The notes below the pieces were generated by a model. That model was not told where the DNA came from. It ran no database searches and was given only the letters and a program-made list of their open reading frames with translations. This document shows positions 1-64,000 of a stretch of DNA of 64,000 bases, piece by piece (position 1 is the stretch's first letter; every line of letters begins with the position of its first letter). The translations under genes were made by a program, and so were the position numbers. This stretch comes from a virus: positions 1 through 64,000 of IMG/VR virus record IMGVR_UViG_3300005613_004097; one strand, 5' to 3'.

Positions 1-12
1 TTTAATAATGTT

Positions 13-228
13 TTATGAATTCTGAAAATATTTCATAACTGATTCACAATTTTCAATAAGATATTTTCGATAAACATCCTCATCATCAGATTGTGTTTGT
101 ATATCATTCAATTGATTTTTGATTTTTAGGATTTTAGTATAATTTTCTTCCATTTTTGTGATTTCAGAATCCAACTGTATTGCTAAATTCTCCATTTGTG
201 AATCACTTTCGGTTTTTTCTTTTTTCAT
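13..228 (-). CDS. hypothetical coiled-coil protein
   Basis: 71-aa ORF; TAnnTTTG promoter motif upstream at 298-305 (minus). Confidence 0.5.
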   Translation of the reverse strand: MKKEKTESDSQMENLAIQLDSEITKMEENYTKILKIKNQLNDIQTQSDDEDVYRKYLIENCESVMKYFQNS

Positions 229-306
229 AAAATCGTTCTTAATTTTTTTTGGAAGGAATTGATTTCTTTATTTTTTATTCATCTCTTTTATATATTACAA
301 ATATAA

Positions 307-1071
307 TCATTTGTTTTTATCATAATTGACATTTATTTTTTTTCTTTGGTGATGTCCTCTTTCTTGAAGAACATAAAGTGCTGCTAATTTTTCAGCACTG
401 TGATTGTTCATATAATCATCATAGTTCAATCTCATCTTGTTTTTTATCTTGATTATTCTTTTTGTGTCCATTTTCTCGAACCTTTTAATATTCTGATTGA
501 ATATTTCAAGGTTGTGTGTGTCTGTTGGTGGATTGATCCGTTCTCTTTGTTTTCTTTCTTTGAGGTATTCTCCTGCAACAAATCGATGTTCCTGACCGTC
601 TTGTAATTTAACGGTATATTTTCTGATACCATTTTTATTTATATCACCAACAAATGTGATGATTCCTGGCATATCATTGAAAAACACCTTTTGATTGATC
701 TCAAAACTATTTTCCTTGTCAAGTTTTGCTTGTTTTTCAGTTCTGAGATTTTTCTCATATTCTCTTTCGAATCTGAGCTGTTCGATTTTTTTTATTTCTT
801 CATCGGTGTAGATTTCGATTTCCAAAGAACTTTCACTCACAATGTTTTTTATCAAAAAACTTCTGTTTGCTTTTGTTATGGCATTGATATCATATTCGAA
901 TCCTGCGAGTTTTTCAATATTGAATTGGTTCTTGATAATTGCAGAAATCCATATTCTATCAATGCCCTCGTGTGTCTTGGTCATATTGACATCAATTATG
1001 TGCTTCACCATTTTGACCATTTCTTCATTTTTTTCAATGAAGTTTTTCAATGCTTCCCCGTTGTATGTCAT
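307..1071 (-). CDS. hypothetical protein
   Basis: 254-aa ORF in a tightly packed minus-strand run. Confidence 0.7.
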   Translation of the reverse strand: MTYNGEALKNFIEKNEEMVKMVKHIIDVNMTKTHEGIDRIWISAIIKNQFNIEKLAGFEYDINAITKANRSFLIKNIVSESSLEIEIYTDEEIKKIEQLRFEREYEKNLRTEKQAKLDKENSFEINQKVFFNDMPGIITFVGDINKNGIRKYTVKLQDGQEHRFVAGEYLKERKQRERINPPTDTHNLEIFNQNIKRFEKMDTKRIIKIKNKMRLNYDDYMNNHSAEKLAALYVLQERGHHQRKKINVNYDKNK

Positions 1072-1244
1072 TTTTTAATGTATTTGCTCATTATTAACTG
1101 TCCTTTCTTGATGGTATCTTGAACTTTCTTGCATGAAAAGTGATTCAAGACTTTTATACGAACACCAAGAAGTGAATCCGTGTATTGGATTTTTCTTTTA
1201 CAATTTGGGTCACCACACTCACATTTTTCTATCCACTTACTCAT
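1068..1244 (-). CDS. small Cys-containing hypothetical protein (not in ORF track)
   Basis: Manual translation MSKWIEKCECGDPNCKRKIQY...IKK*, 58 aa; ATGA overlap with the next gene. Confidence 0.55.
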   Translation of the reverse strand: MSKWIEKCECGDPNCKRKIQYTDSLLGVRIKVLNHFSCKKVQDTIKKGQLIMSKYIKK

Positions 1245-1249
1245 TTTAT

Positions 1250-1549
1250 TTAATTTTCTGACTCAAAAAGATAAACTTGAGTCTCTGGTTCATAAAAGGG
1301 CTCAGGGCAATTTCCGATGTAAAAATCTTCATCTTCCACCTCGGTAGGTATGAGTTCGTAAAAATCGATGTTTTTAATTTTTCTGAAATTACTGATATCA
1401 TGATATTCCGTCAGGAATAACACTCGCGGTTCATGTGTTCCAACGTTTTTATGAACTACTATAACATCTTGGTATATAGCCATTTCTTTGGCTCTTTCAA
1501 ATGCCAATGTTCTAATATCCCAATAGAAATTCTTGCCTTGTCTTTTCAT
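1250..1549 (-). CDS. hypothetical protein
   Basis: 99-aa ORF with operon-like spacing. Confidence 0.6.
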   Translation of the reverse strand: MKRQGKNFYWDIRTLAFERAKEMAIYQDVIVVHKNVGTHEPRVLFLTEYHDISNFRKIKNIDFYELIPTEVEDEDFYIGNCPEPFYEPETQVYLFESEN

Positions 1550-1553
1550 TTTT

Positions 1554-1997
1554 TCATTTACCCATTAAGTATTCAACAACTGATTTCCAATTTGGAAATT
1601 TTTCTTGTCCGAAATGAATGTGTTCTCCTTCGAATTCACTTTGACCATGTTCAGTAACATCATCAATGAGGAATTCTCCTTTAAGTAATGATTTGTCACA
1701 AGCCATTATGGTTTTTCTTTGTGTTTCCAATCCAAGGTGATTTCTGACCCACATTGCTTTTTCTGTGTAACAAGCAACATTCTGAACAGATGGTCTTGTT
1801 AGAATCCAAACATCATACTTTTCTTCGAGTTTTTTGAATGATTCGATTGCGTCTTTCATTGGCTCAAGTTCCAAGAAGAATCCCACTCTTGATTGTGGAA
1901 AAGGTTGTAGTGGAAAAAGTTTCTTGTCTCGGTCAGAGGCCTTTTCATAGTCACAAAGAACGCCATCCATATCGACATATACTATTTGTTTTTTCAT
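1554..1997 (-). CDS. 5'(3')-deoxyribonucleotidase (NT5C, HAD superfamily)
   Basis: VYVDMDGVLCDY HAD motif I; 'KSLLKGEFLIDD' motif; C-terminal 'FPNW'. Confidence 0.85.
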   Translation of the reverse strand: MKKQIVYVDMDGVLCDYEKASDRDKKLFPLQPFPQSRVGFFLELEPMKDAIESFKKLEEKYDVWILTRPSVQNVACYTEKAMWVRNHLGLETQRKTIMACDKSLLKGEFLIDDVTEHGQSEFEGEHIHFGQEKFPNWKSVVEYLMGK

Positions 1998-2014
1998 ATT
2001 ACAAATATAATGAA

Positions 2015-2494
2015 TTAATTTTGAATTTCAAAGACCATATCATTCTCGACATACTCTTCGAATAGATTTTTCTCTTTCAATAGTTCAATTACCTCATCAG
2101 TACAATCTGCTTCATCTGATGCATAAGCAAATTGAATCTTATTAAGAACATATTTCACACCATTCTTATCTGCCCATTCTTTGATGATATCTGATACTTG
2201 ATTGAAATTGTTTTCAAGTTCTGAATTTTGCAATTGTGTTATTTCCTGTCGGAATGTTCCTTCGATTTCGACTGCTTCTGCTTGAAGTTCTCTGAATCTT
2301 TCTGCCTTTTCCTGTTGTGTCTTGTCGTCAAGTATGAGTTTCTGAGATGCTTGTACGATCTGCTCCATTTCATCTCTTATGGATTCGATTTTTTTTGCAA
2401 ATCGATCTTTTTCATTGTTCACCTTTTCAATTGATCTGTGGTAAGGTTCGTAGTTTTTTAGTAGTTTTTCGGTGTCTGCTATTCTGAATTCCAT
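2015..2494 (-). CDS. OmpH/Skp-like chaperone lacking a signal peptide
   Basis: Short N-terminal strand, long coiled coil, then 'IKEWADKNGVKYVLN...YASDEADCTDEVIELL', typical of the OmpH C-terminus. Confidence 0.65.
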   Translation of the reverse strand: MEFRIADTEKLLKNYEPYHRSIEKVNNEKDRFAKKIESIRDEMEQIVQASQKLILDDKTQQEKAERFRELQAEAVEIEGTFRQEITQLQNSELENNFNQVSDIIKEWADKNGVKYVLNKIQFAYASDEADCTDEVIELLKEKNLFEEYVENDMVFEIQN

Positions 2495-2526
2495 TTTAAT
2501 ATTATTTTTTCAAGTTATATTGAATT

Positions 2527-3285
2527 TTAAAATGAATGTTTAGGTAGATATTCTTCCAATGTAGGAACAAAGTTGAGACATCGATAGAATTTTGCATCAG
2601 ACTCAGGACCGATATAAAGTAAGTATCCACCAGCTACTGGAAATCCCCATTCTCTTAATATGGTTGCATAAAGTGATATCTGAATTGAATATTCATTGTG
2701 ATGGTTCTGATAATGATCTTGAAATGGTGTCAACAATTTATCATATCTTTGTGTTTCATCGGTGGTGAATTTTTTATTTGTCTTATAATCGACTATCACT
2801 ATTTTTCCCTTGTATAGAAATAGTGAATCTATTGTTCCAGCAATCGGATATTTCTTTGAGAAAACTCTTTTTTCCATTACTATCGGTTCCAATTTATGAA
2901 GGTGTGTTGCGTATATCTTATTGAATTTGTTTATTCTGTCTATGATATCAATATTGGTGGGCAATGGATTGTATTTTTCATTGAAATAATCTTCGATCCA
3001 TTCGTGTGTTGCTGTTCCCACGATATTTGCGTAGTCATTCTTATCTTGCCATTCCTTTAGTATTTCCTCTTGCGAGATACCTCTATCATCGGCCTTCTTT
3101 TTTGACCAGTATTCTGTGTCGAATTTTTTGTGAAAGTTCTGTAAGAATTGAGTTGCTGAGATGTAATGTTTTCCCTTATAATGGTATTTGTGCTGATCGG
3201 GATCGAATGTGAATTCGGGATCATCGAAACAGGTCAGTTTATTTATGATTTCATCTTTTGTCACATTTATTTTATTGAAAATCAA
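2527..3285 (-). CDS. PD-(D/E)xK exonuclease
   Basis: 'GTATHEWIE', 'IAGTIDSLF', 'IVDYKT', 'QISLYA' motifs; TTG start uncertain. Confidence 0.8.
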   Translation of the reverse strand: MIFNKINVTKDEIINKLTCFDDPEFTFDPDQHKYHYKGKHYISATQFLQNFHKKFDTEYWSKKKADDRGISQEEILKEWQDKNDYANIVGTATHEWIEDYFNEKYNPLPTNIDIIDRINKFNKIYATHLHKLEPIVMEKRVFSKKYPIAGTIDSLFLYKGKIVIVDYKTNKKFTTDETQRYDKLLTPFQDHYQNHHNEYSIQISLYATILREWGFPVAGGYLLYIGPESDAKFYRCLNFVPTLEEYLPKHSF

Positions 3286-3309
3286 CTCATTGGTTTAATA
3301 TATAGATGT

Positions 3310-4275
3310 ATGAAACTCTTAAAATACAGACAATTCAATGAGTCTAAACAGAATATAGATTCCATATGTAAAGAATTTGGCATCAAAAACTATACTATCA
3401 ATGGGGATGGATCAATTGATGTTGATGGAAATGTTGATTTATCATCTAAAAAATTAACTAAACTTCCATTAAAATTCAGAAATGTAAGTGGTGGTTTTTG
3501 GTGTCATGATAATAAATTAACTTCTTTAGAAGGAAGTCCAAAAAGTGTTGGTTATTTTGATTGTTCTAGGAATCAATTAACTTCTTTAGAAGGAAGTCCA
3601 AAAAGTGTTGGTGGTTATTTTGATTGTTCTAGGAATCAATTAACTTCTTTAGAAGGAAGTCCAAAAAGTGTTGGTTATTTTGATTGTTCTAGGAATCAAT
3701 TAACTTCTTTAGAAGGAAGTCCAAAAAGGGTTGCTGGTAATTTTTGGTGTGATGATAATAAATTAACTTCTTTAGAAGGTGGTCCAAAAAGTGTGGGTGG
3801 TGATTTTTATTGTGATAATAATAATCAATTAACTTCTTTAGAAGGAAGTCCAAGTGTGGGTGGTGATTTTTATTGTCATGCTAATAAATTAACTTCTTTA
3901 GAAGGTGGTCCAAAAAGTGTTGGTGGTCATTTTAATTGTCATGATAATAAATTAACTTCTTTAGAAGGTGGTCCAAAAAGTGTGGGTGGTGATTTTTATT
4001 GTCATGATAACACAAGCCTTATTTCACTTGAAGGATTTCCTCTACACTATGATGAGACCAAAAACTTTTCATGCGAAAACACCAAACTTGAAGAAATATA
4101 TGAACTCTTTGACACCATCGATGCAATTGAATGGATCAACGAATTCGAAGCGATCAATTATGACAGTGATGTTCCAGAAGTTTATTATATGAAATTATTG
4201 GATGTTTGGAACGAACTTGGACAAGAACCTATACCAAAAGAGGAAATAAATCTTAAAAATTATAAATTGATATGA
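3310..4275 (+). CDS. leucine-rich-repeat-like protein (LTSLEGxPxxVGGxFxC repeats)
   Basis: Likely start MKLLKYRQFNES after TAATATATA at 3296-3304; eight 20-22-aa repeats. Confidence 0.85.
   Translation: MKLLKYRQFNESKQNIDSICKEFGIKNYTINGDGSIDVDGNVDLSSKKLTKLPLKFRNVSGGFWCHDNKLTSLEGSPKSVGYFDCSRNQLTSLEGSPKSVGGYFDCSRNQLTSLEGSPKSVGYFDCSRNQLTSLEGSPKRVAGNFWCDDNKLTSLEGGPKSVGGDFYCDNNNQLTSLEGSPSVGGDFYCHANKLTSLEGGPKSVGGHFNCHDNKLTSLEGGPKSVGGDFYCHDNTSLISLEGFPLHYDETKNFSCENTKLEEIYELFDTIDAIEWINEFEAINYDSDVPEVYYMKLLDVWNELGQEPIPKEEINLKNYKLI
3480..4040 (+). repeat. intragenic tandem repeat, 60-66 bp units
   Basis: Core aattaacttctttagaagg recurs 8 times, some units nearly identical; boundaries approximate. Confidence 0.9.
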
Positions 4276-4742
4276 AACATTTAAAGAAATTCAACGAATC
4301 GAAATCTGATCTTGATTTTGAGACATTCAAAGAAATAATGGAAAGATTGCTTGATGAATTTCCGTCAGAAATAAGATTTGATGATTATTCAGGTGAAGAA
4401 GACCCATTCTATGATTTTCATATTGCTTTTCCAAAAATAGAAGCTGATATGATATTCGAGGATGGTGTATTTTCATTTGATTATTTGGATTACATGGATT
4501 CAGAAGCACCAGAACCAGTGCCAGATGATCTGATGGATAATGTTGACAATCATATAAATATGTTGAGAAAGATACAAAGAGAGTCAGAGAATGCAATTCG
4601 CATACACGACCAATTCAAGGAAATGATGATAATTTTCATCGATGAGGTAAAGCCGATTCTCGAAAGTTTCTCAAATTGTCTTGATGTCACCATAGGAGCA
4701 TCTATCGATGAATTGAGAATCTGTTTTGAAATAAAATATTAA
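4272..4742 (+). CDS. acidic hypothetical protein with MKHLKKFNES N-terminus
   Basis: 156-aa ORF, ATGA-coupled to the upstream gene. Confidence 0.7.
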   Translation: MKHLKKFNESKSDLDFETFKEIMERLLDEFPSEIRFDDYSGEEDPFYDFHIAFPKIEADMIFEDGVFSFDYLDYMDSEAPEPVPDDLMDNVDNHINMLRKIQRESENAIRIHDQFKEMMIIFIDEVKPILESFSNCLDVTIGASIDELRICFEIKY

Positions 4743-4749
4743 TTGGTTG

Positions 4750-5478
4750 ATGAAATATATTGAGACATTTAACGAGAACAATGAGCATGGTATAATTGAG
4801 TGGATATCCATGAAATTAGGTCGAAACATCGGAAAAAGAATCGGTGACGGACTTTTTTCTGTCGTATATGAGTTCGGTGATATGAGGGCAATAAGATTTT
4901 CTGATGTTTTAAAAAAAGAGTATATTGAATTGGAAAATAAGACAATTCCACACATTGTGAGAATCTATCAGAACGGAAGTATAAAAGTTCCAAAAAAATT
5001 CATTCAAAGAACACCAAGTGGTTATTTCTTTGAATTGGGTTGGAACACATACCATAGTGATACTTTATATTATACCATCATGGAGCGGGTTTATCGCTCT
5101 TTCAAGTTCGTTGATGCCATGGACATGATAGATATCACAATAGGATATTATATCGAAGAGCATGAAGATTATAATGATATTACTAAATTCGGATATCTTT
5201 ATGATGAATGTAATTCACATGATGTGATACAATGGATATATGATTCACTTCAAGGAGACCTGGATCCTTATAAATTCAAGTATGTAAGTCATATTTTTGC
5301 AGATCTCGTTGTTCTTATGAGAAGTCTGTCAAAAAAGTTTGAATGGCGTGATATACATTCGGCTCAGTTCGGTCAAAGAAAGAATGGTGAGTTGGTGGCC
5401 TTTGATATTGATGGGATCGAGATAAATGATTCATATGAATTGAAAAACATCATAAAAGAAAAAGGTCCTCTTGATTGA
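4750..5478 (+). CDS. protein kinase-like fold protein
   Basis: Gly loop IGDGLFSVVYE, 'IMERV', catalytic-loop-like WRDIHSAQF, 'VAFD'. Confidence 0.65.
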   Translation: MKYIETFNENNEHGIIEWISMKLGRNIGKRIGDGLFSVVYEFGDMRAIRFSDVLKKEYIELENKTIPHIVRIYQNGSIKVPKKFIQRTPSGYFFELGWNTYHSDTLYYTIMERVYRSFKFVDAMDMIDITIGYYIEEHEDYNDITKFGYLYDECNSHDVIQWIYDSLQGDLDPYKFKYVSHIFADLVVLMRSLSKKFEWRDIHSAQFGQRKNGELVAFDIDGIEINDSYELKNIIKEKGPLD

Positions 5479-5488
5479 GGACCTTTTT
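5459..5488. terminator. bidirectional intrinsic terminator
   Basis: AAAAGGTCCTC-ttgatt-GAGGACCTTTT between convergent genes. Confidence 0.85.
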
Positions 5489-5492
5489 GATT

Positions 5493-6344
5493 TTAGTAAA
5501 GAATCGATTTTAGTTTTTCTCTTCTCACGGCCCATTGTGTTATCTTCAACACTTTTTCAGTTTCTCTTTTAATAACACTTGAGTCCATTTTTGCAAATAT
5601 TCTCATATATGTTTGAAATACTGCAAATGCATCTAAAACAATGTCCTCGTTAGGTTCTACTGTTTTTATGTTCTCACTTTTTTTAGAGAGTAGTGAGTAA
5701 GCTTTTTGATCCAATTTACCTCGTTGTGTGAATTTGATATCATACTTCAATTTGTCAAAATTCTTGTGAGCCGCTAAGGATTCACCATCACCAACGATAA
5801 CTTCTCTCAATTTTGAGAATCTGATAGTGTGGTCAATTAGTTTTTTCATTGCCTCGATCTGGTCTGTGAAGTTCTCATCATTTATGTTGTCACTTACCAT
5901 GTCTGCGGCCTCTGTGACACCTCTGAGGTGTTTTTTTGAAAGACTTACATTCTTTTTACTGAAAACGGTATAGAAATTACCTTTTCTCGAATAAAGACCT
6001 GTGTTGAACTGTAGTCTTCGTGTTTTGTCAGTTGAGTTGATGATGTGAAATGTTTTTTGAAACTCGTGACCGTTCAATTCAATTACATCTGAGTAAAGGG
6101 TAAGCTCTTGAATTCCACCGGTCAATTTCAATCGATATTTATCGATCGTGAAATTCTGCTCGATCATATCAATTCTTGATTTGATGTAATTTTTGATGTC
6201 AAATACCTCGTATCTGTCTGATACTGTAGCGGTCTTGGTCACACGGTCACCGATCTTTGTGATGATGGTATTGCCTTCTCTGATGATAGAGATGCTGTCA
6301 ATTTTTTCGAGTAGTTCTTGTTTGTTGTAGGTTTTGATTATCAT
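5493..6344 (-). CDS. DUF932-like protein
   Basis: 'IINSTDKTRRLQFNTGLY...KKHLRG' resembles the DUF932 core; promoter motif at 6360-6367. Confidence 0.5.
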   Translation of the reverse strand: MIIKTYNKQELLEKIDSISIIREGNTIITKIGDRVTKTATVSDRYEVFDIKNYIKSRIDMIEQNFTIDKYRLKLTGGIQELTLYSDVIELNGHEFQKTFHIINSTDKTRRLQFNTGLYSRKGNFYTVFSKKNVSLSKKHLRGVTEAADMVSDNINDENFTDQIEAMKKLIDHTIRFSKLREVIVGDGESLAAHKNFDKLKYDIKFTQRGKLDQKAYSLLSKKSENIKTVEPNEDIVLDAFAVFQTYMRIFAKMDSSVIKRETEKVLKITQWAVRREKLKSILY

Positions 6345-6434
6345 ATCGTTTATTTGTCACAAATATAGTAAATTTTTGTGACACCACAAGTGATGTTTTG
6401 AAAAATAATATATAGATAAAATCTAATATTTAAA

Positions 6435-7433
6435 ATGTCTTTAGGAACACCATCAATAGGAACATCATCAGCTTGGTACTCTCAGTATGAGACCGATATA
6501 ACTCAATTGTTACAGAGGTTGCAGGATAACACATCCAATCTGATAAATGCAAAGGATGTTCGTGATTCCATATGGACATTATACAATCAGATACTTTTAA
6601 CAGCTTCTCAATCAGCCACACAATCTTTATATGACCTTGGTACACCTTCAACCGTTACTGTTGGTGGTATTATAAAAGGATCAACCTTTTCTCAGGCAAG
6701 TTTAAAGGACCTTTTCGACCAGATGTTATTGCCATATGTTGCTCCTACGATCGATCAATTTCAATTGAGTTCTCAATTATATCAGTTCGGACAGGTTGCA
6801 CCTTTACTGACATCATCATATAGTATAACACCAGGATCGGTTCCATTGTTTTCAATACAGTTGTTTGGTCCATCTGGTCTACTGTCAACAAATATACCAA
6901 GTGGATCTGATCCTGAAACTAGTGTTTTTGGGGCGATCGTACCCACATATTCGACAACGCCTGTTTTGATCGATAGCAATACATTCACAATGAGTGTTGT
7001 AACAGCTGATTCACTTTCATTCAGTTCAACCACTTCAATCGATTACAATCACAAGATATACTATGGACCAATTGACCTTACACCGATAGGTGGTTTCACT
7101 GCATCTGATCCAATATCTGTTTCGACAGTAGAATCATATCTTACCGATACAAGAATAAAAGGACTTTCATATTCAGACCTGACAACTGGTTTCACATTCG
7201 ATCAGGATATGGTATTTGCAACAGGATCTTATTTCGTTTTTGCTCATCCTACTTTGTTCGGTGAATTGCCATATCAAGGTTTTTATGTAGAGAACATGTT
7301 CACAACAGATCACACAAAGATAAGAGATGCGTCAACATTTTCAAATGAATATTCGTACCTGACACAATATGATGTTTGGATATCGAATGCAAGTTATGAT
7401 AATGTTGATATAAATATAAGACATGATGGATGA
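6435..7433 (+). CDS. putative virion structural protein (Ser/Thr-rich, beta-rich)
   Basis: 332 aa, low-Lys S/T-rich composition; TAATATATA upstream. Confidence 0.55.
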   Translation: MSLGTPSIGTSSAWYSQYETDITQLLQRLQDNTSNLINAKDVRDSIWTLYNQILLTASQSATQSLYDLGTPSTVTVGGIIKGSTFSQASLKDLFDQMLLPYVAPTIDQFQLSSQLYQFGQVAPLLTSSYSITPGSVPLFSIQLFGPSGLLSTNIPSGSDPETSVFGAIVPTYSTTPVLIDSNTFTMSVVTADSLSFSSTTSIDYNHKIYYGPIDLTPIGGFTASDPISVSTVESYLTDTRIKGLSYSDLTTGFTFDQDMVFATGSYFVFAHPTLFGELPYQGFYVENMFTTDHTKIRDASTFSNEYSYLTQYDVWISNASYDNVDINIRHDG

Positions 7434-8062
7434 GAATTTTAAGGTTTTACCAACATATCAATGAGGAACTTTCAAAGAATGATCCGATACCTGAACTTGA
7501 TATGAGTTCCAAACTCGGTGTGATCTTACTTGGAGCCCCTGGTTCTGGAAAATCAACTTTCATAAGAGATGAGATGATGCGGAAAATGTCAAATTTCAAA
7601 TCGTTTTCATCAGATGATGTTTCTTTGATGTTCACTAAGGATCCCAATGTTAGAAAGCGAGGTGCGTCAAGATTGAACATTGATAGATTGAAAAGGTTCA
7701 TGTTGAGTGGTCAGAATTTCATATATGACACAACTGGATCAAGTGATGGAAATCTTCGATCTATCATTGATCATTCGAAAGAATTGGGTTATGATATACT
7801 ATTCATACATATAATAGTGAGTTTAGATACAGCAAAGAAGCATAATCTAGAAAGAAAAACCAAAGGAGGTCATTTTGTTGATGTTGATTACTTGGAAAAA
7901 AATTACAGGGAACAATTCTCAAAGATGAAAGAATATGAATCTGAATTTGATCCTCTTTCATATTATGTTGTTCTGAATAAAATAGATTCATACAAATATT
8001 ATAAGATGGATTCAGGTAAGCTTTTAAAAAGGCGTGTGGATAGGTATGTTCCGATTCATTGA
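7430..8062 (+). CDS. P-loop kinase (AAA_33/zeta-toxin/PNK-like)
   Basis: GAPGSGKST Walker A, 'SSDD', 'IYDTT', 'ERKTKGGHFV'. Confidence 0.75.
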   Translation: MRILRFYQHINEELSKNDPIPELDMSSKLGVILLGAPGSGKSTFIRDEMMRKMSNFKSFSSDDVSLMFTKDPNVRKRGASRLNIDRLKRFMLSGQNFIYDTTGSSDGNLRSIIDHSKELGYDILFIHIIVSLDTAKKHNLERKTKGGHFVDVDYLEKNYREQFSKMKEYESEFDPLSYYVVLNKIDSYKYYKMDSGKLLKRRVDRYVPIH

Positions 8063-8400
8063 TCTAAGAATATCTCATACTTTTCTGAATTATTAAGATC
8101 GATCTGCATCTCTTCGAATTTATATCCGGTTCTGAACTTTACTATGACCATTGACATGTGTTTTATTTCAGTATCATCAGATACAAATATCGATTGTAAT
8201 ATTGATTTTCTGTGGTCTTTTTTTGCCATGTTCGGTCCAACTTCTATCTCTATTTCACTCAGTCCTGTTCGTTTCTTAACAAAGTCAATCACGATTGTCT
8301 TGTAAATATCAGTTCGTGATTGTGATCGGTAAAGGAAAATTGCATATATCACAACTCTTTTGATATAATTGTGTTTTATCTTTTGAAAGTCAGTTTTCAT
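8056..8400 (-). CDS. hypothetical protein
   Basis: 114-aa ORF in an overlapping gene run. Confidence 0.55.
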   Translation of the reverse strand: MKTDFQKIKHNYIKRVVIYAIFLYRSQSRTDIYKTIVIDFVKKRTGLSEIEIEVGPNMAKKDHRKSILQSIFVSDDTEIKHMSMVIVKFRTGYKFEEMQIDLNNSEKYEIFLDQ

Positions 8401-8629
8401 TAAGGATATTCTTTAATTTCTCTTGTCGATCAGTTATGAAATACTTTTTGAACTCTTCTTGAGTGAAAGGCACTCCTTGGAACCAATCCGGCAAATTTAA
8501 CTGTGTTTGTTTTCTTACAAAGTACCAGTCATCGAATGTGAAATAACATTCTTCATTCAGTTCAAAAAGAAATTGATCTCTATTTTGAAACTTGGTTCTG
8601 AACGGTATCTTCACTTTGCATTTGTACAT
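8390..8629 (-). CDS. hypothetical protein with C-terminal RxxKLxxIL motif
   Basis: 79 aa, ends DRQEKLKNILNEN. Confidence 0.6.
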   Translation of the reverse strand: MYKCKVKIPFRTKFQNRDQFLFELNEECYFTFDDWYFVRKQTQLNLPDWFQGVPFTQEEFKKYFITDRQEKLKNILNEN

Positions 8630-9084
8630 ATCTCGGTCAATGTTTTTAACATATTATCATAGTCATTGAAAATCATTATATTCTTAGAGAATCTATCAGC
8701 TATAACTTCAATATTACCTTTTCTCCAGAAACCATCTGGACAACATATGAACATTTTCTTATGTTTGGCGTAAAGTCCGATTTCCATCATTGATATTGGT
8801 GACAAAGAATCTTTTAATAAATTCATAACTATCAGGTCTGCTCGATCCAATCCATCCAACTCCCAATTTACCTGTTCTTTGAAATATGGATTTTTTATGG
8901 ATTGCTCGGCTGACTTATCGAAATCTTCTCTTCTTGGATTTAAAATTCTTACATCAAATTCTTTCAGTGATTCAGTTAGAGTTTTCTGCCAATCGATTGA
9001 ATTTCCCATCTCGATTGTTCCACCTAAAAAGATGGTGAATTTATTATCGTTAGGATATTTTTCAGGCGCTTTATATGATTCCAT
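8611..9084 (-). CDS. nucleoside 2-deoxyribosyltransferase-like protein
   Basis: IFLGGTIEMG..DWQ, NPRR, EQVNWELDGL, SPISMMEIG, FWRKGNI. Confidence 0.8.
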   Translation of the reverse strand: MESYKAPEKYPNDNKFTIFLGGTIEMGNSIDWQKTLTESLKEFDVRILNPRREDFDKSAEQSIKNPYFKEQVNWELDGLDRADLIVMNLLKDSLSPISMMEIGLYAKHKKMFICCPDGFWRKGNIEVIADRFSKNIMIFNDYDNMLKTLTEICTNAK

Positions 9085-9305
9085 TATTTTAATATTTCTT
9101 TTATTTTCATTTTTCTCATTGATTCTAAATCTAAGAATTTTTTATCAGTATATCCACAATCTTTGCATACATGAAGTGATTCTATCCAATGAAAATCAAG
9201 ATGTGTTTCATCACTGAAACATTCAGGACAGAATCTTCTATTATTTCTCAAAAGTCTGTTCATCTCTTTGGCGAAAACCTCTGATGTGTAAATTCTATTG
9301 TTCAT
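9084..9305 (-). CDS. small zinc-ribbon protein
   Basis: CPEC...CKDCGY; C-terminal RKMKIKEIL. Confidence 0.65.
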   Translation of the reverse strand: MNNRIYTSEVFAKEMNRLLRNNRRFCPECFSDETHLDFHWIESLHVCKDCGYTDKKFLDLESMRKMKIKEILK

Positions 9306-9825
9306 TCAATATTTTCTTTACTTGATCAACTATACCATCAACATCATAAGGACTTTTTATCAGTTGATATTGAATATTATTTTCATCTAAAAGTTTTCTA
9401 TATGTCTCATCTATTTCTTTGGCATGTTCCAAAGTTTGCATTCTACCATTTTCAACATAATCAAAACTTCTTTCAAGGTAATATGAAAGGTTGTTCATTT
9501 TTTCATATTCTGTTAGAACTAGTTCTTTAAAATGTGGATTATCACCAGTATAATAGACGATTGAGTTCAAAAGAGGTGAATCTGTTATTATCACTTCGAC
9601 TTTGTTCATAAGTCTGTATAATCGATTATGTTGTTTTCCAAAAATATAAAGTTGATTTTCGATCTTTTTGAATGATTCTTCCCAAACTACTTCTTTAACA
9701 TATTCTGGTGCCATTTCAACATCGACATGTTCCATTTTTAGTTTGGCAAATATATTTGCACAAAGTGTACTTTTTCCTGTTCCGGGCCCTCCGAATAAAC
9801 TGATCACTAATGTTTTCATACTCAT
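9295..9825 (-). CDS. NadR/Ttd14-like P-loop kinase (AAA_28)
   Basis: GGPGTGKST, 'EYVKE', 'ITDSPLL', 'GRMQT'; start moved to MSMKT. Confidence 0.8.
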   Translation of the reverse strand: MSMKTLVISLFGGPGTGKSTLCANIFAKLKMEHVDVEMAPEYVKEVVWEESFKKIENQLYIFGKQHNRLYRLMNKVEVIITDSPLLNSIVYYTGDNPHFKELVLTEYEKMNNLSYYLERSFDYVENGRMQTLEHAKEIDETYRKLLDENNIQYQLIKSPYDVDGIVDQVKKILNEQ

Positions 9826-9872
9826 TATACATATTAAATGAAATTTAGTTTTCAATTATCAATATATAAGAT

Positions 9873-10601
9873 ATGTTACAATTCAAAGAGTTCATCAAAG
9901 AGAATCAATCTGTATATCTGGATGGTGTTGAAACTGATAAGTCATCGATTTCCAGATTGAACAGATCGATCGAAAGATATATCAAAAGTGTGTATGGTCC
10001 ATTTGGATTCGTACACAGAGGTGAAAATATTGACATTGATGTAAATGGTATGATACTGAATACTGAGTATATCGGTAAAATGATAAACAATTACACAGTA
10101 TTCAAACGAGCAATTAAAGAATTCAACTTGAAAGATTCAGATTCTTTCTATCGGTTCATGTTCAATAATATGAAAGAAGTGTATCACTATGATAGTGATT
10201 TTTTCAAAAGATATACTTTACCGATATTGATAAACACTACAAGAAAGGGAAATGTTTCTGAAAAGAGAGCGAAGGAGATATTCAAAGAATTTGCAGAAAG
10301 TAAGAATATTATTGTTGATATCAAAAATCCCATCTTAGTAGAGGATGTTGATGGCATAGACTTTAAATTCACACACAATGGTAAAGAATTCACAGTTCAG
10401 GTAAAGCCATTTATAAGTTATGAAAGAAAAGGTTCGGAAATTTATATAAAGTCACAAGGATCCTTATCACTGATCACAAATTATCTGGTTCTATGTAAAG
10501 GTGAGAACTTTATAATTCTGAAAAATCCATCAAACAAGAAAATATGGATCATCGGTGATGAGTTTGTAACTGATGAATCCAATATTTTACAGATAATATA
10601 G
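9873..10601 (+). CDS. hypothetical protein, possible PD-(D/E)xK fold at C-terminus
   Basis: 'EDVDGIDF...TVQVK'; ends in TAG. Confidence 0.55.
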   Translation: MLQFKEFIKENQSVYLDGVETDKSSISRLNRSIERYIKSVYGPFGFVHRGENIDIDVNGMILNTEYIGKMINNYTVFKRAIKEFNLKDSDSFYRFMFNNMKEVYHYDSDFFKRYTLPILINTTRKGNVSEKRAKEIFKEFAESKNIIVDIKNPILVEDVDGIDFKFTHNGKEFTVQVKPFISYERKGSEIYIKSQGSLSLITNYLVLCKGENFIILKNPSNKKIWIIGDEFVTDESNILQII

Positions 10602-10650
10602 TATTTTTTTCATTGGGAGACATGCATTACATATATATACATGTAAATAA

Positions 10651-10827
10651 ATGTTGAAAAATATGAAAAATAAATTATTGAATGTCAGAATTCCTGAAAA
10701 ACTTTTAGATGAGTATAAAAAATTCTGTGAAGAAAATACATTCACCGTTAGTAAAAGGATCAGAAAACTCATGGAAGCCGACATTGAAAAATGGAAGAAA
10801 TATAAAGCATCAAAGTTATTGAAGTAG
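10651..10827 (+). CDS. ribbon-helix-helix DNA-binding protein (not in ORF track)
   Basis: MLKNMKNKLLNVRIPEKLLDEYKKFCEENTFTVSKRIRKLMEADIE..., CopG/Arc-like pattern. Confidence 0.7.
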   Translation: MLKNMKNKLLNVRIPEKLLDEYKKFCEENTFTVSKRIRKLMEADIEKWKKYKASKLLK

Positions 10828-11079
10828 TTTCCTCAATTTTTCGGATCTTATCTTTTTTAACCAGTCAGGTATTGTGTAGTGATCTTCCCACTCGAATATA
10901 TTGTGATTTTCATCACCTGTTTTTTCGAGATTGAATTGGTCCATATGTTTTTGAGATTCAGTTACATTATAGAAGATTTCACCACTGGAACTTTTTCTGA
11001 TATTTTTGATGTGTCCGATGGTAATACATTTTTTTCCTCTTCTGAATTTCCAAGCAACTATCACATCCCCTATTCTCAT
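10816..11079 (-). CDS. hypothetical protein
   Basis: 87 aa, ends IRSEKLRKLLQ. Confidence 0.6.
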   Translation of the reverse strand: MRIGDVIVAWKFRRGKKCITIGHIKNIRKSSSGEIFYNVTESQKHMDQFNLEKTGDENHNIFEWEDHYTIPDWLKKIRSEKLRKLLQ

Positions 11080-11795
11080 AATGATTCTTTTGAATTCGGA
11101 TCAACATTGATCTCACACCATGAAATGAATCTAAGAAGTTCTTGATTCAATATTTCAAGATCATTTACGGTTATAGTTTGTCGGTTTAGAAACTTACTAA
11201 ATTGTGGGTAATTTTTTACAATTTCATTTTTTGTATATGATTCTGATTCATTTCCATCTATTAATGAGAATATTTGCCCCATTTGAAAAGCAATCACTTT
11301 GTATATGTCTTGTTTTCTTTCCTTTTTATTTGGGAATTCGGTCATTTTAGTGAAGTCGATTTTCTTAAGAACGCTCAATCTTTCAGAAAGTTTTCCTCTC
11401 AGAGCGTTCTTTATTTCACTTCTTAGATGTGTTCTTGAATAGAATGAAATGATGAATCTTGCAATTCGAATTGCCTTTTCGTTGATGTTTCTTTCGATAG
11501 GTGATTTTATAGGCTGTTCAAAATACTGTGTGTGGTTCTTATATGTGTAATACAGAACATTATTAAGTTCGTCACAAGTTCCTTTGAAGCAATCGACCAA
11601 TACACCATCGTTGATAACACCGATATTGCAATTCAGTGGCTTATCTTTCAGTATTTTTGAAAGTTTTTCATTCCAATGTTTACATATGTTATGTGATTCA
11701 TCGATGTTCCTTGGTATATCATCGACCATTACCAATACATCATAGTCAGATGAGTTCTCTGATCCGAACAGTATGAATTCAGTTTCTTTTTCCAT
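11076..11795 (-). CDS. Pol-beta-superfamily nucleotidyltransferase-like protein
   Basis: N-terminal ILFGS...SDYDVLV (GS..DxD) motif; promoter motif at 11800-11807. Confidence 0.55.
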   Translation of the reverse strand: MEKETEFILFGSENSSDYDVLVMVDDIPRNIDESHNICKHWNEKLSKILKDKPLNCNIGVINDGVLVDCFKGTCDELNNVLYYTYKNHTQYFEQPIKSPIERNINEKAIRIARFIISFYSRTHLRSEIKNALRGKLSERLSVLKKIDFTKMTEFPNKKERKQDIYKVIAFQMGQIFSLIDGNESESYTKNEIVKNYPQFSKFLNRQTITVNDLEILNQELLRFISWCEINVDPNSKESL

Positions 11796-11843
11796 ATGAC
11801 AAATATACTGAAATTTTTTAATTTCGCGAGATGTTGTGGTCCA

Positions 11844-12395
11844 TTACTCTTTTATCTCATTGATCTTATCTCTGAGCTCGGCAGCCATTTCATAATCTTC
11901 ATTGGCAATTGCCTGTTCCATCAGTTTTTCAAGATCTTCAACCTTCATAACATTTCCCTGACTTGATTCTTCTGAGATATTTCCTTCATCATCCATATCA
12001 ACTCCGCACATGTTTATCACTTCCTCTTGAACAAAGAGTGGACATTCGAATATCTCTGAAAGTGCAATTGCATCACCGGCAGTTGATTCAATGCTGACAG
12101 AATCAAATCCGTTACTGATAGTTATTCTTGCATAGAATATCCCCTCTAATACTTTATATATCTCAACTTCTTGGCAATCCATTTGAAATGCATCACAGGT
12201 TTCCTTCAATAGTTCATGTGTCAATGGTCTGGGTGATCTCATACCTTCTACACTGAGTGCGATCACTTGTGCATCATGTGGTTTTACGATTATTGGTAAC
12301 TTTCTTGTGCCTCGCTGTTCACTTAGTACACACACATATGATCCTATCTGAGATTGTGAGTAAGATAATCCTAATATTTTTACTTGTCTTTTCAT
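11844..12395 (-). CDS. bifunctional nuclease (DUF151/BFN) with UVR domain
   Basis: 'RKLPII', 'PRPLTHELL', 'GIFYA', 'DAIAL'; C-terminal 'AIANEDYEMAAELRDKI'. Confidence 0.85.
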   Translation of the reverse strand: MKRQVKILGLSYSQSQIGSYVCVLSEQRGTRKLPIIVKPHDAQVIALSVEGMRSPRPLTHELLKETCDAFQMDCQEVEIYKVLEGIFYARITISNGFDSVSIESTAGDAIALSEIFECPLFVQEEVINMCGVDMDDEGNISEESSQGNVMKVEDLEKLMEQAIANEDYEMAAELRDKINEIKE

Positions 12396-12410
12396 TTTAA
12401 TTGTTTTTTC

Positions 12411-13064
12411 TTATTGTAATAAAAGGTCCGCTGCTGATGTAGCTGCGTATGATTGATTTTTTGCAAATACCCGATATCCCATTCCTCTTAATCCTGGAAC
12501 ATATGCATTATATGATGTGAATGACTTATTGTTTGTTGTTTGCCTTCCATTTTTTGTTGACGGGAACGGATTGAAATCAAGGTGAATGTCCACAAGTTTA
12601 TACTGACATGTTCTTTCATAGTCAGTGAGTGATATGTTATTGATATATCTATCAACTTCCTGTATGTTCAAACCGATAAGTTTACCATTACAATGCATGA
12701 TATGATATTTATATGCTTTTCTTTGAAATTCTGTTATATCTTGTCTTTCATAGAAAGATTTCATTTCATTGTTCAAAAATTCAGCTATGTTGTAAGCATA
12801 TTCATACTCCTTGTAAAGTCGCTGCTCATTGTTTCTTATCTTAGGTAAATGTTCTCTGAAAAAAACAACATGGGCACCTCGTCTCATGTCAGTATCATAC
12901 ATCATAATTGTGTTGGCGTAAATTGTTTTTCTTCTTTTTTGGATAGAGTCACAACCTACTGATATCGTGAGATTCGGATTTTCTTGCAATTTATATTTCA
13001 GATATTCAACTATATCTGGTATCCAATCACCTCCGAATTTTTTGTATTTGTCTTTATAGTTCAT
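12411..13064 (-). CDS. YkuK-family (DUF458) RNase H-like protein
   Basis: 'ISVGCDS', 'RLYKE', 'DIHLDFN', 'AATSAAD'. Confidence 0.7.
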   Translation of the reverse strand: MNYKDKYKKFGGDWIPDIVEYLKYKLQENPNLTISVGCDSIQKRRKTIYANTIMMYDTDMRRGAHVVFFREHLPKIRNNEQRLYKEYEYAYNIAEFLNNEMKSFYERQDITEFQRKAYKYHIMHCNGKLIGLNIQEVDRYINNISLTDYERTCQYKLVDIHLDFNPFPSTKNGRQTTNNKSFTSYNAYVPGLRGMGYRVFAKNQSYAATSAADLLLQ

Positions 13065-13267
13065 AAAATATTTATTTTCAATATTGTGGATCTAACAATA
13101 TCCGGTGGTATGATAAGAAAACCACCATCATCACATATCATTTCAAATCCACTTTGGTAATAATTTTTAGAGAATTCGCAAACATTCTCATATTCTTCCT
13201 TTGTAACATTCATTGTTTCACTTTTGAATGTACCAAAGTCCGTAATGATGGTTATCTGTATTTTCAT
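13061..13267 (-). CDS. hypothetical protein
   Basis: Short ORF, likely start MKIQITII, coupled to the next gene. Confidence 0.55.
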   Translation of the reverse strand: MKIQITIITDFGTFKSETMNVTKEEYENVCEFSKNYYQSGFEMICDDGGFLIIPPDIVRSTILKINIL

Positions 13268-13299
13268 TATGGTTATATCCAATATTCAGTTATTGGTTG

Positions 13300-13330
13300 A
13301 AAAAAAAAGGGAGAACCAAGTTCTCCCTTT
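13300..13330 (-). terminator. intrinsic terminator
   Basis: AAAGGGAGAAC-caa-GTTCTCCCTTT hairpin with U-tract on the minus strand, after the AAA gene. Confidence 0.8.
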
Positions 13331-13350
13331 CATCAAACAAACATGATCCA

Positions 13351-14448
13351 TCAACGGTTGTTGATATCATCGATCTTCATCAAGAGATCTTTGAAGGCTA
13401 GAAGGAATTCTTTCAATCTTTTCTCAGTTACATCGTGATTGTTATCAATCAAGTGTAAGAGGTATCCTGTAAGTTCATCATCATCGATCGTCTTCAAGAA
13501 GTTTTGAAGGTTGGTGAGTTGCTTCTTATTCAACTTCATAAGGTTGACACCATCTCTCAATGATTGAAGAAGTTCGGACTTCTTATCTCGATTGTATCTT
13601 TCAAGATCCTTCTTGATCTGAGGGTATCTGTCAAGAACATCTTGGATCGAAATGCTCATCATGTCCTCACAATACTGAACATATTTTCTTGCTGCTGTTC
13701 CGATGTATGATGGTGAAACTTCTTTTACCAATCCGAGGAAATCTCTTGCGGTTGAATCCATTCCAAAGTTCTCAACGATAAACTCACTCAACATTGTCCA
13801 AGAACGAGGTGTGGCGTAAGTTGCCCCATCTTGCTCAGGGTTCACATACATCTTCTCAGGGTGAGATTTCAAGTATCCAACAATTGTTGGGTGAACATTC
13901 TTATCTGCGAAGTTCTTGAACCAATCGTTCGGAGATAGTGTGTGTTTGAAGTGTATCAATCGGTTGTTCAAGGCCGAATCGAACTCTTCAACATCTGTGC
14001 CGTCCTCGTCACCAAGGTTACCTGATGCCATCATAAGAACATTCTTATTGAACTTGAAGTTGATACCTATCTCTCGTTCAAGTAGGATCTGAAGAGCTGC
14101 ATTTCTCACTTGTTGAGATGCTCGGTTCAACTCTTCAAAGTGAATGATAGTTGGTTGTCTATTTGCCTCAACAGCCCATCTTGGAACAACATGGTCGAGT
14201 ACCTTTATACCATCAACATCATTTACACTTGGGAAAAGACCCACATCGGTTTCATCGACCATCGATAGACGAATATCCATGTATCGGAAACCCATCTTGT
14301 CAGCGATTGATCGGCCGATTGCTGACTTGGCCACACCTGGTTTTGCCTTGATGAAAAGGACACCATACTTTGGCCACATCATACGAAAGTAGTACTCTTC
14401 TGTTTGAGTAAGTGACTTCATTTTTTCTTGAAATTTTTCTGGAATCAT
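13351..14448 (-). CDS. MoxR-like AAA+ ATPase
   Basis: AKPGVAKS Walker A variant, 'DIRLS', 'HFEELNRA', 'ALNNRL', 'ATPRSW'. Confidence 0.85.
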   Translation of the reverse strand: MIPEKFQEKMKSLTQTEEYYFRMMWPKYGVLFIKAKPGVAKSAIGRSIADKMGFRYMDIRLSMVDETDVGLFPSVNDVDGIKVLDHVVPRWAVEANRQPTIIHFEELNRASQQVRNAALQILLEREIGINFKFNKNVLMMASGNLGDEDGTDVEEFDSALNNRLIHFKHTLSPNDWFKNFADKNVHPTIVGYLKSHPEKMYVNPEQDGATYATPRSWTMLSEFIVENFGMDSTARDFLGLVKEVSPSYIGTAARKYVQYCEDMMSISIQDVLDRYPQIKKDLERYNRDKKSELLQSLRDGVNLMKLNKKQLTNLQNFLKTIDDDELTGYLLHLIDNNHDVTEKRLKEFLLAFKDLLMKIDDINNR

Positions 14449-14528
14449 GTTTTTTTGTTTTTTGATTATTTAATTTACGGTTACAAATATAAGTGATTAA
14501 TTTTAATTGGCAATGATATTTTTGAAAA

Positions 14529-14786
14529 TTATTTTATTCTTGTAATAACAACATCACCACTAACTTCAACATTACAATCACACTCTTGATCTCTGAAGTA
14601 ATATCCATCCGAAGATGAAGATGATTGAACTTTACCGGTTGATACCCATTCTCCTACACACTTCCCACCTGACCACAGTTCAACTTTGTGTTTATCACCG
14701 AGTCCACCGAATTGTGATTTTGTGGCATCTGTACAAGAACTTAGGGTAAAAAGTGATAATGATAGAAATACAAATAATTTTTTCAT
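14529..14786 (-). CDS. small lipoprotein
   Basis: MKKLFVFLSLSLFTLSS-C lipobox; promoter motif at 14815-14822. Confidence 0.75.
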   Translation of the reverse strand: MKKLFVFLSLSLFTLSSCTDATKSQFGGLGDKHKVELWSGGKCVGEWVSTGKVQSSSSSDGYYFRDQECDCNVEVSGDVVITRIK

Positions 14787-14829
14787 TTGTTTTTTATTTA
14801 TTGTTTAACGGTTACAAATATATGGAATA

Positions 14830-14857
14830 TTTAGAATCCCACAATGGGGATTCTAAA
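14830..14857 (-). terminator. hairpin / probable terminator
   Basis: TTTAGAATCCC-acaatg-GGGATTCTAAA just after the 14863-15480 stop. Confidence 0.65.
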
Positions 14858-14862
14858 CTTTT

Positions 14863-15480
14863 TTATCCTCGAATAACCTCAGGTGTTTTCAACATGACCA
14901 CCGGCCTGATCGACTCCATGACCTCTTGAACATCACCAAGTTCTGAAAAGTTGTTGATCGTACCTTTTGCAACTGAATGTTTCACTACTGCTTTGATGAT
15001 CCGTCCTTTGTCATCATCTTCGATATCCTCACATTCAGATATCAATCTGCTCAGAACCTCACCATACTTTTGGATCATGGTATTATCGAAGGAAAATTGT
15101 GTATCTGTTTCAACTACATCTTCACCGAATTCTTCGATCAGTTCTTTTGCTCGTTCATTATCGATCGTGATATATTTATCCTGAGGTACAAACATCACTT
15201 GTGCAGTATCACCAAGTTCTTTTGATTCGATCATAACTGATCCTGGGTTCTTGCCTGTTTCTTGGTAATATTCGGCCCATTTTTCCTTTGAGATCTCTTT
15301 GACCTCACTTGAAATAAGATCAGCCTTTGATTTATCGGTCTTCATTCTTTCATTGAGTTCTTGAAGTTGTTCGATCATGTTGAAGAATTCAGGATCATCA
15401 ACTTTCAATCGCAGCTTTTCTTTCTTTGATGCTGTTTTCTTTTTTGACGCTTGATTTTGTGCCTGTGCAAATAGATTCAT
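14863..15480 (-). CDS. hypothetical protein
   Basis: 205-aa ORF. Confidence 0.7.
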   Translation of the reverse strand: MNLFAQAQNQASKKKTASKKEKLRLKVDDPEFFNMIEQLQELNERMKTDKSKADLISSEVKEISKEKWAEYYQETGKNPGSVMIESKELGDTAQVMFVPQDKYITIDNERAKELIEEFGEDVVETDTQFSFDNTMIQKYGEVLSRLISECEDIEDDDKGRIIKAVVKHSVAKGTINNFSELGDVQEVMESIRPVVMLKTPEVIRG

Positions 15481-15670
15481 TTTTTTGTTTTTAATTGTTA
15501 ATAATTGTTTAGTTTTTAATATAGTTGTTTTTGTTCTTTTTCCATAATTCTCTTAACCTTTTTACCTCATTATCGATAATATCCAAAAGTTGATCAGGTG
15601 TAATACTGCTATCGTAAGAAAAACATGACATCATCGTAAGTGAATTGATATGAATATCCCATGATCAAAT

Positions 15671-16195
15671 TTAATTTTCTTTAATAATATAATCCCCATT
15701 GATATGATCGTTGAAAAAGACAAGACATTTATAAGGACTGAGTTCATTTTTCTCACAATGGTTCACATAATCCATGTTAGTGAGAATATCTTGATAATCT
15801 ATCGAATCGAACTTTGTATCATCTGATCTCCAGTGATGCAATCTTTCAAGGACTTTCAAGACATATGTGCTTTTCATCTCCATATATTGTATCGGAATGT
15901 TATTGTCGGTTGCAAATTTTATCTCTGCACTAACACCAGTTGAGTTTTCACATCCTGTCATTTTCAAAACGATCATCTTATCGGATAGTTTTAAAAAATG
16001 CTGACAGAAATCTTGCCAGAATTTCCAATCACCTGGCATTTCATGAAAATTGAGTAGTGTATGTCCATAAACGATCGGTGAAAATGCGTTATGTCCTTGA
16101 CTGACCATTTTTGCACAGAATTTCGCGACCTCTTGAAATCTTAATTCTTCGATCTCCTTTACAGGATGTGTATATGGGCTTGATATGAATATCAT
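15671..16195 (-). CDS. DUF1937-family protein (nucleoside deoxyribosyltransferase-like fold)
   Basis: 'IFISSPYTH', 'FSPIVYGH', 'STGVSAEI'. Confidence 0.75.
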   Translation of the reverse strand: MIFISSPYTHPVKEIEELRFQEVAKFCAKMVSQGHNAFSPIVYGHTLLNFHEMPGDWKFWQDFCQHFLKLSDKMIVLKMTGCENSTGVSAEIKFATDNNIPIQYMEMKSTYVLKVLERLHHWRSDDTKFDSIDYQDILTNMDYVNHCEKNELSPYKCLVFFNDHINGDYIIKEN

Positions 16196-16386
16196 TACTT
16201 GATAGAGTTTAATATCTGTTTATATTCTGTCATTAATCTTTTGTGTAGTATCTCATCAAATGCCTTTAAGAGGTTCAACTCAACACCTATCTTGGATTCC
16301 TTTGGTGTAAGGGTTTTCATTTTGATCCGGTGCATCTTTTTTCTGATGCTGTCTTCCAATCTTCTTAGATCTCTTTCTGATGCCAT
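16195..16386 (-). CDS. hypothetical protein
   Basis: 63 aa; promoter motif at 16403-16410. Confidence 0.6.
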   Translation of the reverse strand: MASERDLRRLEDSIRKKMHRIKMKTLTPKESKIGVELNLLKAFDEILHKRLMTEYKQILNSIK

Positions 16387-16422
16387 GTTTTTTTATTTGT
16401 GACAAATATAAGGATAATTCCA

Positions 16423-16659
16423 TTAATGCCAAATATCATCTTCTTCGAATCCAGATGATGGTATCACATTATTTTCTTCGAAAAAGTCAATAAGTAATCT
16501 TTCATCATACTCAGAAAGGTCCTGATCATCTATTTTGAATGTCCATCTATCTATTATTTCCCACTCGATCTTGCCTTCTTCGTACAATTCGTCCAAATAT
16601 TCGGTCACTTTCTCTTCATCAAGGCATTCATCAAATGAATAATATCTGTGCAATTTCAT
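16423..16659 (-). CDS. small acidic hypothetical protein
   Basis: 78 aa, very D/E-rich. Confidence 0.6.
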   Translation of the reverse strand: MKLHRYYSFDECLDEEKVTEYLDELYEEGKIEWEIIDRWTFKIDDQDLSEYDERLLIDFFEENNVIPSSGFEEDDIWH

Positions 16660-16670
16660 ATACCGATGTT

Positions 16671-17417
16671 TTATTTTTCTTTCAAGAATTCTATGATGGT
16701 CGTCATTGGAACTCTTTTCTCATCTTTATCATCTATATATCTATTTAAGATCCACAATTTTTCACCATCTTTGGTATCTATAAGACCAATATTGAGTATA
16801 TTATCACCGACCTTGACCTTGAGATAATCGTCAGATATCGATAATGGTATTATTTCAAGTTCAGGATTCTCATCGAAGTTGCCAATATTTCTCACAAAAT
16901 TGAAATTTTCCTTTTCGAGGAATTTACTTTTTATTCTATCAATGAATTCTTTATTTGGTTCAAAAACTTTGTTTTTTCTTACACCGAACACATCTTTATG
17001 TTTGAATCCTAAAGTAATGTGAAAATCGTGTTCTTTAAGGCCATACATTTTCCTTATCTCATCCAATTTCTTTGAATTGCAAACAACAAAATATGCCGTA
17101 TTCTCGTTTCTCGATGCTTTACCAAGTCCCATCATTTTGATATCATCTATCTGTTGTGTGAAAAGCTGGGAAACCTGTTTTAAAAATTTATCATGTCCTA
17201 TTGATTTTGCAAGTTTATTGAAATCCATGACATTTATGACCGTCATGTGGTAAGATCCACTGTCTCGTTTTTGTTGATTCGATGTGAATTCATCAAACTT
17301 GTCACCAAGATCTGTTTTCATTTTCTCTAAAAAAGGCTTCACAACTTGATCATCTACCTTGATTCCCAAGTAATTGTTCCCGATCACATCTTTTATGTAT
17401 GTTATGTAATGTATCAT
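16671..17417 (-). CDS. 2H phosphoesterase
   Basis: Two HxT motifs: YHMTVI and FHITLGF. Confidence 0.75.
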   Translation of the reverse strand: MIHYITYIKDVIGNNYLGIKVDDQVVKPFLEKMKTDLGDKFDEFTSNQQKRDSGSYHMTVINVMDFNKLAKSIGHDKFLKQVSQLFTQQIDDIKMMGLGKASRNENTAYFVVCNSKKLDEIRKMYGLKEHDFHITLGFKHKDVFGVRKNKVFEPNKEFIDRIKSKFLEKENFNFVRNIGNFDENPELEIIPLSISDDYLKVKVGDNILNIGLIDTKDGEKLWILNRYIDDKDEKRVPMTTIIEFLKEK

Positions 17418-17429
17418 AGTTCTATATAT

Positions 17430-17777
17430 CTACTGAAAAATACCAATTGATGCCCCAAAATTCACCTCATTGTCAGGAAATTCAACAAAATAATAATCAA
17501 CCAATTGTTTACCTTGCAATTTTCTTTTATTCTGTGGTAAAAGTTTTTGTCGCTTCACTATAGATTCTGTTTGATTTCTTGCCCAATCCACTTTCTCATC
17601 ACGGTCATCAATATCGAGTTCATCGAACAGGTTGGTGAAACACCTGTCACACCAACTTTCGATGAATATAACTTGATCCCCGATCGGGACCATGAGTTGT
17701 GTTTTGCTTGGATCATCTGAATCAGGTATTGAGTCGATGAGTTTTTTTATCTGGTGTTCTTGAAATTTATCGATCAT
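17430..17777 (-). CDS. hypothetical protein
   Basis: 115 aa, ATGA-coupled; TAG stop. Confidence 0.6.
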   Translation of the reverse strand: MIDKFQEHQIKKLIDSIPDSDDPSKTQLMVPIGDQVIFIESWCDRCFTNLFDELDIDDRDEKVDWARNQTESIVKRQKLLPQNKRKLQGKQLVDYYFVEFPDNEVNFGASIGIFQ

Positions 17778-18949
17778 ATCATTTCTTTGAATTTTTCAAC
17801 TTCCAATCTCTTAATCTCATCGCCAAGTTGCTTTCCTTTGAATCCTTGTTCCATCAATTCTTTAGAATCGACCGATGGTTTGAATTCGAGAAATTTGATC
17901 AGTTCGTTGGTATTGATATTGTTCATATCGATCCATTCATGAATGATGTCATCTTCAATGTGACATCTTACTTTTTCTTTGTAAAATTCCGTTACTTGAT
18001 CTGAACTGAAATTCAATAGTGAAATAAGGAACTTTGCCTTTTTGGTCAAATCGGCTGGAAATTTCCACATCTGAACCATTTTTCTTTCGAAGGTTTTCAT
18101 ATCCTCATACTTGAATATGTTTGCAATATGGATTATCATCGAATTTGACTCAACCATCTTTTGATTGATATTTGATTTTGGAAATGCTTCTTTCCACATA
18201 TCGAACTGATTGAAGAACTCCAAGTAATTTTTGAAGTTCTTACATTGTTTGAACGCTTTTTCAAATTCTTCCCAAATTCTTTCCTGTGAGATTCTTTTCA
18301 TCTTACCGGTCTCTGGATCAATATTTTCAAGTTGAGGTCTTTCTTTGATTGCTTTTGCAGTTGTTTCCTCAATTGGTGTTGCATATCTGGCAGCAAATCT
18401 GAATGCTCTCAATATTCTAAGCGAATCCTCATTGAATCTTTCAATTGGATCACCTACCATTCTTGTAACTTTATTTTCAAGGTCCTTTACCCCACCAACA
18501 AGATCAACAATTTCTCTTTTATCAAGATCATAGAAGAGTGCATTGTATGTGAGATCTCTCCTTAGAACATCTTCTTCAATGGTAACACCGAGTTTAACTT
18601 CTGGGTTCCTACCCACCGAAACGTCTTCTCTGAAGGTAGCAATTTCCATTCCCTCTGGTTGATCTTCAGTGAATACAACAACTACACCGAATGCTTTTCC
18701 TTGAAGGTTTGTTCTGTATCTGTTATCAAGTATCTCAAGTATCTCGTCTGGAAGAGCATCTGTTGAAAGATCAAAATCCTTTGGCTTATCGCCAGTTAGA
18801 AAGTCTCTGACTGATCCACCGACAAGAAAGAGTCGCTTACCATTTGCCTTGAATAGATTATGTAATTCTTTTACTGAATCGGGTATTATTTCCCACATAT
18901 CTTTGTCTTTTAGTGATTCTACAAATATACTGAATTTTTTGATTATCAT
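17774..18949 (-). CDS. cca: CCA-adding tRNA nucleotidyltransferase (class II)
   Basis: LVGGSVRD..KDFDLST, EIATFR, EEDVLRRDLTYNAL, RFNEDSLRILRAFRF, ISQERIWEE; start MIIKKF. Confidence 0.9.
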   Translation of the reverse strand: MIIKKFSIFVESLKDKDMWEIIPDSVKELHNLFKANGKRLFLVGGSVRDFLTGDKPKDFDLSTDALPDEILEILDNRYRTNLQGKAFGVVVVFTEDQPEGMEIATFREDVSVGRNPEVKLGVTIEEDVLRRDLTYNALFYDLDKREIVDLVGGVKDLENKVTRMVGDPIERFNEDSLRILRAFRFAARYATPIEETTAKAIKERPQLENIDPETGKMKRISQERIWEEFEKAFKQCKNFKNYLEFFNQFDMWKEAFPKSNINQKMVESNSMIIHIANIFKYEDMKTFERKMVQMWKFPADLTKKAKFLISLLNFSSDQVTEFYKEKVRCHIEDDIIHEWIDMNNINTNELIKFLEFKPSVDSKELMEQGFKGKQLGDEIKRLEVEKFKEMI

Positions 18950-19335
18950 TTCTTGATCACATTTATCTTTTTGAATCCGGCCATTTTCAGTGCAGCCCAT
19001 CTGTGGTGACCATCGATTATTTTCATATTCTGATCTATTACAATCGGTGGCAGATTGTCCTCACTTTTGATATCACCTTCATCATAATAGTTCTCAATAT
19101 CCTTATCAAATTCAACAAAAAGTCCTTTTGCATATCCTTTCGATGTTTCGTTCCAAACATCTTCATCTTCTTGAACAGGTATCACTTGGTCAATATCGAT
19201 CTTATCGACAATCCCGGTATATTCTTCACCACTTGGAAGTTTAATTGTTTGCTCTTCACCGGGAAAACTTCTTTGTTTTGACTCTTGCTCGGTGAGATTG
19301 AATTTTTCAAATTGTATGTAGTTGAGAATTCTCAT
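18946..19335 (-). CDS. ParB/Srx-like domain protein
   Basis: 'LPPIVID...IIDGHHRWAA'. Confidence 0.75.
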   Translation of the reverse strand: MRILNYIQFEKFNLTEQESKQRSFPGEEQTIKLPSGEEYTGIVDKIDIDQVIPVQEDEDVWNETSKGYAKGLFVEFDKDIENYYDEGDIKSEDNLPPIVIDQNMKIIDGHHRWAALKMAGFKKINVIKK

Positions 19336-19377
19336 TAAATTGATATCACATTTTAATGTATATATCAATTTATCTCA

Positions 19378-21648
19378 TCAGATATTTGGAAATTGATATG
19401 TGAATTTTGTGATGTCAGAGTAAAAATATACTCTACCGTAAGATGAAGATGTACTTATACTATCTATGATATCGTTTTTTGTGTTGATATTATTAATGTT
19501 GGTTCTAACGAGTTTTGTTCCTTTCATATGATCTGCAACAAACTCTTCTATCATATCAAGTAATTTACCAGCTTTTGATTCTGGTATATTGAAAGATGAA
19601 AGTGATGATCCCCATTGATTTTTCGAATCGAATTCTTTTTTCAACATTTCTTTGAATTGTTCAAAGTCGATATTTGCAACTTGACTGAATTGTTTTTTGT
19701 ATTTTTCATAATCTTTTATGAATTTCTGAACGAACATATCATTGAAACGATTCACATCCTTTCTTATCATTTCAATATCCAATCTTGGTATTCTTTTCAT
19801 ATAATCAAATATTTGATCCGTGTCGAATTTATTGAAAAGTTGTTCGTATCTTTTGAAGACTTCAACAGCTCTTGCTGTTTTATTTTCATCACTGAAAGTA
19901 TTTATCACATCGTAAAGTTTCAATTCAACGGATGATCCACCATTTTCAAGACGGTCGATAATATCATTGTTGTAAATTTCATCTTTTATGAGTCTTACGT
20001 TACTATCAAAATTCTGTAACAGTTCCATATCTTCTTTTTTGAATATCTGTTTCATTCGCTTACTGGTCTTCTTTAACATATCAAAGTTTCTGATTGCCCA
20101 TCCTCGGAACTCATCGAATATTCTTACCAATCTTTTTGCATTATCGGTCAGTGGTTTCTTACTGAGTGATATATAGTTGTCAAAGAGTGAATCCTCGATG
20201 TATGTAAAGTTACCATCCTTTTGTTTTATCTTCGTGTTGTTGACAAGAACATCATTGTATCTGAAATACCTTCTTGTGATAGCAAGAGCGTTGTCTGAAT
20301 AACTTAAATTACTCAAATTTCTATCGATATCATCTGTGTGTGCATTATAATTGATCTCTTCTTCGACATCTTTCAGATAATCCCATTGAACTTCCCAAAA
20401 AATCTCTCTGATAGTGTCTTCTCTTAAGAACAATCTACTTGCCTTGACACCATTGAAAAGTCCGTCCTTTTCATCAAGTTCTTCGAACTCGTCATTGTAT
20501 GAGATATATAATGTGTCGTAATATGAGTTTTCGGGTTGCAATATCACAAGATATTTTGAATCCATGTCAAATATGCTGTAATCATCTTCTTTTGCATCAA
20601 CTTTATAAACCTCTTGAGATTTGAATCTATCACTTACATTTTCAAGTTGTTTTTTTATCTCAGTTGGAATATCTTTCAATTCTTCTTTTGATGGATAAAC
20701 ATCATCTATACTCTTTGGAAGTTTAGGATATTCACTTGCAACCATGTTATCGATCTCAAAATCATACTCAAAATCCATTCCTGGAAAATCATCTGTATCA
20801 TACGCATGATAATGACTTTCGATCAGTTCTCGTTTCTCCTCTTTTGTAAGATCATAAAAATCTTTTGATCCTAAAAAGTCACTCGATGGGAAATTTGCCC
20901 TATCGGCATTGTCTTCCATGTCAATGGCTTCTCCATATAAGACCATATAGCCAAGCCAGTTTTTGAAGTCCTGTCCGGTTTTTATTTTCTCGTTACTTCT
21001 CACAGGATCGATAGGGATCTGATATAATATATCATAAAGGTTCTGAAATGGAGTTCCTTTTACAGGATATTTTTTTCCATATACTTCAACATATGGTTCT
21101 ACTTCACCATCCAGTATCTTGACACATCTCTCTGGATCATTTCTTATGATGGTCAGCATTAAGAAACCTACAAGTCGGTTGATGTTCTGATGGACAAAAT
21201 CTGATTTCACATAGTCCATTTTGAAATATTTCATCAGAGATTCTTCTATTGCAAGAACCTCGATCTCTTCTATATTCTCACTCTCATCGAAGTCAAGCTC
21301 GTCATAGCTCTCAAAGTTCTTTTTGGTCACATTATAGATATTATGTAATATGTCATGTGCAATATGATTCGTAAGTGGTTCGAATTCTTTGAAACCTTCG
21401 ATAGTACCTGAATCTGTATCTCTTCCTCGGTTTCCACTACTTTGCGGGTTGATTATCTTCTGTATGAGATCTGAGGATTGTTTCAATATCTCATCTTCGG
21501 TTGCTAACTCATCAGGATCAACTTCAAGAATTTTCGCTATCTTTGCCCGGTTCTCGTTATACCATTTCAAGAATGTGGAAAAATCAATGTATTTGCTGAT
21601 CTTTTTTGATTGACTTTCTTTAATGAATGTGTCGTACTTCTTTATCAT
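19378..21648 (-). CDS. large acidic hypothetical protein (possible internal virion protein)
   Basis: ~756 aa, N-terminus MIKKYDTFIKES, TAATATATA upstream; HDxxH...E motif. Confidence 0.7.
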   Translation of the reverse strand: MIKKYDTFIKESQSKKISKYIDFSTFLKWYNENRAKIAKILEVDPDELATEDEILKQSSDLIQKIINPQSSGNRGRDTDSGTIEGFKEFEPLTNHIAHDILHNIYNVTKKNFESYDELDFDESENIEEIEVLAIEESLMKYFKMDYVKSDFVHQNINRLVGFLMLTIIRNDPERCVKILDGEVEPYVEVYGKKYPVKGTPFQNLYDILYQIPIDPVRSNEKIKTGQDFKNWLGYMVLYGEAIDMEDNADRANFPSSDFLGSKDFYDLTKEEKRELIESHYHAYDTDDFPGMDFEYDFEIDNMVASEYPKLPKSIDDVYPSKEELKDIPTEIKKQLENVSDRFKSQEVYKVDAKEDDYSIFDMDSKYLVILQPENSYYDTLYISYNDEFEELDEKDGLFNGVKASRLFLREDTIREIFWEVQWDYLKDVEEEINYNAHTDDIDRNLSNLSYSDNALAITRRYFRYNDVLVNNTKIKQKDGNFTYIEDSLFDNYISLSKKPLTDNAKRLVRIFDEFRGWAIRNFDMLKKTSKRMKQIFKKEDMELLQNFDSNVRLIKDEIYNNDIIDRLENGGSSVELKLYDVINTFSDENKTARAVEVFKRYEQLFNKFDTDQIFDYMKRIPRLDIEMIRKDVNRFNDMFVQKFIKDYEKYKKQFSQVANIDFEQFKEMLKKEFDSKNQWGSSLSSFNIPESKAGKLLDMIEEFVADHMKGTKLVRTNINNINTKNDIIDSISTSSSYGRVYFYSDITKFTYQFPNI

Positions 21649-21678
21649 ACACATATATATTAAGTCTTTCTATCGGTT

Positions 21679-23586
21679 TTAGGTGAATTTTTCAAATTTT
21701 ATCTTACCACAGTCGTAAACTTTTAATATATCAAGATCTGATTCTGATAATCCTGTTTTTGATTTTCTGAATCTGGATTTATGAATTCTTTTACCATCCA
21801 CGATATATTTGTAATCAGGATCGGTTTTGCTTGTATTTTTGAATCCTAAATTGAAATAGAGTCTTCCGATGCTCCAATCACTATCTGCATAGCTGATAAT
21901 TCTTTCGGGGTTGAATTCTTTTATGAAATAAGATAAAAGTTTAGAAGCACCACCTACTACTGATAAATTCAATTTGTTACAGAATCTCGACAAGTTCCAC
22001 TCATTATCCTTCATCTTCTTTCTACCTTCATTCTTATCGAATAACATAGTTGCAACTAATTCACTATCATGGTATAGACCTAACTTGACTTTTGAAGATA
22101 CGAATCCTTGTATATGATTTTTGTCTAGGAATTCCCTTACTGATCTTACATCATTGATTTCTTTCACATGACATTTCCTTGCAAATATTTTTCTATCAGT
22201 TCTTTCAATGATGTTTTTGATCATCGATTTTAGTATTTCTTGTTTGAATGTCCAATCATCCTCCCAAATATGTATGATTCGAATTTCCCTTTCTTTGAAA
22301 TGTTCTGTTTTATCTATGTGATAATTTTTGTCTTTCTTATCTGATGAATGCCAATATAATCCATTGAATTCAAATCCTAATTTTAATTCTGGTAGGTAAA
22401 TATCGATCTCTAATTCATCTCTATATGATCTCATAATTTCCCCTTCATATATAGAATCTATAAAATCATAAATTTGTGATTCTTTTATTGAGATGGACTT
22501 ATTTATAGGATGACAGATTGTGCAAAGTGGGACTTTCAAATAGATGCGGTGTAAGTAATTATCTGAACTTATCTCAAATTCATGTCCAATTTCACATTTG
22601 AAAAGGGAAATCCCATCACCAACATAACGAATAAAATTCTTATCATTATCAATTTTATTTTTGGATTTTCTAAATATTGGTAATTGTTGAATATTGTTAA
22701 CTCCAAATTTATCAATGTTTGACTTTTTAGCTTTTTCTTTAAATTCACTTGTTTTTGAATAGGATTCAAACCCATAAAGTTCTAAGTTTGTGTTAGATAT
22801 TCTCTCTTTATATTCATCTGTTTTTGAATAACTGTCATATCCATATCTTTCAATGTTTGTTCTGTATAATTTATCTTTAAAGTCTTTGTGTTGTGAATAA
22901 TATTCAACTCCGTATCTTTCTAAATTTGTTTTCTTTGTTTTTTCTTTAATTTCATCTGACTTCATTGGGTTATCAACACCCCAGTTCTTTCTCAGAGTTT
23001 TCTTTGCCTTTTCTTGAATTTCCTCTGACATCAGAGGGGAAACATATCCATATGTTTCAAGATTGGTTTTCTTTATTTTTTCTTTAACCTCTTCTGATTG
23101 TGATGCCTTTTCCACACCATATTTTTCAAGGTTTGTTTTTTTGGACTTTTCTTTTATTTCTTCTGATTGTAAACTCCACTCAACTCCATATTTTTTCAGG
23201 TTTGTTTCCTTTACACGAGTTTTATACTCATCAGTTTTGGTGTAATTATCAACCCCATATTTTTTCAGGTTTGTTTCTTTTATTTTTTCTTTGATAGTAT
23301 CGGATTTAAATGCGTGCTCAACCCCGAATCGTTCGATGTTTGTTTTTTTTCTTTTATCCTTTACTCGATCAAGTTGTGATGGATTTTCAACTCCTTCACT
23401 TTCTAATAAAATTTGTTTTCTTTTTTCATAAGCACATTTTCTCGAACAAGAGAATTTATTGCCCTTTGTAAAGCTACGGTTATAGAGCTTGTAACTTACT
23501 TTTACTTCGGTGCCACAGAAATCGCAGATGGCATCCACCTTTTTATTCGATCCTTTGGGTAATCCCTCAACATTTGTTATCAACAT
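21679..23586 (-). CDS. putative homing endonuclease with KTNLEKYGV repeats and Vsr-like nuclease domain
   Basis: About ten 'KTNLE(K/R)YGV....S.EIKEK' repeats, Cys pairs, 'EIDIYLPELKLGFEFNGLYWHS', 'IHIWEDDW'. Confidence 0.7.
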   Translation of the reverse strand: MLITNVEGLPKGSNKKVDAICDFCGTEVKVSYKLYNRSFTKGNKFSCSRKCAYEKRKQILLESEGVENPSQLDRVKDKRKKTNIERFGVEHAFKSDTIKEKIKETNLKKYGVDNYTKTDEYKTRVKETNLKKYGVEWSLQSEEIKEKSKKTNLEKYGVEKASQSEEVKEKIKKTNLETYGYVSPLMSEEIQEKAKKTLRKNWGVDNPMKSDEIKEKTKKTNLERYGVEYYSQHKDFKDKLYRTNIERYGYDSYSKTDEYKERISNTNLELYGFESYSKTSEFKEKAKKSNIDKFGVNNIQQLPIFRKSKNKIDNDKNFIRYVGDGISLFKCEIGHEFEISSDNYLHRIYLKVPLCTICHPINKSISIKESQIYDFIDSIYEGEIMRSYRDELEIDIYLPELKLGFEFNGLYWHSSDKKDKNYHIDKTEHFKEREIRIIHIWEDDWTFKQEILKSMIKNIIERTDRKIFARKCHVKEINDVRSVREFLDKNHIQGFVSSKVKLGLYHDSELVATMLFDKNEGRKKMKDNEWNLSRFCNKLNLSVVGGASKLLSYFIKEFNPERIISYADSDWSIGRLYFNLGFKNTSKTDPDYKYIVDGKRIHKSRFRKSKTGLSESDLDILKVYDCGKIKFEKFT

Positions 23587-23621
23587 AGAACATATGAGTG
23601 TTTTTTTACATATGTATATAT

Positions 23622-23655
23622 AAAAAAACGGATATGTTTTTAAACACATCCGTTT
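23622..23655 (-). terminator. probable terminator
   Basis: AAACGGAT...ATCCGTTT inverted repeat with A-tract, downstream of the VWA gene. Confidence 0.6.
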
Positions 23656-23676
23656 GAGTTGTGAATGAAGATGTTT

Positions 23677-25116
23677 TTAGTGTGTCTCTTCCAACACGAT
23701 CTGCTTCACACCTTTCTTGCTGTTCGAAGAAACTGGAACCTCAACACCAACGGTTATCATTAGCACTTTTCCCTTCACTTTTGATAGGTCAAGAACATCT
23801 GTATATCCGTCAGTCAAAATAACGGTATTGAAATCGTTATAATGTTCGACCACATAATCAACTGAAGGCTGGAGTACAGTTCCGCCAAGTCCTCTGATCT
23901 TCATTGTTTCAAGTTGTTTCTTCTTTTTGAAGTTCTCAACCCATTTCACATCAGTGTCTCCTTGAATGAAGTTGATCTCGATGTCGTTTTGATAAACATA
24001 ACTAAGTACCTTTTCGAATGTTCCCTGACCACCCATCGATCCGGAAGTATCAAGGATAACATTGATCTTGGTTTTCACTTTTCGATTACCTTTCAATCCT
24101 TTGATACCTCTTCGATTTGGCTTAACGATCGTTTTCATCTTTCTTGTACCGAATATCATGTTACTGACAGATCTTTTGATCTCTTTCAAGTAATCCTTTC
24201 TTTTCTTTTGTAGTCGGTTCAAGGTTGTTTCAATGTCACCTGATGCCAATCCTCTTGCTGCCAATTTATCCATTACATCTCGGACGATTGATTCTCTCAT
24301 CTCCTCAGGAACTTCATCAACCATGTGTGAATCAAGATATTCACCATTGTTGTTTTCCATGTCTTGGAAGATCTGCTCTTTCGACCAGGTATCGATTGAT
24401 CCTTTTTCATCCTTTGGGTTCTGTCCATATGGACCGTATGATGGTTTTCCGGTTGAGTCTTTACCACCTTTGTTTCCAGTTCCGTTACAATCTTCACAAG
24501 ATTCTCCTTGGCCTTGTCCATCACCTTGGCCTTGTCCATCACCTTGGCTTTGGTCTTGTCCTTGACCATCTTGTTTCTGACCGGTTCCGTTACAGGACTG
24601 ACATTCTTGTTGTTGTTGATTTGACTTTTCCCACTTTTCTTTTTCTTCTTTCAACCAAGCATAAACTTCTTCGAAGATGAGTTTTCCTTTGTATTCTTTT
24701 GGAATGAAAAGAGCCATGTTCTTCCCATCTTCATTTTTAGGAATCTCAACAAAATCGTGAGAAATATCATCCCATATGATGTGGTTGATGATCATATCCT
24801 GTGCGATATTGGCAAGTTTATGATCGTACAGACCAGCAACTGTTCTTTTAGGGTGATTGAAAAGAAGGTGAAAATCTTCGTGAAGTGTCACGAAATTTAC
24901 CTCTTTCTGTGAAAGGTTTTCAAGGAATTTAGGAGAGTAGAAGAAATTCATACCCTTTGTTGTAACATTCACACCACAAGTTGGAATTGAGTTGCTTTCA
25001 TGGAAGTTGATGTTCAAGTTGAATTCACCGTAGTATGGAAGTCCAACTCGAGTATCGATAAGCATTTCCTGAATCGAGGTAAGTAATTTTTCGTGTAGAT
25101 TTTTTTTGATTATCAT
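23677..25116 (-). CDS. DUF2201-type metallopeptidase-like + VWA protein (MoxR partner)
   Basis: LHEDFH (HExxH), 'NIAQDMIIN', CxxCNGTG x2 with GQ linker, MIDAS DTSGSM, 'GGT', 'LTDG'. Confidence 0.85.
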   Translation of the reverse strand: MIIKKNLHEKLLTSIQEMLIDTRVGLPYYGEFNLNINFHESNSIPTCGVNVTTKGMNFFYSPKFLENLSQKEVNFVTLHEDFHLLFNHPKRTVAGLYDHKLANIAQDMIINHIIWDDISHDFVEIPKNEDGKNMALFIPKEYKGKLIFEEVYAWLKEEKEKWEKSNQQQQECQSCNGTGQKQDGQGQDQSQGDGQGQGDGQGQGESCEDCNGTGNKGGKDSTGKPSYGPYGQNPKDEKGSIDTWSKEQIFQDMENNNGEYLDSHMVDEVPEEMRESIVRDVMDKLAARGLASGDIETTLNRLQKKRKDYLKEIKRSVSNMIFGTRKMKTIVKPNRRGIKGLKGNRKVKTKINVILDTSGSMGGQGTFEKVLSYVYQNDIEINFIQGDTDVKWVENFKKKKQLETMKIRGLGGTVLQPSVDYVVEHYNDFNTVILTDGYTDVLDLSKVKGKVLMITVGVEVPVSSNSKKGVKQIVLEETH

Positions 25117-25174
25117 TTGATATATATTAAGATTTTCTTGATTTGATTACAAATATAAGGAAATTTATCCAATT

Positions 25175-26701
25175 TCAAACAATTGAATCAGGATAATTTG
25201 TTCTCATGTATTGTTCGATTGATTGACCGCCTACTTGAAAACTGTCATCCATAAAGTCTTGGAAATTAGGATCGAATTTCACGCCTTGTTTCACAAGTTC
25301 TCGAATGATGTCAACTGCACTTGTCAATTGTGAATTTGTGAATGTTGATTCCATTTCCTCATCGAATCCTTTAAGGTTCATAAGGTATTCTGAATGTTGG
25401 TCATATTGACATCCTTCATTGTCCCAGTATGATTTTGGTTGAATTGCCATGATGGTATTACTTGGAGACATTTGTGATGGATCATCGGTCATTGCAAATA
25501 TGAATTCATCTCCACATTCATAACCCATCATTTCTTCAAATTCTTCACGTGCCTCTTCTCTCATTTCGATATCATCATCTTGTTCGTCCTGTTGGTCAAA
25601 TTCAGATTTGTATGAAACTGATCCGGATAGTTCATCAAACTCGGCATTCTGTTCGAATCCAAGTTTGATCATTTTATCGACAAGCTTGTGCCATTTCAAT
25701 TCGCCTCGGTATCTGATGTGATTCGATTCTACGATCTCGTATTTTCCAAGAGGGTCAAGTTGCTCAACAATATCAGTTAATAGATTTCTATCAATGTCTT
25801 TGCTTTCGAGGTCATCTTTCGGTGCAAGTTTGATATCATAGAATCCTTCTGTGAGTAGGTTCATTACCGCATCAACATTCAGGTTCATCACAGGTGCAAG
25901 TTTATTCACAACCTCTCTTGTTTTTTCATCATCTTGAATATCATTTTTTTGTTCAACAGAAACATAAAAAACGACACCGTTTTCTTCCTTTTTTGGAGTC
26001 ATTGAGTCCAATCGAGTGTTCAGTATTCTGATCTCTTCTTCTAATTTCAGAATATTCTTTTCTGCAGTATCCTTTTGGAATCTTGACTTTTTAAGACTTT
26101 CCAATTCCTTTTCAAGTCGTTCTTCAAGTTCTCTTTGTTTGTGTCTTTTTGTTTCTTCAAGAGCATCTTGCATCATTTGAACATGTAGTGGAACTTGCTG
26201 AGTTTGTGCATCTTCTGCTGTTTCTGTTTGTGTTTCCTCTGATTCATCATTTGATTCTTCCTGCTCAATATCTTCACTATCGAACAGTGATTGTAAGAAT
26301 GACTTTGCTTTTGAGGATGCTTTTGGAGTTTCTGTTAACATATTTTTCAATTTATCAATGGGTTTTTCAATTTCTGTCTGTACACTCAAATAAACAGGTT
26401 TATCATCTTCTGTTTTGAATCTGAGTGATGATATGACCATTTTTTTGGCGAAAGGTGAGATTTTCTTCTCACATAGTTCGTCCAATAGTCTTTGTTTCAT
26501 AGCATCATCACATTGGTTGGTATCAACTTCGTCAAAATCAATAGATCCATCATCATGAATGGTCATTTTGAACTTGATATTTTCCAAAACACCACTTAGT
26601 TGTTCTGCATCAATGAATGCAGTTTCGGTGTGCAATCTTACATTTTGCTTTGCTGTGATGAATGATTCGAATTTTGTCTTGGGTGTGTATTTTCCTTTCA
26701 T
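25175..26701 (-). CDS. hypothetical protein with central coiled coil
   Basis: 508-aa ORF; promoter motif at 26720-26727. Confidence 0.7.
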   Translation of the reverse strand: MKGKYTPKTKFESFITAKQNVRLHTETAFIDAEQLSGVLENIKFKMTIHDDGSIDFDEVDTNQCDDAMKQRLLDELCEKKISPFAKKMVISSLRFKTEDDKPVYLSVQTEIEKPIDKLKNMLTETPKASSKAKSFLQSLFDSEDIEQEESNDESEETQTETAEDAQTQQVPLHVQMMQDALEETKRHKQRELEERLEKELESLKKSRFQKDTAEKNILKLEEEIRILNTRLDSMTPKKEENGVVFYVSVEQKNDIQDDEKTREVVNKLAPVMNLNVDAVMNLLTEGFYDIKLAPKDDLESKDIDRNLLTDIVEQLDPLGKYEIVESNHIRYRGELKWHKLVDKMIKLGFEQNAEFDELSGSVSYKSEFDQQDEQDDDIEMREEAREEFEEMMGYECGDEFIFAMTDDPSQMSPSNTIMAIQPKSYWDNEGCQYDQHSEYLMNLKGFDEEMESTFTNSQLTSAVDIIRELVKQGVKFDPNFQDFMDDSFQVGGQSIEQYMRTNYPDSIV

Positions 26702-26790
26702 TTTTGAGATTTTATTTTACAAATGTAATTATATTATTTTAATTATCAAATTTTATTTTAATTTCTGTCGATAAAAAGTTGGTGGGAGAA

Positions 26791-27132
26791 GGTGTGCTTA
26801 CCTCTATTGTGAGAATGGAGAAAAAGTGGTCAGGTGTTCCTACCTTTGATTTTAGATGTTGTTCCACCTCGTTTTACTATCAACAAACACCAATTCGGGG
26901 TGTTCCTACCTTTGATTTTAGATGTTGTTCCACCTCAGGAAACCTCTTAACATTTAAGAGCGAGGGTGTTCCTACCTTTGATTTTAGATGTTGTTCCACC
27001 AGTGAAGGGTACATGCTTGATGGAAAGCCGGGTGTTCCTACCTTTGATTTTAGATGTTGTTCCACCAAGCATAGCAGTCCAACGTATCGCCATTCAGGTG
27101 TTCCTACCTTTGATTTTAGATGTTGTTCCACC
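26791..27132 (-). CRISPR. orphan CRISPR-like array: 5 identical 36-bp repeats, four 30-bp spacers, plus a fifth 30-bp spacer and a truncated terminal repeat
   Basis: Repeat (+) GGTGTTCCTACCTTTGATTTTAGATGTTGTTCCACC at 26833, 26899, 26965, 27031, 27097; unique 30-nt spacers; 12-nt degenerate repeat at 26791-26802; no cas genes recognised in the window. Confidence 0.85.
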
Positions 27133-27425
27133 AGGAACTTTATAATTGCTTGAATGTCAGTCCTTTCCAGTGAAAATTCGTTTGAAAAAATGGACCAAAA
27201 ACCATCCCATCTTACCCGAAGAGTATCATTTTCCAAATCCTGTTCCATAACATATCGATCACCTTGCATGAAGAAATAGGAATTTGGCCACTTTTCGGTA
27301 GTTTTAATCTGAAATCCTTCAAGGTTTTGATCAACCACTTGTTTCATTTTCTCATAGGAGGTTTTGTAGGGCCATTCAGAAATGCCCATTTCCCAAAATT
27401 TGATTTTTCTTAATTGCTGTTTCAT
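26880..27425 (-). CDS. small hypothetical protein whose 3' end runs in frame into the repeat array
   Basis: ~98-aa unique part, then VEQHLKSKVGTP x4 separated by translated spacers; coupled to the upstream gene. Confidence 0.75.
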   Translation of the reverse strand: MKQQLRKIKFWEMGISEWPYKTSYEKMKQVVDQNLEGFQIKTTEKWPNSYFFMQGDRYVMEQDLENDTLRVRWDGFWSIFSNEFSLERTDIQAIIKFLVEQHLKSKVGTPEWRYVGLLCLVEQHLKSKVGTPGFPSSMYPSLVEQHLKSKVGTPSLLNVKRFPEVEQHLKSKVGTPRIGVC

Positions 27426-27775
27426 TATAGTATCTGTCTTAATCTTATATTTCTTACCTCTTTCTGAGTGTAGGGTTCAGGAATGTTCAGGTCCTTATGT
27501 AATGTTTCTATATTTCTTATCTGATCCTTGGTTAGTGATCCTATTGAAAGGTTTCGCATTCTTGCTTCGTTTAATTCTCTTAGTGCGTCCAATCTCCTTA
27601 CATTATCTAAAACTAGTTCGTCTGATGAGTCGTGTTTTGCAACGGTCAATGCGGTCAATATCACTCTTTCTTCCAATGTGAGGTCTTTTGTTGCTATTGG
27701 ATTTACATTCATGTCCAAGAAGACTTTTCTTATCTTGTCCTTTGTTTCTTCTGTCATTGTTTCATGTAACATCAT
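27425..27775 (-). CDS. hypothetical protein
   Basis: 116 aa, ends VRNIRLRQIL. Confidence 0.65.
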   Translation of the reverse strand: MMLHETMTEETKDKIRKVFLDMNVNPIATKDLTLEERVILTALTVAKHDSSDELVLDNVRRLDALRELNEARMRNLSIGSLTKDQIRNIETLHKDLNIPEPYTQKEVRNIRLRQIL

Positions 27776-28365
27776 GATATCTTTAATTTAAAATATCTCT
27801 TGTATTGTTTTATTGTCCAATTGTTCTCTTTTAAGAATAGGATCACCGCAGTTATTACTCCTATGAGGTGCGCTGTGTGTGCAGTTCGTTCTAATGGGAA
27901 CCATAGATGGTAGATTTCTTTCGATATCATGAACCAGAAAATCCATGTCAGGGGTATCAGGTTGTAGAATTTTACAGTCGGGTTTATAAGAAAATGATAA
28001 GTGAATACGCCAAATACTGCACCACTTGCTCCTACCATTGTTCCTTCTTTGAACAACATATATCCGATTGCAGATACGATACCCATCAATATATAATATC
28101 TTAGAAATTTTCTTGGTCCCAAATCAATTTCGACAGTTGGAGCAAATAAAAGTAGGAATATCATATTGGAGAAGATATGGTTGATATCAGCATGTAAGAA
28201 CATGTAGGTCACCAGTTGGATAGGATTGAATCCGTCTCCTATCGAGTGTAAAGCGAACATCTCGACAATTATTTCAATGAGTTTGTCTGGTAATAAGTAA
28301 ATGGATAAAAGTGAAACAATGTTTATCCAAAAGATTCGTTTTGTGTAGTAAGTGCCTATGAACAT
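27772..28365 (-). CDS. rhomboid intramembrane serine protease
   Basis: 'TYMFLHA...HIFSNM', GASG catalytic Ser, 'AHTAHLIG'; hydrophobic; promoter motif at 28382-28389. Confidence 0.9.
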   Translation of the reverse strand: MFIGTYYTKRIFWINIVSLLSIYLLPDKLIEIIVEMFALHSIGDGFNPIQLVTYMFLHADINHIFSNMIFLLLFAPTVEIDLGPRKFLRYYILMGIVSAIGYMLFKEGTMVGASGAVFGVFTYHFLINPTVKFYNLIPLTWIFWFMISKEIYHLWFPLERTAHTAHLIGVITAVILFLKENNWTIKQYKRYFKLKIS

Positions 28366-28402
28366 TCAATTAAGTTTTACACAAATGTAATCAAATTATT
28401 CG

Positions 28403-29743
28403 TTACTGAAAACTTTTTTTCAATTCTTTGAGATCTGTCATATACATTTGCTGTTCCGTGATTTTTTTTATCTCGATTAAATCTTTGCTCACCTCTTTTC
28501 TTTTCTGCTCCAATTCTTCTATTTTTTCTTTCGTGAGTGAATTGATCGGCATTCTCAGTAAGTAATCATATGATCCTTCTGATTTTTCTATCTTGTTCTT
28601 TTCGATACTTATAATTATGTCTTTTGTCTTTTTGTTGTTGATGATTATTTTTCCCTTCACAACGAGTTGAATGAACTTGATCTTCATTTCGAGTATCTTG
28701 TCCTTGGTTTCGAGTTGGTTTAATATTCTTGTTTTTCTTTTTTTATACCATTCGAGTCTGAATTTCACAAAATATTCTATCATATCTTTTGTGTGTTCGA
28801 ATATTTTCAATTTGCCTGTTTCATCCAATGTATTGTAGATTTCTGTTTCATGGTCTTTCAGTTTGAATGTCTTGATGATATCTTCATCATCCATTTCTGA
28901 TAATTGTTTTCTTGTGAGTTTTATCACATATTCTATGTTGTCTTTACAATTGTCATCGTATGATGTTATCGTCTTATTATCGATCAATTTGTCGAGATGT
29001 TCTTCATATTTCTCGTAGGTCATTGAAGGTGGAAGTTCAGTTATCTTCAAAGTTGTAGTATTGACCTTTTCATATTTTCCCAATATTATCCATCTTTTAT
29101 GATTGATTTCATCTTGAATGAATTCCCCATGAAATGAATTCAATTTGGGCCTTATATCATTTGCTTTTCCAGTTTTCAGACATCTTATACATTCATTTAT
29201 CACATCAATAACATCTCTGTTAAGTATGTTCGATGAGAATCCTACGGCAATTCCACTTCCACCATTTATTAGTATGGTTGGTATGATAGGTAGGTAAAAA
29301 TGTGGTTCTATTTTTTCACCTTCTTCAATTTTGTTCACGAGTAATTCTTGATCCTTGTATATCGATCTGAAATTCTCACTCAATTTTGTTCCAATGTATC
29401 TTGGTGCGCCAGCTTCTGGTGATCTCAGTGAACCGAACTGTCCATCCTGTTCCAACAGGGGAGCATTGTTTTTAAAGTCCTGTGCCATGTTTATTATCGC
29501 ATTCGAAAGGCTCATGTCACCATGATGATAGTAAGAATCGGATGCAACTTTACCGGAAAGTTGAAAGACCTTCAATGTTTTTTCCTTACCGGTTCTCCAT
29601 TGTTTGTCTGCAACAAAAATGATCTTTCTTTGTACTGGTTTGAATCCATCTATCAATGATGCGATTGCTCTGTTCTCGATCGAATATATTGCATATTCTT
29701 TATATTCTTCTGAAAGAAACTCTTCAATTTTTTTTGTATCCAT
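28403..29743 (-). CDS. type II topoisomerase, GyrA/ParC-like subunit (T4 gp52-like)
   Basis: 'RAIASLIDGFKPVQRK', 'YHHGD', 'GQFGS', active-site 'PRYI'; start MDTKK gives 446 aa. Confidence 0.93.
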   Translation of the reverse strand: MDTKKIEEFLSEEYKEYAIYSIENRAIASLIDGFKPVQRKIIFVADKQWRTGKEKTLKVFQLSGKVASDSYYHHGDMSLSNAIINMAQDFKNNAPLLEQDGQFGSLRSPEAGAPRYIGTKLSENFRSIYKDQELLVNKIEEGEKIEPHFYLPIIPTILINGGSGIAVGFSSNILNRDVIDVINECIRCLKTGKANDIRPKLNSFHGEFIQDEINHKRWIILGKYEKVNTTTLKITELPPSMTYEKYEEHLDKLIDNKTITSYDDNCKDNIEYVIKLTRKQLSEMDDEDIIKTFKLKDHETEIYNTLDETGKLKIFEHTKDMIEYFVKFRLEWYKKRKTRILNQLETKDKILEMKIKFIQLVVKGKIIINNKKTKDIIISIEKNKIEKSEGSYDYLLRMPINSLTKEKIEELEQKRKEVSKDLIEIKKITEQQMYMTDLKELKKSFQ

Positions 29744-29778
29744 GATATCACTATATATATGTAAAAGATTTTTCGCGA

Positions 29779-31629
29779 ATGGCAAAAAGGAAAAAAACGA
29801 TCGAGGAAGAATATGTGTCATTGGATCAGATATCACATGTTCTTTTAAGACCACAGACATATCTTGGGTCAAATAAGAAGCATACTTCATCGAAATGGGT
29901 CATCAATAAGAATAAAATGATATTGAAAGAGGTTACTTTCATACCATCTTTTATGAAGATATTTGATGAGATCATAACCAACTCAGTTGATGAACATAAA
30001 AGAAACCCTAAATTGAACTCAATTCAAGTTGAGATTGACCAAAAACAAAACAAGATCACCATAAAGGATAATGGTGGAATACCAGTTGTAATTCACAAGA
30101 AATATAAAAAGTATGTTCCTGAAGTGATATTCGGTGATCTCATGTCAGGTTCAAATTATGATGATACACAGGATAGGAATGTTGCCGGATTGAATGGATT
30201 GGGTGCTAAATTGACCAATATTTTCTCCACCAGTTTTTCAATTTCAACATGTGATGGTAAAAAGTCATTTGAACAGACATTCACTGAGAATATGAGAAAA
30301 CGAACAAAGCCTCAGGTAAAGGCCAAAAAGACAAGACAGACACAGATAACTTATCAGCCGGATCTTTCTCAGTTCGGTATGAAATCGATAGATAATGATC
30401 ATTTTCTTCTTTTACAGAAAAGATGTTATGAGATCGCAGCTTGTAATCCTAAATTGCAAGTTACCTTCAATGATCAAAAGATAACGAACAATGACTTCAA
30501 TGATTATGTTAGACTTTATGTTGATGATTTCATAAGTGATTCTTCAAAGGATTGGCAAATTTCTGTTTCTAGAAGTGAATCCGGATTTCAACAGATAAGT
30601 TATGTGAATTCAACTGAAACATATGATGGTGGTACTCATATTGATTATATTATGAATCAGATCATTTCTGAACTCAGAGCGTATTTCAAACGATCACACA
30701 AAGTAGATGTAAAGCCATCAGACATAAAAAACCATATGACCATTTTTCTGAACTGTACCGTTATAAACCCTTACTTTTCTTCACAGACAAAGGAAAAATT
30801 GATATCAGAGCAGAAAGATTTCAAAACATCCCATGTCATAAGTAAGAAATTCATACAATCTTTGATAAAGTCGGACATTATTTCTGATATACTTGATTGG
30901 ATCGCTCAAAAAAAACTGGCAGAAGAAAAAAGAAAGGAAAGAAAACTGAACAAGAATCTTTCCAATATAAAGGTTCAAAAACTGATCGATGCCAAAAGCA
31001 AAACAAGATGGAAGTGTTCGATCGGTATCTTTGAGGGGGATTCAGCCATTTCTGCCTATAGAAAATATAGAACCCCTGATACGATGGGAGCTTTTGCACT
31101 CAAAGGAAAGTTTATGAATGTTACGGATATTTCCTCTGACAGATTCATGAACAATAAGGAGGTCGTGAATCTGATGGCGTCGATCGGATTGAAGCTTGGT
31201 GTGAAGGCAAATTTAAAGGACCTCAGATATGGGAGAATACTGATATACACCGATGCAGATGTTGATGGTAATTCAATATCAGGTTTGCTCATCAACTTTT
31301 TTTACAGATATTGGCCAGAGTTATTTGAAATGGGTATGATATATAAAGTTGATACTCCGATAGTGGTTGCTATCAATAAAAAGAAAAGATCTGACCAACG
31401 GCTCTTTTATAACAATGATGAATATGTAAAATGGTCAAATAGAACCAATACATCAAATTGGGAGATAAAATATAAAAAAGGATTGGCTGCACTTGTTGAT
31501 GATGAATATAGAAAAATAATTCAAGATCCAAAGTTGGTCAAGATAGAATCATCCAAAACATCCGAACAATACCTTGATATATGGTTCGGAAAGGATTCTG
31601 AGAAAAGAAAAGAGGAAATTATGAAATAA
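29779..31629 (+). CDS. type II topoisomerase, GyrB/ParE-like subunit (T4 gp39+60-like)
   Basis: 'HVLLRPQTYLGS', 'EIITNSVD', 'GLNGLGAKLTN', 'EGDSA', 'TDADVDG', 'YKKGL'. Confidence 0.95.
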   Translation: MAKRKKTIEEEYVSLDQISHVLLRPQTYLGSNKKHTSSKWVINKNKMILKEVTFIPSFMKIFDEIITNSVDEHKRNPKLNSIQVEIDQKQNKITIKDNGGIPVVIHKKYKKYVPEVIFGDLMSGSNYDDTQDRNVAGLNGLGAKLTNIFSTSFSISTCDGKKSFEQTFTENMRKRTKPQVKAKKTRQTQITYQPDLSQFGMKSIDNDHFLLLQKRCYEIAACNPKLQVTFNDQKITNNDFNDYVRLYVDDFISDSSKDWQISVSRSESGFQQISYVNSTETYDGGTHIDYIMNQIISELRAYFKRSHKVDVKPSDIKNHMTIFLNCTVINPYFSSQTKEKLISEQKDFKTSHVISKKFIQSLIKSDIISDILDWIAQKKLAEEKRKERKLNKNLSNIKVQKLIDAKSKTRWKCSIGIFEGDSAISAYRKYRTPDTMGAFALKGKFMNVTDISSDRFMNNKEVVNLMASIGLKLGVKANLKDLRYGRILIYTDADVDGNSISGLLINFFYRYWPELFEMGMIYKVDTPIVVAINKKKRSDQRLFYNNDEYVKWSNRTNTSNWEIKYKKGLAALVDDEYRKIIQDPKLVKIESSKTSEQYLDIWFGKDSEKRKEEIMK

Positions 31630-31647
31630 TTCCATATCTTTGTTTTT

Positions 31648-31962
31648 ATGTGCACTCGAGACCGAAATTGGAGAAGGTATCAAAAAAAGTTACACATAAG
31701 AAAAAAATTAAAGAAATTCAATAAATATGGATATTATTTTTCTTATGATGTGAATGACATTCGTATGCAAACTTCTTTGTGGTGTGAAAATTGGAACAAA
31801 AAATATTTTTTTCACAACTACTATGAGAGAAGTAGATTTTCCAGTAATAAACCAAGTAAATACAGAGATAAGAAAAAATCATGTCGTGGAAGATCCTGGT
31901 CTTTAAGGGAAAAGGATAAACTCATTGCAAAAAAAGAGATAGAAGAATCATTATATGGTTGA
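31648..31962 (+). CDS. basic hypothetical protein
   Basis: 104 aa; promoter motif TATCTTTG at 31635-31642. Confidence 0.6.
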   Translation: MCTRDRNWRRYQKKLHIRKKLKKFNKYGYYFSYDVNDIRMQTSLWCENWNKKYFFHNYYERSRFSSNKPSKYRDKKKSCRGRSWSLREKDKLIAKKEIEESLYG

Positions 31963-32509
31963 TTGGTCAACAAGATATCAGGATATTACACAATATCACA
32001 CAAAGGGTGGTATTGTACATTTTGATATGCAAGTATTCAAGATTCCTGTGTTCAGGATCGAGAATGGTCGAGTATATCTCAACTTTGATCTTCGTTATGA
32101 GAATCAATTTTTTAAAGAATTAAGATATCTTTTGAAAAATAATGTTGATCTATTTCTTGTTTCAAGGAATCATTTCATACCGAGGAAAAGAAATCCAGAC
32201 CACTGGATAAGTAATTCGAATGGGGTAGATGAGGATATCAGAAATTTTTTACACAATTATGCTCAAAGCTCAGTAAATAAAAAATTCAAAAAATATGATA
32301 TAGATGCAATTGAACTGCTAATAAAATATGTTGACAGTGAGAATGCATTTGAAACACTATCTGAGGAATATACGAAAATAAATAAACAAATACAGACCGA
32401 ACAATATGATTGGTTCCAATCAAGAAAATATTTCGATCATGATAGGTCGGTTCGTGAAGAGTATGATGGACTTTTACGAAGAATAAAATTAAAGAGGATA
32501 TTGTTATGA
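31955..32509 (+). CDS. hypothetical protein
   Basis: 184 aa, ends LRRIKLKRILL. Confidence 0.65.
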   Translation: MVDWSTRYQDITQYHTKGGIVHFDMQVFKIPVFRIENGRVYLNFDLRYENQFFKELRYLLKNNVDLFLVSRNHFIPRKRNPDHWISNSNGVDEDIRNFLHNYAQSSVNKKFKKYDIDAIELLIKYVDSENAFETLSEEYTKINKQIQTEQYDWFQSRKYFDHDRSVREEYDGLLRRIKLKRILL

Positions 32510-33384
32510 AATGGACAAGTGAATTTGTAGGCCTCTTCGAGGATTCGAAAAAATATAAAAGGAAGTTGAAAATATCAAATATTCTCGATAAGAATGATAT
32601 GCCGAATGGTAGTCCTTTTTTTCAAGGAAAAAAATTAAGGTGCGTCACTGATAAAGATTTCAGGTATACCGAAGATGAGATCGATTTCAAACTGAAACTT
32701 GCAAAGGACTGTATGATGTATTTCCATGAAATTTTTAAAGTCCGTAATGGTAACAATAATCTTACATTGAGAACTGATCAAAAAAAGTTTATTGAAATGC
32801 TTTACAATAACAGGTTCAATATGTTAGTCACTGCACGCCAATTTGGTAGCAGTACATTGATGGATTTTTTTATCATATTGAATATTTTAGAAGGAAGATC
32901 TGTGAGTCTGTTTACGATACATGGTGATAGGGTAGAAAAATTATTGAAAAAAATATCACTGATGCCATATTATCTTCAGCCGGTGTTAAGACATTTCGAT
33001 GATTCCATTATTGAATTCAGAACTGATGCATCGATTCGTATCAATGATATTAACAATTTATTGGATGTTTGTATAATTGACGATATGGCCTATATCAATG
33101 ATGAAAACTCTATATATGATCGGGTGCTGTCACATTGTATTTCAACTACTGCATCCATGTCAGTAATATCAACACCTCAAATGGGTTCATATTTCAATGA
33201 GATATATCAGAAAAAAAGTCCTTTATTTGTTCATAAGAAATTCGCAATGATACCTAAATTCTATCATAAAAGTGGATTGAGTAGGTACAGTTATGAGCAA
33301 GAGTATAATTGTGTCATGGATGAAAAATTACTGAAAAAATATAAGAGACAGGATCTGATCGGTAAAATCACTGGTGATCCATAA
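32506..33384 (+). CDS. degenerate terminase-large-subunit-like ATPase domain
   Basis: 'NRFNMLVTARQFGSST', 'MPYYLQP', 'IIDDMAYI', 'ISTP', 'YEQEYNC'; no nuclease domain. Confidence 0.65.
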   Translation: MKWTSEFVGLFEDSKKYKRKLKISNILDKNDMPNGSPFFQGKKLRCVTDKDFRYTEDEIDFKLKLAKDCMMYFHEIFKVRNGNNNLTLRTDQKKFIEMLYNNRFNMLVTARQFGSSTLMDFFIILNILEGRSVSLFTIHGDRVEKLLKKISLMPYYLQPVLRHFDDSIIEFRTDASIRINDINNLLDVCIIDDMAYINDENSIYDRVLSHCISTTASMSVISTPQMGSYFNEIYQKKSPLFVHKKFAMIPKFYHKSGLSRYSYEQEYNCVMDEKLLKKYKRQDLIGKITGDP

Positions 33385-33431
33385 ACAAATGAATGTCAAT
33401 GAGTTATAATAATTAAAATAACTCAAATGAT

Positions 33432-34412
33432 ATGTTATTGAATTTAATATTAGATGGTAATTACCTACTTTCAAAATTGGTATTTACACTTCACAAGAAC
33501 AACCTATTATATGGTGCTTTAGAACAAGCGCTCGAAAAATCAATTGAAAACTACAAGAAAATGTATCCGTTTCACAGGATATATCTCGTCTCAGACTCGA
33601 AACAATTGTCTTGGAGGAAAAAATTGAATAAAAAATACAAATCAACCAGAAAGAAGGATTCTGATATAGATTGGAAATTCGTTTATGATACTTATGATTC
33701 ATTCAAAGAATCCAGAAGCTACATCACTGTGCTTGAGTCCTCAGGAATAGAAGGTGACGATTGGATAGCACTTTTATGTGAAAAAACAAATGCAAAAAAC
33801 GAATCAAACTTCATAGTTACAAATGACCATGATATAAAACAACTTGTCAGGTTGAACACTGATGATGAATGGTTGAATTTCATGTCAAATGAAATGTATA
33901 ATAACAAGAATGTTTTCATGCCGAAAAATTACAGGATACTTGTAAGTAAGATAAAGCAAAGACCAAATGATGATATTTTCAATCTTAACAATGATACAGA
34001 ATTCATTGAACTTATAGAAACCTTATCCAAGAAATATAACATGAAGGAAATTGATTGGCAAGAATCTTTAGTCATCAAGTTGATTTCTGGTGATAGGTCT
34101 GATAATGTAAAGTCTGTTTACCTCAACCGCATGAAGAATGGAAAGCTAAGAGGTATCGGGGAAAAGGGTGCTGAAAAGATATATGAGAATTATCAGAGTG
34201 AGTTCGGTCAGATAGATATCAACGATCCCGACATGGGTGAGAATATCGGTGATATCATATGTGAAATGAAAAAATTATCAAAGACAAAGATACAGGACAT
34301 TTCCAAGAGGGTTGCTCAAAATAGAAAGATAATTGAACTTAAAACAGCATATTTTCCTGAGGAAATACGCGAAACTCTCGAAAAAAAATGGAAAGAGATA
34401 AATGAGATTTGA
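33432..34412 (+). CDS. 5'-3' exonuclease / T4 RNase H-like (FEN family)
   Basis: 'ILDGNY', 'SWRKK...YKSTR', 'IEGDDWI', 'TNDHDIKQL', 'GDRSDNV', 'GIGEKGA'. Confidence 0.85.
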   Translation: MLLNLILDGNYLLSKLVFTLHKNNLLYGALEQALEKSIENYKKMYPFHRIYLVSDSKQLSWRKKLNKKYKSTRKKDSDIDWKFVYDTYDSFKESRSYITVLESSGIEGDDWIALLCEKTNAKNESNFIVTNDHDIKQLVRLNTDDEWLNFMSNEMYNNKNVFMPKNYRILVSKIKQRPNDDIFNLNNDTEFIELIETLSKKYNMKEIDWQESLVIKLISGDRSDNVKSVYLNRMKNGKLRGIGEKGAEKIYENYQSEFGQIDINDPDMGENIGDIICEMKKLSKTKIQDISKRVAQNRKIIELKTAYFPEEIRETLEKKWKEINEI

Positions 34413-34731
34413 TATATGGGATTCATATGTGGACTCTGTTTTGAATGTACAAAACCCTGTTTTAAAAAAACATTTGGTCCGGTATTTGAATGTCAGTCAA
34501 GTGACTGACTCTTTGAAGGAGACACTTATCGATGTTTGTGATAAAATTGATAAACTAAAGGAAAACGAGACAAAGAAAGGATCTGAATTACACATCGTGT
34601 GTAAGGATGCACCATTGAACTTTGATTGTTTTCTGACCTATGACCAACTTTTTGAAATAATCCCCATAGAATATTTTGAAAAGTATGAAAAATCACTTCT
34701 AAGGAAATGGAAACTCAATAAGTTATTATGA
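34402..34731 (+). CDS. hypothetical protein
   Basis: 109 aa, ends LRKWKLNKLL. Confidence 0.6.
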   Translation: MRFDIWDSYVDSVLNVQNPVLKKHLVRYLNVSQVTDSLKETLIDVCDKIDKLKENETKKGSELHIVCKDAPLNFDCFLTYDQLFEIIPIEYFEKYEKSLLRKWKLNKLL

Positions 34732-35120
34732 ATCTTCTTGAAATAACAAATATAATGTTCAAAGACCGTGAAAAGTGGTCAACTGTAACTGCACAGGATA
34801 AGATCAAGAATTCCTTTATAATAAACAGATTCTTTGCAAAGAAAGAACCAGAACTAGCACAGTCCTTGAACTTCAAGGATTCTGATCCGGTAGTTGTGAT
34901 GGATACATGGTTCCATTACATGCAAAATAAACCTTATCCAAGATGGTTCTGGTCGAAATCAAAAAAAAAGACCGACAAGTTGACCAATGAGGATAAGTTG
35001 ATGATGGAAGAATTTTCTTTGGATAGAATGAGTATGGATTTTTTAAAGGAGAATTTCGAACAAGAATATAAACAAGAACTAAAATTAATAAAAACAAGAT
35101 TAAAAAATGGAAAAAAATAA
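34728..35120 (+). CDS. hypothetical protein, possibly clamp-loader small-subunit-like
   Basis: 'FIINRFFA..A..LN' and 'RWFW.K' resemble T4 gp62-like proteins; weak. Confidence 0.45.
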   Translation: MNLLEITNIMFKDREKWSTVTAQDKIKNSFIINRFFAKKEPELAQSLNFKDSDPVVVMDTWFHYMQNKPYPRWFWSKSKKKTDKLTNEDKLMMEEFSLDRMSMDFLKENFEQEYKQELKLIKTRLKNGKK

Positions 35121-35649
35121 GATGAATTGGTATGTGATAAAAGTTCAGAACAACAGAGAGAAAAAAGTATTGCAGAAAATAATCGAGCAACTTGAATCTG
35201 ATGAACTTTCACATGTTATCGGAGAATCTATCGTGCCTGTAGAGAAACACGTCACTATGAAGAATGGGAAAAAACAATTCAAAGATAAAGTTGTTTACCC
35301 TGGATACATTTTCTTGGAGACAAATGCGATTGGTGAGATCAATAATGTGATCAGACAGACCGATGGTGCAGGTGGTTTCGTAAAGCAACGAGATGGATCT
35401 ATCATACCTATGAGAACTCGTGAAGTTGAGAAATTGTTCAAGGACCAGCAGAAAGAAGACGATATCGATATAACAAAGCTGTTCGTATCTGGTGAAGAGG
35501 TCAAGGTGATTGATGGAGCATTTGCTTCTTTCAAAGGAAGTATCAAAGAAATAAATGCTGATAAACAAAGATTGAAGGTAGAGATCGCCATTTTCAATAG
35601 AATGACAGATATTGACCTTGATTTTGCACAGGTTGAGAAATTAAGTTAA
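35107..35649 (+). CDS. nusG: transcription antitermination factor NusG
   Basis: 'WYVIKVQNNREKKV', 'YPGYIF', KOW 'GEEVKVIDGAFASFKG', 'LDFAQVEK'. Confidence 0.92.
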   Translation: MEKNKMNWYVIKVQNNREKKVLQKIIEQLESDELSHVIGESIVPVEKHVTMKNGKKQFKDKVVYPGYIFLETNAIGEINNVIRQTDGAGGFVKQRDGSIIPMRTREVEKLFKDQQKEDDIDITKLFVSGEEVKVIDGAFASFKGSIKEINADKQRLKVEIAIFNRMTDIDLDFAQVEKLS

Positions 35650-35650
35650 G

Positions 35651-36406
35651 ATGGGCCTAAAAAAGACGGTAAGTAAGGACAGGAAAATATACGGCCAGTT
35701 CAAGGTTTATTCACCTGATGATGTTCTGATGTTCCATTGTGGTAAGAAAAAGGTAGATTGGTATCTTAAAAGAGATCTTGCTGAAAAGATAGCTCACAAT
35801 GTTATAAGATTGACATTTCAACCGAAAGGTTATGGCAATCATAATGATGAGTTCGGACTGACGAATATGGAAAACAGGTGTGTGAATTGTGGTGATCGGG
35901 AACACTTGACACGACATCACATTGTTCCTTATTGCTATAGACGACATTTTCCTCTTGAAATGAAGTCGCATGATTTCCATGACATAGTTGCCATGTGCGC
36001 TTCGTGTCACGAATCATATGAGAAGTTGGCATTTCAACTTAAAACCGAATTGTCTGAAACATACAATATCTCACTCAATGGAACGAGAGAATTTGATAGA
36101 GATACTTTCAATATGCAAAAGAAACTTTTTGCACTTCAACTTGATAATGTGCCTCAAAGTAGGAGAGATCAATTGAAAACTGAAATAAAACAACATTTCG
36201 GTTGGAAAAGATTGACAAAGAAAAGAATCGAGTGGTTGGAGAACAAAACGGTAAGGAAGCAAATAAAAACACATGGTGAACTATTGGTTGAGAAATTGGA
36301 AGACTTTGATGAATTCATCATATTGTGGAGGAAACATTTTTTAAGAAACAATAATCTTGAATTCCTACCTGAAACTTGGTCTGTGGATTATAAAAAAATA
36401 AAATAG
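35651..36406 (+). CDS. HNH-like zinc-binding protein resembling the EXD2 C-terminal region
   Basis: 'YSPDDVLMFHCGKKKVDWYL', 'NRCVNCG', 'TRHHIVPYCYRRHFP..MKSH..HDIVAMCASCH'. Confidence 0.7.
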   Translation: MGLKKTVSKDRKIYGQFKVYSPDDVLMFHCGKKKVDWYLKRDLAEKIAHNVIRLTFQPKGYGNHNDEFGLTNMENRCVNCGDREHLTRHHIVPYCYRRHFPLEMKSHDFHDIVAMCASCHESYEKLAFQLKTELSETYNISLNGTREFDRDTFNMQKKLFALQLDNVPQSRRDQLKTEIKQHFGWKRLTKKRIEWLENKTVRKQIKTHGELLVEKLEDFDEFIILWRKHFLRNNNLEFLPETWSVDYKKIK

Positions 36407-36409
36407 AAT

Positions 36410-36853
36410 ATGGAATTGATCACAACAAAAACAGCACTTGCTTCTGATATGGGTGTGTCAGGAAATCTGTTCGGTGGTGTCATGCTTTCTTGGCTTGACC
36501 TGAGCGGCGCGGCATACGCATCTCAAGTATGTGATTCACCGAGATTGGTAACGGTGAAATTCGAAGAGGTCATATTTGAAAGACCTGTCAAAATAGGAAA
36601 TCTCATAAAAATATATGCAGATGTCGTTAGATTTGGGAAAACTTCGATAACCATAAAAATAGAAGCCAGAAAACACAATGTAGAGACAGGCACTCAGCAA
36701 TGTGTGACCAAAACAATTGCCGTATTTGTGAAGATAAATGAGGATGGTGATCCTATACCTATACATGAGAATTTAAAGAATAGGTATCAGGAGAGAAAGG
36801 AAAAATACGGAAGAGCACTTCTGACACCGGAAGAATTCGATTGTCAAGTTTAA
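36410..36853 (+). CDS. hotdog-fold acyl-CoA thioesterase (YciA-like)
   Basis: 'GNLFGGVMLSWLD', 'FERPVKIG', 'GKTSITI', 'FVKINEDGDP'. Confidence 0.85.
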   Translation: MELITTKTALASDMGVSGNLFGGVMLSWLDLSGAAYASQVCDSPRLVTVKFEEVIFERPVKIGNLIKIYADVVRFGKTSITIKIEARKHNVETGTQQCVTKTIAVFVKINEDGDPIPIHENLKNRYQERKEKYGRALLTPEEFDCQV

Positions 36854-36956
36854 TATATAGGTGTAAGGTATATACCAGAGTTGGGTATGTGATATTGGTC
36901 GGTATGTGCCTCAAAAAACAGAATGAATATGGAAGAGTGTTCCAGTGAACTGACAG

Positions 36957-37181
36957 ATGAAGATAGTAAAAAAAAGATTGGCAGATATTTTTCTATTCGC
37001 CGCGGCATTTTTCAATCCGTTCGGGTTCGATGCTGCTCAGATGTTGCTGATCAAATTTTTAGGATCTTTGTGGAAGGCCAATCTGGCTTTGTATTTCCTT
37101 TCGGCACTTTGCTTTGGATTTTATATTGTATTCTCTAAGACAGATCCATTTGATGTCATAAAAAAACTAAGAAAGAAATGA
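36957..37181 (+). CDS. small two-TM membrane protein
   Basis: Two hydrophobic segments, 'FFNPFGFD', basic tail; ATGA overlap. Confidence 0.65.
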   Translation: MKIVKKRLADIFLFAAAFFNPFGFDAAQMLLIKFLGSLWKANLALYFLSALCFGFYIVFSKTDPFDVIKKLRKK

Positions 37182-37726
37182 TAAAGAAATTCAGTCAATA
37201 TAACGAAAACTTTCAGGATACACCTGAGGAGTATATCAAAACTGCCTTGATGAAGATAAAAAACAAGATAGATGGATTTTTCGAAAAGGAGCCAGAGCGA
37301 GATCCAAATGAGGTGATATCAATGAGTCAGGCGATCGAACAGGGAAAGAAAAAATCAAAGAAGGATAAGAACATGTCACTTTCTGATATGGGGTTGAGTA
37401 TCGAGTCGTCAGAACTCAGTAAATACTCTGCTCTTTATGATAATGTTACTTTCAAGTTCTCTGATCCTGAGTTCTGGTATAATCTTTACATTACTATCCC
37501 ACTGAATTACATTGAGATGGACAAGGAATCTGATTTTTCAGATACTGATATAGAAGAATGTTCGATAAAATTCAAAAAATACAATTACGAGAACAATATC
37601 ATCGGACAGTTAGGTCCGAGAAAGGTCAAGATAGAAGATATTGATGAGACATTTTTGGTCGATCTTAAAATTGAATTGGACGAGGATTTTCCGAGTGAAG
37701 AGGAAGAATTTGAAATAGAGACCTGA
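37178..37726 (+). CDS. hypothetical protein
   Basis: 182 aa, N-terminus MIKKFSQYNEN. Confidence 0.7.
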   Translation: MIKKFSQYNENFQDTPEEYIKTALMKIKNKIDGFFEKEPERDPNEVISMSQAIEQGKKKSKKDKNMSLSDMGLSIESSELSKYSALYDNVTFKFSDPEFWYNLYITIPLNYIEMDKESDFSDTDIEECSIKFKKYNYENNIIGQLGPRKVKIEDIDETFLVDLKIELDEDFPSEEEEFEIET

Positions 37727-37746
37727 TCCTTTGTGATATATATTTC

Positions 37747-38232
37747 ATGTCGTTCAATGTAGTAACTAATATGAGGGTGATGCAGGATATCAAGAAATCG
37801 CCATATTTTAAACCCAATTTAGGAATGGTGGCCACCATTGACAAAGCTGGTGATAGAATCTATAATGAAAGAGATAAATTCGCTTTCTTCTATAATAATC
37901 GATATAGGACAACTATTTATGGACAAGGAAACTTAGGGGATATCATGTTCTATGTGGATCATTACATCCGTGATAACCAACTTGCTTTTTACAAAGAACA
38001 GGAAGAATTTATTTTTGACCATGATCCTAAGATGATCGAAGAGAAGGGTATAAATTTCTTTTTAGGTGATATCTTAAAAAGGATCGATGAAAAATATAAA
38101 GAGCGAGTTCAACAGGCAGAGGATAAGAAAATAGAGATACCGAAATCAGATCCTAATAAGATAATTCAAAATCCAGGTGCAGTTTCATATGAGGATCTTA
38201 AGGCTTATTTGCAAAGCAAGAACAAGTTATAA
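37747..38232 (+). CDS. hypothetical protein
   Basis: 161-aa ORF. Confidence 0.7.
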   Translation: MSFNVVTNMRVMQDIKKSPYFKPNLGMVATIDKAGDRIYNERDKFAFFYNNRYRTTIYGQGNLGDIMFYVDHYIRDNQLAFYKEQEEFIFDHDPKMIEEKGINFFLGDILKRIDEKYKERVQQAEDKKIEIPKSDPNKIIQNPGAVSYEDLKAYLQSKNKL

Positions 38233-38463
38233 TGAGCACATTCTTAAAAGATGATCGTGTATCTTGATCTTTGTGTATTCGTCAATATCCTCAAAGTAAT
38301 AAGGTATGTCAAGGTCATCATCAAACTCGTGTAGAATAATGTGGTCAGTTTCCCTATCCCATTCTATGGTGTCAAAACAATAATCATTCACATTCATTTT
38401 CAGAATTATCTCATTGTGTGTGATGCCCAATAGTTTGATATATGTTCGTATATTTTTTTCCAT
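38227..38463 (-). CDS. hypothetical protein
   Basis: 78-aa ORF filling the gap. Confidence 0.5.
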   Translation of the reverse strand: MEKNIRTYIKLLGITHNEIILKMNVNDYCFDTIEWDRETDHIILHEFDDDLDIPYYFEDIDEYTKIKIHDHLLRMCSL

Positions 38464-38514
38464 ATTACACTCATTTATATTGAAATTTCAGATAAAAGTT
38501 ATTATATTTGTACC

Positions 38515-47694: not shown

Positions 47695-49137
47695 ATGAAG
47701 AAACTTTTAAATTATTTCCAATTCATATCTGAGAGAAAATCAGACGATTCAAAGGTCAATTTAGAACAGGATCAGATCGAGGATATATTTCAAATGCTCC
47801 AAGATGATGATTACGAAGTAAGTTTAGAAGAACATCATATAAGTAAATCAGATGTTGATGAGATAGTCAGGGATGGTGAGTTGGACGCAGATGCTGGTGA
47901 AAGAATATTCACTGACAGAGATTATTATGATGTATATTCAATAAATATCAGATCAGGCAAATTTGACAATATAGAATCAGACATAACGGATGAATATACC
48001 ATTGCAATGGATGTTATCAAGTCGATGGGATTCACTGTACTGGATCCACAAGGTGTGGATAAGGATCCACAATTGGAAATGTTCAAGAATCTGTCAGAAA
48101 GATGGTCATACAAAGATGTGTATCTGATAGATGGAAAGATTCACCTTTTCAAAGCAGTTACCGGAAGATCAATACAAGAAGTTTTGGATTCAGAAGTTGA
48201 AAAAGGCGAGATGCTTGATGCAGATGTTCAGGATATCACTATTTATATTTCTGATATGAAACCTCATAGATGGACATCAAAGGAACTTGCAGAAGAATTC
48301 AATTGGCATTATGATGGTGTTATCGAGGAGATGCAATATAACGGTAAACCCCTAAAAGATGTGATATATTTCGATATTAACCGGGAAGATCTAAGTGATA
48401 TTGTAATGAGTAGTAATTCATGGGGTAAAGAATATCTTGAATGGGATGGTTTGGATAAATTATATGACAATCATCTTGATAATGATTATATGCCGGATAT
48501 CAGGTCAATGTTCTTGTATTCTCTTGATGATGAGAATGCAAAAATGTTGGTTAAATGTGTCATAATGGAACATGGTGGTCCAAAAGAATTGATAGAAGAA
48601 TATGATATTGATACTGAAGCTGAGACAATGGATGAGCTAATAGAATTCCTTCTTGGTGAGAGATATTATGAGAATTTAGAATCAATAGATTCTGAGATAA
48701 TAGATGAGATAGGAAGAATCATAGAGGGTCACGAGAGGAATGCCCATGTAAATGAAATATATCAAGAAATTGAAAATGAATTTGATAAACTTTTGGATTC
48801 ACAGGGTGTTGAATATATTAAAAAATTCAGAGCAACTGATACACACATATCTTACACAAGAACCTATGATGGTAAATCAAAAAGACAGGAAATAGAATAT
48901 GAAACATGGATGTATCGGATAATATATGAGGATAGGTATTTTGACGATTCACATAGTAGTATGAAAGATATGGAAGGTTGGTCACTCAGTGAGATATTCA
49001 ATGAATATTACAGTGATAATTATCTAAGTGGGGATATATCCATTCGTGATGTTTATGGTGGTGATGTCGATAAAAAGGAAATGAACAGTGTGATCAGAGC
49101 TGAGTTAATTTCATATATCGAAAGAAATTCAAAGTGA
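47695..49137 (+). CDS. acidic hypothetical protein (possible internal virion protein)
   Basis: 480 aa, MKKLLNYFQFISE, TAATATATA upstream. Confidence 0.7.
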   Translation: MKKLLNYFQFISERKSDDSKVNLEQDQIEDIFQMLQDDDYEVSLEEHHISKSDVDEIVRDGELDADAGERIFTDRDYYDVYSINIRSGKFDNIESDITDEYTIAMDVIKSMGFTVLDPQGVDKDPQLEMFKNLSERWSYKDVYLIDGKIHLFKAVTGRSIQEVLDSEVEKGEMLDADVQDITIYISDMKPHRWTSKELAEEFNWHYDGVIEEMQYNGKPLKDVIYFDINREDLSDIVMSSNSWGKEYLEWDGLDKLYDNHLDNDYMPDIRSMFLYSLDDENAKMLVKCVIMEHGGPKELIEEYDIDTEAETMDELIEFLLGERYYENLESIDSEIIDEIGRIIEGHERNAHVNEIYQEIENEFDKLLDSQGVEYIKKFRATDTHISYTRTYDGKSKRQEIEYETWMYRIIYEDRYFDDSHSSMKDMEGWSLSEIFNEYYSDNYLSGDISIRDVYGGDVDKKEMNSVIRAELISYIERNSK

Positions 49138-49311
49138 TAGTCTTGCAGCTTCGTATTGTTTATCGGTTAGAACTTTATAACTTTTGTTTCCAACCGTGAC
49201 CTTCTCACACCATTTTGATCTGAGTTGTTTCTGTAAAGAAAGTAAAAACTGGTTGTCACCATCATACTTTCTCAATTGTTTGTTCAGTTCGAGTTTTTCG
49301 TTTATTTCCAT
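49129..49311 (-). CDS. small hypothetical protein
   Basis: 60 aa, 'NQFLLSLQKQL...LTDKQ'. Confidence 0.6.
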   Translation of the reverse strand: MEINEKLELNKQLRKYDGDNQFLLSLQKQLRSKWCEKVTVGNKSYKVLTDKQYEAARLSL

Positions 49312-49313
49312 TT

Positions 49314-49820
49314 TTAAACCTTTTTAAATCGTAGTGAATAATATTTGAATAGTCTGTCAAAATCTTTATCGATGTACATGTCATATACTGTGGTGTCATC
49401 GAATTGCTTTAAAAGACCAGTGTTATATCCAGTTCTTTCATATCCATTTTCTAGAAATAACTTATAAACAAGGTTCCATGCGACCGAGTCGAATTTTTTC
49501 TTTTTAAATTTCAACTTATCCTGATCAGTTGTTGGAATTTCTACTTTCCAACTGAGTAAAATGTCATCGAATGCATCATATCCATTATCACGACCATCAA
49601 AATATGCTGTATCTGGTACATTGTTCTCTTTCATGAATGAAACAAGATCCATAGGATTTACATCCATTATACTGATACTCTTTGTGGTTTTTTTGGTTTT
49701 TGGAATCTGTCGCTGAAGTTTTTCGAATCCTAAGTCAAGTGCCTGTTCAATGAGTTCAACCATGTTACTGGGATTATTGTTCTCAGTGATGAAATCATTT
49801 ATATGTTTGATGTGCGCCAT
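49314..49820 (-). CDS. hypothetical protein
   Basis: 168-aa ORF. Confidence 0.65.
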   Translation of the reverse strand: MAHIKHINDFITENNNPSNMVELIEQALDLGFEKLQRQIPKTKKTTKSISIMDVNPMDLVSFMKENNVPDTAYFDGRDNGYDAFDDILLSWKVEIPTTDQDKLKFKKKKFDSVAWNLVYKLFLENGYERTGYNTGLLKQFDDTTVYDMYIDKDFDRLFKYYSLRFKKV

Positions 49821-49845
49821 GTTGATATGATTTTTAAAGTATATA

Positions 49846-50307
49846 CTAAATTTTCATATTGATAACATCTGATAAATATTCACCTTCTTCAAGTTCTATT
49901 TTATTGCAATTTTCCTGTTCTTGTAATTGGTCTATCCACATATTCCAGTTTGTTTCTAACAATTTTACAAATTGCTCGTTGTTTCCTCGATCGACATACC
50001 TTTTGATATACTCATCCTTTATACTTCTTTTTGGATAAATCAAGGTAAAATCTATATTGTTCTCAACAAGCGCATCTCTTACTTCCTTATGTGAGGATAC
50101 TAAAATGATATCAACCTTACCAACATTCTCCTTTATGTGTTCAATATAATTTCTAGGAAAATCAGATTTGTCAAATTTACTTGAATCTGAATCTAATATC
50201 ACTTTGTTGCTTTGGTTTCGATACAGGTGTGATTTACCACATCCAGGAAATGCTGATATTACTAAGGTTTGTTTCATATTATGTTCATTGAATTTCTTTA
50301 TTTTCAT
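49846..50307 (-). CDS. small P-loop NTPase/kinase-like phage protein
   Basis: 'VISAFPGCGKS', 'DSDSS.F', 'FPRNYIEHI', 'VSSH', 'RGN'. Confidence 0.75.
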   Translation of the reverse strand: MKIKKFNEHNMKQTLVISAFPGCGKSHLYRNQSNKVILDSDSSKFDKSDFPRNYIEHIKENVGKVDIILVSSHKEVRDALVENNIDFTLIYPKRSIKDEYIKRYVDRGNNEQFVKLLETNWNMWIDQLQEQENCNKIELEEGEYLSDVINMKI

Positions 50308-51490
50308 TTTTCAGTATATATTTTCTTGTTCCACAATTCCATGTGTTGTATTGTCCAGATTCAACTATCACAGGTGATGTTGAATCTATCAGACAAGATC
50401 CTTCTACCAATCTATCATCATACCAATCCAGTTCAATTGTCAGGATATTGTCTTTGATATCAAAATCATCAATATCAATTATATCGTTTACCAGATTGAA
50501 AAGTTTTCTTTTAATAATGTCCTTTTGTGTGTTCCATTCAAATTCTCTTATCTGTAAGAGTTTGTATCCTTTTTCAAGACACATGTTTGTCTTGTTCAAG
50601 TGATAATTCATATCATCATTCACTTTTGTGGAATGCCAATAATCACCATTGAATTCAATACATATTTTCATATCAGGTAATACAATGTCGATCTCATATG
50701 GGGATATCAACTTTCTGTCACTTCGATGTATCATACCATCATAAATTGAGCTGATATACTCATAAACTTCCTGCTCTCCCTGTGATCCGATATATTCATT
50801 ACATAGGTTGCAAGGTTCTATATTATCCTTTTTTCTATTTGATAAAGTATATTTACTTATTTCGAAAGTGTGATTTGATTTACATTTTATAGTATAATAA
50901 AGTCCATTAACAGATATTAATTTGTATTTTTCTGGCAAACCTTTCTGGATTTTGATAAATCCTCTTTCAGCATCTGATATTGTTTTTGACCTTATCTTAT
51001 CCAATGATATAGGTTCTTTGACGCCCCACTTTTTCAAGTTATTTTTTTGTCTCTTTTCGATGATCTCTTTAGATTTAGTAGAGTTATCCACGCCATATTT
51101 TTCCAATAGTGTCTTTTTCGACTTCTCTTTCATGATATTGGTCTGTGTAATATACTCAACACCATATTTTTTCAAACATGTATCTCTTTTTTTCTTTTCA
51201 CGAACAACATTCTGACACGATTTTGATCCACATGTTGGTCTATATCCATAACAATGATATTTTCGTTTCTTACCGCATACACACTTTGGTATATCCTTGA
51301 TTCTTTCTTTGAAATGGTAGAGTAGTATCATTGGAGTTTCATTTAGTCCTGTTTCAGACTTTAAAAAATCCAATAGATATCCGTTATTCTTAATGTGATA
51401 CGATATCTGATTGTTGTTTGAACATTCTTTCAAAAGAATATCAATATCCGAAACAGGATCACCAGTCAATTTAATAGTTGATTTTGCCAT
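50285..51490 (-). CDS. putative homing endonuclease (KYGV repeats + Vsr-like domain)
   Basis: Cys clusters, 'KKYGVE' repeats, 'YEIDIVLP....IEFNGDYWHS'; paralog of 21679-23586. Confidence 0.7.
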   Translation of the reverse strand: MAKSTIKLTGDPVSDIDILLKECSNNNQISYHIKNNGYLLDFLKSETGLNETPMILLYHFKERIKDIPKCVCGKKRKYHCYGYRPTCGSKSCQNVVREKKKRDTCLKKYGVEYITQTNIMKEKSKKTLLEKYGVDNSTKSKEIIEKRQKNNLKKWGVKEPISLDKIRSKTISDAERGFIKIQKGLPEKYKLISVNGLYYTIKCKSNHTFEISKYTLSNRKKDNIEPCNLCNEYIGSQGEQEVYEYISSIYDGMIHRSDRKLISPYEIDIVLPDMKICIEFNGDYWHSTKVNDDMNYHLNKTNMCLEKGYKLLQIREFEWNTQKDIIKRKLFNLVNDIIDIDDFDIKDNILTIELDWYDDRLVEGSCLIDSTSPVIVESGQYNTWNCGTRKYILKNENKEIQ

Positions 51491-51538
51491 AAACTATATA
51501 TTAAAAGATGAAACCTCCGTTTCGGATATGAACATTGA

Positions 51539-52144
51539 TTAAGCATACATCTCTTCGAGAACATCAAATTCCTTCTCGGTTTCGGATATTAGCTTCAATC
51601 TTCCGTTTCTTATCTGACTTTTGATAGTGCTGAGATTTTTCCCTAATTTCGATGCAATATCCTTGTATGCCATTCCATTGAGTTCTCTCATAACAATAAC
51701 TGTTTTGAAAGGTTCTTTGAGTTGATCGATATGTTTTTTCATGATGCTGGCTTTTTTCTGCCACATTTCATCAAGTAGGATATCATCAGAAATGTCATCT
51801 TGTATGAAATCTTTCATTGTTGTGCCATCTTCATCAACCGTTACATCCATTGATATCGTCTTGTTGTCATTTTTAATATCCTGTAGTGTGAGGTTTCTAG
51901 CTATTGTGAATAACCATGTAGAGAATTGTGCTTTGTCTTTTTCGTATTTTTCAATCTTATTGAATGCTATCAGGAATGATTCTGTTGCTAGATCCTCAGC
52001 TCTTGGTTGGTCATTACAAAGTTTTTGAATGTAATATATCAGTTTGGGTAGATATTTATCGTAGTAGAATTGAAAGTTGTTACCTGTTCTTTCGATAAAA
52101 AGTTTTTCTTGTTCGTTGAAATTGATCTTTACTGCTTTTTCCAT
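51539..52144 (-). CDS. ECF-type RNA polymerase sigma factor
   Basis: 'AEDLATESF', 'FSTWLFTIARN', region 4 'YKDIASKLGKNLSTIKSQIRNGR'. Confidence 0.9.
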   Translation of the reverse strand: MEKAVKINFNEQEKLFIERTGNNFQFYYDKYLPKLIYYIQKLCNDQPRAEDLATESFLIAFNKIEKYEKDKAQFSTWLFTIARNLTLQDIKNDNKTISMDVTVDEDGTTMKDFIQDDISDDILLDEMWQKKASIMKKHIDQLKEPFKTVIVMRELNGMAYKDIASKLGKNLSTIKSQIRNGRLKLISETEKEFDVLEEMYA

Positions 52145-52257
52145 GCCGTTTAATTATTTTTTTATTGCCTTTTTTGCCGTTTATTGTACCATAATGATAC
52201 ATATATTATATATCATATCAGATACTTTGTTTAGTTTATTTAAATAAAAAGTTTAAA

Positions 52258-52551
52258 TTATTTCTGTAACCACTTGTCTATCAACTCATTGCCTTTCATG
52301 AGTAGTGTGAAAAGGTTTGGTTCGCCTGTTACTTCGATATGATCGTAGTATTTGAAATCCTTGAATTTTTCACTGTCTGATACCATCATTTGTATGTACC
52401 ACTGATCATTTGATATGGATTTTGCTTTGAATATCATTATTTCCTTATTGTTGATAATTCCCTTTATTTTTCTGGATAGATCATATGGTTTCATTCCATG
52501 TGGATTGAAGTGATCGATGTTGAATATTATATCGAAAAATCTTTTAAACAT
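52258..52551 (-). CDS. hypothetical protein
   Basis: 97-aa ORF. Confidence 0.55.
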   Translation of the reverse strand: MFKRFFDIIFNIDHFNPHGMKPYDLSRKIKGIINNKEIMIFKAKSISNDQWYIQMMVSDSEKFKDFKYYDHIEVTGEPNLFTLLMKGNELIDKWLQK

Positions 52552-52582
52552 GTCGTTATATATAAAATGAATCGTGTTCCTC

Positions 52583-52885
52583 TTATTTATCGATCACTTT
52601 TCTGATCCAAACCTCGTTCTTTCTCATTATCTCATTTTCGATATCATCGATCGAAAAACCGAATCTTGATGCAACCAATAAGAGGTTTTGAAAGGTATCT
52701 GCCATTTCTTCGAGTATATTGTCTCTTACTTGGCTTTCAGTTTCGTTATGTGTTTTCATACCGATCGATTTATTGACCTCTCGTGCGAATTCACCCACTT
52801 CTTCATGGAATTTACACATTGCCTTTTCAAGTGATTTATAATCCATTTGGTCAATTCTTTTAATGTCTTCGAGTGCTTTTTTCAT
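52583..52885 (-). CDS. MazG-like NTP pyrophosphohydrolase
   Basis: 'KFHEEVGEFA', 'EEMAD', 'RKN..W'. Confidence 0.85.
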   Translation of the reverse strand: MKKALEDIKRIDQMDYKSLEKAMCKFHEEVGEFAREVNKSIGMKTHNETESQVRDNILEEMADTFQNLLLVASRFGFSIDDIENEIMRKNEVWIRKVIDK

Positions 52886-52943
52886 AGTATGTGATTTTTT
52901 GTTTATATCTCTGTTATTGCTTTATAATATTCTTCTATTTTGT

Positions 52944-53171
52944 TCATTTTAATATTTCATTTATTTTTATCCTTCTATTTTCTTTTATCCAATTGTTTCT
53001 TTTATCCTCCAATAACAGGAAAATATATCGGTCAAATCCTTTGCCATAATGGCCTGAGAATTGATACGATTTATAGACCGCCTCTGATGACCTACATTTT
53101 TCCAAAAATCTTACATTAGGGTTTTCAATGTTACCATCATATTCAATTAGTATGTGAACAAACTCATTCAT
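52944..53171 (-). CDS. hypothetical protein
   Basis: 75 aa, ends NRRIKINEILK. Confidence 0.55.
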   Translation of the reverse strand: MNEFVHILIEYDGNIENPNVRFLEKCRSSEAVYKSYQFSGHYGKGFDRYIFLLLEDKRNNWIKENRRIKINEILK

Positions 53172-53535
53172 GTAATATTTTGTTTAATCTATATCTTCTT
53201 ATGACATCTTTATTGTTCGTAAATACTCTATATTTTGATTCTCCAATAATTCTACCATCTTTTAGATTTAAATGTTCATGATTATAAGATCCTCTTATTC
53301 CTTTAAGAGGTGTTATAACTTGCCATCCTGTGAAAGCATATCCGAATATGGTTCCCTTTCCAACATAGGAATCATATTCATCTATTTGAAATTGATAACC
53401 ACCACCATTTTTATAGTATTCTCCATCGGGTAAGATTATTCTATCAAACTCAACATATCCATTTGATATCAATTCATTTACCAATTCTTCTTCAAACTTT
53501 GTCTCTTTCATCAATTTTTTGATTTCTTTTTTCAA
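53164..53535 (-). CDS. hypothetical protein
   Basis: 123 aa, ends IRRYRLNKILHE. Confidence 0.6.
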   Translation of the reverse strand: MKKEIKKLMKETKFEEELVNELISNGYVEFDRIILPDGEYYKNGGGYQFQIDEYDSYVGKGTIFGYAFTGWQVITPLKGIRGSYNHEHLNLKDGRIIGESKYRVFTNNKDVIRRYRLNKILHE

Positions 53536-53620
53536 CGATTCACCAACTTACCATTATAACGTATGGGAACAAGTTTAAACTCTTCAAAATTTTTTAATTG
53601 AACTACCTTTGGTTTATAAC

Positions 53621-55453
53621 TCATTTCAGTAATGTTTCAAGTTCTTCAACGGTCAGAATTTCACATCCAAGTGATATTGCTTTCTTTTCTTTTGCACTTC
53701 CACTTCCTTTCACCTTCATAACAAGATGTGTGGTTGTTTTACTCACAGATGAACCAACCTTACCACCTTTGCTGAGAATAATTTCATTGAGATCATTTCT
53801 ACGAACTCCAGTGAATACAAATACCTTACCATCAAGATCATTACTGACAGATTCTACCTTTTCAGTTCTTTTCCAAGTTATAGGTAGATCTTTCACGAAT
53901 TGATAGAATTTATCCCAACCATCAAGATATGATTTTGCAGATGTTTCAGCAAATCCTTCAATTTCAATAATTTGATCAATAGTCGGTTTTTCTTCAAAAT
54001 GTTCTAAAAGTAGTAACTTCTTCGATCCAAGTCCTTTAAACAATCCAGTCGCGTGTTGAAGTTTTGAAAGTGTAACATCTTTCATTTTTGACTGAATTGA
54101 ATTGAATACAATAAGTGATTTTCTTTTACCGAAGCCTTCCAATTCATTCAATTTATCCGGAGTTGCTTCAAGAATTGATTTGATAGAGTTGTATCCAGCA
54201 TCCCAAAGTTGTCTGATAACTCCTTCTGATACATTTTCAACACCAAGAATTTCAAAGAAAGCAACTGTTTGTTTGAATCTTTGCTCATCAGTTTCTGTTA
54301 GTGTGATAAGTTCAACACCGTTTTCATTCCAATCTATGTTCGGAACATCTGGTATTTGAAACTCAACAGTTTCCAATACATCGTAAATGATGGGAATAAC
54401 CATTCCTGATCTTTTGATAACAACTTTTGCACCAACGCCTAATCCCATATCCTTAACGAATCTAGCATTATTACCAGTGACATTTGAAATTGTAACTCCA
54501 TCAAGTTTTACCGGATCAACGTGTAGAGTGGGTTTTAGGTAACCCTGTTTTGAGATATTATAAGAGATTCCAATAATTTCAGTTTCAGCAGTTTGTTCAA
54601 AGTTAGGTGATTTGTATGCTCTTGCCCATACAGGATTATTTGATGAAGTTTCTCTACCCAATTCTTCTTGTTCCTTTAAAAAATCCACCTCGATGATAAG
54701 TCCATCTATCTCGAATTCTTTTGACCATTCATCGAAAAGAGATTGGAGATGGTCTTCTGTCAATTCATTTATGTTTTTTACTTCAAAGGGAACAGTTGTA
54801 TCTTGTCCGTTATTCAGTTCAGTCAATAGTTCACTTTTTGTCATAAATGAATTTTCGAAATCTTTTTTGAATTTAGCTCCATATTTAATGTAGTGAATAT
54901 CTTTCAATGGCTCTGTAACTTCTTTTGAGTTGAGAAGTCCAGCTACAAGGTTTCTTGGATTGGCAAAGTCAGCGGCATATTTTTCCAAAAAGGTTGATTT
55001 TTTCATCATTACCTCACCGTATGTGAATTCAAACATAGAATTCTGAGATAGTTTATTACCCATCAGTTGATAATGTTTATCGGATTTTTGTCCGAATTCA
55101 CCATCACCTCTTGTGAATGCTTCTCCTGTAATTTCATTCACGCAAAGTGAAAGACCATCATATTTAGGTGTGATAACAACGGTTTGTGATGGATTGATTT
55201 CTTTGTTTCTACACCAATCGAATATTTCATCGATTGTTTTTACTTTGTTCATTGAAGCCATTTCTATTGGAAGTTTGGCTTTTCTTGATTCGTCTTTTAT
55301 CTCATGTCCTACTTTATCAAGTATAGGATTATGGGGATCCAATTCTTGCAGTTCTTCTATCAGAATATCATATTCTGAATCAGAGATTATTGGTTTTCCA
55401 AGACGGTAAGCCTTATTGGCCTTATCGATTTTTTCTATTAGTTGTTCTATCAT
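53621..55453 (-). CDS. ligA: NAD-dependent DNA ligase
   Basis: 'ISDSEYD', KYDG motif I, 'TRGDG', 'GEV', 'NPRNLVAG', 'IDGL', 'RSGMVIP', C-terminal BRCT 'FVFTG...VSKTTTHLV'; start MIEQL. Confidence 0.93.
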   Translation of the reverse strand: MIEQLIEKIDKANKAYRLGKPIISDSEYDILIEELQELDPHNPILDKVGHEIKDESRKAKLPIEMASMNKVKTIDEIFDWCRNKEINPSQTVVITPKYDGLSLCVNEITGEAFTRGDGEFGQKSDKHYQLMGNKLSQNSMFEFTYGEVMMKKSTFLEKYAADFANPRNLVAGLLNSKEVTEPLKDIHYIKYGAKFKKDFENSFMTKSELLTELNNGQDTTVPFEVKNINELTEDHLQSLFDEWSKEFEIDGLIIEVDFLKEQEELGRETSSNNPVWARAYKSPNFEQTAETEIIGISYNISKQGYLKPTLHVDPVKLDGVTISNVTGNNARFVKDMGLGVGAKVVIKRSGMVIPIIYDVLETVEFQIPDVPNIDWNENGVELITLTETDEQRFKQTVAFFEILGVENVSEGVIRQLWDAGYNSIKSILEATPDKLNELEGFGKRKSLIVFNSIQSKMKDVTLSKLQHATGLFKGLGSKKLLLLEHFEEKPTIDQIIEIEGFAETSAKSYLDGWDKFYQFVKDLPITWKRTEKVESVSNDLDGKVFVFTGVRRNDLNEIILSKGGKVGSSVSKTTTHLVMKVKGSGSAKEKKAISLGCEILTVEELETLLK

Positions 55454-55781
55454 TCGATTGTAATTTTGACAAAGATAATAAAGTTCAGTTAATAATACCA
55501 AGTTGTTTTAATTTATATCTCCTATTTTCTTGTATATCTATTTGAAGATTGCTCGGATGTACTGATCTTGGTTTACCTCTATTGTCAAAGTTACTCACCA
55601 ATAAACAACTTTCAAGTGATTTTGAAAGTACTACCACTTCCATTAAATTATTGTGATAGTATGTGCATTTTTTTCATTTTCAGCAAACCTCACCTTTGTT
55701 CCAACAGGAAAACATTCACTCAGGTATTCATCAACCTCTTTTATATTACAAAGTGATTTATGTATCTCATAATCGTATTTC

Positions 55782-56075
55782 TTAAAATTCATCAGGTGAC
55801 ATATAAAGATTCTCACTTATCAGTTGTCTATCATCAGGATCAAATGAAGATACACCATAAATAATTTGTCCTTCACGATAAGCTATTTCATAAGCTTCTT
55901 TTCTTGAAACAAACCTCTTATTCGATGTTAAGAATCCAAAATCTTTTCTATTGGTTGGCATCTCAGATTGGGGAACATTGAAGAATTCTAATGTTTCAAT
56001 ACAATCAGAATGTCTATAACCGGTGATTATTTTTCCTTTGAAAAGGACTGCTGAACAAAGTATTCTTTCTCTCAT
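55782..56075 (-). CDS. hypothetical phage protein
   Basis: 'GYRHSDC', 'GFLTS..RFVSRKEA..IA', 'LISENLY'. Confidence 0.7.
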   Translation of the reverse strand: MRERILCSAVLFKGKIITGYRHSDCIETLEFFNVPQSEMPTNRKDFGFLTSNKRFVSRKEAYEIAYREGQIIYGVSSFDPDDRQLISENLYMSPDEF

Positions 56076-56090
56076 TTTAACTTTTTTGTG

Positions 56091-56164
<74 letters not shown>

Positions 56165-56276
56165 TTTAAATTACATTTAAAACAATCATAAGCTGAATCA
56201 ACTCCTCCATCACAGTTACATACTTGATAAGAGAAAATATGATTCAACTTTGATATTATTTTATGTATCCTTTTCA

Positions 56277-56558
56277 TCAAGATTCTGTGACCTGAGAAGA
56301 ACTCACTTCATCATATGCACAATTCGCAACAATGTAGGCATCGCTGAAAAGTGACCAATCAAGTTTGTTTTCATGGCAGAATTCAACAGAATCCATGTTG
56401 TATTTTTTGATGAGTCTCAGTTCAGGTTCATAATTTTTCAGCTCTTTACGAACTTGATCATCATCGAGAAAATCCGGTGAGTCCATGAATTCGACAATAG
56501 ACATGTACTTATCTTCCAAACTGAGCTGTCTTAGGTTTTTAACTTTTTCTAGATTCAT
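56277..56558 (-). CDS. hypothetical protein
   Basis: 93 aa; promoter motif at 56596-56603. Confidence 0.6.
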   Translation of the reverse strand: MNLEKVKNLRQLSLEDKYMSIVEFMDSPDFLDDDQVRKELKNYEPELRLIKKYNMDSVEFCHENKLDWSLFSDAYIVANCAYDEVSSSQVTES

Positions 56559-56721
56559 TTTTTTTTTGTTTTTATTGATTAATTATTAAGAAATACAAAT
56601 ATAAGGAATAATTTACATTATACCAAATGATCTGAAACCAGATCTTCAAATTCCTGTGGATGTGATTCCTTTACCTGTTTTTCTGTTAATTTAATTTTCA
56701 TGTTATTGTTATTGATTTATT

Positions 56722-57099
56722 TTAAAATATTTTTTCTAAAAGTTGAGTTGCTTTTTCAATATCAAGTGAATTGTTCCAAAGAAATGCGCCAATATAAGGT
56801 ACACCGACATAAACTATGGACAATGATATGGAGTGTAATAGTATGGATGTGAGAAAGAAAATGATCCAACTTGATTCTTTGATTTTTTGTATGGTCTTGT
56901 TATCCCGTATGAAATCGTTGGTCAGTATTACTAACATTAAAAATGGGAAAACAAGACCAAGATGTAATGCAACAAAAAAGAAGTATGCAATTCCAATTAA
57001 AACGGCAAGTATTTTCAGTGAAAGTAAGAAATTGAATGCAATGAAAAGTAGTGATGCTATTCCAATAATTGATACGATTGTTTTATCTATTTTTTTCAT
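56722..57099 (-). CDS. multi-pass membrane protein
   Basis: About three hydrophobic segments; promoter motif at 57104-57111. Confidence 0.65.
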   Translation of the reverse strand: MKKIDKTIVSIIGIASLLFIAFNFLLSLKILAVLIGIAYFFFVALHLGLVFPFLMLVILTNDFIRDNKTIQKIKESSWIIFFLTSILLHSISLSIVYVGVPYIGAFLWNNSLDIEKATQLLEKIF

Positions 57100-57123
57100 G
57101 CAACAAATGTAAGGAATTTTTTA

Positions 57124-57303
57124 TCAAAAAAATTGTAGCTCATACATTGAGGCATTGTGAGAGTAGAGTATATGTGGTTCTCTTACTGCAGACCCATATA
57201 GATTCCGATCAACAACTTCTTTGACTGTCTCATAGGAGATTTGATAAGGCCATTCACTAATGCCCAATTCCCATAATTTAAGTTTTCTAAGTTGTTTTTT
57301 CAT
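57124..57303 (-). CDS. short paralog of the array-associated protein
   Basis: MKKQLRKLKLWELGISEWPYQISYETVKEVVDRNLYG; 26 of 37 residues identical to the N-terminus of 26880-27425. Confidence 0.7.
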   Translation of the reverse strand: MKKQLRKLKLWELGISEWPYQISYETVKEVVDRNLYGSAVREPHILYSHNASMYELQFF

Positions 57304-57524
57304 ATTCCAAGTTGTCTGAGCTTTTTTCTTCTCAGTTCTTTTTTTCTTTCTGATGGATTGAGATATTTCATCTTTGTCCTGTAATTTGAGGCACATTTTT
57401 TTGAACAGGACAAACCCCATCCTCGTTTAAGATTTCTATTATCAGGCTTGAATTTTTGATCACAGAAAATACAATTTCTCATACCATCATCACAATTTTT
57501 CAGAGCTTCCTCAAATATGTTCAT
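57300..57524 (-). CDS. small zinc-finger protein
   Basis: CIFC...RGWGLSCSKKCA; start MNIFEE after promoter motif at 57529-57536. Confidence 0.7.
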   Translation of the reverse strand: MNIFEEALKNCDDGMRNCIFCDQKFKPDNRNLKRGWGLSCSKKCASNYRTKMKYLNPSERKKELRRKKLRQLGI

Positions 57525-57594
57525 TTTACAAATATAATAAAATAAAGAGAAAATCAAAAATCTTAATATATAACAAAAAACTAATAATAGCATC

Positions 57595-64000: not shown

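Follow-up and report, generated by a model that had tools for sequence, protein, structure and literature searches.

A CRISPR-type array of a putative huge phage whose first repeat is the coding end of a small gene

The stretch of DNA analysed here, called the window, covers positions 1-64,000 of IMG/VR virus record IMGVR_UViG_3300005613_004097 (108.5 kb) and carries on the minus strand a short array of direct repeats that is joined without a break to a small protein-coding gene. The preferred reading, which we judge to be somewhat better than an even bet, is that this is a CRISPR array of a huge phage in which the small gene occupies the leader position, its last 12 codons double as the first repeat, and the Cas machinery is borrowed from the host. 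The comparisons below show the anatomy of the array, the turnover of its spacers, its polarity, a gene-repeat fusion that recurs throughout a protein family and a double constraint on the repeat; the probable integrator, the probable user of the RNA and the possible role of the protein are inferred.

The array comprises five identical 36-bp repeats, which read GGTGGAACAACATCTAAAATCAAAGGTAGGAACACC on the minus strand, and five mutually unrelated 30-bp spacers, at a start-to-start distance of exactly 66 (Table 1). At the trailer end, a 12-nt remnant closes the last spacer, and a match of its quality at that fixed position has a chance of ~3e-5 by our own arithmetic. The small gene belongs to an open reading frame of 181 aa (26880-27425, minus strand) that reads ...IIKFL and then VEQHLKSKVGTP, in frame through repeat 1 and three more repeats to a TGA in spacer 4, with no non-coding leader in between. 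These features had been described in an earlier sequence-only reading of the window, and all of its factual statements held when checked against the sequence. Near-identical direct repeats within the 23-47 nt range and unique spacers of constant length are general properties of CRISPR arrays; where a non-coding AT-rich leader would be expected, however, there is a coding gene under purifying selection, with repeat 1 inside it. The repeat ends, GGTG and CACC, can pair as had been proposed, and enclose an A-rich loop (CUAAAAUCAAAGG), although the fold of a single whole repeat is no better than that of shuffled sequences (z = -0.95). No further copy of the repeat was found elsewhere in the 108.5-kb record. 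Repeats of other kinds occur in the window: a protein-coding 63-nt tandem repeat of 8.4 copies (3488-4010, plus strand, within ORF 3166-4275) encodes 21-aa units that resemble a leucine-rich-repeat type protein, and weaker 69-nt repeats lie at 22904-23211 within a 656-aa DUF7487 ORF.

Table 1. Features of the gene-array locus and of a related gene in the window
Feature	Position	Strand	Remarks
Rhomboid-family intramembrane protease gene	27772-28365	-	Pfam E 4.5e-25; two genes upstream of the array
116-aa ORF upstream of the small gene	27425-27775	-	its stop overlaps the start of the small gene
Small gene body, codons 1-97	27133-27425	-	ORF; large phage-only family of ~100-aa proteins
Frozen coding stretch D-I-Q-A-I-I-K-F-L, 26 nt, containing TTATAAAG	27133-27158	-	directly upstream of repeat 1
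Repeat 1	27097-27132	-	encodes VEQHLKSKVGTP: end of the C-terminal helix and the protein's last conserved residues
Spacer 1	27067-27096	-	sequence
Repeat 2	27031-27066	-	sequence
Spacer 2	27001-27030	-	sequence
Repeat 3	26965-27000	-	sequence
Spacer 3	26935-26964	-	sequence
Repeat 4	26899-26934	-	sequence
Spacer 4	26869-26898	-	contains the TGA of the ORF at 26880-26882
Repeat 5	26833-26868	-	sequence
Spacer 5	26803-26832	-	last spacer, trailer end of the array
Decayed repeat remnant, 12 nt, GGTAAGCACACC	26791-26802	-	10/12 match to the last 12 nt of the repeat
Truncated second copy of the family gene	57124-57303	-	first 41 residues 63% identical

CheckV estimates the 108.5-kb record at ~18% of a full genome, from which it is judged to be a fragment of a very large (huge) phage, with a GC content of 33%. 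The neighbouring genes are in keeping with such an origin: they encode topoisomerase II subunits, a rhomboid protease, an NAD-dependent ligase, a DUF2201 metallopeptidase/VWA protein and one tRNA-Arg. In GenBank, two uncultured phages of 634-642 kb are the only phages with DNA similarity to the record, and that similarity is weak; the profile of the small-protein family was not found in these two, and tblastn gave no match to the small protein in GenBank phages. Searches of Pfam, PADLOC and PHROGs returned no match for the small protein or its two neighbours. The earlier description of the array as Cas-less is upheld for the window and extends to the whole 108.5-kb record (18% complete), in both of which no cas genes were found; because the record covers 18% of the genome, we correct the term by restricting it to the DNA examined.

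The content of the array changes rapidly between relatives. Close relatives with flanks that are 95-99% identical carry different spacers, and a related phage record (G001) contains two such units whose spacers differ from those of the window. A metagenome contig (L009) shares the downstream 508-aa gene and the repeat with the window and has wholly different spacers of 29, 30 and 31 nt; it contains two repeat variants, the newer one on the gene side, and another decayed end at the corresponding place. Aquatic and marine metagenome contigs with flanks 98-99.5% identical have other array content, with several different sequences abutting repeat 1, and one contig with near-identical flanks has 51 nt in place of 229 nt of array; the comparison used assembled contigs of public runs, among which those of the one RNA run did not reach over the array. 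In the contigs of 98-99.5% flank identity, the middle of the small gene (window 27212-27367) is also replaced, by 153 nt of <85% identity; judging by this pattern, gene and array may be swapped together, as one cassette. Older or decayed repeat variants are located at the gene-distal end, as predicted by duplication of the repeat at the gene-proximal end: the last repeat of L012 and unit 5 of one array in a 218-kb record (G002) keep the state of a sister array. Together with L009, these cases support the minus-strand polarity that had been deduced from the decayed trailer. Spacers that vary between close relatives, polarisation and a decayed trailer repeat (L009, L011, L012 and the metagenome contigs) again correspond to general properties of CRISPR arrays. 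Conservation of the spacers as peptides among relatives had been named in advance as the mark of a plain protein repeat, and in close relatives the spacers are completely different. On these comparisons, the locus is a genuine, actively changing CRISPR-type array and does not behave as a protein repeat.

Past repeat 1, the array appears to be free of selection for translation. Counts of in-frame repeat copies in the family (114, 35, 13 and 1) follow a geometric decay, the ORF stops in the first spacer in 6/16 close homologs, and spacers of 29 and 31 nt shift the frame. The spacer peptides are high in Ser, Arg, Thr, His and Cys and low in Asp, Glu and Lys, as for translated random DNA. It had been suggested that a protein C-terminus was co-opted as an integration site, so that spacer acquisition would also diversify the protein tail. 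The first part of this idea stands, in that spacers enter beside a repeat that is the protein C-terminus; the diversification looks like a by-product, because read-through decays geometrically, some spacers shift the frame and the spacer peptides are random-like. A few long ORFs (P0018, P0023, P0019 and P0024) contain two to five tandem units of the family domain plus two to three repeats in one frame, with domains up to ~95% alike and unrelated spacers; P0018 (760 aa) holds five tandem domain-plus-array units in one ORF. Long read-through ORFs of the P0018 type may be the product of chance plus ascertainment. Readings of the locus as a cyanobactin-like precursor peptide, a DGR variable region or shufflon-like C-terminal switching were dropped because the frame is not kept, the copies are all direct, and the spacers are unrelated rather than mutated copies.

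The repeat DNA is under a double constraint, as protein and as nucleic acid. Comparison of the window with L011 and L012 gave dN ~0.2 versus dS ~1.0, at saturation for synonymous sites, in the gene body; for the 12 codons of the repeat, the same three sequences gave a dS of 0.12-0.26, 4-9 times below the gene body. Likewise, the 26 nt before repeat 1 are 100% identical in the window, L011 and L012 despite dS ~1 elsewhere, and distant clades have a related motif, ATTCAAnCAnTTATAAAG, before repeat 1, in which AAG is kept in very AT-rich genomes. The synonymous conservation of the repeat and the 26 nt against a saturated background points to selection on the site itself. The 26-nt stretch is placed as a leader-repeat junction or an array promoter would be, and could serve as either. 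Whether protein or RNA pairing constrains the repeat had been posed as a question; the low dS speaks for constraint on the nucleotides, and the terminal stem is kept in 15/16 units of the window's clade, whereas the repeats of other family clades are unstructured and unlike VI-B repeats. GUUG/CAAC ends occur in relatives: one GUUG...CAAC unit stands beside GGUG...CACC units in an array of G003, an IMG/VR record, and represents a compensatory change.

The small protein is judged to be a real, selected protein, because of its dN/dS of ~0.2 and the quality of its AlphaFold (AF2) model, which was built from 142 family sequences and reaches pLDDT 96, repeat-encoded residues included, with pTM 0.87. 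The last helix of the model (residues 88-103) spans the gene-repeat junction, in agreement with the earlier proposal that the coding first repeat continues the preceding helix, and the repeat-encoded residues 98-109 each have pLDDT >= 90; as modelled, repeat 1 belongs to the fold of the protein. No fold relative was found for this deep-alignment model (Foldseek best E 0.23; VIA wide best Z 4.2). A first model (pLDDT 67) had given a best E of 0.24 in Foldseek against the PDB, and the ESM Atlas returned just viral 'hypothetical protein' clusters, at 0.78. An enzymatic function appears unlikely because a single residue, W77, is near-invariant in the family, which has no catalytic-looking motif. 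The truncated paralog in the window diverges after residue 41 and then stops, without a repeat or array behind it.

Throughout a large family of phage genes, the first repeat is coding sequence and this trait is conserved, which extends the earlier proposal well beyond the window. An exhaustive profile search recovered at least 788 cluster representatives at E<=1e-3, 126 of them at E<=1e-10. All 15 close homologs (15/15; ORFs of 79-177 aa) read ..IIKFLVEQHL[KR]SKVGTP and diverge after it. Distant members, 28-35% identical to the window protein, have their own version of the motif at the end (e.g. VERAFKHKVSTP, VETTYKMKVGTP and VEEHFKLMLLTP) and repeat their own VE.HLK.KV.TP-like peptide again after ~10 residues. 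A period of 22 aa (66 nt) is present in 59/61 family proteins with in-frame repeats. In the phage DNA examined, which included 15 IMG/VR loci of distant family members, a family gene lies directly upstream and on the same strand in 27/36 arrays of ~66-nt period. Several units occur per phage: three in G002 (218 kb), seven in G003 (72 kb) and nine in G005 (47 kb). The latter two, IMG/VR records of 25% GC, contain clusters of up to six family genes plus mini-arrays within 2 kb, such as that at 33.9-36.0 kb of G005, and each of these two phages has several repeat types. None of 401 sampled Bacteroidota genomes contained the family profile.

Spacer GC lies 6-11 points above phage GC in every record (0.42 vs 0.33 in the window). 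In one family member (L032), spacer 2 matches at 27/30 positions the antisense strand of the neighbouring NinB/Orf recombination gene; two of the three mismatches are synonymous third positions, and the spacer is therefore taken to derive from a relative's NinB/Orf homolog. In a gene-sense transcript, this spacer is antisense to the NinB/Orf mRNA. The GC excess and the L032 protospacer fit best with a foreign origin of the spacers. A search with the window's own five spacers, as had been recommended, found no protospacer: they did not match G000 or G001, gave nothing better than E=4 in GenBank phages and had chance-level matches alone in the 401 Bacteroidota genomes, and the 24-nt cores of spacers 1 and 2 had no match in IMG/VR. 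For spacer 5, we put a 24/25 match in L091 down to chance.

Models of Cas1, Cas9 and Cas13b had no match in 538 kb of DNA from five related phage records (~22 units), which include the window's 108.5 kb and the 218-kb record, rated 66% complete; as a control, the Cas13b model does detect the proteins of Bergeyella and Capnocytophaga. None of the large ORFs in G000 and G002 is a Cas protein. A search for a tracrRNA anti-repeat yielded no reverse match to the repeat of >13 nt in the 108.5 kb, with no Cas9 model match; cas9 and tracrRNA could be supplied by the host. Comparison of the repeat with known repeats, also recommended earlier, turned up neither a matching CRISPR-DR family in Rfam nor a bacterial array with this repeat: the exact repeat is absent from 185,579 species representatives and occurs in IMG/VR only in the window's own kin. 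A scan of the 185,579 species genomes with a two-repeat pattern did pick out canonical Cas13b arrays, those of Bergeyella and Capnocytophaga. The nearest bacterial repeat, 24/36 identical, belongs to an isolated mini-array in which one 29-nt spacer separates two 36-nt repeats (L066, 2634-2732 of the Cytophagales MAG contig JANWWC010000001.1) and of which the first repeat overlaps the last codons and the stop of an unrelated chromosomal gene. No further repeat copy and no Cas13b were found in this MAG. Spacer integration at the 3' end of a gene therefore does occur in this repeat class.

Type VI-B arrays have 36-nt repeats, 30-nt spacers, complementary ends (5'-GUUG/CAAC-3') and a poly-U loop; their loci lack cas1/cas2, and spacers are acquired in trans by II-C enzymes. 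The window array resembles type VI-B (e.g. Bergeyella zoohelcum ATCC 43767) in the length of repeat and spacers (36 and 30 nt), in 4-nt repeat ends that are complementary to each other, in being transcribed from the variable end and in a locus without cas1/cas2. It differs in that the ends are GGUG/CACC rather than GUUG/CAAC, the loop is A-rich rather than poly-U, no cas13b is seen by the array, a coding gene takes the place of the leader, and translation extends into the first repeat. Thus, the VI-B resemblance noted in the sequence-only reading is borne out for repeat length, spacer size and paired ends, and breaks down at the missing poly-U loop. The family repeat of a G003 unit and the Bergeyella repeat, whose array Cas13b adjoins, have in common a GTTGGAA start (7 nt) and a AATCACAAC end (9 nt), but such end motifs have no power to tell the Cas type, because a GGTGGAA...CACAAC repeat also adjoins Cas9 in a Kiritimatiellae MAG. 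In this MAG (G009; L068, L088), the GGTGGAAAGGG...CACAAC array adjoins a Cas9 fragment, and a Cas13b-like ORF lies on another contig (1183-aa open frame, E 3e-22), which suggests a co-occurrence of II-C and VI-B outside Bacteroidota.

Huge phages carry Cas-less compact arrays, and viral mini-arrays are used in inter-virus conflict (Al-Shayeb et al. 2020, PMC7162821; PMC11656645). The window array is similar in being short, phage-borne and without adaptation or interference genes, and a spacer from a relative's gene in one family member (L032) adds to the likeness with viral mini-arrays. In contrast, the published arrays have repeats like those of their hosts and no described link to a gene (PMC7162821; PMC11656645), whereas here the arrays are fused to a conserved coding gene and occur as many units per genome, and no host repeat match was found. 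Solitary repeat units that act as RNA anti-CRISPRs (PMC11656645) are also phage-borne CRISPR repeats without cas genes; the present locus differs in being a full array, with changing spacers of canonical length, and not a lone repeat.

On the preferred reading, new 30-nt spacers would be inserted next to the gene-embedded repeat, with the repeat copied at each insertion, so that the array would always carry copies of the gene's 3' end. Translation into the spacers would give the protein a tail of random sequence, free of selection, that lasts until a stop codon is reached. Gene and array, both on the minus strand, probably form one transcript, or the RNA may begin close to the conserved TTATAAAG. 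Integration, processing and interference enzymes are not encoded in the phage DNA examined; they would most likely come from the host, or else from the unseen part of the phage genome. We would guess first at class 2 machinery in a Bacteroidota-like host, with Cas13b of type VI-B and Cas1-Cas2 of type II-C working in trans, and at spacers used against competing related phages. Host borrowing, which was among the hypotheses of the sequence-only reading, is the best-supported account when joined to a class 2 system and to competition between phages; its support is resemblance together with a single protospacer, which belongs to a family member. Several observations go against it: the window's five spacers gave no protospacer, no bacterial array with this repeat turned up among the 185,579 species representatives, the loop is A-rich, other clades of the family have repeats that are unstructured and unlike those of VI-B, and similar end motifs also stand beside Cas9. 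In addition, the presence of 7-9 units with several repeat types per phage would be awkward for a single host effector, and the model leaves the family ORFs that read many spacers in frame (P0018) to chance and the role of the protein unexplained.

Other explanations were also weighed. The small protein, the array and unrecognised phage proteins might constitute a self-contained guide-RNA system that works without host Cas, in line with a new small-protein plus array system as raised in the sequence-only reading. Such autonomy would suit the constant attachment of the protein to the array, the several units with different repeats per phage, the lack of Cas1, Cas9 and Cas13b in 538 kb that include a record 66% complete, the many clade repeats unlike any VI-B repeat, and a protein fold without known relative. 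We nevertheless consider it unlikely, as the protein has ~100 aa, one near-invariant residue and no catalytic-looking motif, class 2 arrays have the same 36/30 geometry and the same end motifs, and no candidate effector or integrase was found in the phage DNA examined. Less credence again is given to an ordinary array served by a phage-encoded cas locus in the remaining 82% of the genome. The low completeness of the record leaves room for such a locus, and huge phages are described in the literature as encoding CRISPR-Cas systems, often without adaptation genes; yet none of the five related records (0/5) has Cas1, Cas9 or Cas13b, and the units are scattered and multi-copy rather than beside one locus. 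Even if true, this explanation would leave the gene-embedded first repeat unexplained.

Off-target spacer integration by Cas1-Cas2, giving rise to 'neo-CRISPR' arrays, was reportedly observed by Nivala and colleagues in 2018. In a neo-CRISPR, the repeat arises by duplication of the sequence flanking the integration site, and the site can be genic. The window array could then be a functionless by-product of host Cas1-Cas2 acting off-target at a gene end that resembles a leader-repeat junction. A genic integration site is common to both, and L066 looks like such a case, with a two-repeat array on the 3' end of a gene and a repeat related to the window's. Neo-CRISPR events are sporadic, however, whereas the arrangement described here is conserved and selected in at least 788 protein clusters; a by-product is improbable given that the fusion is kept between family members ~30% identical and that the synonymous sites of the repeat and the preceding 26 nt are conserved against a saturated background. 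Finally, the CRISPR likeness could be superficial and the locus a translated hypervariable protein repeat, made of a 12-aa helix and a 10-aa variable linker, as might be thought from proteins that read through four to nine 'spacers' without a stop (P0018, P0023, P0033, P0039 and P0046). We attach hardly any weight to this idea in view of the frame-shifting 29- and 31-nt spacers, the early stops in close homologs, the geometric decay of copy numbers, the random-like composition of the linkers and the perfectly identical 36-nt blocks that lie beside unrelated 30-nt blocks.

A further proposal, which we put forward with more doubt than belief, is that gene and array are an obligate two-part module of huge phages, derived from CRISPR. 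The gene would give the promoter or leader function and a master copy of the repeat, protected by selection on the protein, and the protein would act on the machinery that the phage hijacks, for instance by giving its guides preference or by blocking those of the host. The ORF lacks its own stop codon; if a Cas13b-like enzyme cut the transcript where repeat 1 ends, the mRNA would be left without a stop, and protein output would then report active host Cas.

Phage-borne arrays without cas genes are already known; what is apparently new is a leader and a first repeat that are coding sequence, an arrangement that is conserved over hundreds of gene clusters and recurs many times within a genome, and no description of such a gene-repeat fusion was found in the literature searched. 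One stretch of DNA is held by constraint at the protein level and, together with it, by constraint as guide RNA or integration site. That each new repeat is copied from the first would give a simple reason why the repeats of the array track the C-terminus of the gene. The family offers a defined test bed for the choice of site by adaptation enzymes, for the exploitation of host CRISPR by phages and for the birth of arrays. If the small protein does act on Cas proteins, it would represent a new class of CRISPR modulator, with a fold that has no known relative.
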